Origin: Halocafeteria seosinensis
Lineage: Eukaryota
DNA length: 64,000 nt
NCBI GenBank assembly: GCA_001687465.1
Contig: LVLI01000005.1
Span: forward strand, 186,001-250,000
Direction: 5' to 3'
How positions within the stretch are numbered: position 1 is the stretch's first letter; every line of letters begins with the position of its first letter. The notes beneath the pieces were generated by a model that was not told the DNA's origin, searched no databases, and was given only the letters and a program-made list of their open reading frames with translations. Below, in pieces: positions 1 through 64,000 of the stretch. Position numbers and translations under genes: made by a program.

Positions 1-381
1 AGATTTTCATCCCACGCACCTTTTAGCGGCAAGAAAATGCCAGGCGCTGAGTAAACGGCAAGCAGGGAGATGAGCGCAGCAATTTAGCCCACAACGGACA
101 GTTCTACCGCCTAACAAACCATTCCATTCAACCCTAAGTGATCTCAATGTTGAGGCGGGTTAAATCAACACTCCCATTAATCGTATTGTAGACAGTCTGT
201 AGCGTGACAGTGAGGAGGTTCACATATTCGCGTCTAGCAATTCAAACACAATTCAAATGCATCGCCAAGTCTGCCGCCGGTATTTTGCGCACTACCGACA
301 CAATTGGTGTATCTATGCATAGGTTTGAATTATTCTAATGTTATTAAACGTGCGATATTGAAAATACATATTGTGGACACG

Positions 382-1571
382 ATGGACAGCGAATCAAAGA
401 CTACCTGTAAAGTCTTTCTACTTCCCAGCGATCCTTCGAAGGGTATGTACCATGATGTATGTTTTCCCCATTCCCTACAATGGATAAAGCTTTTCCGTCT
501 CGCGTCATTCGGTCAGATAGGAAATCATTTAGTGCATCGAGGCTACAGCTCTTAAACCTAAGCATTGAAGGTTCGTATATGCGGCGCGGCTATGGCGTGA
601 GACTGCGTTTGGGTATCTCTTAACACATATACAGATCCTTCAAAGGAACGAAGGAAAGTTTCGTGTCTAGTTGAGGGAGAAAGAGTATATTTTGTCACCT
701 CGGCTGAAGCGGATGTGCCACGAAGCTGGTTCATAGACCAGGAAATTGAGCAAGGTATGCCCAATCTTTACCGAACTTGACGTTTTCTGATACCTACATG
801 TAGTACAATTGTACCGGTATGCTTCCAGATGGGAGACTATACTGCGCAATACCTATTGACCCTCTACTGCTGTTGTTGGACGCACTCTCCCAACACAATC
901 AGAACGTTGTTCCCTTGGATCAACTTCTGTTCGAGAGTGTACCTCCGGAACTCCAGGAACCGATTCGGAAGGCTAACGTCGATCAAGTGTTTGATGTACA
1001 CCGTAGGTTGTCCACTTTCAAAGTTTCAGTTGCCATAGTGTTTTGATTAGTTTTGTCTTTCCCGTTCTCTGCTCACACAGATGTTTCGGGAGAATTGATG
1101 GTGAAATTTAACACCGGAAAAGCAACAAAATGGCTGGGTGCTCATGTCGTACGGCTAGCTGAGGTTCTTGATAGTCTGAATCCATCGAAAGACATTTCTC
1201 AGGGGAAAACTTCGTCTAACCATTTTGTTGATCCAGATTCAGTGTCTCGTCAAAGCGAAACCAACATTGACGGCATCCCGTCGATGCTGTCTCTCCAGGA
1301 TTCTCTCCATCTGATCTCGGAGTTTGTGTCCTCTGGTCTCACGGATTCGGTTAAAACCACGTTGCACATTGCCGAAAAAAAACATTCTGAACCCCAACAA
1401 AAGTATGCCGATGAGAGGCAGCAAGTTGAATCGAGAAGAAACAATGAGCAAACCAACGTCAATGGCAGTAAAGGTGGAACGGAGCAGAAACTAACATCCC
1501 AACAAAAGAAGCTCGCAAAAACGAATCTTAAGGGAATGAAATCAATGCAAAGTTTCTTTGGTAAGAAGTAA
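382..1571 (+). CDS. RNASEH2B: Ribonuclease H2 subunit B (multi-exon)
   Basis: GT-AG spliced reading gives ...VPRSWFIDQEIEQDGRLYCAIPIDPLLLLL..., and the C-terminus has a PIP-box-like end KGMKSMQSFFGKK. ATG at 382, TAA ends at 1571. Confidence 0.85.
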
Positions 1572-1609
1572 ATTACTGACATCGGAAGTTCTATTGGCGA
1601 AAAAATTGG

Positions 1610-2875
1610 TTAATGTTGTCCTACGGGATCGGTCTTTCTAAAGCTTTGAGGAAACAGACGTCTCGTCGGCCCCGCTTCCTTCTGAAGCGTCTCCGAGGAC
1701 CTGTCAACGTTAAAATCATCTGCTATAACCCTGGGACGGCATTGATACGCCAAAGGTTTCTTGCTCTTTTGAAGTTCCTCTCTGCCCCACGGAGTGAGGG
1801 CTAGCGCAACTTTAGTCCAACGCTGAGGGGGCAACGTGTCCCTTGTCTCAGTCTTTTTCAAGCGCATGTCCGTATTCGCATCCAGCAGCTTTTGTTCTCT
1901 CAGCCGTTTTAGCATGTCAACTTTGACGGGATCATTGCTGCTATCTAGTCTGAGCTTTACACCTGTGCGATTTACTGCAAGATATCACGGGTTAAGATAC
2001 AGACTGTAGAGTGCCGCCAAAACGCAAATTCTCACTTAGAAATGGGTCATATCCTCCCTTATCCACGTCATCTAAATATATCCCAGCATTTGATGTGCAC
2101 GTGTCTAAGAATTTTTGATATTGCTGCCGTTTTAGCCGATGGCGTTTAACAGATGACTGCACATTGTAAGGGTCACAAGGTACGTTAAGACAGAATGCTT
2201 CTGGTATGCAAGTAGCGTACCTGTGCTTCCAGAGAGCTCTGGAGTGATTTCGCCAGAGGTTTCCGGATCTGTTGATCCCATGACTTCCACCGCTGAGTCC
2301 TCTTCTGTTCACCATCTACTTCGTGGCTCTCGAGGTATTTACGGGTTCTCATTTGGGTTTCCGTCTCTTTCTGAGGAAGCTACCAGAGTTTTAAAAAAGT
2401 TTGACTTTCCGAACAATCACTACATTCTTACCAGCAAAGCGTTTGCGCGTTCCAACAAACCGCCGGGGTCATTGTCCGCACGTTCCCTCGACGGCACACA
2501 GTGCGATCTGTTTTGTGTTTTTTGGTAAAGTTCGTGCTTTCTTCGAATTCTTTCTTTTCGATTCCTTTCTACATCATTTCGCTGTAGAGGATGCAGCTTT
2601 ATAACCTTCAAGAACGTAGTAACCCGTGTTACGCAGCTTACAATTGTCTTTTCGTTTGATTTTAACGTCTGCACGCTGTATATGGTCGGTGAGCCTCCGG
2701 CACTCTGCATCGTGTTCACTTGGGGCTCTATAAGCGAAAGTACTTGTATCGTAACTTTAACACGTACAATTGTCTTTACTTCAACACTGCCAACTGTGCT
2801 GCTATGAGCCCAAGGTTCCTCGAATCCGGTAATGTCATCGTGGTCGTATTCGAACTCTTCGTCACGGTAATTCAT
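1610..2875 (-). CDS. FAM228-like protein (multi-exon; start uncertain)
   Basis: Spliced exons read ...QRWKSWDQQIRKPL...RQQYQKFLDTCTSNAGIYLDDVDKGGYDPFL...NDPVKVDMLKRLREQ...RDTLPPQRW. This resembles the FAM228 pattern (W..V..PL, FL, YDPF) as I recall it. Confidence 0.45.
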
Positions 2876-3209
2876 CGTGTGCTTCCGTTGTCACTATTTA
2901 AACAATCATCCAAGTCCTATATATTGATCCTGAATACACCAACGGGGTACAAGTACTACAAGAGGCGCCAAAACGCAGGCGGTTGCCGCAACTTCAACCA
3001 CATAGGAAAGTCAGCAAACAATTGTTGGAGCTACGCTTACGGGATTCGGAAAGTCTTTACCAAGTCCCTTTTTAAAGTTTTGAGGTTTTTCCAACTACAG
3101 CACGTTCTTTGCTTTTGTCCGAACCAAATAGCTTGGGTGTATTTGACTGTAGTAGCGTCGTCTTGTATCTGCTCTCTTTCCGTTTTCTTGGATTTCACAG
3201 GCAACTACC

Positions 3210-5601
3210 ATGGCTTCGACCAACGAGGAACCGACTTATGGCACAAAAGATATCCTTTTCCCCCGCGACGCCCTGCATATTTCGTTTCATGACTCTTTTC
3301 CTCTGTTTCAGTTTCATATTACATGTTCTTATGTCGTCTTGCATGTTCTGTATTTCTTTTTCTGCATGTGGATTCTTGATTGCATATCTCAACCTGCATA
3401 TTCGAAAGACGGAGAAAAAAGTCGCTTACACTCCCTAACTCGTTTCGATTGTTTTCCTTTGCACGTGGTTTGATTGTACCGCAGCCGTCAACAGCTCGAG
3501 GAGAACCAACCGTGATAGATGTATCCCCCGACGGCCAGCATCTGATCTACTGCAACTCCACCAACGTCATTGTGCGAGATATCGATGTAAGCGTTTCCAT
3601 CAGTGAGTATGTCACTAACGGGTGTTAGAAATGAAATACAATCTTCCAGGATCCTTCGAAGTGTTTCGTGTACGGCGAGCACCATGCGACGGTCAGAGTA
3701 GCCAAGTTTTCCCCTACAGGGAAGTATGTTGCATCAGGGGATGTTGAAGGAAACATTCGCGTATGGGCTTGGAATCACCCAGAAAATATTCTGAAGAACG
3801 AAGTGAGCATATGATAGCTACCATAACGTTGTTCGTAAGAACATTTGACATGGAAAAGTTTGCAATCGTACCTTCAGACCAACGCGTTTGCGGGAGAAGT
3901 AGAAGACATCTGCTGGGATGGTGAAAGCAAGCGCATACTCGCTGTTGGAGGCGGTCAAATGTATGTGCTTGGGAAGCTTTACGTCATCAAGTGCATTTTA
4001 TAAAATAAATTAAAATGCATGTATTTTCCCTCAGGAAAGCGAAGTTGTTCATGTGGGATAGCGGCTCACAACTCGGGGAGATAGTGCCGCATAGTAAGAA
4101 GAATCTTTCCGGATCGATGCGTCCTTGCCGCCCGTTCCGTTTTGCTGTTGGTGGATTGGATTTCAAGGTTCGTATTATCGGTCTCACTGTGCTGCTGGCG
4201 GGTAGTTCATAATGTTTCTTCCCAGGTGTCGTTTTACACGTGTCCTCCTGCCAAATATTCCAAGGGACTGAAGGAGCATACAAATTTTGTTAACTGCATC
4301 CGCTATTCCCCTTGCGGTGCAAAATTCGTTACTGTCTCCTCGGACAAAACCGGTGTTGTATATGAAGGCAAAGACGGAGAAATGATCGGAAAGTTGGCAG
4401 GCAAGACAGCTCACAAAGGCAGCGTGTACTCTGTTAGCTGGAAATCTGATTCGTCTGCAATGGTCACATCCGGTGCTGATAAGAAGCTTCATGTTTGGAA
4501 TGCTGAGACCCTTGAGTGTGACAAGTCCCTTACCCTAGGTGATACCATTGCCGAAATGCAGCCCGCTGTAGTATGGGCCAGGGATGATCTTGTTATCTCG
4601 CTGTCCCTTAATGGTAACCTGAATCTTTGGAATCCATCTGAGGACTCAGTGTCTCAAACGTGGCAAGGTCATACGGCTCTAATCAATTGCACCTCATATG
4701 GGGATGAAAAGAGCATCATCACCGGAGATATTGAGGGTCGAGTGTGTGCATGGAAACTCAAAGAAGGTTCTCGGGACCACTTCATCGGTAGCGTTGTCGG
4801 AGGAGAACAGCATACCGGCAAGGTTGTTGGGATCTCTTCTGATGGTACTTCTCTTGCTTCTGTAGGCTGGGACGACAAGTTACGTATCGGCACGCTTGAT
4901 GAATTCGAGCACGCTGTCCCTATCGGCGCCCAACCTCGTGGAATGGCTAGCTCCGTTAGCTGCCCTGATTGCCGAGTCGTTATTGTTAGCAGTGGTGTTA
5001 AGGTATTCAAGGGTCCAGAAGAAGCATGTTTTGAAGAAGTGGACTGGTCGCCTACTGCTGTAGCCGTGAGTGAAGATGGGAAACAAGTTGCTGTAGGAGG
5101 CGAAGACTGTATCGTGCACGTTTATTCGATGGATAGCTCCACTGGAAACTTGGCGGAACAAGGAAAGACCAAAGCATGCCACGCTGCCATTGCCAGTATT
5201 GCTTTTTCACCTGATGGGGCTTACATGGCTGTAGGAGATCGCGGCCGAGAAGTAAAATTGTTCAAGGGTTCAGCTCCTTTTGATACTGTAAGAAGTGGCG
5301 ATTGGATGAATCACACGACTCGGGTTACTGGCCTCTCATGGTCACCACATAGCAAGTATCTTTGCTCGGTCTCTTCTGACCGTCGGATTTGCTTCTGGTC
5401 CCCTGAATCTACAGCCGCTGTAAAGTCCATTGATCGTACGTATGCGATTTAGTTTGATACTTGTATTTTAAATAAATTACTGTTACATGTCATGCAGTTG
5501 CTCATCCACAACCATTTTGCGGCGTTGCATGGAAAGAAGAAGGCTGCGTATGGGCTACTGGCGTTGATGGAGTCGTCAAGAAATTTGAAGCACCGATCTA
5601 A
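3210..5601 (+). CDS. WDR1: WD40 actin-interacting protein 1 (AIP1/WDR1)
   Basis: Motifs PQPSTARG, VRVAKFSPTGKYVASGD, RPCRPFRFA, HTNFVNCIRYSPCG, AHKGSVY and WMNHTTRV are typical of AIP1. Exon 1 (3210-3249) joins in frame through an AT-AC intron. TAA at 5599-5601. Confidence 0.92.
3250..3464 (+). other. U12-type AT-AC intron (WDR1 intron 1)
   Basis: 5' end ATATCCTTTT, branch-like CTCCCTAAC at 3431-3439, 3' end GCAC. Removal gives the in-frame protein MASTNEEPTYGTKGGLIVPQPSTARG. Confidence 0.85.
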
Positions 5602-5711
5602 GAAGTCATAAAATAGCACCTTAGCTTTCATTATCCTTCAGTCAAATAAGATAAACAGGGGATTTCACATGATTTTTGTTTTTGTTTTTTTGGGTGTATT
5701 GTTTGATTCTC

Positions 5712-7972
5712 TCAAGCAAAAGGATCAAAATCCATACGCTGATTACCACCCTGTGACGGTGGCGGACCCCAAGCACCAGACTGAGGTGGTACCTGCTGTT
5801 GCTGCTGGTAGTACTGCGGTTGTGGGGCATTCTGATATTGCCCCATATAAGCTTGCGGCTGCATTGGAGGTCCTCCCCACCCTTGTGGCGGCATTTGACC
5901 CCCATATTGCGGAGCATACATGGGAGGATATTGTGGCTGCATTCCCTGGGGTGGCGGGTACATAGGGGCTTGGTGAGGTTGCATGGGTGTATGCTGTTGC
6001 GATGCCATTGAATGTTGCTGGGGAGCTGAACCCTCTAAGCCCGTAGGACGCTTTTCATGTTGAGATTTGGCCATTGACGCCATAGTGGGCCCTTGTTTTC
6101 GAGTGTCCTTCCCTTTCTTCGTTGGCTCTTCGTTCAGATCGAGAGAGACGAGACCATCAAATTCATCGTCCAAACCACTTCCCTTACTTGTACTCCCAGA
6201 AGCAGCATCATTCCCTGCACTGGCAAGATACTCAGCTGCATTGCCCGCATGGTTGGTTGGGGCGTCAGCGAAGAGGTCATCCGGGATAGCCGAACCACTA
6301 TGTGCACTCGAAGATACACCTTGGCCGTGCGAAGGAGGTGAGCCAAATGGATCAGGGTTCATGCTACCCGAACCACCTGTTGTACCGCCAGCGTTGGCTG
6401 GCCCGCTGAAAGGATCAAAGGCATCGTTTGTTTGCGCCGGTGTACTTGCTGGAGGAGATGCGAAAACATCGTCCAATTCATTCTGCGGGGCAGTATCATT
6501 AACAGCCTCGGAATGTCCGTGGGCATGTTCAAAAGAAACATTGGAGCCAGGCTGTTCAAAAGGGTCGAAATCATCTCCACTCTTTCCATTTTGTACGTGA
6601 CCAGTGTTGCCCGCAGGTTCTTCAAAGGGATCAAATTCGTCCCCTTCCTCCTGGTCGAATGGGGAAAACTCTTCTTCAGCTTTCGACTTTCGTTCGCTAG
6701 GCTTCTTTATTTGTGGAGACTGCTGAAACTTGATGTTCATCTTCCCACCACCGTTTCTATTCCTGTTCTCACGAGAATGGTCAGATTCTGGGCTTTGACT
6801 TGGCTCCTTCGCCTTACGTTGTCTGTGAGGCTTTCGTCCTCTTCTTCCCGACGGACTGGAGGACTCTGTAGAAGCAGCTGTATTGGATGTGCTACGGCCA
6901 GAATTCCGATTGTGCTGCCGATGATTATCATCCGAAAATCCTGGAGCGTCTAGGCCATATCTACTCCGTGGTGCGGGGTAGTCCGAAAGTCCGCTGGAGC
7001 CGATCCCCCCTCCAATTCGTGAAGAGCCTGAACACACTTAGGAAGGCTGTGCTATTCAATATGCGGCACTAATTGTGGAAACGAGGACATACCTGCTTGG
7101 TAACCAATACTTCCACCTTTTCCCGCAACTCCGACGAATTTCTTCTGTAACTGCCGTGCTTTTTCCCGTTCCTCCCTTATCCTAGCAGTATCATGCAGAA
7201 TTTCCCTCAGGTACGATGCCTTTTCTCTTACTGCAAATACAATCATTGTAATTGACATAATCTGCTGTGGCTAGCCTGAAGGCGACCAACATACTTCCAC
7301 CGCCACGATCATGGCCCATTTCATCCCGGTACGTGAAATCATTGTACATGCGCACGCGAAACAAATTGGATCTTGCATCATCGATCACCCGCTCCGATCC
7401 TAGTTTCACGAGATGCTCCAGCAACGTTAGTGCCTGCAGCCAGACAAAAAAAGCCGATTGAATATGTGCGGAGCCGCCAACGTCGGCAATCGGTTCTTAC
7501 CTTCAGGATGACTCTCCAATTTTTTCCGTCTTCATCCAGACTTTCCCATATCGCGCTCATTATAATTCGGTACTCCATTCTGTTCTCCTAGGGAAGTCGA
7601 TTGGCATTTTAAGCCATATATGCAGCAGGTTGTTCATACGGAACTTACGGGTCGTGGGTTAGTCTCGCGATTTCATTCATTTGTGTCGTTGAGGCTCCCC
7701 ATTCTTTCTTGGAGAGGATTTCATCTAACTTTTTCTCCGTCTCCGACTTATTTTGGATGGTGTCCTTACTGCGTTCATGACGCAATATACATGTAAATGC
7801 GGCCACAAGGCGAGGGTACATCTCGCAGGGAGCCCCAAGGTGGACAAAAAAGGTATGTTTCGTACGCATTCTCATCGCCGTCACGCAGCGAGATCAGCAA
7901 TTCAACACGATGAGACGATCCTGGTACTACTTACGCTCTTTTGAAAAATTCTTCGGCTTTATTACGTAGCAT
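5712..7972 (-). CDS. ENTH-domain epsin-related clathrin adaptor (epsinR/CLINT1-like)
   Basis: ENTH motifs WGASTTQMNEIA, KNWRVILKALTLLEHL, GSERV and REKA, followed by a long disordered tail with many DPF motifs. First exon MLRNKAEEFFKRA starts at 7972. Confidence 0.88.
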
Positions 7973-8444
7973 TTTTCTTAAATAATGACCTACGAGTGCT
8001 CTGAGGAGTGAAGGCAAGGCAGCCCAGGGTGCTCAAGAAGGCGATTCACTCTCCTTATATGAGGAGATTGCAATATTCTACAAGGTGATAAACTATCGAA
8101 TTCCTAGACAACACATGCGTCGTGCCAGGTATACAACCAACATGTGCATACATAATGCAGCATACTGTGTGAGTGAGCGAAAAGTTTGTCTTCTTCTGGT
8201 CTTGAAATTCGGGTCGAACGCCTTATTATACAGCTTGTTAGGGTTGCATTGGAGGGAATTCTGATAGCTTTTTTGAGTGACAGTGAGTATACTGTCGGTG
8301 TGTCGTTTTGCACATAGAAATACCAAAGATTTTGGGCATGATTCTGGTGTATCTATCGCTTGGAGGAATTGGTAGAACCGTGCATCTCTCCTGATTGGCT
8401 TGTTTATTACGTTTTCGATGGACATTTAGAGGCTCTACCACACC

Positions 8445-11400
8445 ATGTATCGTCATACACTCTATTCGCAGCTGTATGGGGCACTCTCGCGCTCTGCGAG
8501 CTCAATCAGCGGAGGAAATGGGGAAGGACATGCAGCTGGACACTCACAATCGAAACAGCGTGCCATTGATCATCTGTATGAGACAGCGCCCACAGTAGAT
8601 AAATTGGAGCATGGCGTATGTGTTGAAAGGCTATGTGCCTGCAGCTCGTTGCTCAGGATATTCAAAAAGCAGATTTCCGCCGGTGAACACACTGTGAACT
8701 CTGATTCCCGTCTCATTCCGTATCTGCAGAGCTTGATGGAGAATTTGGCTATGTTGAGATATCACAAGACGGCAGTAGAGGTTGCTCTCAATACGATTGA
8801 TTGTGCCATGCTCTTAGCAACGGAAAGTGCGGGCTCCTGGGCAGACTCCGTAATTGAGTCGGTGTTAGGTGGTTTTCGGAAACTCTTGAAGATCAACACG
8901 GCGAAGAAAGAGGAAACTGAGACCATGGGGAGGTTCATTACCTGCTGTCTCGGTCAAGTGCGAAAGTGTTTGATGGCATATCAATGCCCGCAGAATCTCT
9001 CTCACGAGTTGCTCTCTCTGCTGGTCTCTTTCGACCAGGCAACATACAATAACGCAGCTATGTACAGTTCTCTAGGGGTTTCGGAGGATCTACTGACGCA
9101 GTTGCACCTCAGTACTCTGCGTTGCCTTGATGTGGGGATTGAGAAAGGAAACGTTCGTGGTCCTCAAAGCGACAAAGAAGGAGTTTCAGACGCCAGAACT
9201 GGTGACCAGAATACTTTGTTTCACCAGCTCGTGAGGGTTGCGGACAGGCAGTTAAAGTCTCCTTATCCTGAGCTGCGTACGAATGCCTTATCACTACTGG
9301 TGAAAGCTTCACAGTATTTGCAGCGCCTAGACCAACCCCTTCTACATCATATGATTGAGGAGCTTCACGAGATAAAGGAAATTCGATCCCGTACTGATTT
9401 AGATCTTTTCTCTGGTGTTTGTGACGCTCTAGTGAATTTCTCTGGAGCTGAGACATGCGGTAGCGTGACTGACTTTATACAAGTAAAAGGTTTAGAACTT
9501 GGATGCAATTCGGGTAAGAGTGCTTCATTTATCAATTGGGAGGCAAGCAACAAGCTCATGGACTCAATCTTCGATATTTTATGTGGCCAAACCTCATTGT
9601 CAATCAGCAACCATAGTCAAAGAATAACAGCACACTTCTTTGAAGACTGTCATCCTGAGCAAACTCAACAGAACGTAGATCGCGTGAGCCTCTCGGATGC
9701 CTCTGACATGGAAGATAATCCGTCATCGTTAACAGATAGTATTCATCTTAAACTGTTTCAAAGCATAGCGGCAGTTTGTTCACATGCGTTCCAGTTTCGT
9801 GAGAGCAAGGACTCGGCCTCTTCCTACGAAGAGTTTATAAAGAAAGTGAAGGCAGGAATCAACAAAGTATATAAGCTCATACGCAATGAACTTAGAGGTT
9901 TTGAAAAATCCAATAGGAAACGCTGGATTGCACAAATGACGTCGCTTTCCTCTGGTCACACATTCAATAGTTCCCGTATCGCTCATACGGAGAATGGGGA
10001 TTTGAAGTCGGATCCCTCAGAGATGATGAGCGCAATTACGAAACATTACATCGCCGGTTCGACGTATGTAAGGCTCTTGTTGCCTTTCCTGCACAGTCTA
10101 CCTAGTGATGGAGTGGGTGAAACATGTGCGGAGATCTTGTTGAACATATTCACTTCTCAGGTAGAGCGTTTGCCGAAACCTCAGACCTCCAAGGCTACGA
10201 ATGGATCGAACACAGACATCCACAGGGGTCGTGAAGCAGAGACAGTAGCTCTCGAAGCAGCTCAGAGTTTTTCTTGGATCGTGTCTCAATCGCTTGCGAA
10301 TGCGTCTCGCTTGAGCGAGAGTTGGAATCAGACAATTGTTCAGTCTCTCTTGTCCCATTGCGATGAGTGCTTCGATACCTCCCTCTCAGACAAGACAATC
10401 GCTTTGTCTCCGCAAGTAGTTTCACCTTGTCTGAAGTACATCGTAGCGAACCTGAGGCCAGATCTGTACCCGTGGCAAGATACCGCATTGAAAGATATTC
10501 ATAGCCAAATTCTATCCAGAATATCGCAAATGGGACGGGTTGCTCTGCAAGAAATACAGAAGGACGGGCAACCTGAAGCGTCTACACAAGGATCGAAACC
10601 CCTGCGCCGAGGGTTGTTTGGTAGACCGAAGAGTCCGAAGAAGACTTTAACCAACTCATCAAGTCAAGGGAGTGCTCGAAGAGTTTACCCCTACCATTAT
10701 CTTTTGGATCATATAGGTTATTTGCTTCCAGTCTTGGCAGAAGCAATGAACCAGATATGGTGCCAGCGTCGCACCACCGATATTCCAAAACCTGGACGAG
10801 CATGGAAAGAAGTGTGGCTTATTCTGGTTTCCTGCAAATTTTTTAGCACTCACGTTTGGCCGCAGTCATGGGTTGATTCTGTGAGAACGATAGCGCTCTT
10901 TGCTCCTCCATGTACGTTCGGTCGCGAGTCAGCTGAGTACCAGGCGAAAATTGACTCGTTGTGTCAGCTCGTCCTGGGTGGTAATCATGGATATCAGCAT
11001 GCCCTTCGGGAAGACCTGACAGCGTCGTTGCTCAAAATCCCGCATGTGAATAAAGAGCAGCTGCAGTTGTTACCTGCGTCTCAAATCGTATACTTGCATG
11101 CGATCTACGTACTAGAGTCGACGAGGATTTTGTGCCTACACGGAAAGTCGAAACTCGAGCAACAGACAATGGAGAATGCATTTGTGAGCATCTTTGCGTA
11201 TTTCCAGGACTCTATATTTTACCACGCTTTGCGAGGGAATTCGGCCACGGACAAAGACGATAGTATCCGTCAAATTTATAGTATCAGTGGTAAGTCAGGG
11301 CGAGGAAGTACCGCTCCGTCACATCGATCGAGAATACTCCTCAATGATATATCATTCCTTGGGGACAAATATTGTTTGGTGCTTGGTAAAATCGCTGATG

Positions 11401-14400
11401 CAATATTTGAGAAGTATTGTAGCGCGTGCTATAGAAGAAATACAGAGGATTCATTGAGGATGCTGCGATTTCACTCTTGCTGCCTCATTTCTCAACTCGG
11501 GCATCGCGAGACGGCTATTAGGGTGCTGAGTTATCGATACTTGGTCGGAATGCTGACAGCATTTCCGTTTCTCATGTGGGATGAATTATGCGTCAACCAC
11601 CTTAATGCCGTCATTGGGTCTCTGAAAGACCGGGTGTCTAATAGTGCGTACAGTTATGAAGGAACCGGACGCAAAGGGTGCCTCCCTTGGCCGCCGCATC
11701 ACGGTGGTCTAAGACCTTGCTCCGTGCGCCCACCTTCGAAACGGTCCAAATTGATGGCTGTTGCAAATGAAGCAATCGAGTTTTCGGTCAACTGGGCAGC
11801 GCGTTCTCTGCTTATTAGAGGTTTGCCTGCTCCACAGAGTGGGGGAACACAGAACTTCGCTTTACGACCCACGGGTAGAGTCGAAATAATTTTCCGGGGC
11901 TGGCTGGAATATGCTATCTCCAATCACGAATCGCATGATTTTCCCATAGGGATGCGTCACGTGCTTGGGAGTACTCTTGACACATCCAGGTGGAAGGAAC
12001 GCGATTTTCAACTGCTCAGCACAGGATCTTTTTCTGGCCCTTCACCGGGGCACATCTCCCGTATCAGCGGACGGGCAGCGTCAGTAGTGACTGCGTGGCG
12101 GGACGTTGCGAATAGTAGCCTCGGTCGCCAAGCATGTGATTGGGGACTAAACAGTAGTGTATCGCTGCAAACCGCGAAAAAGCTTATGCAACTTTTGCAG
12201 CAGGATGGATGTCTTCCTCGATGGCTAGTTGATAACCAGCTCTATCTTGGTACCCTTCGGAAGCTATCTTCTGCTGGAGCACTTGCTGAAGACGATGTTG
12301 ACTCAGAAAGATTGACTGATATTGAGGAGGACAGCGATGACGCAGGATCTGCTGGGTCTAGTGTTTCTCACTCCGACAAAGCTCTAAACATGAATGAAAG
12401 TTCCTCGTCCTTGTTGAGCAGCGCGATACCAGTTGACGATACTTTATACACAGAACAGAAAAGTAACAGGCTCTATGACAGTGCAGTTCAAGGAAATTTT
12501 GCGACATCAGCGTACAATATGGAATCCATGCTGAAGAAGAGCTCCATTAATCACCTGCTACGGTGTTCCCAATCGTCTATGAGCGAGCTAGACTTACTGC
12601 ATCCTAAGGGTCTGTCAATCCCGCACGGTTGCGAGAAACATCATGTGATGAATGGTGTAGGGTTGGCCCTGAAGCACCTCGGCGCGGAGAAGCTTTTTTA
12701 CAGCATCTTGGAGGATCTCCAGGAGCTTTGCCAGGAGAGAAGCTTTTCGAAGTCTGCCGTATATGAGCCGTTCGAGTTGCATGTTGTACCACAGGCAACT
12801 TCCAAGCACGCTATTTGGAAGTGGGACTTAACCCCTACCGAGACCGAAGTCGGAAACATCATGCACTACTTAATATACGATTTATGTGGTCTGCAGACTC
12901 TGCACAAGCTCCCACGAGCGGATTGCAAAGACGAAAATTCGTCGAAGCCGTTTTTTTTCCTAAACCAAGTAACCGAGATCCTTTGCACCTGGAGTAGCGC
13001 TTCTATGCGTTTAGTCGGTCTGCTTATCAAAGCATTGGTATGGACTCCTTTCCGTTTCCACGGAGATGGAGAAGACTCATTCACAAAGGCTACGAAGTTG
13101 TGGGTCCAGGTGTTCTCCACCTGTAGGGCTTTACGGGGACTACTAGTTACTGAGATAATGGAAGCCTGGATGTGGAAGTTACACCAGGGACTTGAAGGCA
13201 CCCTTTCGGATCAGAACCATGTTGAGTGCCTTCAAGCGCTAGGAGCAACTTTGGACACGATGCTTACAGAGTGCGGTGCTATTGAACCGCTAGTACTTCA
13301 AGAAATATCCCGTGGTGTTGTTTGTGCGTACGCCGCTGTGAACGAATTGATAAATAGTACCTCTTGCCCTTATTTTGCTGCTCCTTTGGCGACGTTGACT
13401 CTTCGGCTTCTCCATCGTATGCAGGCACACGAAACGGGCGATATAACTGTCGAATCCTACGGCGCGACGACGGCATTTACTCCAAATAATTGTCGGTTCA
13501 CCGTTGGGTATAAGCAGAGTGATGGTAACGGTGTGCTGCGTGTAGGTGGCGTTGGAAAACGCAATGGTCCTCTCCCCTCCATCGATCTTAGCATCATTTT
13601 CCACTGCAACCAATACATTCTTGCTGCTGAGAGTGATATGGAAAGACCACAGTTCTCCCAGTTAGAGCTCCAACAGAATGAAGCCGAAGGTTCCGATGAG
13701 ACGGATGGCGATGAACAAGACGAAGTTGCGCCGCTTCCAGTTAGTGAAGAGAGAGAGCATCATTATAGAGACCTAGCATTCCAGTATGCGTGTTACACCG
13801 TCAGTCCAATCCATGATTGGTGCACTAACACACTTCAAACATGCGATCATCAGTGGAAGGATTACATTGGGAGTCCTGGGCTACTAAGGGCTCACGTTTA
13901 CCAGTTAGTTGGTATCGTTTTTTCGAAACACATCCGTCACGGTTGCCGCAAAAGAACACTTGATGAGTGGCTAGACCTGTGTCGGCGAATACATTTAGAT
14001 CGGCTGTTTTTGAGCTCGTCCTGCATTGCAGAGAGGGAAATTGTGCAGGTGGCGTACAGATTGGCCGGAGTTTCAGCCAGCGTAACTTCAGGTGCATCGG
14101 TCGCTAGTAACGTCGTTCACGCATCTACAGCTCTCCCTACAGAACCCAGATACGGAGAGCATTCTATTGATGACTACAGCGTTCGACATGACTCGGAGTC
14201 TGGGTCTATTGCTGTTAGTAGGAAGCCAACGAATAGAAAGAGTATACGTCGTCCCTCTACCGCGGGGACAAGTAGCAGTCTCAGCGTCTCAGGTGATACA
14301 GGTGTTGCGCAAGCCGCAAAGGAAGGCCCCCCGAACAAGCATAGAGAATATATGGAACAATTGACATCTGCGTTCAAATCGTACGGGGCATCAAAACCGT

Positions 14401-17400
14401 GGATAGTGGTCTCTTCGCCAGTTCGTCATTCCCAAGCTTCACCTTTGTTGTCACTGTTTGGACCGACGGTTCTGATGGATCCTTTTTCGCAAATATCTGA
14501 CAAACATCGCTTTGGTGCCACGTTACAGAGCTCCGGTTACCCGAAGGAACTATTAGCCGCTTTTTCGATTAGAGGTTTGTGTGCCAATGGAGTTGTCCAT
14601 GAATCCGTTTGGGACGAGAATCCGAACTCGCTAATAGTCGGAGTACATTCGGTCGAAAGGGTAGTGTCTCAGCTAGGATTTTTGATGACTGCATTATCTC
14701 ATGAGTTGGATATGATGTATTCGTGGTACAATCCTACGGGCTGTCCTGAGAAGCGGCTGCCAGAAGTCGAAGAGTTCTCCTTACATGCATATGCAATCTC
14801 CGTAGGCGCATCCAAGGGTCCGGCATGGAACGCAGAGAGAGCCTCTCTGGACGGTTCCAATGCAACAGGGATGACGGCCTCAAAAGAGCATGGGTGGGGT
14901 GTTCCGGGCATCAAAGGAATTGGACTTAGCTACGGCATCACTGGAGCCTCTTGGCAGCACCATGCTAACACAGCTTGGAGCATTCACCCGAAGGTAGCCA
15001 TTAATTCTTCCAAGCGCTTTCGTTCTGTTTCAAGCTTCGTTTGCTCCGTTGCCGAACTAGTTAGGAGATGTCCAAGTGTTGGGTGGCAGTTGCCAGAGTC
15101 GTTAACTCTCTTGAGCGATCCGTCAATCGTTGAAGATGGAGACTCAGCCCTATACGACCCGGACTTGATAGTGTACCGTCCCTGCCGTCCTTCGGTCATA
15201 CTCCGGCTTTTGGTTCGTTGTTTTCCTTCCTGCATGCGCAGTACTCCAGCTATTGCCTACCCAAGTATCGCCCTCTTCGTATCAAAGTCTTTGCGCAGAA
15301 TGACACCGGATGAAATCATTCCCTTCCTTCCTCAACTGGTGCAAGCGTTGCGTCATACACCTCACTTTATTCTGGAGAAGACAATGTGTGATCTAGCCCA
15401 GGCCAGCATCACGCTTGCTCACCGTCTGCTTTGGGCTCTACAGGCTGAATATGAGCCGCACGTAGAACCTCAAAAGAGCGGCCCATTGTTACGAACACAT
15501 GGGTTCCAAAACAGTTTGGCTGGAGAAGATCCTCTGTACTCTATATGTAATAGGGTAATTGTATCAATCCAGGAATCTTTGGGGCTTCGTGAGAAGCATA
15601 TTTTTGATGGCCAGTACAGGTTTTGGGAAGAAATTACCAACATCAGTGGTCGATTGAAACGTGAGGTAACAAAGGGAAGTGACAAGGACAGCAAAATAAC
15701 GTCCTTTCTGAAAGAACTGTCAAGCGAGTGCAAAGCGGAGTATCTGCAGTACATTGGCGATGTTTCGTCATTGAATAGGAGGCTCTCGCGGCAGATTCTC
15801 CGGTACACGCCAAACGAGAGCGGAAGTAGGAATGAGAATGAAAGCGGAGACCAAAGCCAAACTGGAACACATGTGGTGGAAGGGAGCTTAACTAGTTCCC
15901 TATCTCCCGAGGCTGCTAGAAGACTCATCTCCGACTTTCAAAATGCGTTTTTGAGGAAGGCATGTAAAAGGGCATATGGTGGTGCCGCGAGAATCCTTGG
16001 GACTACGATCCCCCGCAGACACAAAGTTACATCTCAAGCGACGGATACTACATCTCCTGAGAACTCAGAGAGCGTGGATAATCAAATTGCTGGCTTGCTT
16101 GAGGTGAATGCGGAAAGAGTCTTCCAAGATACCCTGATATACTTGCCTACTGATCCGTACAAGCGTTTGGTGCGTGTCATAGTCGACTCTGGAAGAGCCA
16201 TGCAGTCTGCCGCGAAGTGCCCCTACCTGCTTTCATTTGAGGTGGAAACGTTCGAAGGACCTGACTCATGGACCAAAGCAGTGATTGGGCGCGACCAGAT
16301 GTGGAAACAAAAAGCAATTAAAGGTCTCTCATCTCTTGGCGGAGAACAGGGTCCTCAAGTTGCTTCGGGGACCCGTAGGGGCAAACGAACTATGCAAGAT
16401 CGCTGGGATCAGCTGCGTTCGAAGACTCAGAGAACAAAAGCGAGAATGGTCGTGAAGAGACAAAAACTCCGCTCATATGTAAGAGAGGGGAGAACTCATG
16501 TTAGCAACGTTGTTGCTAGTAAGCGTAGACGGGCAAAGACAGCAATGGGTCACGCAATCAACGCTGTACGTCGGATTGGAAGACAGAAGGAGACGACTGC
16601 TGATACATCCAGTGATTCCCACCATAGTCAGACGGGAGATTCCGATGGCACAATGCATGACTTGGACGAGGAAGAAGAATACCTTAGTGATGCAACGGTT
16701 AAGTCTGTGCATACTCATGGATCACGGTCTACACAGTCCGACCAATCTTCTCTAAAGCAGCAAAGCGAAGAGATTCAATCCGGTGAAACGGAGCCAAAAA
16801 AATCCAAGAAGCTACGCTCGAAACTTGGGAAAGTGTTCAAGAGCCGGAGCAAAAGGAGGAAGGAGCAGGATCGACCTTTTGATGCTAACGAACCATCAGT
16901 CGCACCGAAGCCTGAGTCCAATTTACAAAAGCGAGGCTGTATTTTGAAAGTGTACGACGACATTCGACAGGATTTGTTAGCAATGCAAATAATTGACCTC
17001 CTAGCTTACCATTTCGAAATTGAGGACACTGATCTCATGCTGTTTCCATATAGAGTAATCCCGTCTCGCGTAGGAAAAGACCGTGCTCCAGGTGGTATTC
17101 TCGAGGTGATTCCAAACGCTAGATCTATGGATGATTTGGGCAAGAGTGGAGCAGAGAGTCTATTTGTACATTTCCTGAACTCTCATGGGAGGGTGGATAG
17201 TGAAGAATTCGAGAGAGCGCGAGCAAATTTTATCAGATCTGCTGCAGCGTATGCTGTGGCATGCTACATCCTTTGGGTGAAGGATAGGCATAACGGTAAT
17301 ATCATGATAGATAGTAAAGGAGATATGATTCACATAGATTTCGGCTTTTTACTCGGCATTAGCCCCGGAGGAAATTTGGGATTCGAGACGGCAGCTTTTA

Positions 17401-17741
17401 AGCTTACGCAAGAGATGATTGACGTCATGGGAGGTGATGTCAATGGTGAATTCTTCACTGAATTTCGAGAACTTTGTTGTCGAGGTTTACTAATTGCTGC
17501 TGAACAAAGCAGCGAGATTGAGGACATGGTATGCGGAATGGCGGACTCTGGACTCGAGTGCTTTACCTTCTCATATACATTAAACTTCCTACGCCAACGT
17601 TTACGATTTGGAGACAGCCCTAGAGATATTGCCGAGCATATGAGTGAGCGGGTGTTGGACTCTGCAAACAAGTCGTCCACGATATGGTACGACGGCATTC
17701 AGCGCCTCCAGCAAGGGATTCATTCGGAAGCATGGCAATAG
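8445..17741 (+). CDS. PI4KA: Phosphatidylinositol 4-kinase type III alpha (Stt4-like)
   Basis: Single 3098-aa ORF. PIK helical motif FLPQLVQALR, then MQSAAKCP, KVYDDIRQD, KDRHNGNIM, HIDFGF and ISPGGNLGFETAAFKLT. Confidence 0.93.
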   Translation: MYRHTLYSQLYGALSRSASSISGGNGEGHAAGHSQSKQRAIDHLYETAPTVDKLEHGVCVERLCACSSLLRIFKKQISAGEHTVNSDSRLIPYLQSLMENLAMLRYHKTAVEVALNTIDCAMLLATESAGSWADSVIESVLGGFRKLLKINTAKKEETETMGRFITCCLGQVRKCLMAYQCPQNLSHELLSLLVSFDQATYNNAAMYSSLGVSEDLLTQLHLSTLRCLDVGIEKGNVRGPQSDKEGVSDARTGDQNTLFHQLVRVADRQLKSPYPELRTNALSLLVKASQYLQRLDQPLLHHMIEELHEIKEIRSRTDLDLFSGVCDALVNFSGAETCGSVTDFIQVKGLELGCNSGKSASFINWEASNKLMDSIFDILCGQTSLSISNHSQRITAHFFEDCHPEQTQQNVDRVSLSDASDMEDNPSSLTDSIHLKLFQSIAAVCSHAFQFRESKDSASSYEEFIKKVKAGINKVYKLIRNELRGFEKSNRKRWIAQMTSLSSGHTFNSSRIAHTENGDLKSDPSEMMSAITKHYIAGSTYVRLLLPFLHSLPSDGVGETCAEILLNIFTSQVERLPKPQTSKATNGSNTDIHRGREAETVALEAAQSFSWIVSQSLANASRLSESWNQTIVQSLLSHCDECFDTSLSDKTIALSPQVVSPCLKYIVANLRPDLYPWQDTALKDIHSQILSRISQMGRVALQEIQKDGQPEASTQGSKPLRRGLFGRPKSPKKTLTNSSSQGSARRVYPYHYLLDHIGYLLPVLAEAMNQIWCQRRTTDIPKPGRAWKEVWLILVSCKFFSTHVWPQSWVDSVRTIALFAPPCTFGRESAEYQAKIDSLCQLVLGGNHGYQHALREDLTASLLKIPHVNKEQLQLLPASQIVYLHAIYVLESTRILCLHGKSKLEQQTMENAFVSIFAYFQDSIFYHALRGNSATDKDDSIRQIYSISGKSGRGSTAPSHRSRILLNDISFLGDKYCLVLGKIADAIFEKYCSACYRRNTEDSLRMLRFHSCCLISQLGHRETAIRVLSYRYLVGMLTAFPFLMWDELCVNHLNAVIGSLKDRVSNSAYSYEGTGRKGCLPWPPHHGGLRPCSVRPPSKRSKLMAVANEAIEFSVNWAARSLLIRGLPAPQSGGTQNFALRPTGRVEIIFRGWLEYAISNHESHDFPIGMRHVLGSTLDTSRWKERDFQLLSTGSFSGPSPGHISRISGRAASVVTAWRDVANSSLGRQACDWGLNSSVSLQTAKKLMQLLQQDGCLPRWLVDNQLYLGTLRKLSSAGALAEDDVDSERLTDIEEDSDDAGSAGSSVSHSDKALNMNESSSSLLSSAIPVDDTLYTEQKSNRLYDSAVQGNFATSAYNMESMLKKSSINHLLRCSQSSMSELDLLHPKGLSIPHGCEKHHVMNGVGLALKHLGAEKLFYSILEDLQELCQERSFSKSAVYEPFELHVVPQATSKHAIWKWDLTPTETEVGNIMHYLIYDLCGLQTLHKLPRADCKDENSSKPFFFLNQVTEILCTWSSASMRLVGLLIKALVWTPFRFHGDGEDSFTKATKLWVQVFSTCRALRGLLVTEIMEAWMWKLHQGLEGTLSDQNHVECLQALGATLDTMLTECGAIEPLVLQEISRGVVCAYAAVNELINSTSCPYFAAPLATLTLRLLHRMQAHETGDITVESYGATTAFTPNNCRFTVGYKQSDGNGVLRVGGVGKRNGPLPSIDLSIIFHCNQYILAAESDMERPQFSQLELQQNEAEGSDETDGDEQDEVAPLPVSEEREHHYRDLAFQYACYTVSPIHDWCTNTLQTCDHQWKDYIGSPGLLRAHVYQLVGIVFSKHIRHGCRKRTLDEWLDLCRRIHLDRLFLSSSCIAEREIVQVAYRLAGVSASVTSGASVASNVVHASTALPTEPRYGEHSIDDYSVRHDSESGSIAVSRKPTNRKSIRRPSTAGTSSSLSVSGDTGVAQAAKEGPPNKHREYMEQLTSAFKSYGASKPWIVVSSPVRHSQASPLLSLFGPTVLMDPFSQISDKHRFGATLQSSGYPKELLAAFSIRGLCANGVVHESVWDENPNSLIVGVHSVERVVSQLGFLMTALSHELDMMYSWYNPTGCPEKRLPEVEEFSLHAYAISVGASKGPAWNAERASLDGSNATGMTASKEHGWGVPGIKGIGLSYGITGASWQHHANTAWSIHPKVAINSSKRFRSVSSFVCSVAELVRRCPSVGWQLPESLTLLSDPSIVEDGDSALYDPDLIVYRPCRPSVILRLLVRCFPSCMRSTPAIAYPSIALFVSKSLRRMTPDEIIPFLPQLVQALRHTPHFILEKTMCDLAQASITLAHRLLWALQAEYEPHVEPQKSGPLLRTHGFQNSLAGEDPLYSICNRVIVSIQESLGLREKHIFDGQYRFWEEITNISGRLKREVTKGSDKDSKITSFLKELSSECKAEYLQYIGDVSSLNRRLSRQILRYTPNESGSRNENESGDQSQTGTHVVEGSLTSSLSPEAARRLISDFQNAFLRKACKRAYGGAARILGTTIPRRHKVTSQATDTTSPENSESVDNQIAGLLEVNAERVFQDTLIYLPTDPYKRLVRVIVDSGRAMQSAAKCPYLLSFEVETFEGPDSWTKAVIGRDQMWKQKAIKGLSSLGGEQGPQVASGTRRGKRTMQDRWDQLRSKTQRTKARMVVKRQKLRSYVREGRTHVSNVVASKRRRAKTAMGHAINAVRRIGRQKETTADTSSDSHHSQTGDSDGTMHDLDEEEEYLSDATVKSVHTHGSRSTQSDQSSLKQQSEEIQSGETEPKKSKKLRSKLGKVFKSRSKRRKEQDRPFDANEPSVAPKPESNLQKRGCILKVYDDIRQDLLAMQIIDLLAYHFEIEDTDLMLFPYRVIPSRVGKDRAPGGILEVIPNARSMDDLGKSGAESLFVHFLNSHGRVDSEEFERARANFIRSAAAYAVACYILWVKDRHNGNIMIDSKGDMIHIDFGFLLGISPGGNLGFETAAFKLTQEMIDVMGGDVNGEFFTEFRELCCRGLLIAAEQSSEIEDMVCGMADSGLECFTFSYTLNFLRQRLRFGDSPRDIAEHMSERVLDSANKSSTIWYDGIQRLQQGIHSEAWQ

Positions 17742-18138
17742 TTGCACTCCCGGTCCTTATTCACACAATAGACGAACATTAATTGCTTCTGTTGCTTGTA
17801 TATTGGAACGTTACTTGCTGTCTTGTATGTTACTCTTGCTACGGGTTACTTCCCGTTTTCCCCAACCATCTAATTGTTGTCTCATACCCTCCAAATTCCA
17901 TCCACCTCTTACATTACGGATCAGTTAAGGAAATCTTCATGATGACTTCATCTTTTATGTTCTTCTCAGTTCCTACGATGTTGAAGTTGGGCTGGTTTGC
18001 TTCCGTTAACGCGCCAAAAACGCGCCCCCGCGACAACTAGACGCACCCTATTCGGTAGATTTATGTACTGTACCCCTCCGTGTGTCTTTTAGTCTGCAGT
18101 ATACGCTCTTGGTCCCATGTACACGCTTGTTGAGTGAG

Positions 18139-21031
18139 ATGGACTCGCGAAGGAGAGGGGCCGAGTCCCCCGACGAAGAGGGGGAGGAGAAGCGCCCCGA
18201 TGTTCACGAGGGGGAACGAGCCAAAGAGAGGAGTAAGGAGATCGAGCAAGAGATACAGAGTTTGGATCGAACGGAGGAGCTAGAGGAGGTGGAGCAGGAG
18301 TTCCAGGAGGTCTTGCAGGGGCTCGTAGGCGATGCTACACTGGAAAAATTCCGAGGTGAATATGAGCGCTTGCATAACGCTCTTCGGCAATCTCATGCTA
18401 ATGAGAAGAAACTAGTACAAAAAGTCAGAGACTTAAATAATGAGCTCTCTAGTATGGGAGCCAAAGTGGCTCATGCCATGAAACTTAGCGAAGATGACGA
18501 TACTATGGTGTCCAAACTGCGGAAGCAAATCGATTCTCTGTATCAAAGTCTGGACCAAACCACCCATCGAGAGAAGGAAGCCAATAAAACCATCGAGAAA
18601 TTGCAACACGAGATATCGTCTATGACGGAAGTTGTGAACAGATACACAGCACTCATTGGCGAAGATACCACCTTGGAGGAAATCATCGAAGCCCGAGACA
18701 ACTATGCGCAGAAACACGAAGAAGCACTAGAAGCTCTGAGAGCAGAGCAAGAGAAAGTGGATAATCTAACAGCAGAAGTTGAGAGTTTGAAGATGAAAAA
18801 CAGAGAAAAGAAAGCCACCGTAGGCGAAATTAAGAACCAAGTGAAAGCAAAACAGGACGAGTTATTACGTGAACAGAAGAAGAGAGAAGGTGCAGAGCAG
18901 CAGATTGCACAAATGCGCTCCGATTTACAGGAAAGGACAAAACAGTTAGATGAATTACAAAACGCTTTTATGGAAAGCGAAAAAGAATCGAAGAACCGTT
19001 TAGATGCCGTTAGTGAAGCAAAGTCCCAGCTGAAGGAGCAAATGTTAGAGTTCCACGAAGCCCAGGAGAGTATAAAGCGACTCACACAGCAGTTAACAGA
19101 GATGGAGCGAAGGCATGATTCTGTAGCTGAAGCAAAGAATAAAGCAGAAAAAGAAGTCCATCAAGTAAGGCAAGAGAAAAACAAGGCCGAGAGTCAAATT
19201 CGAGGGCTGGAGCGTACAAACAAGAGTCTGGAATCCCGCGTGGAACGCCTCCGGAAGTCGCTAGACGAACAAAAACTAGAATACCAAACGCTGGAAAACG
19301 AGTACAAAACGCAAACACATTCGCTTCAAGCACAATCTAAAGAAACCCAGAGGAAGGAAAAAGAGGTATCCAAGACTCAGAAGGAATTGGAAAAGCAAGG
19401 TGAAAAACTATCCAAGGAAGAGCAGAAGAAGCAGGAGAAAGAAGCAGAATTAACGCAAGAAAAGAAGCGCATACAGGAACTGGAGCAAGAAAACCAGACT
19501 CTCCGAAGGAACGCAGAGAAATCTAGAAATGTCATTGATAAGATGACGTTACACGCTCGGCAACTGAAACTGGACCTACAAAAACAAAAGGACCAAAACG
19601 AGGAGTTGCAGAGTCAACTGCAAATGAAGGATTCCCAGATTGCGGAAACAGAGAAGAAGGAGTCAGAACTACTTTCTCGATTAAAGCATCAGCAGTCTCT
19701 GTATGAGAGTGTCCGATCAGATCGTAACATGTACAGCAAGCAGTTGATTGAATCGCAAGACGAAATATCGGAGATGAAGCGTAAATTTAAGGTGATGACT
19801 CATCAAATCGAACAGTTAAAAGACGATATTGCGAACAAGGATAGGGCTCTGGTAGCTGAGCACTTCGAAAAGAAGAGTGTGTCCAAAATGCTGCAGCAAC
19901 GCACACATGAGGTACGTCGAATGGTCGCAGTGTTTTTCTGAAACGAGTGCAGTACCTGATTGACTATTGGTATATACCGCAGAACGAGGAATTAAAGAAA
20001 CTGCTCAATGACTCAGACAACAATGCTGCTCAACTGGGGAAGGAACTGGACCAGTTGAATGCCGCAATAAGGAAACAGGACGAAGAAGCTCGCCATCAGA
20101 AGAGGAAATTAGGTGATGTACGTAAACGAAATCCTTCTTCCTCTTGTTGGATATTCTTATTTTGACACGCATTACGTTATGCTTGCAGCTTGTGACGGAA
20201 CGAGATATTTTGGGAACACAACTTATCCGAAGAAACGACGAACTCGCGCTGCTTCGAGAAAAAATCGATATCATGCAAAGCACACTCAAGAAAGGGGAGG
20301 CGCAGTACAAAGAAAAAGTGGATTATATAAGGATGTTGAAGACGAAACTGGCTGATGTACGACGGGAGCTAACAATCGCGAACTCTAACGCTGGTAAGAT
20401 GACGGAGATGCAACGGGAGATAAACCGACTTCAGAAGGAGTTACTGCAAGAAAAGACAAAGGTCAAAGCACTATCTGAAGAGCTTGAAAACCCCATGAAT
20501 GTTCATCGGTGGCGCAAGTTGGAGGGTAGTGATCCAGCGACGTATGAACTAATCCAGAAAGTTCAAACTCTGCAAAAACGCTTAATCAGCAAAACAGAGG
20601 AGGCTGTGGAGAAGGATCTACTTCTTCAGGAGAAACAGAAGCTATACGTAGAACTTAAGAACATCCTTGCCCGGCAGCCTGGTCCCGAAGTTGCCGAAAA
20701 ACTATCGAAATATCAGCAGCTGCTGAGCGAAAAAACACGACAAATGAAAGCGTTGGCTAGCGAACTCAACATGTCACAGGCAAACGCGAACGAGTACCAG
20801 TACGAGTCCCAACGATTGCACACCGAGTTGCAAGACTTGAAGAAACGATACTACGAATTGAAAAAGCGTAGTACAGGTGGCCTTGGTTCATCACAGGATA
20901 AACAAAATACCACCGACGTGGATCCTAACGATCCTGAAGCATTTGCTCAAAAGCTCGCCTCTGAGCAAAAATCCAGGAATCTGTCTAGTGGTCCTCGGTT
21001 TACTGGGGGCGGATTCAATGTTGAGATGTGA
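18139..21031 (+). CDS. CFAP58: Cilia- and flagella-associated protein 58
   Basis: Long coiled coil with LYESVRSDRNMYSK, ERDILGTQLIRRNDEL, ELENPMNVHRWRKLEGSDP and LARQPGPE. Two GT-AG introns near 19.9 and 20.1 kb. Confidence 0.92.
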
Positions 21032-21109
21032 GTATGATGTAACACAATACACACACATAGACACTGATTGAAATGACATTATTATGGGAAAGTTCCCCGT
21101 TGTGTCTCT

Positions 21110-21728
21110 CTACCCTTGTTGGTCTAGCTGCGGCTCAAGCGCTTGAGGGTATGGTAAGTTCAGAAAACTGCGGATACATGCCAACCTCGGTGCCGATGGA
21201 AACCTGAGCGTATTCTGTAGTAGTACTTCGAGCTGCCGTCGTCGCCTTTCTAGCACTTGGTCATCTGTGGGTCTTGTCCATGTTTTGTCGGGTAACTCCG
21301 GTATTTGGTCCTTGTAGGGTTCCATATGTTTGTTGGCCAGTAATTGCTTCCGCAGGGTGACGAATTCTCGATATCGCCTGCGCACTGTAATTTCTTGATC
21401 TTCAATCTTTAATCGTATATCGTAATACGTCACTCGCCCTTGGGCATCCCACGAGTAGGAGGGAATCGTTAGTGTGAATACATTCCCCGGGTACCGGGGA
21501 GACCTGTGTCTTTATGGCATACAGCACCTCGTAGAGCTTGCGGAAGTTGAACACGGTGGGTGGAGAGCGTGCTTACCATTTGTCGGGCGACAAATAGGCC
21601 ACTGCGCAGTCTGTCATGTAGGCCAATCGCTCCGGTATTTGCGTGGTAAAGCTCTGCTGATGCTGTGGTGGTGGAGCTTTTTGAGTTTCATCTTCTTCCT
21701 TTGATTTGGATTGATTTGACCCTCCCAT
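21110..21728 (-). CDS. Small PX-domain protein
   Basis: VRRRYREFVTLR...PELPDK...LERRRRQLE is a PX domain. The upstream exon starts MGGSNQS (possible N-myristoylation). One intron. Confidence 0.8.
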
Positions 21729-21795
21729 TATGTGTTTTATTAGTATTTTAGATCAGTTAGTTTGTGTTGAGCTGTAACAAGTCATAGACAATAAA

Positions 21796-24700
21796 ATGGC
21801 TTCGGAAGATGTTGAAGCACGGGCTTCAGCAGAGGAGAACGAGGCTGTATATCATTACCACAGCCCCCATGTGGCCAAGGGGATCATTGACAGTGATCTA
21901 GGACAATGGTGTTCCAAAATGAGGCGGCTCTTGGAAATGGAACAGGAGGAGGAGCAACAACAAGCAGCGTTAGGAATCCAGAAATATGGAGCTCACCAAT
22001 TGGAACGAGCTGGAGTAGCCATGACCAAATTAGAATTGTCCAGTGTAGAGACAGGGATGTTTGGAAGGGTCGTCGCCACTTTACGACGGAGAGATACCAC
22101 TGCCGGCCGTCGGAAAGACGGGGCCAACCAGAGTGTCTTGCCCCCCAACAAATTCACCACTGGAGATATTGCAGGACTATCTTTGGTGAATTCCAAGAGA
22201 CTAGCCAGAACGGGACAACCCGATTTATCTGGGGTTGTGACCAAAATCACCCCATCGATTATCAGTTTAGCTGTGGATGAACGCGACGATGACGCTTCTA
22301 ACAACAGCGGTAGCAAGTCGGCAAACAAGAAGAACGAAGAGGATGAATCCCGACTCACCCTGGAGAATCTGCTTTCCACTAGCGGCATAGCCACTGGAGA
22401 TGATGGTGAACCTACTTTCCGAACTGATCTTTTGGCAAATGACGCAACATATGCCCGATTAAAAGCCGCTCTTAAATCCCTGGAAGACGGAAAACACAAC
22501 AGCGCTCAACAAGCTGTTCGGCTAATGTTCGAGCCAACAGACTCTCTCACCTTTGAGAAAACCATTGAAGATGATGTTAAAAATACTGAACGTGAACAAG
22601 ATTTAGCTGAGAAAATTCGAAAACTGAAACGATTTCGACCAATTGAAACGTTAAACGATTCTCAGGAAAGTGCTTTGACAAAGGCATTAAGAGCCCCGTC
22701 GCTGTTTATGATACACGGCCCTCCTGGAACAGGAAAAACAACCACCGTGGTAAGTTCCCCTTTTTAGCGTTGATACACGCGCTGATGGTTCTTTGCAGCT
22801 GAACTCTGCAGGTAGAGTTCATTAGGAGAGCCGTTGCCCTGGGCAATCGCGTATTGGCTTGTGCTCCTTCAAACGTAGCTGTAGACAACTTAGTGGAACG
22901 ACTGGGCGAATGTAGAAAAAGGGATGAACTTAACCTAGTGCGCCTAGGGCATCCTGCCCGTGTAAGCGAAACGTGCTGGAACTATACCCTGGAAGCACAA
23001 ATGGAGAAGTCCGAGTCTATGAGTATACTGCAAGATGTCAAGAGTGACCTTCAGCAAGTTGTAAAAAAGATGAAAGCTGGTAAAAGGTACGCCAATTGAC
23101 TCCATCGATATGAGTACCGGGAGGTTATCGCTACTTACGACAATATTTACAGGCATTCATCCACTGATTGGAATGAACTTCGTGATGAAAGACGATCCCT
23201 TCGCAAGGAATTTCGGCAGAGGGAAAAACGAGTCTTCAAAGACGTTATCAAATCGTCCAACGTCGTACTGTCCACTCTTGCCGGTGCGGGGAGTAGTACA
23301 CTCTTGAAAGCGTTGGATCTTCCTGGAGATAGCAAGAATGGCCAGCTAGGCGAGAAGGAACCTCAACTCTTTGATATAATAGTCATTGACGAGGTTGCTC
23401 AGGCTACGGAACTTGCTTGTTGGATTCCAATGCTTTTGGGTAAGAAGTGTGTTGTCGCAGGCGACCATCTGCAGCTTCCTCCAACTATCAAGTGCTCAAA
23501 AGCCGAAAGCGAAGGATTAGGTGTTACTCTGGCTGATAGGCTGGTCGCTAGGCTTAACAAGTATGATAATCGCTATTGCTCCATGCTTGGTACTCAATAC
23601 AGAATGAATGAGTTGATTAATAACTGGAGTTCCACCGTGTTTTATCAGGACAAGCTTGTCCCTGCCGAGAGCGTCAAGAAGCATGTGTTGTCTACGATAC
23701 GACGTAGCGCTCCTCGGTGTCAATTTGACAGCCAATTTTCGGCTCGATACAGCATTCCCGTCTCGGTTCCTGAATTAGATCTTCCCCTCAGATACATCGA
23801 CACCTGCGGCTGCGGTCCCGATTTCGGGGAAATAATGGATTCAGAGGTGTCAACTTCCCTACATACTAGTTTTGCATCAGAGTCGAAGGCTAATCGAGGA
23901 GAGGCTACTATGGTTTTGAAGTATGTTGTGACGCTTTTGCAGCACGGGATAGATTCTAAGGATATTGGCGTTGTAACACCCTATAATGCCCAAAGACGAC
24001 TAATCAAAGATGAATTTGTCCAGCACGAAATAGATGTCACTGTGAGCTCAGTCGACGGATTCCAGGGTCAAGAGAAAGAGGTCATCATTCTGTCCTTTGT
24101 CAGATCGAACAACCAGAGTGAGATTGGGTTTCTTAAAGACTATAGAAGGACTAACGTTGCCGTTACTCGAGCAAGAAGGCATTTGTGTATCATTGGAGAC
24201 CATGACACACTCTGCGGAGATAAGTTTTATGCGTTCCTGCTCTCCTATTGTGAGAAATACGGTGACTATCGAAGTGCTCAGGAGTTTTCGGTTGAAGATA
24301 GCGCCGAAGGGGCTTCGACAGTACCTGCTGCATCCAGACAATCATCTCGGTCCCATGTGGGGCCACAGAAAGTCGAATTGANCCCCGCCGATATGCCTGC
24401 TAGCAAAGATGAGCACTCAGCAAGTGCTGGTTCTACGCGTACCCTTGCGCAACGTACTAGAGGTCAAAAGACCAAATATCGAGGCAACACCTCATCAGGG
24501 AAAACGCGTTACAATTTCACTGCTATGCGACGATGTATGAGACTTGTGGTTACCGGACATATAAGGGCTCTTGAAAGGGCCCTAGAAAAATATTCAATTA
24601 ACCTGGCAGCGGCTGTGGACAAGTCTCCTGAGACGAACCTCAGTATCTTTACTGTCAGCGCCGCTTCTCCTCTGTGGCCCATCCAACAGGTGTTGAACAC

Positions 24701-25787
24701 GATGCACAAGAACCTCCACGCTACGGTTAGTCGCTCAACGTATGAAGATATCTCTTCTGAGGAACTAGAAAGAGTGCGCCAGAGAGTAATGGAGGCTCAA
24801 CCCGAGCTGATCGTTGTCCAATTCATGGACATGGCTGCTGAATTTGTTCCAGCTCTAAGATATATAGGTCTGGATGCTTTGCTCCGAAAGCACATATATG
24901 AATGTGCGAAATCTACAGAACAGTTTTGTTTTAAAGAAACAGTAGATGCGTCCAATAAGAACGTTATTGTTTGCCTGCGGAACACAAATGATATTCAGTC
25001 GTTTGTCCCAGACAGTAATTCTGACTCTGTGTTCCACTTTGATATCTCGAGTACTTCAGATGAAGAGGAGGTACAAAAAGAAGCTGAACCTGGAACAACA
25101 GCTGCAGCTCCTAAACAGAGTAGTGAATCTATAGAGCCATCTCCGAATTCGCTGTTGAAGCAGCTTGCAGAGGAAAGGAGAAAGCGAAACGAGCAGGCGA
25201 AGAAAAAGGAAGGAGCGCAAAATGCGAATAAGAGTACTGTAGATACCCAGTGGATCCCGGAAGGTTTCGTTAATGATGCATCGGGAAGCGAGAAAAAGAA
25301 AGCGAAAGGGAAGAACAAGAAGAAATCAAAGCAACCAAATTGTGGCAAAGATAGTGCAGAAGTAGTTGGTCTTGACGATATCACTGTCTCTGAAGAACAG
25401 GTAGCGGCCTTCGAGGGTGACGAGGAGCTAGCCTACTTAGATTCGCTGTCTAGGCAAAACCAAATGAGATGTAACTACAAGTCGTGTGATGCAAAAACAT
25501 CAACAGTAAGTAGCGTTTGCCGGTACTGCCACCTTAAGTTTTGTATCAAGCATGGACTCCCCGAATCTCATGGTTGTGGGGATGCTGCTCGAAGCGCCGC
25601 TCAGTCACGTTATCAGCATGAACACAGCGGCGGTGCCTCTACCCTTGATGCTCGCCGCCGGCAAATGGCTGCCAAAGAATTGAGGAAGAAGATATCTGAG
25701 GCGGAAGAGCAACGTAAGGCCAAGACCGACGAGCAATCGTCCAACTCGTCACGGAAAGGCAAAAAGAAAGGTGGGGAGAAGAAGTGA
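21796..25787 (+). CDS. IGHMBP2: SF1 helicase IGHMBP2/SMUBP-2 with C-terminal AN1-type zinc finger
   Basis: GPPGTGKT, APSNVAVDN, DEVAQA, GDHLQLPP, QYRM, SVDGFQGQEKE and NVAVTRAR; C-terminal CxxxxC..CxxC..FC.KHGLPESHGC. Two introns and one ambiguous base at 24382. Confidence 0.92.
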
Positions 25788-26400
25788 TTGGGGAGGCACA
25801 TGTGAAACGTACGAATGTGGTTGTAGTCATTCTAGTTCTTGGAACTCATCCAATACAGTAAGACTTCCTACTAATGGAGTCGTGTTCTCTACGATCTGTA
25901 ACATATCGCTGCTTCAACATCTGACATCGACAAACTTCCATAGATGTAGCGGGCTACGATTCTGTTGAAGTATTGCAGCCTACCAGTGGTCGCAGCGACG
26001 CTGAGACTGTGAGAGCTGACATGGTTAGGGTGTCAGGTTTGTACCGTACCTCAGCAAGAAGAGGGAATCCATTGGGATACCTTGAGTCTCCATGAGTCTC
26101 GCTGGTGCTCCGTTCGCGAGGTAGATGACCCCGAAGCGCTGCTATGTGCTGTATTTGCAGTGCTGGCCTGGTAGTGAGAAGACGCTCGTACAAACGCGAA
26201 GGCTTCCTTGAAACTTTGGCGACCACCGTCCGAAGTTGCAGAGGAAGTAGAGGCCGAAGCCCCGAATCATTGGCGGAAGACATGACGTAAATTTCTCAGG
26301 TCTTGTTAGTTACAGCATCCTTACGATAGTGTTGGGAGGAATTTCATCCTGTATGAAAGGGAAAACTGGAAATCTTGACAACTCATCTACTCCTAACAAA

Positions 26401-26809
26401 ATGTCTTCGACACAGGACGGAGAGCCTGAGCAACACCAGCAAGTGCGCACTGAAACCGGCAAGCAGCATGAATCGTTGCTTTATTCGGTAGCCAACTTGG
26501 GGGAGAGAATCTGGGACAGCATAATTACTCCAGGGACAGCCCCGGGACTTCTCCTGGTGATCAACATTGCGACAGTAGGCATGCTCCTGTGCCTCGTCTT
26601 TACAATTCTCATCGGCTACGGTAATATCCACGTCTACGTATTGGGAGGACTTGGAATCGGCCTGCTAGCCTCAGTGAACTGGTATGTTTTGTCTTTGGAG
26701 TGCGCGCCATCGCCTTTCCTTGCAATGCGCAATTAAGTGCTGCAGGTTCGTGCATGAGATGTGGGCATTCGAGGCATCCCAACAAGCGGAAGCAGACAAG
26801 AAGAAGTAA
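26401..26809 (+). CDS. PKR1: V-ATPase assembly factor Pkr1 family
   Basis: IWDSIITPGT...GNIH...VNWFVHEM with two TM segments matches the Pkr1 pattern (LWESVFEPGT, NIH, WF). One intron. The start could be further upstream at 26353. Confidence 0.75.
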
Positions 26810-26886
26810 ACTCCTTGGTTTATATGAACATGGATGGGTTGGCTTAACAACAATGGTAGATGGTAGCATTCTGAGTATAGTGTATT

Positions 26887-27220
26887 CTAGGAACGGGAAG
26901 TAGTCCCTTCTCGCCTTAACCAGCACTGCATGATATCTAGGGTGCCATCACAAAAGTCACCGTGCATACATTCCTGTGGCACCCTTTTTATGTGGAAGGA
27001 CTTTTCTAACTGATCAAAGAATTGTGTTTCTGTATAGTGTCGCCTACGGTAGGCGAGTAGCGTATCAGGGAACTCAGAATTACTGCTATGAGGGAAGCAT
27101 AAGTCACGGCACGTATGCAGCACCTCTCTATATGCATGTTCATATGGAAGCGCAGCGACATCGGCCGCAACAACTATGTCCTGGTTGTTTCGGAATCGGG
27201 ATATATCGTCCTCTTCTCAC
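26887..27220 (-). pseudogene. Fragment of a METTL21-like (family 16) SAM-dependent methyltransferase
   Basis: Reads [W]*EEDDISRFRNNQDIVVAADVAA...LLAYRRRHYTETQFFDQL. An in-frame TGA (27217-27219) sits where WG would have GGA, and no upstream ELGxGxG exon is recognisable. Confidence 0.65.
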
Positions 27221-27796
27221 CTAGGTTATGACTCATGAGTGTTTGGACGTCTTAGAAACTATCAATGCCGAGGACCCCGGCTCGGTAGAATCCATTCCGG
27301 CCAAACACTTCGATTTTAGGTCCTCCAATGATCTCGGGTAGAAATAGCAGTAGTGGCATGAGTACAGCACCAGCGCAGCGCCGTTTGCTCACACCGAACA
27401 GACGGTGTGACATAAGTTAGTGACAGACCTTAGGCGCTGGGTCATTAACAACTGGAGCCCTTGTCAGCAGACTGGAGAACAAATAATACAGCGGAAGGAA
27501 CATCTCATTCCCATTGTAAGGCTCTAAAAGGCCCCCGTAACATACATCAAGTTTGTGGCCGTTGCAAACTGTACCGCAAGTCAGGAAGGGTGGTTCGGTA
27601 CGGCACAGCTCAGGACCGTACGTGACACGCTAGACATGGTGAATGCATTGTCAATGCCGATTGTATTGAAGGATTACAGTGGTGCATCCTGGTGCAATTA
27701 TGCATTTGTGTTGTAGTCACGTCGAGGTTACTTTCTCGTAGAGGCCAGCCCCACACCCACGCGTACACACACGCTGCAGCTTTCTCTTTGTTTGCC

Positions 27797-30700
27797 ATGT
27801 TTAATACGCTGGCACGTGCCTTGCAGCCAAGCCCAGCCTTAGGATATAAGGCCAAACCTAATGTTCAGCTAACTGCGGCACCCGAAAGACGTACCAGTAG
27901 TGTCTTGAATGAATCCTGGCATTATTCCGGGACAGAGCTGAATGCCAGCCGACGTGCAGGGACATGGGCATCCAATCCTGGGGGGGCAAAAAAGCCCAAC
28001 ACCCCCTGCAGGACACCAGCAGGCAATGTCCTTCCCGTATGGAATATGTCGTTCGCTTGCCGACCCCAGAGGCTGAATATAGCAATGACAGGATTAAATT
28101 TTGTGCAACAAAAATTCTTTCGATCTTCGTTTACTTCTCAGCCTAGCAGTTCGGATGATGGACAGCAGCAAGATCCCGACGCCCAAAAACAGTCGTCAAC
28201 CACAGAGGGTAAGTGACTCCCGCATATCAGACGGAACTGTTGCGTACAACCATTACTCCAATGTCTCCCTTTCTTTGAGGCGGCAGTACCCGCAGGTCAA
28301 AAAGCATTACTCGAATGGTTGGACAAAGCGAGGGAGGAGTTGGGAGACAAGCACGAGATTTGCATCAAGATGGTTAAGAAATATGATTTTGCATTTGGAG
28401 AAGCTCCATTCGACACTGAAGAGAAAGCTATAGCCTTCTTCCGGCAGCTTAACGTTCCAGAGGCCACCACTTTAGGTACCGCTGCGTTCAAAGAGAGCCA
28501 GAAATATATCGGTATGTCTGGATGAATTGGCATGAGTCCCATAGAGATAAATGGTACCGTGTGCCCGTCTTCGCCCCTTGCAGTAACGAAGAGTATGTAC
28601 CCTTCGCAAGAATTTGGTAAGACATAAACCACGCTCCGGCGTGACATATACTCGTCCTTGATTACGTGGTGTGCAATGTTACCACAGTCAACTGGTTAAA
28701 CGATCCCCGTGCTCCGAATGATACTGGAAGTCCATATGAGGAGTTCATTGGTGCTTCGTTTGAGAATCGTGAATCCGAATTAGCGAGAATCCGATATATA
28801 ATCGAACATCCCGAAACTTTTCACAAGGGCCCACCAGTGCTAATCAGCGCCTTAGGGTGGGGCAGTGGAAAAACGCAGCTGTTTACGCGAGGGCTAGCTT
28901 CTTACCTTTACCGGCAACGACCGAAGGGTAAGCAAGTGCTGCACTGCTTCTATAATTTTCAGAAACGCGGAGACGCCGGGCTACCGGGTAAGTAGTGTTG
29001 TTGTGAGCGATGCGTTTCAGGCTATTTCAACTTCTACGCACGTTTGTGGTTTTACTACAGGCGAAATTCTGTTAAAGAGTCTAGTAATCTCGCTGGCAAA
29101 TGCCAAAGTAATCGACCAAAGTAGACAGGGAAATATAAGTGTGAAAAACATCAAGTACAAAGACGCCCTCAACCAAGCACAAAAGGATATGTTTTTTCAA
29201 TCCGCTCGTAGCATTCTGAAGAACGAGACCCCTTTTAAGTATTCAAACGGTGATGAGATGACAACCCAAATTTTCGTTGATGACATGAAACGCATCAAGA
29301 GGATTGGTAGGGAGATTGGTGCGCAGTTCCGTAATGGATTTCCCCAGCCTGAAGCATACGTGTTTCTGTTCTTCGACGAGCTAGACTTTGTTGTGAATGA
29401 GCCTTCAAATGCTCATTCTGGTGCAGTAACGTACCTTTGGTGGCACATGTGCGATGGACTCATGGATAACAACACGTTTCAAGCCGCGGGCGCCGGGAGA
29501 ATGCCCGAACTATCAGAGATCTGCCGAGACGGACACTTGATGCAGAATTACCGGTACGGATTCAATGCGGGCTCCCCCTCCCGTGGTATTCAGCACGTGC
29601 CCTTGAATCCCTTAGGCCCGGATCACATATCAAACATGGTGGTAAAAGAGAACAGAGAACGAGGAACACGGAGCCGAGTCCCCAAAAAGCTGATTCCCGA
29701 ATGCGCGGAGTCTGTTTATGCTGTTACTCTTGGCGTTCCACGCTACGTTTCATGGGCCCTACAGGCAATCTATGACATGTTTGCTGAACAAAGTTGCACC
29801 CCGTACAAAGAATTTCTACTTAAAAGTGAATTTAGAAACAACGTTGTCGGCTATTCAGGCCCGATCAATGAACTCATTCGTCGTCAACCACTGCCTTTCT
29901 TGACGTTGGCAACGGCTTCAGTGTTGGGGATACGATTTGCACCCGATAATCGGATCGACATGGAAGGAAGAACCGTTGCCCCTGGTAGCCGTGGTGGCAG
30001 ACCTATGTTGGATTGGTGCCGGGCGTTTAATTTTTACGTTGATTTCGATAAGCATAGTGGTTCAATCCGTGTGCATTTTCCACCGGTCTTACAAGGTACT
30101 CTCACCAAAACTCCTGATTCCGGCATTGAGTTCGCGAATCAGCATATATCGGAGATTCAAGACCCTTCATGGTCGGCACTGATGAGAGCCAAAGCCCACT
30201 TGGTTAAGGCTTGCTTTGAAGCTAGTGGAACTTTCCAATTTCCGTCTACGGAGTTGTCCAATTTTGGGGAAGTCGCACGTGCTTGCTTCACGGCGACGTT
30301 ACCTGATCAAGAACTCAATCCAGCTGATTCGTCGATCCCACAGAGGGGAAATGCGTTCGAGCGTATTGTGTTTTCCCTGTACCACTTGCGGCTACTCGAA
30401 CTTACTGCCCCCGGCATGACGTACAACTTGTCCTATAGCTTTCCTTGTCCAGAGAATATGGACGTGAAATACAACCCTTTGGAGGTGAAGATTGCGACAA
30501 TCCCTAAAGTAACCAGACAGACAACGAGTGTGGAAACGTCGGCGGCGGATCCCTTGCGCCTGTTTAAATTAGAGGAAATGATGAAACACGTACCGTTTTT
30601 AACGTCTGACAACAAGTGGGTGACGATGCCTCGGGAGGACTGGCCTATGATTTACAAGAGGCTTCAGCCCAATTGTCTTTACGCCACTGCACCAGGTAGT

Positions 30701-31156
30701 TCCAGCGCCGACATGTATGCCTTGTTTCCTCCTCAGAAGTGGGGTCTGAATAAGAAGTTTGCTTTGAAGTTTTCGGATATGGTGGATGAATTCGAGAAGG
30801 CTTTTCCTGTGGAACTACGGGAGTCCTTAGAAAGGGACGACATGAAGGTGATGTTCTCCAGTGTTTGTGGGAAGTCCACTAAGTTACCAAACCAATTAAA
30901 AGATTTGGGAGCTGCTACGATGAGTCGAGGGTGGTACTTGAACGTTGCCAATTTGAGCAACCTGTCAGAAGAGAAAGCCAAAAAGATCGATGGGGTGGAG
31001 ACCCTGAAGAATTTAGAATATGTAAAAAATGTGACGTTTATTGTAGTCAGCCAGGAGGAGATGACAAGGGAGTTCGCCCAGTTTATGAATGAGAAACGAT
31101 ATGGACCACTGCTTTCCTATTATCAAGCGTTCCGTAAGTATTGGTGCGCAAGTTGA
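27797..31156 (+). CDS. P-loop NTPase plus putative restriction-endonuclease-fold protein (Crinkler/RHS-like)
   Basis: Five exons with GT-AG introns. FENRESEL, Walker A GWGSGKT, Walker B VFLFFDELD, T.GVPRYV, and C-terminal RGNAFER and APGSSSADMY. Confidence 0.7.
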
Positions 31157-31560
31157 ACTCGGTCGCATACCACTGGAAATAGCTCACTCGCTAATTTCGG
31201 GACCCCTCGTCATCGAAGAAAGGCCGAGTATAACAAGCAGCTCTTATTGTACTTCGGAGTATGTGGTATGACTGAATGTACCGTTCGTTTCTTCTTGTTC
31301 GAGAGAACTACTCCAGAGCTTAGCCCGGCGTACCAGTAACTGCTGATCCCCGTCAAACTAGCTGCCGCATCATCGGACTGCACTCATCTCGGGGACTGTC
31401 TCGGAGAAAACGACCTAAAAGCTTAGACTAAAACAGATTTTCAGTGACGGAAAGTCTGGTCCGGGCGGTCATAAGGAGCATTTCCGCGCTCGAAACTTAA
31501 CGATCCGTGGGCCTCATAAGGGACGGCCTGACACGACCGTCTGGACGAAAGTGCATCCGG

Positions 31561-31893
31561 AACTAATTAAATGATTTAAGTAAATTAATTACTTAAGAAT
31601 TTTTTTTAAAGTACATTATGTAAAATAAAAATGGCAATTTGTGATGATAGTAATCAAGTAATAACTTACAAAATAGCTAAGACAACAACAACAACTAACC
31701 AAATATCACCTATACAATCTGATGAAATGTGTAGGTCTTTAATGATTAATCTCCCATTTACCCCTTTACCATCAATGGTAAATTTAAGAAATGTGAAAAA
31801 ACTTTTTCCTTTAACGGGTACTTATTACTCAGATAATAATGTACTAATTCCAAAGTCAACAACAACAACGATACAAATATCACCTATACTATG
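31561..31893 (+). other. AT-rich foreign-looking segment with a truncated ORF (starting 31631) and an internal imperfect repeat
   Basis: 76 G+C in 31561-31860 (about 25%), against roughly balanced flanks. Two copies of ACAACAAC..CAAATATCACCTATAC about 180 bp apart. Confidence 0.6.
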
Positions 31894-33050
31894 CAGGCTG
31901 GTTGGGATTACTGAAAACAGCCGTCCCCACGATCCAGTCCCCACCATCCCCATCCCCATGGGGATCCCCGTGGGAGAAGCATTCTTAACTTAATGACTCA
32001 CTATGAAAAATGATCTATCATTGAGGGTAATACTGTTCATTCTTAAAGCATATGCTCATCGAATTTAGCCATGATAGCAGCATAGTTCACTGGTCCGTTG
32101 GAAGTAGTGGACTTCTCACAACGGGCTCTTGTACAACATCATTCTCTATGATTGCCTGCCTACTCAGAGTTTCACCGTTAACTTTAAAATCAACGAGAGC
32201 TTGTATAGACGTTTCTCTTCCAGAGTCTTTTAGTTCTTGAGAAACGTGTCAAGAGAATAGGACGAGGGCATCTGGCCCTTCGAACTCTTGTGCCCACAGT
32301 TCGCTGTCTTAAGTGAACTCACCATCGACCTCTATTGCACTTGTTTCAACCGAATCGAAATCTAGATCCCCAGCAACTTCTTCAGTTATGTCCGCGATAG
32401 TATCCAGGTCCCCGTTATTCTCTGTTTTGCACCCAGATGCTCGATCTGAGCACTTACTGTAATGTCCTGTCTCGAGTGTTACATTGCCGAAAGCATGAAT
32501 GCCTGACAGGTGTCCTTGTCGTTTTCTTGCAGACTCGGATACGTAGTATGTTTTCATCTGAGCTATGCGCTCAAGTGTGAGCAGATAAACTGTGTCTCGA
32601 CTTGTATGAGAAAAGACGTTCCACGTCAGCCGATCCAGAACAGATAGTGAATAGCCTTAAAGCAACCATCTTCGAAACTTAGGTATTTGAACTACTTTCT
32701 AGCCTTTTCAACACACACACACACACACACATTTTTTTTTCAACAGCATCATCAGTCGGTACTCTCGGCATTCAACTCTGCCTGAACTCATCGAGTTGCC
32801 CAGCCAGTTCATCACTTTCCTCAGTAGTGCTTGTAAAGCCCCATTGCCCTGTTACCCACCGTTTCGGACCTTTCCTTCTTCTGTGCCTGCATCTTCTTTG
32901 TTTTGGCCGTGGGCTTGCTCTCCGAGGGACTTGCACACAGGCTGACCCTGCTCTCCTGGGTCGTTGTCTGGGGTAGAAGCTGCATCTGTTCCGATGTGTT
33001 GCACATCTAGATCCACCATTTCTTCATCATCGTCATCGTACTCATCTCTA
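31894..33050 (-). mobile_element. Degenerate hAT-superfamily DNA transposon remnant
   Basis: The minus strand at about 32575-32675 encodes KMVALRLFTICSGSADVERLFSYKSRHSLS, a hAT C-terminal dimerisation motif, among stops and frameshifts. A possible end CAGGCTGG at 31894 has clustered TCCCC subterminal repeats. Confidence 0.65.
32711..32732. repeat. (AC)n microsatellite inside the hAT remnant
   Basis: An acacac run followed by a T-run. Confidence 0.9.
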
Positions 33051-33420
33051 AAGCTGCTCCAGCCTAAGGAAGCCCTGGGATTTCGGCAACCTGGAGCCTC
33101 AGGCTGGAGGTAGTGTTATAAGGAATCCTCGGATACCCCTGGAAAGAGTGTGGACATCCTAATTAGAGCATATGTGCGATCGTTACAATATCAATTATAT
33201 TTGTATTTGCTATACCTTCCCCAAAGATCCCCAGCTGGACTTCCATGGAATCCTGAGGGATCTAGCCTAGTTGCGATGTAGGTTGTGAAGCCGTCACATG
33301 TGTAGTACATTGTGTACATATCATCATAGCAGTATTGTCTAGAAGGCAGTTGTAAAACACGAAATACATTCTGGACAAGCCAAACGTAACAACTTTCGTT
33401 TCGGTGTATACCGTAGCAGC

Positions 33421-34205
33421 ATGTCTTCCTTAAGTGGAAGTACCACTGGCGCCTCGGGCCGCAAAGCCGATGTCGCTCCGGAATGCCTCAAAAGTTCGTT
33501 CATTGAGCATTTCACAACTTTCCCCTAGTGGATATGTGCTTGAAATTTGAACAAGTTGTGTATGTCGCAGATTACAAAGACCTCAAAACGAAGCGGAAAT
33601 ACAAATTCATGACGATAAAGATTGAAGATGGTACGAGCATTATGAACGAATGAATGAGTTGTTGCTGTCTTAATCATTGTTTGCTTCCTCTCCATATATT
33701 TATGCAGAGAGTTTTACGCTCGTCACAGAAAAAAAAGGAGGCAAAAATGATACAATCGACCAGTTCCTTGGAAGCTTACCCCATAGCCGGTGCAGATACC
33801 TTGTCTATGATCAACAGTATAAGAACCCCGAAGGACGAATAATTGAGAAACTTTTCTATATCATCTGGACACCAGGATCGGCTCCGTCAAGAGAAAGAGT
33901 AGGTATTTCATGCTTATGTTCATTGAGGGCACACAAAACTTTACCCGAATTCCAACGCCAAAAACCCTCCCCGCAGATCCTCTACTCCTCCCAAAAATTT
34001 GCCACAACGGAATACTTTACGGGGGTTGAGGAGATTCAGGTAAGTTACAAATACACCACGAGATCGAAGCCATACCACAATTGAACTGACGCGTTCATTC
34101 GTCACGCAGGCGTCGACTAAAGACGATCTCCGTGAGCTGTTAACACCTCCAACCGAAAAGGATACGAACGAGGATTCTGGGCAATCTTCTGATTCCGATG
34201 AATAA
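33421..34205 (+). CDS. ADF/cofilin family actin-depolymerising factor
   Basis: Spliced protein has LKTKRKYKFMTIKI, CRYLVYD, KLFYIIWTPGSAPSRERILYSSQK and EIQAST. Four introns. Confidence 0.88.
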
Positions 34206-34261
34206 TTCACTCACACACGCGTAATCATTTTGGACCAAACTGTACATCCTCCATTCTTCTT

Positions 34262-36266
34262 CTAGACTTGTCTGACTTCGGGGTCCTCCTCGGTATCGTA
34301 CGCAGAAGAACTCCCCTCGCTTTCTCCTTTATCCCCCTTTCCCTTGCGCTTTCCCTTGCGGATAAGCTCTGCTTTGTCCCCGTATATTATTTCTGCCTCT
34401 CGTCTCTTGGAGTACCTAGCAACTTGTTTAGAAACTGCATAAGGATTATACATTTTCAACTCCAAGGGCCTACCGGCCGAAGCCAACAGACTATCCGTGT
34501 CCTTGCAACTCAGTTCCAACGTGGATGTTCCATTGATCTCGATTATTTGGAAGCCCTTATCGATCGGAGGATCTTTCTTTTCGTAGGCTTGAAGACCTGG
34601 CATGATTTCCTTTATAATCGCAGTGACATCGGTGCCGGATAATCGACGGCCGGAAGAATACCCAAAGACAGACTTCCCAGAGTAGTTCCAGTCTAGTGAA
34701 ATCCCCAAAAAACCTGAACGTTCAAAATAATAACTAACTTCCTGCAGATATGGCAGCTCCGAAACGGTCTTCTTGGTGATCTTGTTGTAGAATGATATTG
34801 TCTTTCCGTCCATATTTCGCTCCCAGAAAAATGGTAATTGGACTACCGGGTGATTCCCTGGAGTTCCTTGGTTGTCGTCAGGAGGGGGTGGCGCAGGACC
34901 CGGTGCTGCTCCATTCCCATTGTATGCGCTTTCCTCGTTCACTGTACTAGGAACACTCATACTACCACCTCCCACTCCAGCAAAATTAAACATGGGAGTC
35001 TTTGATATTCGTTTCTTCAACTGAACATTGCACGCCGGTTTGAATGGCACCTCATCATTCATATATTCCCCATATTTTATTCCAGCGCCTCCGATATATT
35101 GGCCAGATTTCTGTCACGGCGATAAAAAAAAATACATAGACTGTTCATCCACTTTGATCGCGTTCAATTGAACTGCATGAACTTACCATTTGTACGAATT
35201 CTGGTCCGCCTTCACAGTGGACACGGCCGAGAAGCGGTCCAAACACACCACCAGTGACAGGGCTTACCATATCGCACGAGAAAGGCACTGCTTTTTGCCA
35301 TGGTAATCTGCGAGATTTCTTAAAGTAATCAACCTTGAAGAAGAAAATATGACGACTGACTGATTCCTACATACATAAACTCCCTGCTGGGGACGCTTGC
35401 GCGGGCAACAATACCGTTGGTAGTCCAATGCTGGCCATCGTCAAAACAGACTTCAAAGGATAGCTTGCCACCTTGTAACTCTTCAAAATCTGCTTTGAAT
35501 TCCATTTGCTCGAATCTTCGCGACTTTGTACCTCCCCATGCTGGCTTCGTCTCACCTCGAGTAGTGCCAACCTTGGTAATGTACCGTGCCACCATCCCGA
35601 GATTGCGTGACCCACAATCCATATATGGTTCCAGAGCTGTTATATCGACATCTATAACCCTCAAGACCGGTCTTGTGATTTGAAAAACCTCGCACATGAA
35701 GCTAACATCTGCTGCGTGCTGCCCGCCTTCTGTCCGTAGTGCGACATCCTTATAGGTCTTGGGCCCAGTTGCCAGCGTGTAGAGGTCCACCGATGTTGCT
35801 CCCACGGTTTCGAAGGCTCCACCACAGCATTTACTTCGGAACGTCTTGAGTTGCAATTCGAACTTTACATTTTCCAAAGCGTTAATAATCTTCCTATTCG
35901 CTCCTGTACCACTGGGAAGCTGGATGCTAACAGTCTCATGCAGGTTGTACGAGTCCTTCCAGCATGGATCAAAGGCTGTCTTATCCTCGGCTGCGTGAAA
36001 CATCCACAGGTTGTACATGCCGAATCCATCTTCAAATACAGTACATACGGGTGTGATACTCACTGGATTGTTTGCTGGAGGGAAGCGCTAAATCCACCCG
36101 TAATTCAGCTCCGATTTTGGCTGCAGCAGGACAAAAACGACGAAAGGTCATTCAAGCACCCATGTCCTTTCTTTCGCTTGTGCTGCTACGCCCCCGACTT
36201 ACTTTGGACATGGTTCACCTGGATATTGGATATGCGAATATTGAAGGCATAAAGACACGTACTCAT
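34262..36266 (-). CDS. C2-like / WW-like / PDZ domain protein
   Basis: N-terminal beta-rich C2-like region, WW-like LPFFWERNMDGKTISFYNKITKKT..LP, and PDZ GFLGISL...IIEINGTS...AGRPLEL. Multi-exon. Confidence 0.6.
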
Positions 36267-36629
36267 TGGTACCAGCACTTGTTGTGAAACAATTACCACT
36301 CCTTTCTCACTCTTCGTGCGGTCGAGCAGTAGACACACTGCAAAAAACGGGAGGAACAAAGAAGGGGAGGAAAAGAAAAAAGCAAGTACAACACAATATA
36401 CTCTTTGTCTAATATGAGAAACAAATCTCCCCTTACCAATTTTATTCAACTTGGGACTACGTTGAACTTTCGTCTTCTCACACTTCAACCACATCAAGAA
36501 GAACATTGTCATCAGTCAGTCAAGTGGACGTATTTAGTGGTGTTGGTTTGTCAACAATTGCTATGAGCACGGGCGGTTCGCTTGTTCCTTTGTTTTGTTT
36601 TTGTTTGTCTTCTTCAAGGGGAAAGAAAA

Positions 36630-39508
36630 ATGGTGCTCATGTTGTTTGAACAAGCCGTACATAACTTGTACGCCAAAATGTACGCGGCCATTCTGTTCCT
36701 CGTTCGGCCCTTACGAGAAGGACTCCAGTCTTACCAGGATTCAACGTCAGGCGCTTCTTCCTCTTCTTACTTGTGGTGCCTGCCGCAAAAACTCATTTCC
36801 AGAATTGCGGATACGGTAGAACGGTATTACCGGGAACTGGACGCTAAACGGCGTATGAACCAGGCAACGGAATACGACGACTGGAAAGAGGCCGCGCAAG
36901 ATTACGACAGAGTTTCAGGTACGGTGATTACTATGTGGTGTTGGACATGCTACTCTAACGTTGACTGTTCAAATACAGGGGCTGTCGAATGGTCCAAAGA
37001 CCCTGAGTCATCCTTCTACGATTATGAGCTGATACGAGTGAGTCAACCAGACAACCTGAAGCTGACTGCTAGCCAACAGACAACAATTATACTGCTCCGT
37101 ATGCAGGAGAGACTTACGGTCTTAAAGCAACTATGGAGAGCTGGAGATGTTGAAAGGCTAGGTACGTCCTCGAACGATGACGTATCCGAGCTTGTAACTT
37201 TGCTGGAGTTACATTTAGCGTTTCGAATTTTGTCCTACCAGTACACGCTCTTCGTGGTGGATTGAACAGGTATAAACCAATTGATGAAGTTACTTTCTGT
37301 TGTTCGTCAATATTAATGGCCTGGAGCGAGTAATGCAGGAATCTCGGGGGAATAGCAAATCCGGCACTGTACGAGTACTCGAAAACCGGGACAAAATCCC
37401 TCATTGAGGAGTATATCGACACCGTGGTAAATTGTGTAAGTTGCAACCTCTAAGGTTGTGAAGAATTGTATAACGGCATCACTCGCGTCATCAACCCTTT
37501 TCGCATTCTTCTTGCTTACAGCTTCTTTACATTGCTCGGGAAAATTTTGGCGAGACAATGCCCCCCAAGAAAAAATTGGTATTCTTTCGCGAGACCCGCC
37601 ATGCCTTTGGTCGTACAGCGGTGCGTATTGTATCTTGTCGCTCAGTGAACGGTCTTAGCGGCAATGGTACAATGTTTTGTACGTTTTCAACTTGGTTTGC
37701 AGCTGCTCCTGTCCGGTGGAGCATCTTGGGCATTTAACCATTTGGGAGTGGTTAAGGCTATGCTGGAAGCAGGTGTTTTACCAAGAACTATTTCTGGTAC
37801 GTTTAACTTCTCTGCTTGGCCGTGTGTCGGTGCATCAATCAATACGTTCCCCGTTGACATACTGGCCTGTCGCAGGCTCTTCTGGTGGAGCTTTGGTTGC
37901 GGGATGGGTTTGCTGCAAGACTGATGCTGAGCTCGCCAGAGAGATAAGACCCGACGCCATCAAATTAGGTCCTTTTGAAGAATTACACATAGGTACGATC
38001 TTTGCATAACGGAATCTGCCATCTGATTGACGTAGATGCGCTACCGTATACTATGTTCAGGTTCTTTTGAACGGAAGCTAAAACGCGTTTTCTCGAAAGG
38101 ATACTTGCTTAACATAGAAGTCCTTAAGAAGTTTGCGCAGTACAACATTGGGAATTACACGTTCCTAGACGCTTATCGAAGGACTGGACGAATCTTGAAC
38201 GTCCCCGTAACATCATCGTCTTCAACTCCAGGAGATCCCGGAATGTAAGAGCTCAAGAGGCGTCGAATCGCTCCATTTACAATCTTGAAAGCCTCTTTCC
38301 TTTATACCGCAGACTGCTTAACTATTTAACCTCCCCAAACGTTCTGGTTTGGTCAGCAGTACTGGCATCTTCTGCCTTGCCGTTCGTGTTTGAGGCGGTA
38401 ACACTACAGGCCAAAGACGCTGACGGTACTTTAAGGCCTTATCATATTCATGAAGCCAAATGGTATGTGATAGTATGGATTTTTTCGTGGATTAGTTTTA
38501 CACTAGACAGTGAAAATTTACAGGGTGGATGGAAGTATAGCAAACGACCTTCCCATGGAGAGATTGGCGGAACTGTTCAACATCAATCAGTTCATTGTTA
38601 GCCAAGTAAACCCTTGGGTTGTTCCGTTTTTGTCCAGGAGTGATCTCAAAATCAGTATGTCGTGTTGGGACGTACCAATGTTATGCAGATGAAGACGAGA
38701 ATTTCGACACGTTCGCAGGTGACATGCAATGGAATTTTGAAGGAATTCTTGCGAGGGCTTGGTTCCTCTTTTCCCAGCAAATACGAAGTTACGCCGAACT
38801 AGCAGCAGAAACTGGAATATTCCCGCACAACTGGAATCGTGCCCTCCGGTTGATTTTCCAAACGTTAGTAAAGAATTTAAGCAACTGAAATTTCTTAGTT
38901 GTCAGCACAAACATGTGCTTGTTTGCAGTTATAAAGGCGACATCACGGTTGTCCCTGCCGAAATAAGTGTCAATCAGTACCTAAGTATACTGTCGAATCC
39001 ATCAAACGAGTTCTTGCAAAATTCGATTAAACGGGGACAGAGGGCGACCTGGCCTAAGCTTTCGCGTATCCTTTCTAGGTGTGCAATTGAGCAAGCATTG
39101 GATCAGTGCGTGAGACAGCTGCAGCATGAACCAATGGATGGGCAGTACACCCTCCTCAATTATAGGCGGAACCGGAGTTTCACTGATGCTCTCTCTCATG
39201 GCACTCCCCATGGACGTCTTCACCGATCTAGCTCTGGATCCCAAGGCAGATTGGACATGGATATGCTGTCGCCACCACCTCCATCAGAAACACCTACTGG
39301 CAGACCTTATGTGAGCAACATAGTGAGAAACGGTGCCTCAAACATTTCGCTCAACGCTCTCTCCTTCAATGAAGACGGTCTGGATCAAGGACAGTTAGTG
39401 GAAGATGCAGAAGAGGAAGACGACAATGATTTAGATGGGCAGTGCGAGGGACAGCCTTGCAACCAACAGAGTTCACAGGAGGAAGGAGGACCTCCAACTA
39501 TTCACTGA
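36630..39508 (+). CDS. Patatin-like triacylglycerol lipase (SDP1/TGL4 family)
   Basis: [30 protein letters not shown] (GxSxG), [15 protein letters not shown] and [29 protein letters not shown]. Many short introns. Confidence 0.9.
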
Positions 39509-39591
39509 ATATGGTTGTACAAATATAAAGGTGCTAAACAATACTTCGATGAATGGCATTTCATTTTGGGCTTAGCACCGTCGGAAGATAC

Positions 39592-40474
39592 TCAGCTGTA
39601 GCGCGCCCGCTTTGAATCTTCTCCTTCATCACCGTATTGGTTATCGCCCTCGTCCCCGTCTTCGGCAGTAGACTTTGGCCTCACCGTCTCGCCCGCATTA
39701 GTTAATGAGAGTTCATAGATAAGGGTCTGCAACGTGGAGAGAAAAAAAAGGACAGTTCACTCGGAATCTACTGACATGCACTGTTACTGCGGCGTACCTC
39801 CATTTTCTTCAGCGTATATTTGATGCCGTCGTACTTCTTCCGTAATTGTCCATTTCGGAATTCAAATTGCATCAATTGAGCCATCAACTGATCCACAAAC
39901 TCCCTACATTTCTTGATTTCAGTGACTTCCCTATTTGTTGCTCTCAAGATAGCGTATCGGTTCAACTCCCCAGTAAAGTCCATGACTCCTCCTGCAATGA
40001 GCAAGCAAATGTTTCCTAAGCTATCAAACGCCAGTTATCTGTTCAGGCTTCATACGCACCCAAGAATTCCTCCACATTCACAATTTCCAGTTGTTCCCGT
40101 GTCGGAAGGCTCCCATGTATGAGGAAGTGGTGAAACACTTTGGCTTCCGCCCATTCTTCAAGTGAGCTCGTCAAAATCCCAAAGCGTAGATGGGGATGCT
40201 CTTCCGTTATGGGTAGGAGTTCTCGAGCCACTTTTTCAGCTTTATCCATATGCGTCGCAGCTTTCTCGAGTTCCAGTCTGTGCAAACAATAAATAGCGGT
40301 CTTGGACGCTTTTAACACTTCCCGCGAACGCTTGATCACGTCCTCTCGCTTCTCATCTTCTGTTTGCATTTGTGCATTCATCTCCTCGAAATCTTTCACA
40401 TCAAAGAAATCACTGGATAGAGAGGATTCCCCTCCAGAGGCACTATTCCCTTGGCCATAGGCCTGGGTTGCCAT
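39592..40474 (-). CDS. Translin/TRAX family protein
   Basis: DEKREDVIKRSRE, LEEWAEA, FLGGVMDFTGELNRYA and LRKKYDGIKYTLKKME. Two introns. Confidence 0.88.
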
Positions 40475-41427
40475 TGCTGCTCCTTGGATATGACTGTACA
40501 ACTGAGTCTGCTTACCCCCTTGCAGTGAAGATGTATGCGTATACAACGAGAAGGGTTGAATTAGCCCTTTAAATACCCTCGCAGTAGCCGATTGAATTCT
40601 CTTCGTCCCTAATAGGCGCACCGGTGACATTAATATCCACTACCGAACCACTCTTTCTCTTAGATGAATTAGGAGAAAACGTACGTCAATTGGATTTTTC
40701 AATGTGGGTCGACATGGAAAGAATTCTCAATTCTATTCTGATTGACCAGTGTGGCTCCTTATTGGCTTCCTTGAAGCCATGAGGCGTGCTATTTCCAGCC
40801 CCAGATACTATCATACTGATGGATTCCCAATAACAATGGCGCGTTATTTTATTGCATGGAGTAGTAACGCCATTGCATATTCTATAGCGAGTCCTACAAC
40901 TGGCTGAGTACAAGTTGTAGCAGGCGAGAATCCAAAAACCCAAGATACGGACTCCAACTCCAAAAGTGGTTACTAGCAAGTATTCCACCCGGGGAAAACA
41001 CGTCGTTATCATTACTTAAGCAGATGCAGCAAGTATACTCGAAGCTTTACTGGGTTGTATTGAAGGACGCAAACGGAAAGACAGCATCTGGTTTTGTGTG
41101 GGCGTGGCGCCGCCTGGGCATTCATATATGATATGATAGGATACGGAGGTCATGACCGTCATATTTGCAAGATACTGACAGCCTTCATACTGAAGACTCT
41201 CGTATTCCTTTACCAAGCTTCATGTTCCGGCAACAAACTCGGTTCAAGCGTTTTGAGTGATGACATGATGACATTCCCATCACGTTGAAGTTCGCGCTAG
41301 GCAATGTGCTTCTTGAAACTTGAAACCGAACAGGTGCGCCAGCGAAGCACTTCGTCGAGCAAGGTTGTTTGTTTCGGCTTTCTTTGAGTTGTGTTACTTC
41401 AGCCTGAGTTAAAAATAACAACAAGCC

Positions 41428-43813
41428 ATGTCGGATCAAGATTTTCGTCAACTGTTTGATGAGTTTCTGGCAAAACTCAATCAACATCGCCTCCCTAACG
41501 ACCAGAGGCACATCATCCTGCGGGTCGTGGGGAAGCGTTTAGGAGCTGTACTAGCAGCTGCTCCGTCGGCGTCCTTAGATGAAGAGTCCATGCAGCAGAA
41601 GATTGATCAACTCTACGAGACGAGACCCGATCAGAGTGCTGCAAAATACAATGCTGGAGATATGCAGGCGGAGAGTGAGTCCTTAAAATCCAGCAGGGTA
41701 TCTTTTGTTTTAATCTCTTTCATGGCGTGTTCCCATGCAGACGTTGAGCCATACCAAGCATCCTTTGATGGCTCCGTGACTGTCGAGAAGTTTACCTCTG
41801 ATGTAGTGGGAGATTCTGGCATTAAAGGCTTGTCGAAGGTAAAGGTTGTTTCCGCGGCCATGGCTTGGATATTCTTGTCTTTGCTAAAGAGCTGCACATG
41901 AACGATACTTTTGCTGCTCGTTTATGGAAGGAATTTTTTGTCATGTATAACGTTGTTGTGCGCAGCTGGAATTGGCGATTGCAGACAAACTGCACCAGCA
42001 TGGCGATCTACGGGATGCATTCGTTGCTTTTGACCAAATAGGCGACGGTACCTTAACTCCTATTGAGCTCCAAGCTGCTGTTAACTCGGTAGGTCGTCAT
42101 TCGAAGTGAAAATTCCAATGAATGGGCAGTCTATGACGTTCGCACTTGTGACGCATGCAGTTGGGCATATTCTTGTATGATGAGGAGGTAGAAGCTCTGG
42201 TTCAAAAGTACGATGTTGGCCAAGATGGTTGTTTGGGTATGTATATTCCGTAACTGTTTGTACTTACATGTGATACCGGTATTTTACGATGGCTCCTCTG
42301 ACAGATTACGATGAATTCGTGAAGGCTATCTCGAGGATAGATTTTTCGCGCTTAGCAGCTCACAATTACGATGACGCTCTTGTAGGCCGGCCGGCTCCCC
42401 TTCCCCCGACATTATTTGATCTTAAACCTTCCGAAGAAATGAAGCTGCACTCGTACGTGGAAGAAATAAGATCTAAGATAGCTTCTCATTGGAGAAGCTC
42501 CCGACGTGCGTTCCTGGCCGTACGTAGCAAATTCTGTAAAGAACCTCCTGGATCAAGGATTGTTGCTCTGTTCATTGGAGAAACTGTCTTTTGGTGCAGT
42601 GTATCGATAGCCACACCACCCGTCTGTACGTCAATAAGTTCGCTCATGCATTGCGGAAGGTAGGCTTGAAGATCGACACCAAGGACTTGAAGAAGCTAAT
42701 GCGCCCGTACATGGACGAAAGTAAAGACAAGAGTGAGTACGGGATGAATTTTTGAACCATTTAACTTACATTAACTGAAACCGTGGATCGCTTTGTGGCA
42801 GCTTACCTTACAAGTCATGAGTTTGAACGATTTGTAATGGGCTCTCCGACCAAGACGAAGACGAGTGTCGCGGAGAAACCTCCCCCTCTCGTAACTCCGG
42901 ATTGCTCGGTTTCGGATGCGATTCGCATAGTGTTGGATGTTCTGGAAGTTAATGAACAATCAACCCGGGAAACGTTGCAGCGGTACGACCTCAATCGCGA
43001 TGGAAAAGTCTCCCCCATGGAGTTTCGTTTTTCGTTGCTGGCAATGGGATATAATGTGGATTTAAGAGTTTGCATGGCGTTGGTAAAATGGTTTGATAAG
43101 GACGGGGATGGGTATTTGGACTACGAAGAATTGCTCGCCATGGCTCACACGAGGAACAAGAAGATGGGACAATCCCGTGGGGCTGCCCGTCCCCCTGTTG
43201 AGCAAAACACCGCAGGAGGAAGGGCTTTTGAAGCTACCCCGCTGCGTAGCTATGAAGCAGTGCCTGTGCAGCCTTCTCCCGTTTCCAGCGGACAGACACA
43301 GTCCGCTCCAGTCGGTTTTACAGCCGGACCAAGTCCAGTGCGCAGTCCGCCGGTCCAAGGAGGTGGAGGAACTGTCCAGTCTACCCCACCGACTTCGGCA
43401 TTACTGAGACAGATCTCAGATAGTGTTTATGGAAGTAGCTATGGAGCGGCAAACTTGTACAAGAAGTAAGACAACTGACGAACTTGTTTGTACGCTGTTC
43501 TGTTCTGGGATCTCTCTTGCTCTGCGTATTTTCAGAATGCGACAATTCGGTGAAATTGGAGTTAATGCTGATGATTTGGCATATGGTTTTCGGAGAGTTG
43601 GCCTAAAGCTCAAGTATGTGTACTAAACATTTCGATATCAAGTGTATGTACAGTACGTACTGATTCACTACGTTATGCTTATACAGGCTACCCGAGGCTC
43701 AGGGACTAGTTGATCACTTTGATGAAGATAAAGATGGAAAGTTAAGCATGGGCGAGTTTTTGCACATGCTTAGTGAAGCTGAGAATGCTAATGGTGCAAC
43801 AGCAAGAGTTTAG
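41428..43813 (+). CDS. Multi-EF-hand calcium-binding protein
   Basis: EF loops DQIGDGTLTPIEL, DLNRDGKVSPMEF, DKDGDGYLDYEEL and DEDKDGKLSMGEF across many exons. TAG at 43811-43813. Confidence 0.8.
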
Positions 43814-43865
43814 CTGTGAAGGAGGTGTAGGATATTGCTGTTCGGAGTCTGTCTCATATCGACGC

Positions 43866-44608
<743 letters not shown>

Positions 44609-44844
44609 TCCAAGATGCACAGACCGATAAACGAATGAAGAAGGGAGGAATTCTTGAAGGCCGTATTGTATCTCGCCAAATCGCTGTCATTCACTGGGAG
44701 TAAGGATAGCGTCGTACAAGCAGCCCAAGTTGAAGATGTTCCACATATGGAACATTACCCCCTCTATTGAGGTGTTTAGACCATGGTTTGGTCCTGAGTA
44801 ATGTAGGAGAGACGATATGAGGGATTTATGCATTAGGCTGTGGA

Positions 44845-45573
44845 ATGAGCAATGAACAGCAGCAGTACATCAAGAACTGGAAAGGCGAGTTGGTCGCGGT
44901 GAGCAACCACGAGGAGGAGGATAGAGGTGATGCCACCAACCAGCAGACATCCACACGTAGGAGGGAGTCAGAACCCCGTGAACACCGTGAAAAATCAAGG
45001 GGAGATCCAAGAGAGAAGAGAGAACTAGGGAATGAATCCCAAACGACCACGGATGCAGAAAAAAGCCACCGGAGAGGAAGTCATTATTCACGTAAGCGTA
45101 GACACTCTTCACCACGCTCGAAGGATTATCACAGGAGTAGGAGTCGCTCCCGGTCCTCCTCCCGCTCTAGGAGGCATCATAAGAGGAGAAACCATTCCCG
45201 ATCTCCCCGTAGATCGCGTCACAAGCATCGCACAAGATCACGATCAGCCAGCAGAGACAGAAGCAGGCAAAGGCACTGGAGACGAAGCAAGTCGCATAGG
45301 GGTCACTCGTCTCGTATGGAAGATGGAGGGTATGAGATTATTGATGAAGCTAAGAGAAGGTCCCGTTCTGTAAGCCCATCAGAAAAGTGGCAACATGATA
45401 AATTCGAGGAGACGTTACGGGATCGCTCCCCTTCTGAAGAACGAAGGAGAAAGATGGCGTTATATGAGGAAGATGAAGAAGGAGACCCCTTTGAATGGCG
45501 TATTCGTGCTGGCGGAGTGTACGTCCCACTCAAGCGCCATCAATACATTCGGCCTAAGCATGATAAACTCTGA
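44845..45573 (+). CDS. Arg/Ser-rich (RS-domain) hypothetical protein
   Basis: 242-aa ORF with RS/RH repeats and a KWQHDKF motif. Confidence 0.65.
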   Translation: MSNEQQQYIKNWKGELVAVSNHEEEDRGDATNQQTSTRRRESEPREHREKSRGDPREKRELGNESQTTTDAEKSHRRGSHYSRKRRHSSPRSKDYHRSRSRSRSSSRSRRHHKRRNHSRSPRRSRHKHRTRSRSASRDRSRQRHWRRSKSHRGHSSRMEDGGYEIIDEAKRRSRSVSPSEKWQHDKFEETLRDRSPSEERRRKMALYEEDEEGDPFEWRIRAGGVYVPLKRHQYIRPKHDKL

Positions 45574-46144
45574 GACAGTGCATGTTTGTGGATCTTATTC
45601 TGTTGCTAGATAGTCCGTATTCTGAAAGGATTTCCTAATTCGAAGACAACGAGGTAATGGTGAAATCCTCAATCAGGAAGGAAGTGATTGTAACGGAAAA
45701 GAAAAGAAGCGAAGTTCACCAAGCGATGGTGTTGTGATCTACCGAGATACATTCGGTCATCCAGAGATACGACCAACGACAGCCCCGTAGATGTGCTCGA
45801 TCCTGAAGTTTCCGTGTATCGTGGCATAAGCCCATCCTAGAGAATTTGCCCGTGACGAGTTTCCTAAAGTTACTCTTCGAGCAGCAGTGACCTCCCGGTA
45901 TACTTGAACTGAGGTGTTGCTACAGCAGATGAAGGAGCAAGTAAGACAACGAAATGAAACAATTGCTTCCTCGTCATAACGATTCCCATTTTATTTCCCT
46001 TGAATGTGCATTTCTCGCGTGCGATCCAACTTGATCATCCAAGTTGACTCCTTGAGTCATCTTCGTGAAGTAACACTGACACTATGTCATTAGTGAAAGT
46101 ATTGTTATTTCCTACCATACTAACCAATTTGACGCTACCGTCGC

Positions 46145-46795
46145 ATGTTCGCTGACCATACTACTTGTATCTCGAGAAAAAAGAAAATGGCAGGGAGTGG
46201 TGGAAGACTACTTAAAGTGCTGGAGTACCCTCACAAATTGTTACGGACGGAATGCGCACAGGTACCGGATGTCATGGACAGTCGAATTCAAGAGCTAATC
46301 CGTGACATGATCACTACAGTTCGGTACCACGATGGTCTCGGACTGGCGGCCCCTCAAGTCGGCGAACCCTATCGTCTCTTTGTAATGAGGACACCGGCCC
46401 GAGTAGTGGGTGGACGAGCTGGACGTAAAAAGCATACGCGGACCAAACGCTACCAAGCCTGTATTAACCCGAAGATTAAGAAGTTTTCCGAGGAGCAAAA
46501 CATTTACGCAGAATCTTGCCTAAGTATTCCGGATCAGCAGTTCCTTGTCAGAAGGAAACATGCCATCCAGACCACCTACTCGAACGCCGACAACGAAGTA
46601 GTGCATCGCAATTTCGAGGGCCTCCCTGCAGTTGTGTTCCAGCACGAACTAGACCACCTAGATGGCGTCTTGATTACAGATCGCGAAATGAGTATCACCT
46701 CAGGCAGCTATGATGAGGAATTCTTCGCTGCACAGGAGCGGTCGATGGCGGGACTTGTTAAGTGGTTCAACGAAGATCCCTTCGAAACAAGGTAA
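46145..46795 (+). CDS. PDF: Peptide deformylase
   Basis: GLGLAAPQVG, ESCLS and QHELDHLDG. Alternative start at 46187. Confidence 0.92.
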   Translation: MFADHTTCISRKKKMAGSGGRLLKVLEYPHKLLRTECAQVPDVMDSRIQELIRDMITTVRYHDGLGLAAPQVGEPYRLFVMRTPARVVGGRAGRKKHTRTKRYQACINPKIKKFSEEQNIYAESCLSIPDQQFLVRRKHAIQTTYSNADNEVVHRNFEGLPAVVFQHELDHLDGVLITDREMSITSGSYDEEFFAAQERSMAGLVKWFNEDPFETR

Positions 46796-46922
46796 GTAAG
46801 AAGCAATCGTCTACAGTACAAAATTGTACCATTTAGTACCTAAAATGAACTTTTAATGATACCGTTCAGGTCGTATGGGAGTGAGACATCTGGTGTGACA
46901 TTAGATTAATTGAGAGGAGGAT

Positions 46923-48850
46923 TCAGGAGGTGACAACGCAGTGTTGACGGAACTTGAGCGAGATTTCCGCATTGTCCTTGGAAGGGCTTTCATCGAAGCA
47001 GCCGACTTCATCCCGTAGTATCCGGAGCAGCATGGGACTTATGTTTTTGCATCCCCGGATTTCTAAGATATTTAGTTGCTCTTGATTGAACGACAGGGCT
47101 TTCAATCCCTGCACACGAAGGCAACAATTTTGAAACCAGTCTATCGACGTTGTTCACGTTGACGACGACTACGTACCTCATCCGTTATTTTAGGATTCCA
47201 AGAAAGCCCGAGCCACAACAAATGCTGAAAGGCTTCGCCGATTTTCTTGACTCCCCTGTCGGTAATGGAGGTGCCCATGACACTAAATTTCTTGAGATTT
47301 CGTCTGAGCTTGGAGGAATGGCACAACCGCGATATTACATCGTCCGTTACGCTTTGGCAGAAGTCTAGCGTTAAAGACTCTAAATGTGGACACAATCGTG
47401 GCAGTTGTTTTAACAGTTTGCTAGTAACATGAGGGGCGTATCTGATCGAGAGACACTTCATTTCTCGACACTGCACCAACAAACATAGCAGCCCCTTATC
47501 TGTCAACTCATTTGCTTTATCAATGTTGATATGAGACAGAGGCAGTTGCCGCGTAGCGGGGCCATATCTCTCAATCGCCATACCGAGGCGACTTTGCGCT
47601 GTCCCACTAGTTCTTCCCTTCGATTGTACGATGCGCATGGCTTCACTGCGACCATCCACTCCTGGTTCTAGAGCTTGTAATTGAGGGAAATCACCGACAA
47701 AGGCGGTATCAGTCAATCGTGCACCGTGTTTAAGTTCTAATGATACAAGTTCGTTACATCGTTTAGTGATGCCCTGTAGCGCTCTGTCTAGATTGCTCGT
47801 CCTTGCTGCTATCTTAATTCTTTGGAGTTTGTTGCATCGAGCCAAACCATGAAGTCTTCTCTCGTCTATAAGAGTGTTTTCCAAGCAAAGCTCCTCCAAC
47901 GTTGACGAATTGCTATCAATAATGCTGTCCACAAACGACGCATCGTTACAAAGAGTTACACGCATGCTGGTCAGTCCACTGAACCAGCCGAAACAGGACA
48001 AGTCAAACCCGAGGAGCTGGTCCGGTGCACCAACGATGACCAAACGCTTAAGTCTTGTGGAATTGCTAGCGACCAATTGGACATCCTCAGTCGTGTACCT
48101 AAGAGAGTTGCTCCGCAAAACTAACGTGTAAGTTTGAGAAAGTAGAGGAGCAATTTTTCGCAAACTTATAGCCCGAAAATCTGTAGGAGTATTGAATGTG
48201 AACTTTCGAAATTAGCACAGTTGTTGTGCCAGGATACAAGGTATGCGTAACCTACTCACGTTCGTACATCCCCTTAGCGTGTTCACTTCCGGTAATCACA
48301 TCGTAACCATCCGCACCCCGGTCTTCCTCAATCTCTTCGATGGGTTTAGTATCCACAACTTCCCTGAGCCATGAATATCATCGATCAAGCGAATCCATAC
48401 CCAATCTAAATAAAATAAAGTACGTACCAACTTAACGGAGTGAGATATGCTCTTCGCCATTGCTTGCTGACGGTGCCGACGCTGCATTTGTCATGCAAAT
48501 ACAGGAACGAGAAGCAACGACTAAGCACGTTGCTGGGCAAGTCATTCCATCGGGAACTAATTCCACCACCACTCTCTCGTCCCCTGTAGTCAAACAATGA
48601 CGCCATGATTCAACAAAGGAGAAACCTGGTCATCCTCGTCGGCCTCTACGAACCCTTTCACCGAAGATGCTGTGTTCTTCCTTCTGCATTTGTTGGACTC
48701 CGCCTGATCACTACTACTCCCAGTACCATGTGAAAAGCCTGATTGACCCACAGAGCCGCTAGTGTTGCCGCCATCATCATCTGAAACTTCCAACAGGGAA
48801 ATGGTTGAGGAGAACGCTCGTTTGCGTGGGTGGCCTGCTCCTCTCTCCAT
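46923..48850 (-). CDS. F-box/leucine-rich-repeat protein
   Basis: F-box WNDLPSNVLSRCFSFL..KCSVGTVSKQWRR, followed by cysteine-containing LRRs (LESLTLDFCQSVTD, ITDRGV). Several introns. Confidence 0.82.
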
Positions 48851-49367
48851 CTCCCATGCACGTATTCCTCATTGCACCCGAATCCTAGTCAAACTACAAC
48901 AAACGCATGAAGTATATCTACCACAAAGCCAACCTAAAGAGTGATAAATCTTGTCCTAAACCACTATAATAGCCGCGAACTCGATGATCTACCCACTAAT
49001 AAAGGTTCCTCTAGAGTCTGGAGGAACATTACAATCTTTTCGTTATGTTGCAACTTCAAGCAAAGAAAAGTAAGTCGTATCAGAAGCCAGGAGGATGCGA
49101 TGAGGAATCGTGGAAAACGACGAGAAGTTTTGAGTGCCTGTAGACCAAATGAACTTTTGGGGTAAGTGATTGCCTACGCATCTGTACTCGCTTGGGAACT
49201 GATACTGGAATTACTTGGAAACTCCTCGTATGGATTCTCCCCTTTTGAACTTGTGAGGCTGGGAACAAAAAAGCACCGGGAACGTCGCATAGGGGGATAC
49301 TGAGGGAGCAAAAACTATTGGGTTCGATCGTGGCCGAATTGGGACGTTTACACAGCATTTTGGCACG

Positions 49368-51917
49368 ATGAAGGCTCTATTTCCACGCGGTTTCCGATAC
49401 TCTTCGGCATTTCTGCGCCGTTCCAATCTTGGGCAGCAAGTTCCGCAACGCTCCTTTGCGACAGCGGAATCGAGCAAACAGCAGCCTCCATTGAAAGCAA
49501 ACACCGAGACTTCACAATCCAAGTCTACGACGGAAGGTGGACAAAAGAGTGGAAGTGGAGGCAGTACTAGTAGCAGCGGTGGTGGCGGAGGCGGCGGCAG
49601 AGGTGGGCTGTATTTCACCATCTTTGCAGCAGGTGGTGCCGCAGCAGCGTATTACTATGCGGATGATTTAGGCTTGTCCAAGTACATTGAGGACTTAATG
49701 GGCAAACCAGCTCCCGCTGACGACATGAACCAGAAGAAATCACAACAGAAGGCAGCTGCTCCGGCAAAAGAGCAGACTTCGAAACCCGCTCCTCCCGCAC
49801 AAGAAAAGAAGCCCAAGGAGGAGAAGGATTCGACAGCCACTCGAAAAAGTGCTACTGGAACCGTTTCCCAGCGGTCGAAACAAGACATAGAACAAGAAAA
49901 ACAGAGCCTTAATGCTGCACTATCTTTAGCAGAGAAAGCAATAGAGAAGGAGAAATCAAAACAGAAAGACCAGCAAAAGTCAGCATCGACGATTCAAGGA
50001 TCTAGCTCTACATCTGGCAAGACCGAAGAGCAATCGCAACGCGAACAAGAAAAAAATGCTTCCCAACAGCAAACACCCTCCCAAACAGTCGATCAGGAAG
50101 GAGGTGAGCACTCGACTACTGAAGGCGGTAGCCATGGCCAGCCTCAAGAAAAGGGATCAGCAACTGGGAGCTCCGAAAGTTCAAGCAAGTCATCCAGCGG
50201 GACCAGCAAATCCGATTATACTACAGAACGCATTGCAGAGGAGCTAAGGGAAGATCTGATAGCCCGAACGAGAAAAAATGTGGAAAACATGTCGGAAAGT
50301 GAATTGCGGGAACGCGTTTTGCTCCTGACTGAGGAGCTATCTGAGCGAAGCAAATGGGAAGTATGTCTATTTCGTCCTCACTCGCTAAATGGATCGCCTT
50401 CATAGATTGGCTTTTTTTGATTACAGGCGATTCGGATCAATGAGTTTCTCCGTGCTCAAGAGGACAAGTGGCACCAACGGTTTGCCGAATTTGCGGAAGA
50501 ACAACGGCAGGCTCTGGCTGCTGAAATTGAAGATGAAAAATCTAGGGTTTCCAAACAGCTGGAGCAGCAGAACAAGTAAGTCCGGGTCCACTTGTTACAT
50601 AGAGCTTGTCCAGTGATGCGTATTGTTCTATTGAACCGAAACGCGAAGCGCTACCATGTAGTGTTTTGAGCTGAATGTGGACCGCACTTTTTCCTGAGGA
50701 CATTGTTCATAGAATCTTAGTACTCGTCGGGAGGGCTAGATGGCCTAGGATGGTTAATCTAGAATTACCCTGAAAATATTTGTAGAAAACTTATTTTACT
50801 GAGGCCACCAGCCCCCTGCCACTGAGGATTCGAGGATGTAATCTTTTATCTTAGACTCTCCGCAACATGGCTGGCTATTGTCACCATGAGTGTTGAATCG
50901 CATGGCTTACTGAGAATCCTCCCTTGTTACAATTGGCTTCGTGTCAGTGTACTCCCGTAGCACTTCTAACTGGTCATGTTCTTTGTGTGTTTTTGCAGCG
51001 AATGGAGGAATAGCGAATTGCAACGGATGTCGCATGAAGTTGAGCAAATAGCTCAGTCGCAACTTGGAAAGCTTCTTCAACAGGTAAAAGACCATGATGC
51101 CAAAGTGACGCAAGACCGATTACGAACGTTAGAACACTTAAGAGGGAAAATGGAAGGATTGTCGGAGGGTCTCGAAGAATATCATCACTACAACGTGCTA
51201 TCTAACAACGTACATAGAATAGCCACGAGCAGTTTATATCTACTCCAAGCCTTTGAATATGAAAAGAAGCAGCCGTTAACTGATGAAATAGCAGCCATCG
51301 AAGTTGCTGGGAAACGCGATGATGCAATATCATTAGCTGTCAAAATGATGCCTTCCTGTGTGCACTCTCCAAAAGGGCCGCCTACTCGCCAGGAGCTCTT
51401 CACTCGTCTTAGGCGAGTACTGCGAGCTGGAGAGGCGGCAGCACTAACGCCTCAAAATAGCGGTCTTGTCGGCCATGCAGTCGGCAGTGTCACCTCTGGC
51501 CTGCTGTACAAAGAGGAAGAAGACGTTCCGTCTTTCGGTCCGTCGTTGCCCTCTGATGGTTTGCTCTCACCCTATGTTGAGGCTGCTCGTGGAAAGCTCG
51601 GTGCCGTGCTGAACCGGGCTTGGGACTCAACCAAGGACGCTGCATCTCAGTTGGTCCCCACTTCTACTGAATCAGAGAGCGCAAGTAACAAGAATGTATC
51701 GAAACAGCAGGAATGGAGCAGAATCATTGAAGAAGCTACCGAAGCGCTACATGGCAATGATCTCAGCGGTGCCGTGCGAGCGCTGGACAAACTCGAAGGG
51801 TACCCTGCGGTCGTGGTGAGAGACTGGAAGAAAGAAGCGCGTGAGCGATTGCGTATTGAACATTCTATGAGAATCATACGGGCCGAAACGACCTGTCTCA
51901 CGGTTAGTATGTATTAA
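49368..51917 (+). CDS. MIC60: MICOS subunit Mic60 / mitofilin
   Basis: Mitochondrial presequence, one TM segment (GLYFTIFAAGGAAAAYYY), coiled coil, and C-terminal mitofilin domain (AVRALDKLEGYPAVVVRDWKKEARERL). Two introns, the second 423 nt long. Confidence 0.85.
50608..50682 (+). ncRNA. Candidate box C/D snoRNA 1 (MIC60 intron)
   Basis: Terminal stem GTCCA/TGGAC, C-like box GTGATGC (50613-50619), D box CTGA (50671-50674). Target unclear. Confidence 0.5.
50688..50777 (+). ncRNA. Box C/D snoRNA 2, predicted guide for 18S Am159 (human numbering)
   Basis: C-like box TGAGGA and D box CTGA (50770-50773), directly preceded by TCTAGAATTACC, the complement of conserved 18S GGUAAUUCUAGA. The D+5 rule lands on the known Am159 site. 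Confidence 0.75.
50826..50919 (+). ncRNA. Candidate box C/D snoRNA 3 with an 18S 5'-region guide
   Basis: 6-bp stem GGATTC/GAATCC, degenerate C box AGGATGT, and D box CTGA (50910-50913) preceded by GCATGGCTTA, complementary to 18S UAAGCCAUGC. Confidence 0.65.
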
Positions 51918-51948
51918 TAGACGAGAACAGCATGATGACTGAACACCA

Positions 51949-54493
51949 TTATGTATCTTCTTCATCGTTACTGCCGTTTTGCGGGGTTATTGCTTCATCG
52001 CCCATTTCCGAGTCAACATTGTCCGATGCCGCGTGCTGCCCCGTTGCTTCTTGAACTGTACCGTTCACTCCGTTGGAAGTGCGCTTCGAGAGATGCATGT
52101 CCACATAGGTCTTCACGACGAATTTGCTTTCGCAAGCCTTATACGCCATGGGTCTAACCTTCCCATAGATTTCTTTCTCCTTGGCGCCCATATCATGAAC
52201 ACCACCTACACAGGACGCACATCCTGCTATGCCAAGCGGATCTCTTCCATCTATGCTATACCTGTCATGCAGAAGGCTCAACACAATGAAAATAGGAGCT
52301 CACGTCAACGTACAGACATACTTATCATTCAGATGCAGCGCCACTTCCAATGCTTCCTCCGGAGACTGGCACAACTCTAGTAACCTCTGCGAGCAAACGT
52401 TGCACCACAAAATGCTCAGTGCTCCAAGTTTATCCATTGAGTTTAGTTCACTTACTTTTGCCCAATACTGCCTTGTGACAGGATGCATTTTTCCATGCCG
52501 AACCATTTCCATTTGTGAGGCATTCCATAAGTCATCATTAGTCTGACCATGCTCGAGATCTTCAAATGAGTGCGCATCTGGACGCGGATCTTGTCTGCAG
52601 GGAATGGAATTGACGTCGCACAATGACAACTTGCTAGTCTTCCGAAGTTGAGAGCGTTTGACAGAATTCATACCTATGCTCCTCAAGAGATTGTTTGGCC
52701 CAATCTGGGAACCCGTCTATAGTATCATGCGAGTCAACATAGTAGCAGAAATTGTCGCCCAACTCCTTTCGCACCACTAGTTCGTCGACAAAGACTTGAG
52801 ATCCTGTCGTCCGCATTTCTTGCTTTTCAACAAACAAGTCTGAAACTGCATACTTATGCACCCTTATCATCTCTAATACGATACGCTGAGCCGCTACATG
52901 ACCTGCGGGCAAAAAAAAAAAGGTGCGATTGAAAACCACAGCCTGTCAGAAGATGCTGTCCCCTTACCATAATTTAGGTATGGAGATAACCCACTCAATG
53001 CAGCCGGCTTATTTGGGTCGTGTTTCTTCTCCGGGTAACTTTCTATTTTGCCATGTAAAAACTTGTCCAGCGTCCGAGCAGCACCACGTTCTCCTGGGAT
53101 ACAGAAAGTCACCTCTGGCACGCTCCAATCGATTTCTAGACGGTTGAGTACAGTTTCCCAGTCAGTCCAAGGGACTCCCGCGTTGTTCTCTAGGGTCTTG
53201 ACAACTATACCGGATTCCGTTTCCCCGCCGCTGCGAATAACGGTACATCCGTTCTCCAAACGGGAAGGGAAATCAAAAGGCTGTTCTAGTACGTGCGGGA
53301 AGTCTGTCAGAAAGCTGCTCAGTCCTTTGTAGATCTTCTTTCTCATTGTTCGTGTGCCCACCTGTGAACACAGTCAGTGCAAACAAATTAAACATCGGGT
53401 TAAGTTACGAACAGACAGCCATATTCAGCTTACTTCTGCTTGATTGCTAGCCGACCAAACAGGAACAATGTTATGCGCGTCAATCTCCTCAAAGGTAACA
53501 TGCTCATCGAGACTAGAGGCAACTTCGTTCTTCCACGCTCGTACCACCTTCATCGGAGAAAAATCTGCGAGAGTAATATATCAGAGTCACACAAGGCGCG
53601 CTCATACAAGACAGTTGCCTTCAGCGCAATTGTAAAATCACCAACCTGTTATAACAGCACTCGCACCGATACTCTTTGCATAGGCAGGAACAGTCTCAGA
53701 CGGATTTCCTAGGGCCAAGCGAAAGATCATGTTGAATGCCCGAAGATCAGCCTCCAACTGCCTCAGACCGCGTAACAGGAAGCCCTGTTCTCGAGCGGTT
53801 GAGTAACCAGTTGCAGATTTCGGTGGTAACGCAAATAGTACAACTAGTGGCTGCTCCTTTCTAACTGCTCGGAGTTGGGCATGTATCAAGGCCCAGTTGT
53901 CCATAAGCCGCTGATCTCGCTGCATCCAGTAAATCACCGGTCCCGGTGCTGACTTTTTCCCCTTCTGTAGGACATTAATCCTACTCTTGTCGAAGCCTAC
54001 AGAATCATCGTGTTCAAACTCGACAGCGTCGTACAAGTTCGTCGTGACCACCACATTTGACTCTGTTAAACGACGGAGAAGAGAAGCTCTAGGGTCCTTC
54101 TGCTCTTCATTTGTTCCGGACTCTGATCTCTTTGGCTTGGATGAAGCTCCTGCTGTGAGTTCTCGGTACGATTCACTTTTCCATTTCTTCAGAATATCTC
54201 TGCATTTCGTCCGTATGGACAAGGGCAGTCTGGATTCCTTGCGCAGTCTTTGGAATATAATTGGCACTTGGGTTTTCTGCATACATAAACACACACACAC
54301 ACATGGACGACAAGGTGATATACGGGAGCATTCTTAGTTTTCATTGGGGCTCAATGGACGGACGTACAGCTAATGCAGTGGCAGAAATGGGAGAGGCCTC
54401 CAAAGACTGCAATATTTCGAGCGCATGGTCGATGTTTTTGTCAGTCAAAGCTTGCTGTAAATCATGCACTGTACTGCGCAATGTCTCCTCCAT
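51949..54493 (-). CDS. Class II CPD photolyase-like protein with N-terminal TFIIS-N (LW) domain
   Basis: PVIYWMQRDQRLMDNWAL, LSGLSPYL, ELVVRKELGDNF, LWNASQ, GKMH, LNDKYSIDGRDP and GGVHD are class II photolyase motifs. Exons 1-2 encode ALEILQSLEASPISATALAKTQVPIIFQRLRK...CRDILKKWK. Confidence 0.88.
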
Positions 54494-55140
54494 GTCGCGT
54501 GTAGAGCCGTGTTGGTCATGGAAAAATGGAAAACAGAAATCTACACCACCACCTCGTAAATGCACGACACACACATACACACACACAATCCTTTGGCGGT
54601 GAGGAAACTACCAACCCTTCCTCCAGCTAGCAAGCTAGAAGTCTTGTGAACCACGCGGTGGAAGTGCAAAAACTTTGTTACCCGGTATTATTACGTGAGA
54701 GTGGAATTTCAATATTTAGCCGCGTAGAAGGTTGATTTGCTAGCAGTGGGAAAGTGCTTCTCTTTGCTTTGGTTGGTTGGGAAATCCCTTCCCCCACAAG
54801 GCGGATTCCCCAACCGAGACTCCGGGCAGCCTTCAACAGTTGCGACACGTTGTCCCGCTCGATTTGGTTTTGTTACTTTGTTCTGTGGGTGAGACTGATT
54901 TGGACGGTCTGGATTGAGAATACGCGCATCACTTGGGATCTCTCAATTACGAACATTTCCTAAGTTATTTCTTCAATTCTAAATTCTGACATACAATACA
55001 ACAGCACAAGTACGTTTCTTTATTTCTCACAGCCGTCTTTGAACAAGTACCAGCCAGCAGTAAGTGGTAAGATTGGTTGAAGACAGAACAGCGCATCCGG
55101 ACTGATCATCGAGTAAAGTTTTTTTTCAAGGTGTACGCAG

Positions 55141-55552
55141 ATGTCGCAAGGAAAGGATCAACAAGGCATTGAAATGCAACAAGTGAGTAGTGTAGTGGTA
55201 GTTAGTATGGCGATGGCTCGAGAGAGTATCCGTTTACCAGGGTGTACCACCGCCGCAGCCTGTACCGCAGCCTGTAGCACAGCCTGGTCCACAGGCAGTG
55301 CCTCCCCCACAGAGCATGCCTCCAGGGCCCCGGTTTCGGGAATACAAAGTCGAGGAAATTTCTGGTAAATGCTGCCCGGTCCTCTGCTGGTTATCAAACA
55401 CTCCTTCGGAAGAAATTCAGCAACAACTTACCAACGAAGCACAGAGCGGGTGGACGCTAGTTGAGCGCAATGATGAATACAGGGGGTGGCCACTATGCCA
55501 GATGCTATGCTGCTGTCACTGGAGGGTTTCTATATTAACTCTTGGTCGATGA
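55141..55552 (+). CDS. Small Pro/Gln-rich, Cys-rich protein (DUF4177-like)
   Basis: Two exons. PQ-rich N-terminus, then EYKVEEI...LTNEAQSGWTLV and CC clusters. Confidence 0.55.
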
Positions 55553-55738
55553 AGTTTGTGCAGAAGAACTACCTTTCCATGCCTTTCGGAAGACGTCAGG
55601 TGGTTGAACCAAGCTGTCTTAAGCCCCCTACTGAGGAATATACTGTGTCATTGTATTCCTACATTGCGTACCCCTACGCTATCAACGCTAACACTCTTGG
55701 CGACGGATATATCTCAACCCAATTCGTACAGTCCATCT

Positions 55739-56539
55739 CTACAGAGCATACTGGATATCAACATTCGGGGCACGTCCCTTGACAAGCAGTCGGTCAAAGC
55801 TCCGGATCGAAGCGATTGGAAATCCGAGTTTTTCGCGATTAATTTCATCCACATCTTTTTTCCACTTCATATCTTTGCTTTTGTACGTTTCCACAAACTC
55901 CATCGCAGCGGCCTTAGAGGAATCCGAGGAGGAGCTGACAACTCCTTTGTTCACAATATAAATCTGGTGGCGCCAGTCTTCAGCAACATCGAGACTTTTG
56001 CCGAGATTCTCTTCTCCTTCCCCATGATAATGTACAGTTGGAACAAAAACATATCCATCCCGGATAGAATGAGAATATGCCATGGGGTGGTAAGTGTGGT
56101 CACCTTTTTTCAGTTTGCAGATAACGAAACCGTATTCGTCCGTATACTTCCGGTCCATAAAGCGTAATAAACTCTGTGTTACGCCAAATTTGCTCGAGTC
56201 GAGCTTCTCGAGTTCCCCTTTATTTTGGGCAATAGACACATCGTACGACCCAACTTGAAACACTTGGAGCTTAGATTTCGCACGAAAGCTTCTCAAACCA
56301 CGAGATGTGTTAACCATCATGGATCGACAATCTTCGAATATGGAGGGGTATTCTGTCAAGTCGTGGAACTGAATATCTTCGCTTATGTTTGTGGATGGGA
56401 CAGCTAACACCATGAAGTTATCCGGATGCTTCGTCCCCACTTTATTCGAATAGACCACCACTTGCCTGTCGTTTGCTTCATTGGGACCGACGAGAATCTC
56501 CGTGCCATTGACACTGGCACTCTGCGAAATGATGCACAT
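55739..56539 (-). CDS. Intronless conserved hypothetical protein resembling a giant-virus/bacterial family
   Basis: MCII..RQVVVYSNKV..NFMVLAVP..VFQVGSYDVS..GFVICKL..YHPMAYSH..VFVPTVHYH..DWRHQIY. Likely start is the ATG at 56539. Confidence 0.65.
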   Translation of the reverse strand: MCIISQSASVNGTEILVGPNEANDRQVVVYSNKVGTKHPDNFMVLAVPSTNISEDIQFHDLTEYPSIFEDCRSMMVNTSRGLRSFRAKSKLQVFQVGSYDVSIAQNKGELEKLDSSKFGVTQSLLRFMDRKYTDEYGFVICKLKKGDHTYHPMAYSHSIRDGYVFVPTVHYHGEGEENLGKSLDVAEDWRHQIYIVNKGVVSSSSDSSKAAAMEFVETYKSKDMKWKKDVDEINREKLGFPIASIRSFDRLLVKGRAPNVDIQYAL

Positions 56540-56738
56540 TATTAATCTCAATAGACGCCGATATTGATTCTCCGCGCGAGGGAGTGAGATTCCAGCACCA
56601 ACAACACTGCGGAGGATACTTGAAGTACTTTGGTCAGAGTTGGAATTAGTGGCTGTCCCTACACGGTTCGGGTCCAATAGGAAGAAGAAGAAAACACTAT
56701 ATGCCATAGCTAGGTTAGAATTTTCCGTTATCGAGATC

Positions 56739-58770
56739 ATGTCTGCTGACGCATCTCATACGAGAACGAGACTCCTCTTCAATACGGGAAGCATTTCGGC
56801 CACGACAACGATATCAGCCCACCATTCTGCTCATAACGGAGACGATGATAACAAGCAAAGAGACGGAACGACGACCCACACGGTAAAGGGAGGAAGTGCT
56901 GGAGAAGAGAAATTCTCTGCCTCCTCCTCGTATGGAGATGTTGCGGTGGCGCGGTCGGCGACTGCCACCTCTTCACAGGAAGTAGCAGCTGATCATGCAC
57001 GGAGCGAGAGAGAGGATGATGCTGGCCAGACACACCCGGATGAAGACCCTACAACAGTGCAGGCGATTAAGGCGGCAGCGTTGGCAAAGGCGCTGATGAG
57101 TGGTGGGGAACGCAGCAAAATGGACAAGAAGCGACGCAAGGAGGAAGAACGCCGTGAAAACTTGATAATGAAACAGAAACACGCATGGGAGAAAATCATT
57201 GAAAAATATCACTCTACCGGCTATCTTCCAGCGAGGACCAAGTTAGAAAATCTAGGGATAAGTGGCATACCCTCCGCCATACGGCACCGCGCCTGGCCAG
57301 TATTAATCGGCAACAAAATGCAAGTCACGCCAGAATTATTCGGAATTTTCCGGGAGCGAGCAAAGTGGGCACGAGAGCGCGTCCAGGCAGATCAAGAGGA
57401 ACAAGAAAATGCATCTGATGAGCAAAATGATGAGGAGGATAATACATCTCATGGAAGTGTTCGCTCTAGGAAGAATAGTGTTCGGTCCGAGAACTCTACA
57501 CACCACGGACCTGCTCCTCCCACGCTTGGGAGAGAGGAGAGTATCCGATTAATCGAAACTGATCTTGAACGCACATTTCCTTCCCTGGCTTTCTTCAAAG
57601 AAGGGGGCCCGCTGCACGAGCCCCTGAGGGACATCCTGGAAGCGTTCGTATCCTACCGGCCGGATGTTGGATACGTCCAAGGAATGAGCTACTTGGGAGG
57701 AATGCTGCTACTTAATGTTGGTGATACCCCGACGTGCTTCCAATGTCTCGCAAATATGCTCGCCAGTAGCACCTATTTTGACTTTTACCGCTTGGATATG
57801 GCTAAGGTAAGAGTCACGGTCGTCGAGTCTACTCAGATACTCAGTTCGATACCTCACCGACTTGATGCAGATGCGCGAACATCTACGCGTCTTCGATTAT
57901 TTCTTCGCATATCACATACCTGTATTACATGCGTACTTTTCGCAAGAAGGGGTAATGCTTGAGGTACGTATATACTTGGTGTTCTCTATGCCCAACATTA
58001 GTTTGAAACGAGTGTTCCCGCAGTCTTCCATCCTTGGATGGATATTGACCCTCTTCAGTAATGTTCTACCTCTCGATATAGCGGCGAGGATATGGGATTA
58101 TTATTTTTGCTCTACTGAGACCGTAGTTTGGACCATTGCGCTTGCGCTGTTGAAGATGCTCGAGCTCCACGCTCTTCAGTCGGATTTTTCGGGCATCATG
58201 AATATGCTTCGACGTCCCCCTGAGGTATGCGACGATATACTGACTAACAGAAAGATAAATTTGCGATATTCACATACTTGTGTATTGCTGCAGTATATCG
58301 AATGGAGTGGTTTCTTCGACGTAATAGACAGCGTGAAAATTGATGAGAAGAAATTCCATGACTTATTGTTCAAAGTAAAGAACGGCACTGAGCTGAAACC
58401 CCCCACGCCTAAAACTTCCAGTTTCAAGTATGCCTCGTACGCACCAGCAGCAGCCGCAGCCGCCACCGCTAGGAGTAATCGCTTACGCTCCGTCTTGGTG
58501 AACCGATCACTGAGGCCCGGCACAGAAGAGACCAGTTCCACTGCCACAAGTGAAGAGGTCCCCGAATCGTCAATAGGTATGCTGGCATCCACCACAAAGA
58601 GCAAACTTAAGACTTTTAAAGACAAGCTTATCCCACGTGCGCATACTCCCGATAGCCATGACGAGGGTGCCGCAGGGGTTACTAGCTCCAAGACGGAGAC
58701 GTTAGACCACCACGAGAACGGTAACGGTGAGGCCAATCAGGCCTCGGGGAGCAATGGTGCTAAACAGTGA
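56739..58770 (+). CDS. TBC-domain Rab GTPase-activating protein (TBC1D12/14-like)
   Basis: GIPSAIRHRAW, IETDLERTFP (Arg finger), YRPDVGYVQGMSYL (Gln finger) and ARIWDY. Confidence 0.9.
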
Positions 58771-58823
58771 ATACACATATTCTTTCCTCCCTCCGAATGT
58801 TTATGCGTGTAGTAGCTTCGTCT

Positions 58824-59107
58824 TTATTTCTTCAAGTCCTGTTGTTGCTGTCGTTGATGCTCCTGCAGCTCCTTCTCCATCTCCTCCATTTTCTGTAAGT
58901 TGGCGCTCTTGATGGGGAGAATCTTGGGTTTGCAAAGAATGTGCTGTAATTCTCCCTTTTCTGAATACAGCAAGCCAGCCTTTGGGAGGACCTCGTCTAC
59001 TTTCCGAGACGGCTGCACATTGTTGTCATTATCATCGTCCTGCAAAAAAAGAGAGGACTGAGTGAGGTCTGTCTGGACTAGCATGCCTTCCCACCACTTA
59101 CATCCAT
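58824..59107 (-). CDS. BBIP1: BBSome-interacting protein 1 (BBS18)
   Basis: EVLPKAGLL...ILCKPKILPIKSANLQKMEEM. A two-codon first exon (ATG GAT) is followed by a GTAAGT...TTGCAG intron. Confidence 0.82.
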
Positions 59108-59662
59108 TTTGCTGTCCCAGGAATAAGGGAAAGGTTGATAAATAAATAAACAAATGCTTTTCTTCGTTTCCTCCCACAATGCGAAACTGTACCAACCACT
59201 GGTCTTCCATTGCGGTACTTCACCTTGTGAACAAGAGCAACTATCGGATTCAATACAAGTACGGTATTCAACGAGTGGCAAGTTCCGATGTTTTAGTTGC
59301 ACTCGTAGCTGGTACCAACTATGATAGAAATAATGATGCACAGTACTTGTGTTCTGCTTGTTTTGCATTTTCTTATGCTACAGCTTTGCCGGAGTGCTTG
59401 TCCTCCGTTCTGAGGGTTTGCCATGTAAGCATGAAAGGTTCCAGTAGGTATCACAATCTGGATATCGTTCTACTCATGACAAAGACGTCATCGCGTCGTT
59501 TGCATAGGACTAATACTATGGCAAATGAAGAAGAACATCGGTCGTGCACACACGCTGGGCCACTCTTTTGGTTTCTCAAAGAACCATTCATGTCCATAAT
59601 TGAAAAACCACTACTATCGGGGCAGTCATTTCTAAAGCCTAATGATCGGGCACCAGTACTTC

Positions 59663-60718
59663 TCACATCATACCCATCATTCCTCCTAGGCCTTGTTGTG
59701 ATTGCTGTTGTTGTTGCTTCATGCGCTGGAACATTTGCCGAGCAATGTTCTCACACCCGACTTGGTCAAGCATCTGTATTTTGTATTTCTGTTCATTCTC
59801 CATCAAGCTTTGGAAATCTCTATCCACAGAGCTGAAAGCGGAAACGTTCAAATGAAAGAAGAGTCTCGAGTTTTCTAGTTTGTAGTCCCGCAAAACCTTG
59901 CTGAGCGCCCGCTCTTTACAGTGTTCCAAATCTGAATACATAGCACTTTCGAACGTTGGTGTATTCTTCTCATAACCCTGTGCATACAAGAAGCACCAAA
60001 ATGATAACATGGGTACTGGTTCAGCGCTGTAAATATAATGAAACCACCCCATACCTGTTTCTTTAGACTCCCCGCAGACAACTCAAGCTCGTTTCCAATT
60101 TGCCTAATCATGCGAGCATATATCTGTCTCAAACTGTTCGATGGGAACAAAACCATTGGTTTCTCTTGAAGATGTTGCTCTTTTAGCGATTTGATCTGTA
60201 GATCAGAATACTACTCGGCTTTATCTCACAAACAGCAGATGTCGTAACTTTTTCAACACAACGTACCGCTGGATCATTTTCGTAGTACCTCAACGCCGTC
60301 GTCAAGTCTTTTTCCTGGACGTGATACTTGCCGGCAAGCTCTTCAGTTTTCCTTTTGATCTTGTCTTCTAATTGATGATGCAACTTCTTGAGCGATTTGG
60401 AGTCCACCGACCGCGCATTGCTCAAGTCCGTTCCATCTTGGACAGTTTTGGCCTGTATAAATGTCACATGGGTGAGTTCCTCGCCGTCCATCTACAGCAC
60501 CCACTTCAACTTACAGCTTCTTCCTTGACATACTCGAGGGACTCCTCCAACAGCTTCTTTAAAGTGTCCTTGGTAACAGAGCGTGGCTTCCGTGGATAGT
60601 ACCAATTCCCACTTTTGACCACCGAGTGGAAGTACGCCGCGGACGCGCCAAACGCCGCCGACAAAGCGGCAGAGGTGAGTCCTAGTATCCACTGGTCTGT
60701 TTTCGATTCTAGATCCAT
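59663..60718 (-). CDS. Hypothetical protein with N-terminal membrane anchor
   Basis: Four ORF pieces join in frame through GT-AG introns. N-terminal hydrophobic segment ILGLTSAALSAAFGASAAYF. Confidence 0.6.
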
Positions 60719-61202
60719 ATTATGCTTATAGTATAGTATATGGTCCCCCTTTCCCCACTGGACGCGTATATTGTATGTGTCAGAGACGGCACAAAATTCC
60801 CTTTGATGCTTTTCTCTCGTTCCCGGTCACTATTACAATCCCATGACTGATATTCGACAATCAGGAATAATGCAAAAATAAAAAATAAAAGTGTCGATCA
60901 ACCTGTATGATGGCTATGTGGTCTTGTAGAGCCCATTGAATGCCTCCCCTTTTTTCCGCATGTTCTTTCATGGCCATTGCTAGTGTCATATTCCCCCCGT
61001 ATTGACTATCGCATAGCATAGAGTGGTGCCCATTTCTCATGAGATACGTCCATACCTTGATAGATGGATGTATGCGCAGGTAGAGGGGAGAAGACGGCAT
61101 CAAATTGGCTCCAAGTTGAAGGTAAGAAGCGGTGTCCATTATACAGTGTATACACCCCGTTTTCACTCCCATTTACATATGCAGATAGGCGATACAAGAA
61201 TC

Positions 61203-61520
61203 ATGGAGAAGCTCATGAAGACGGCTCTCTTGCTGGCGCTCCTGACACTGGTGCAGAGCGCAGCAGCGGACGACAACACCTGTCCGGGGGGCTTCCCCAA
61301 GGGGGGCGTAGCGCTGGTAGTGGTGATATTCACGTTATACGCCGCTGTGCTGGCCACGGCAATTTATGATTGGATCGACCAGCCTCAGGATAAAGAGAAG
61401 GCCGGGTTCTACGAAGATGAGGAAAGCGAACAGGACGGGTACTTCTCGGAGAGACTCTCTCTCAATGAACCGCGGGGTGCGTCTGACCGGAAAACATCAT
61501 TCGAAGTGGACAGAAATTAG
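61203..61520 (+). CDS. Small type I membrane protein
   Basis: Signal peptide (MKTALLLALLTLVQSAAA), short ectodomain, one TM segment and an acidic tail. Confidence 0.6.
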   Translation: MEKLMKTALLLALLTLVQSAAADDNTCPGGFPKGGVALVVVIFTLYAAVLATAIYDWIDQPQDKEKAGFYEDEESEQDGYFSERLSLNEPRGASDRKTSFEVDRN

Positions 61521-61601
61521 GATTGTGGAAATGTAGTGTTTTTATCCTTGTGAGAGTAAGGCTACGTTTTAATCGTATCTACTGGAGAGTACTAGCGACG
61601 A

Positions 61602-64000
61602 TTAAACAAGGAGGAATCCATCCAGTCCGTAACTTATAGCGGTCAGCAATCGTTTCCGCGCAATCTCTTCAGATGAATAGGATGGGAGTTCGATTTGGAA
61701 GAAGCATGTATGACCAACCGGCAACTGCTTGTCGCCGCCTTGGCGCTTTGTTATTCGAAATGATCTTTCCCAGTCGCCTCCTCTTGGTAGCCGACTTCGT
61801 CCCCACACGAAACGAAGGAACTTAGAGCGCTGGTCGTCATTAAAACTCTCCAAAGCATTCCAAAACACCTTGCACGCTTTGTCATTCTGTATCAAGAAGA
61901 GGCGCAATTATGAAGTCACACCTTATGATTTTACTGACACAATAAAACACGTACTTTCGAATGCCCTTGATATATTGCGTTAGCCTTCAACGCTTCAATA
62001 TCGATATGTGGATCCCCGCACACTAGCGACTCCAGTTCCTCCCATCGACACAAGCTTATAGCTCGTCGCGGAACTACATCAGCTATTCCTTCCAATAAGC
62101 TCGCAATCTGCATATGGCGCCGTCGAAGAGATAATCCATTGAAAAGTTCGCCGATGCATACTTGTCTGACTACTTACCTGGTTATCTAGCTCACTTTTAC
62201 GATATTCCAGAGCAAGTTTCAAATACGTAGATAGCTCATCAATTTGCACTTGTTTTTGGGACCCACCACTAATCAAGGAAACTTCGGAAGAGTCCATAGA
62301 CCACACCATAAATCTGAATTCGGCAAAAAATGTAAAACAAGCATTGATTCAGGAAGGAAGTACAGAGGAACATACTTCTGTCCCGCTAGCCAGGACGTTG
62401 CCAGATCAGCGGAGCTAATACTCTCCTCTAGATGCTGCTTGTACAGTCTTTCGAGTTCCATATATTGCTTTCCAAACGTAGCATCAATGCTAGCAATATC
62501 GCTCAGCTGCAAGCAAATAACTAAAGCATGAGATTATAATAGCCAGTAGACAAGCAAATTTCAACCTTACTTCGATGTCTTGCCCGACGATTTTTTTCCA
62601 TACGTACGACGGGAACATCACAGGCAAGTACTGGCGTTGACGACATGCTACTCCCATTAACCGTCCTAAAAATCTGAAGATCTTAGCACAAAGCGGGGTA
62701 TCCTGGCGAGGGTTCGGCACAAATTTATCCGCATTGTTCCCATTGTCGCTCGTTGCATTGGGAACCCTTATACACAAATCTAGCTGATCACTGAAGACAT
62801 CATCAATCATCCGCATCATAGCATCTCTATAAAGACCACCCCAGTCAACTCCGTCTTCGTCTTCGAATTTAACTACAAAGAGACGCCCCCTTGAGTCCAC
62901 GTGACCCCGAAAGTTCTTAGCTGACTGTTCGCCAAGTTGCCAAAAGGCTTGCATGAATATACATTGGCTCAGCGAAGGATCTGTAATCCCAGTATCTCTA
63001 GCCTGGAACGCAATGTTGTTGTTTAGTATACAGCGCATAGGCCGAGCCCCAACCTCCCAAGTTGCATCTATCACTGCCTCTACTAACGTCTGCTTCGTCT
63101 CAGAAAATATGCAGTAACTCAATCTTCTCAAGTGGCTACCGAGTGCATAATTGTAGCCCGCTCTCGAGAGGTCTATCAACTCTAGGCACTTCATCAGTCG
63201 GCGGTTCAACAGTTGAATCATACCAAACATACATTGCAACTGTATCTCCGTATACTTTTCTAAGGAGACATACTCAGCGAGATCAATTTCCTCCTTCCTA
63301 ATTCTGTTAGGAGGTATCGAATGGTTCGCATTCCCACAACACTTACACAATGATGCACAGTATTTGCAGAGATCAATCGTAGCCTCACGCGTCCAGTTAA
63401 GCAGCGACAATACAACTTCTTCACACTTTTTCTCAGATAATTTACTCGCAGCATTACGAACACTTGAAGTTCCTTGAGATACGAAGCTCCAGCTATCCCT
63501 GTGAGTAAGTGCTAATGATATTGCACATACAAGATGGTCCGGAAGGCGGGCATTCTTAAGGAAAGCTTCACAAATTTGGATAACATCTTTCATAGACTCC
63601 ACAACCCCAATGTCATTCTCTGATTTTATCCCATTTTGATCTCTATTGACGGGATCCCTAAGCTTCGACTTCCTCCACAAGTTTCCGTGGACCACATCCC
63701 TATCGAAATCGAAAGATCGGAAGCTAATGCCCAATGTCAGCTGCTCCGTTGCATTATGTGCCGTAGCACACATTTCCGCTACAGCCTGAATATGAGAAGA
63801 CATGAACAAGTTACCAGAATTCCGCTGCGTGCTCCAATAGGACTCAACTTTACTGCCGATACCCTCCAAGGAGGAGACTTCCAATGGGCTATCCTTCTGC
63901 ATTAACTGAGGTGACCTAAATGCCCTTATCAGGATATAGACAGCTTGTGTCTTAAATGGGGCACACGGATGCTGAATGTACCGCAGTAGAGCATTCAAAA
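61602..64000 (-). CDS. HECT E3 ubiquitin ligase, 3' part (gene continues beyond the window)
   Basis: GVDWGGLYRD, FRFLGRLMG, ELESLVCG, FLRFVWGRSRLP and the catalytic HTCFFQIELP. Confidence 0.92.

Follow-up and report, generated by a model that had tools for sequence, protein, structure and literature searches.

A TFIIS-type N-terminal domain fused to a class II photolyase-like domain in Halocafeteria seosinensis and in relatives from algae and protists

A TFIIS N-terminal domain, or TND, is described as a five-helix scaffold with no known catalysis, which recognises short acidic motifs in IWS1, SPT6, PAF1, LEO1 and other transcription factors and for which, in human TFIIS, a link with nothing but nuclear localisation is on record as well (PMC9987994). 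The available sections of that review name no repair enzyme as a TND carrier. Cryptochromes are photolyase-fold flavoproteins, mostly without repair, that regulate transcription, and TFIIS is not mentioned in the available sections of two sources on them (PMC4564169, PMC12558739). One combination of the two folds is in print: a single sentence states that Chaan_9990, a CPD class II protein of Chattonella antiqua, has an N-terminal TFIIS domain. This protein is known to us by description only, and the available part of the report gives no function, family or residue analysis (PMC6685483). Here, we describe a gene of Halocafeteria seosinensis whose product, like Chaan_9990 as described, combines a TFIIS-type domain at the N terminus with a class II photolyase fold. 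The preliminary description of this DNA knew of no account of such a fusion and is corrected by the Chattonella sentence; added here are the scope of the family and an eroded member. Our literature search, which left subscription journals mostly outside, returned no functional study of a TND–photolyase fusion, and a fuller description may exist.

Gene structure and transcript support

The gene lies in a 64,000-nucleotide window (the whole stretch of DNA that was analysed) with the style of a compact eukaryotic genome and short introns. Its features are as follows.

51949–54493, minus strand: whole gene, eight coding exons, 675 residues; identity to P0001 and spliced contigs
54493–54368, 54276–53646, 53564–53434, 53361–52968, 52902–52674, 52594–52456, 52386–52322 and 52261–51949, minus strand: coding exons
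54368–54493, minus strand: exon 1, 42 codons from the ATG at 54493; residues 1–42, predicted TND helices 1–3
54277–54367, minus strand: intron 1, 91 nt, phase 0, with ends GTACGT...ATGCAG and a GT microsatellite near the 3' end; bridged by contigs
54151–54276, minus strand: residues 43–84, predicted TND helices 4–5 with the basic cluster and W74 (Pfam, alignment and model)
53989–54150, minus strand: residues 85–138, a short low-confidence hinge (residues 88–93) and an ordered extension common to the relatives P0060, P0002 and P0061
52093–53988, minus strand: residues 139–628, homology region of the class II CPD photolyases, eroded at the lesion pocket and at the distal tryptophan (profile, fold and alignment)
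51949–52080, minus strand: residues 633–675, acidic C-terminal tail, predicted to be disordered (pLDDT below 50 for residues 647–675)
54494–54795, minus strand: leader within the span of these spliced contigs, with an assembly break rather than a demonstrated start site at 54795

The joined translation of the eight exons agrees at 675/675 residues with the EukProt protein P0001, whose label gives it as a complete ORF taken from a transcript record. The ATG at 54493 is the first in-frame Met, with an in-frame stop 38 codons upstream; introns 2–7 are all GT–AG and 60–81 nt long, and the frame ends with the stop at 51949. Contigs from three of four sequencing runs (X2, X3 and X4) skip introns 2–7, and in the same three runs intron 1 is bridged by pieces 53646–54275 and 54368–54795, which follow each other at a distance of one base within a single record; the corresponding joint is absent from the joint list owing to the GT repeat. 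Run X1 is unspliced across the gene. None of the four runs is recorded as RNA, and all come from one study, with X2–X4 from one sample (at most two samples in total); the structure is thus confirmed by them, but not by independent data sets. Within the coding part, the contig alignments show a single substitution, which occurs in one run. The 48-residue database protein P0063 follows exon 1 up to the intron and then departs from the read-through of the window, and thus provides an independent marker of the exon 1 boundary.

The phase 0 joining of exon 1 to the photolyase ORF, proposed earlier from the letters alone, is therefore borne out by the identity to P0001 and by the contigs across the first intron, and the same spliced contigs reach upstream of the ATG to 54795. 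The TND and photolyase parts belong to one protein. Mis-splicing or a chance join of two genes is ruled out by the spliced contigs, the P0001 identity and the score of residues 1–85 compared with shuffled sequences (see below). The TND–photolyase fusion is real and is expressed as one protein.

The neighbouring gene encodes mitofilin (Mic60; 50970–51917 and 49293–50405, plus strand) and is convergent with the fusion gene. The two stops are 32 bases apart and the spliced contigs of the fusion gene continue through the mitofilin gene, so the 3' ends likely overlap. On the other side, a divergent spliced transcript (54849–55552, plus strand; joints 55059–55141 and 55065–55140) starts within about 400 bases of the fusion ATG and yields a short frame that is rich in Pro/Gln and Cys and has no match in Pfam; a two-way promoter common to it and the fusion gene is possible. 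A 338-residue frame at 55739–56755 (minus strand) has no Pfam match at an E value of 1. Pfam-assigned neighbours in 4085–58770 include a WD40 protein, a PI4-kinase (3103-codon frame), CFAP58, a SMUBP-2-type helicase with an AN1 finger, and PDZ, translin, EF-hand, peptide deformylase, LRR and TBC proteins.

The TFIIS-type and photolyase-like domains

In the 675-residue protein, PF08711 matches residues 26–75 with 26.6 bits, which exceeds its cut-off of 20.6 (E = 5.3e-6); Pfam searches of single exons gave weak hints only. Residues 1–85 score 42.9 bits on an HMM of 13 relatives from which the query protein was left out, compared with 12.5 for the best of 2,000 shuffles. AlphaFold2 predicts five helices in residues 2–84; the single-sequence fold of the 675-residue protein is reliable for residues 1–84 only. 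The top five fold matches of the TND model among 48,161 chains are all TND-family domains (Z = 12.1–10.1), led by the LW domain of yeast TFIIS (7faw; Z = 12.1, r.m.s.d. 2.0, 82 aligned residues). Unrelated helical repeats come next with Z = 9.9, a margin too small for the identity of the domain to be settled by fold alone. The earlier assignment of the first ∼80 residues to a TFIIS-type N-terminal domain is upheld by the profile and fold matches together.

With TFIIS, MED26, Elongin A, IWS1, LEDGF and PNUTS the domain shares the five-helix bundle and a PF08711 score above the cut-off; it differs from them in its partner, which is a flavoenzyme fold in place of TFIIS domains II–III or chromatin readers. 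A profile built from eight fused fragments scores highest against TFIIS (52–53 bits), followed by MED26 (37), Elongin A (34), PNUTS (28) and LEDGF (26). With TFIIS as the best profile match, the TND of the fusion was likely taken from a TFIIS gene. An Atlas search with residues 1–140 returned Med26 clusters at 0.82–0.83, which we treat as a lead only. TNDs bind an acidic motif through hydrophobic pockets and a basic patch, both located on helices 3–5. Within residues 43–75 of the Halocafeteria protein lies a basic cluster comprising R52, R54, K55, R58, R64, K66, R68, K72 and K73, together with W74. The linker was considered as an internal TND-binding motif but not retained as such: the FxGF form is missing from it, and a comparable stretch stands ahead of the photolyase domain in the unfused proteins P0153 and P0178.

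The photolyase-like region (residues 139–628) matches the class II enzymes of rice (3umv; E = 3e-116) and Methanosarcina mazei (2xry; E = 3e-108). A model of the full protein computed with a 79-sequence alignment has a pLDDT of 89.9, with low confidence only at the hinge (88–93) and the tail (647–675); the photolyase fold is complete in it and superposes on 3umv with a TM-score of 0.90, in agreement with the class II photolyase-like domain of the preliminary description. The whole homology region is shared with the class II CPD photolyases (3umv and 2xry/2xrz) at 37–41% identity and a TM-score of ∼0.90, and W360, W381, Y380, E301, D428 and R441 are common to them and the Halocafeteria copy. 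The TIGR00591 score is 485.2 bits, under the cut-off of 550, as is that of a Cafeteria protein (468), compared with 584–648 for four intact fusions. Scores on the cryptochrome profiles lie far under their thresholds (TIGR02765, 37.7 versus 317 bits; TIGR02766, 28.2 versus 604 bits). The Halocafeteria copy resembles cryptochromes in its photolyase fold and disordered C-terminal tail, but is of class II (cryptochromes match at E = 1e-4 or weaker) and carries its own docking domain. A second photolyase was not found in the window.

Functional sites of the photolyase domain

Sites are numbered as in M. mazei and were transferred by the photolyase alignment, with roles as given in the available parts of two studies (PMC6126647, PMC5885780). 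At the lesion pocket (W421, M379, N257, E301, R164, R256 and position 305; PMC6126647), four of the seven named sites depart from the class II consensus in the Halocafeteria copy (W421S, M379Q, N257H and R256K); E301 and R164 are kept, and position 305 is Arg, as in 51/51 references. In the bubble-intruding region (D428, R429, W431 and R441; PMC6126647), W431A replaces the aromatic residue and R429M is present, with D428 and R441 kept. The electron relay, a tryptophan triad W381–W360–W388 with Y345 (PMC5885780), shows W388L and Y345H and retains W381, W360 and the back-up residues Y380 and Y445. Besides its TND and these substitutions, the copy is set apart from class II photolyases by G375P. 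Sequencing error was considered as the source of the odd residues and discarded, as genome and transcript protein agree at 675/675 residues and the contigs show a single coding substitution. At R378, N403 and D409, which we take to be flavin sites, the residues are kept, and N414L is changed; FAD binding is only predicted.

Overall, the Halocafeteria copy is changed at 9/19 paper-named functional sites, compared with 16 of the 115 remaining columns that are at least 90% conserved (p = 0.0018, one-sided Fisher test). The corresponding number is 0–2 of 19 in the four full-length fused relatives P0190, P0064, P0075 and P0228, in which the catalytic set is essentially intact. W421, M379 and W388 are invariant in all 50 unfused references with a residue there. 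The Cafeteria protein P0079 is altered at the overlapping sites R256, N257, M379, R429 and W431 and keeps W388 and W421; with 5/19 named sites changed versus 16/115, targeting is not significant there (p = 0.15). W421S and W388L are known from a single species, as the C-terminal part is missing from the closest relatives P0060, P0002 and P0061. Another pattern of erosion is present in P0165, in which the pocket is kept and Y380L, K384N, E387L and Y445S surround the water network of the distal tryptophan (3/19 named sites changed; p = 0.40).

On these alignments, the Halocafeteria copy is a catalytically eroded variant in which lesion-pocket and distal electron-transfer residues are affected, and the erosion weighs against ordinary CPD repair by this protein. 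Some repair activity may remain, as E301, R164, D428 and R441 are kept, R429M is described as a tolerated change (PMC6126647) and the W388F change costs steady-state photoreduction no more than about a factor of two (PMC5885780). A ruined pocket combined with a retained fold, TND and inner relay would fit a repair-poor flavoprotein with a regulatory role. The reading that we place first, tentatively and at somewhat under an even chance, is that the Halocafeteria copy is such a flavoprotein and acts as a light/redox-responsive partner of the transcription machinery, with its TND likely on acidic elongation-factor motifs; it is ranked ahead of a working tethered enzyme, a localisation tag and decay.

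That the copy is still a working photolyase, slower or re-specified and held by its TND on elongating Pol II, where local concentration offsets the weaker pocket, seems rather unlikely. Such an enzyme would be in keeping with the intact fold of the model, with the retained E301, R164, D428, R441, W360, W381, Y380 and Y445, with the Tyr380/Tyr445 side path that can stand in for W388 (PMC5885780) and with the essentially intact state of the four full-length fused relatives. It has to contend with the loss of four of seven pocket sites together with W431A, and with the absence of any change of W421 or M379 in the 50 unfused references.

A photolyase under relaxed selection, heading to decay with no new role, is an improbable account of the gene, although of 67 conserved C-terminal columns the copy keeps only 48, below the whole range of the near-complete unfused references (53–67; n = 50) and of P0190, P0064, P0075 and P0228 (60–64), and an early loss of catalysis would also be expected under relaxation. 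Against decay stand the open 675-residue frame with seven canonical introns and spliced transcripts, the retention of 99/115 other conserved columns, with many of the changes conservative, and the architecture kept in relatives at 40–64% identity; the similar erosion in Cafeteria suggests an old shift.

Fused relatives and possible roles

A search of 1.84 billion cluster representatives with residues 1–200 gave 556 matches. Among the 150 of these that were listed, 20 clusters have a TND ahead of the photolyase start according to our own HMM (E < 0.001; run on 224 proteins), 13 of the 20 being seeds of that HMM, and Pfam places both domains above cut-off in 13 of 30 clusters selected because their matches were long or N-terminal. 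An Atlas cluster of 105 members (score 0.98 to P0190) contains PF00875 in 100% and PF08711 in 94% and is 95% eukaryotic; Chlorophyta is the commonest phylum among the 20 members with a known phylum. The Cafeteria roenbergensis protein KAA0155568.1 (P0079) is also fused, with a TND under the Pfam cut-off that is detected by our HMM at E = 1e-4. The architecture sought in relatives is thus present well outside this genome, and the fusion is not the peculiarity of a single genome. As judged from these searches, TND-bearing class II photolyases are a widespread eukaryotic family, barely noted so far.

P0079 is 1141 residues long, including ∼290 acidic residues ahead of the TND and ∼200 residues that follow the photolyase region, and its gene model may be over-joined. 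In P0068 and P0165, the TND is preceded by a hydrophobic leader of 55–75 residues and, immediately ahead of the domain, by a second Met; these presumably correspond to alternative starts for organelle and nuclear forms. No TND was found in any frame at 49 metagenome loci, and a viral scan returned one locus, which matches the photolyase part only. Word-based protein searches (with residues 1–150 and with an eight-sequence profile), a method that needs shared five-residue words, returned only P0001.

In a 37-row tree (LG+G4; P0116 and short fragments left out), the Halocafeteria copy groups with Cafeteria and eight other rows (support 100/99), and further fused rows lie elsewhere on the eukaryotic side. 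A single clade of the 17 fused rows and P0059 is rejected (AU p = 0.007); with the unfused P0057 added it is not rejected (p = 0.051), this group having been picked after the tree was seen. A clade of the five eroded or partly eroded rows is likewise not rejected (p = 0.065). The fusion may have arisen once, with losses, or in several separate events.

We regard it as improbable that the TND is a tag for nuclear import, chromatin retention or stability only, without specific coupling to elongating Pol II. The link of the TFIIS TND to nuclear localisation (PMC9987994) agrees with a tag, as do a TND that is divergent or partial in some relatives (under the Pfam cut-off in P0079 and P0072; a pairwise match to helices 4–5 only in P0002) and its absence from the sampled plant and vertebrate-like class II proteins. 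A tag would account less well for a whole five-helix TND with a basic face kept across deeply separated branches of the tree. Some fused members (P0075 and P0228) moreover bear basic stretches, presumably ordinary localisation signals, in addition to the TND.

The favoured reading, a repair-poor regulatory flavoprotein, builds on the observed fusion, domains, family and residue losses, and adds docking, flavin and activity steps that we infer from sequence. In the first step, the TND of intact relatives would dock on TND-interacting motifs such as those in IWS1, SPT6, PAF1 and LEO1, and would so concentrate the photolyase on genes under transcription, in which photorepair is hindered by stalled Pol II. 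Photolyase is thought to act poorly on the transcribed strand, since stalled Pol II covers the lesion and excision repair is left to act; yeast photolyase is reported to be slower on this strand, which is attributed to stalled Pol II (PMC12153352, PMC7694213). Given this slow repair and a motif-binding TND, the simplest use of an intact fusion would be to hold photolyase on elongating Pol II, and tethering to Pol II factors would apply to the Halocafeteria copy and its relatives alike. In the second step, lesion binding would have been relaxed or dropped in the branch of the Halocafeteria and Cafeteria genes, with fold, TND and inner electron relay (W381, W360, Y380 and Y445) retained. In the third, the state of the flavin, set by blue light or cell redox, would alter the action of the tethered protein on elongating or stalled Pol II, in parallel to cryptochromes after their loss of repair.

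Of the two options offered in the preliminary description, the erosion would favour a light/redox regulator for the Halocafeteria copy, and the intact relatives would fit transcription-coupled handling of lesions. Further points count against the favoured reading: the erosion in Cafeteria is not significantly targeted and W388 and W421 are kept there; the TND of TFIIS has been linked to nuclear localisation alone (PMC9987994); and Pol II would still have to retreat from the lesion before a tethered photolyase could act. The broader proposal that in many algae and protists a TND-docked photolyase reaches the transcribed strand, and that the Cafeteria branch turned it into a class II-derived, cryptochrome-like sensor in the elongation machinery, is a doubtful one.

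The fusion family adds an enzyme fold to the known TND carriers. With intact and eroded members side by side, it may represent a further route from class II photolyase to cryptochrome-like regulator. A natural joining of photolyase to the commonest docking fold of elongation factors also makes directly testable the question of whether tethering brings light repair to transcribed DNA.
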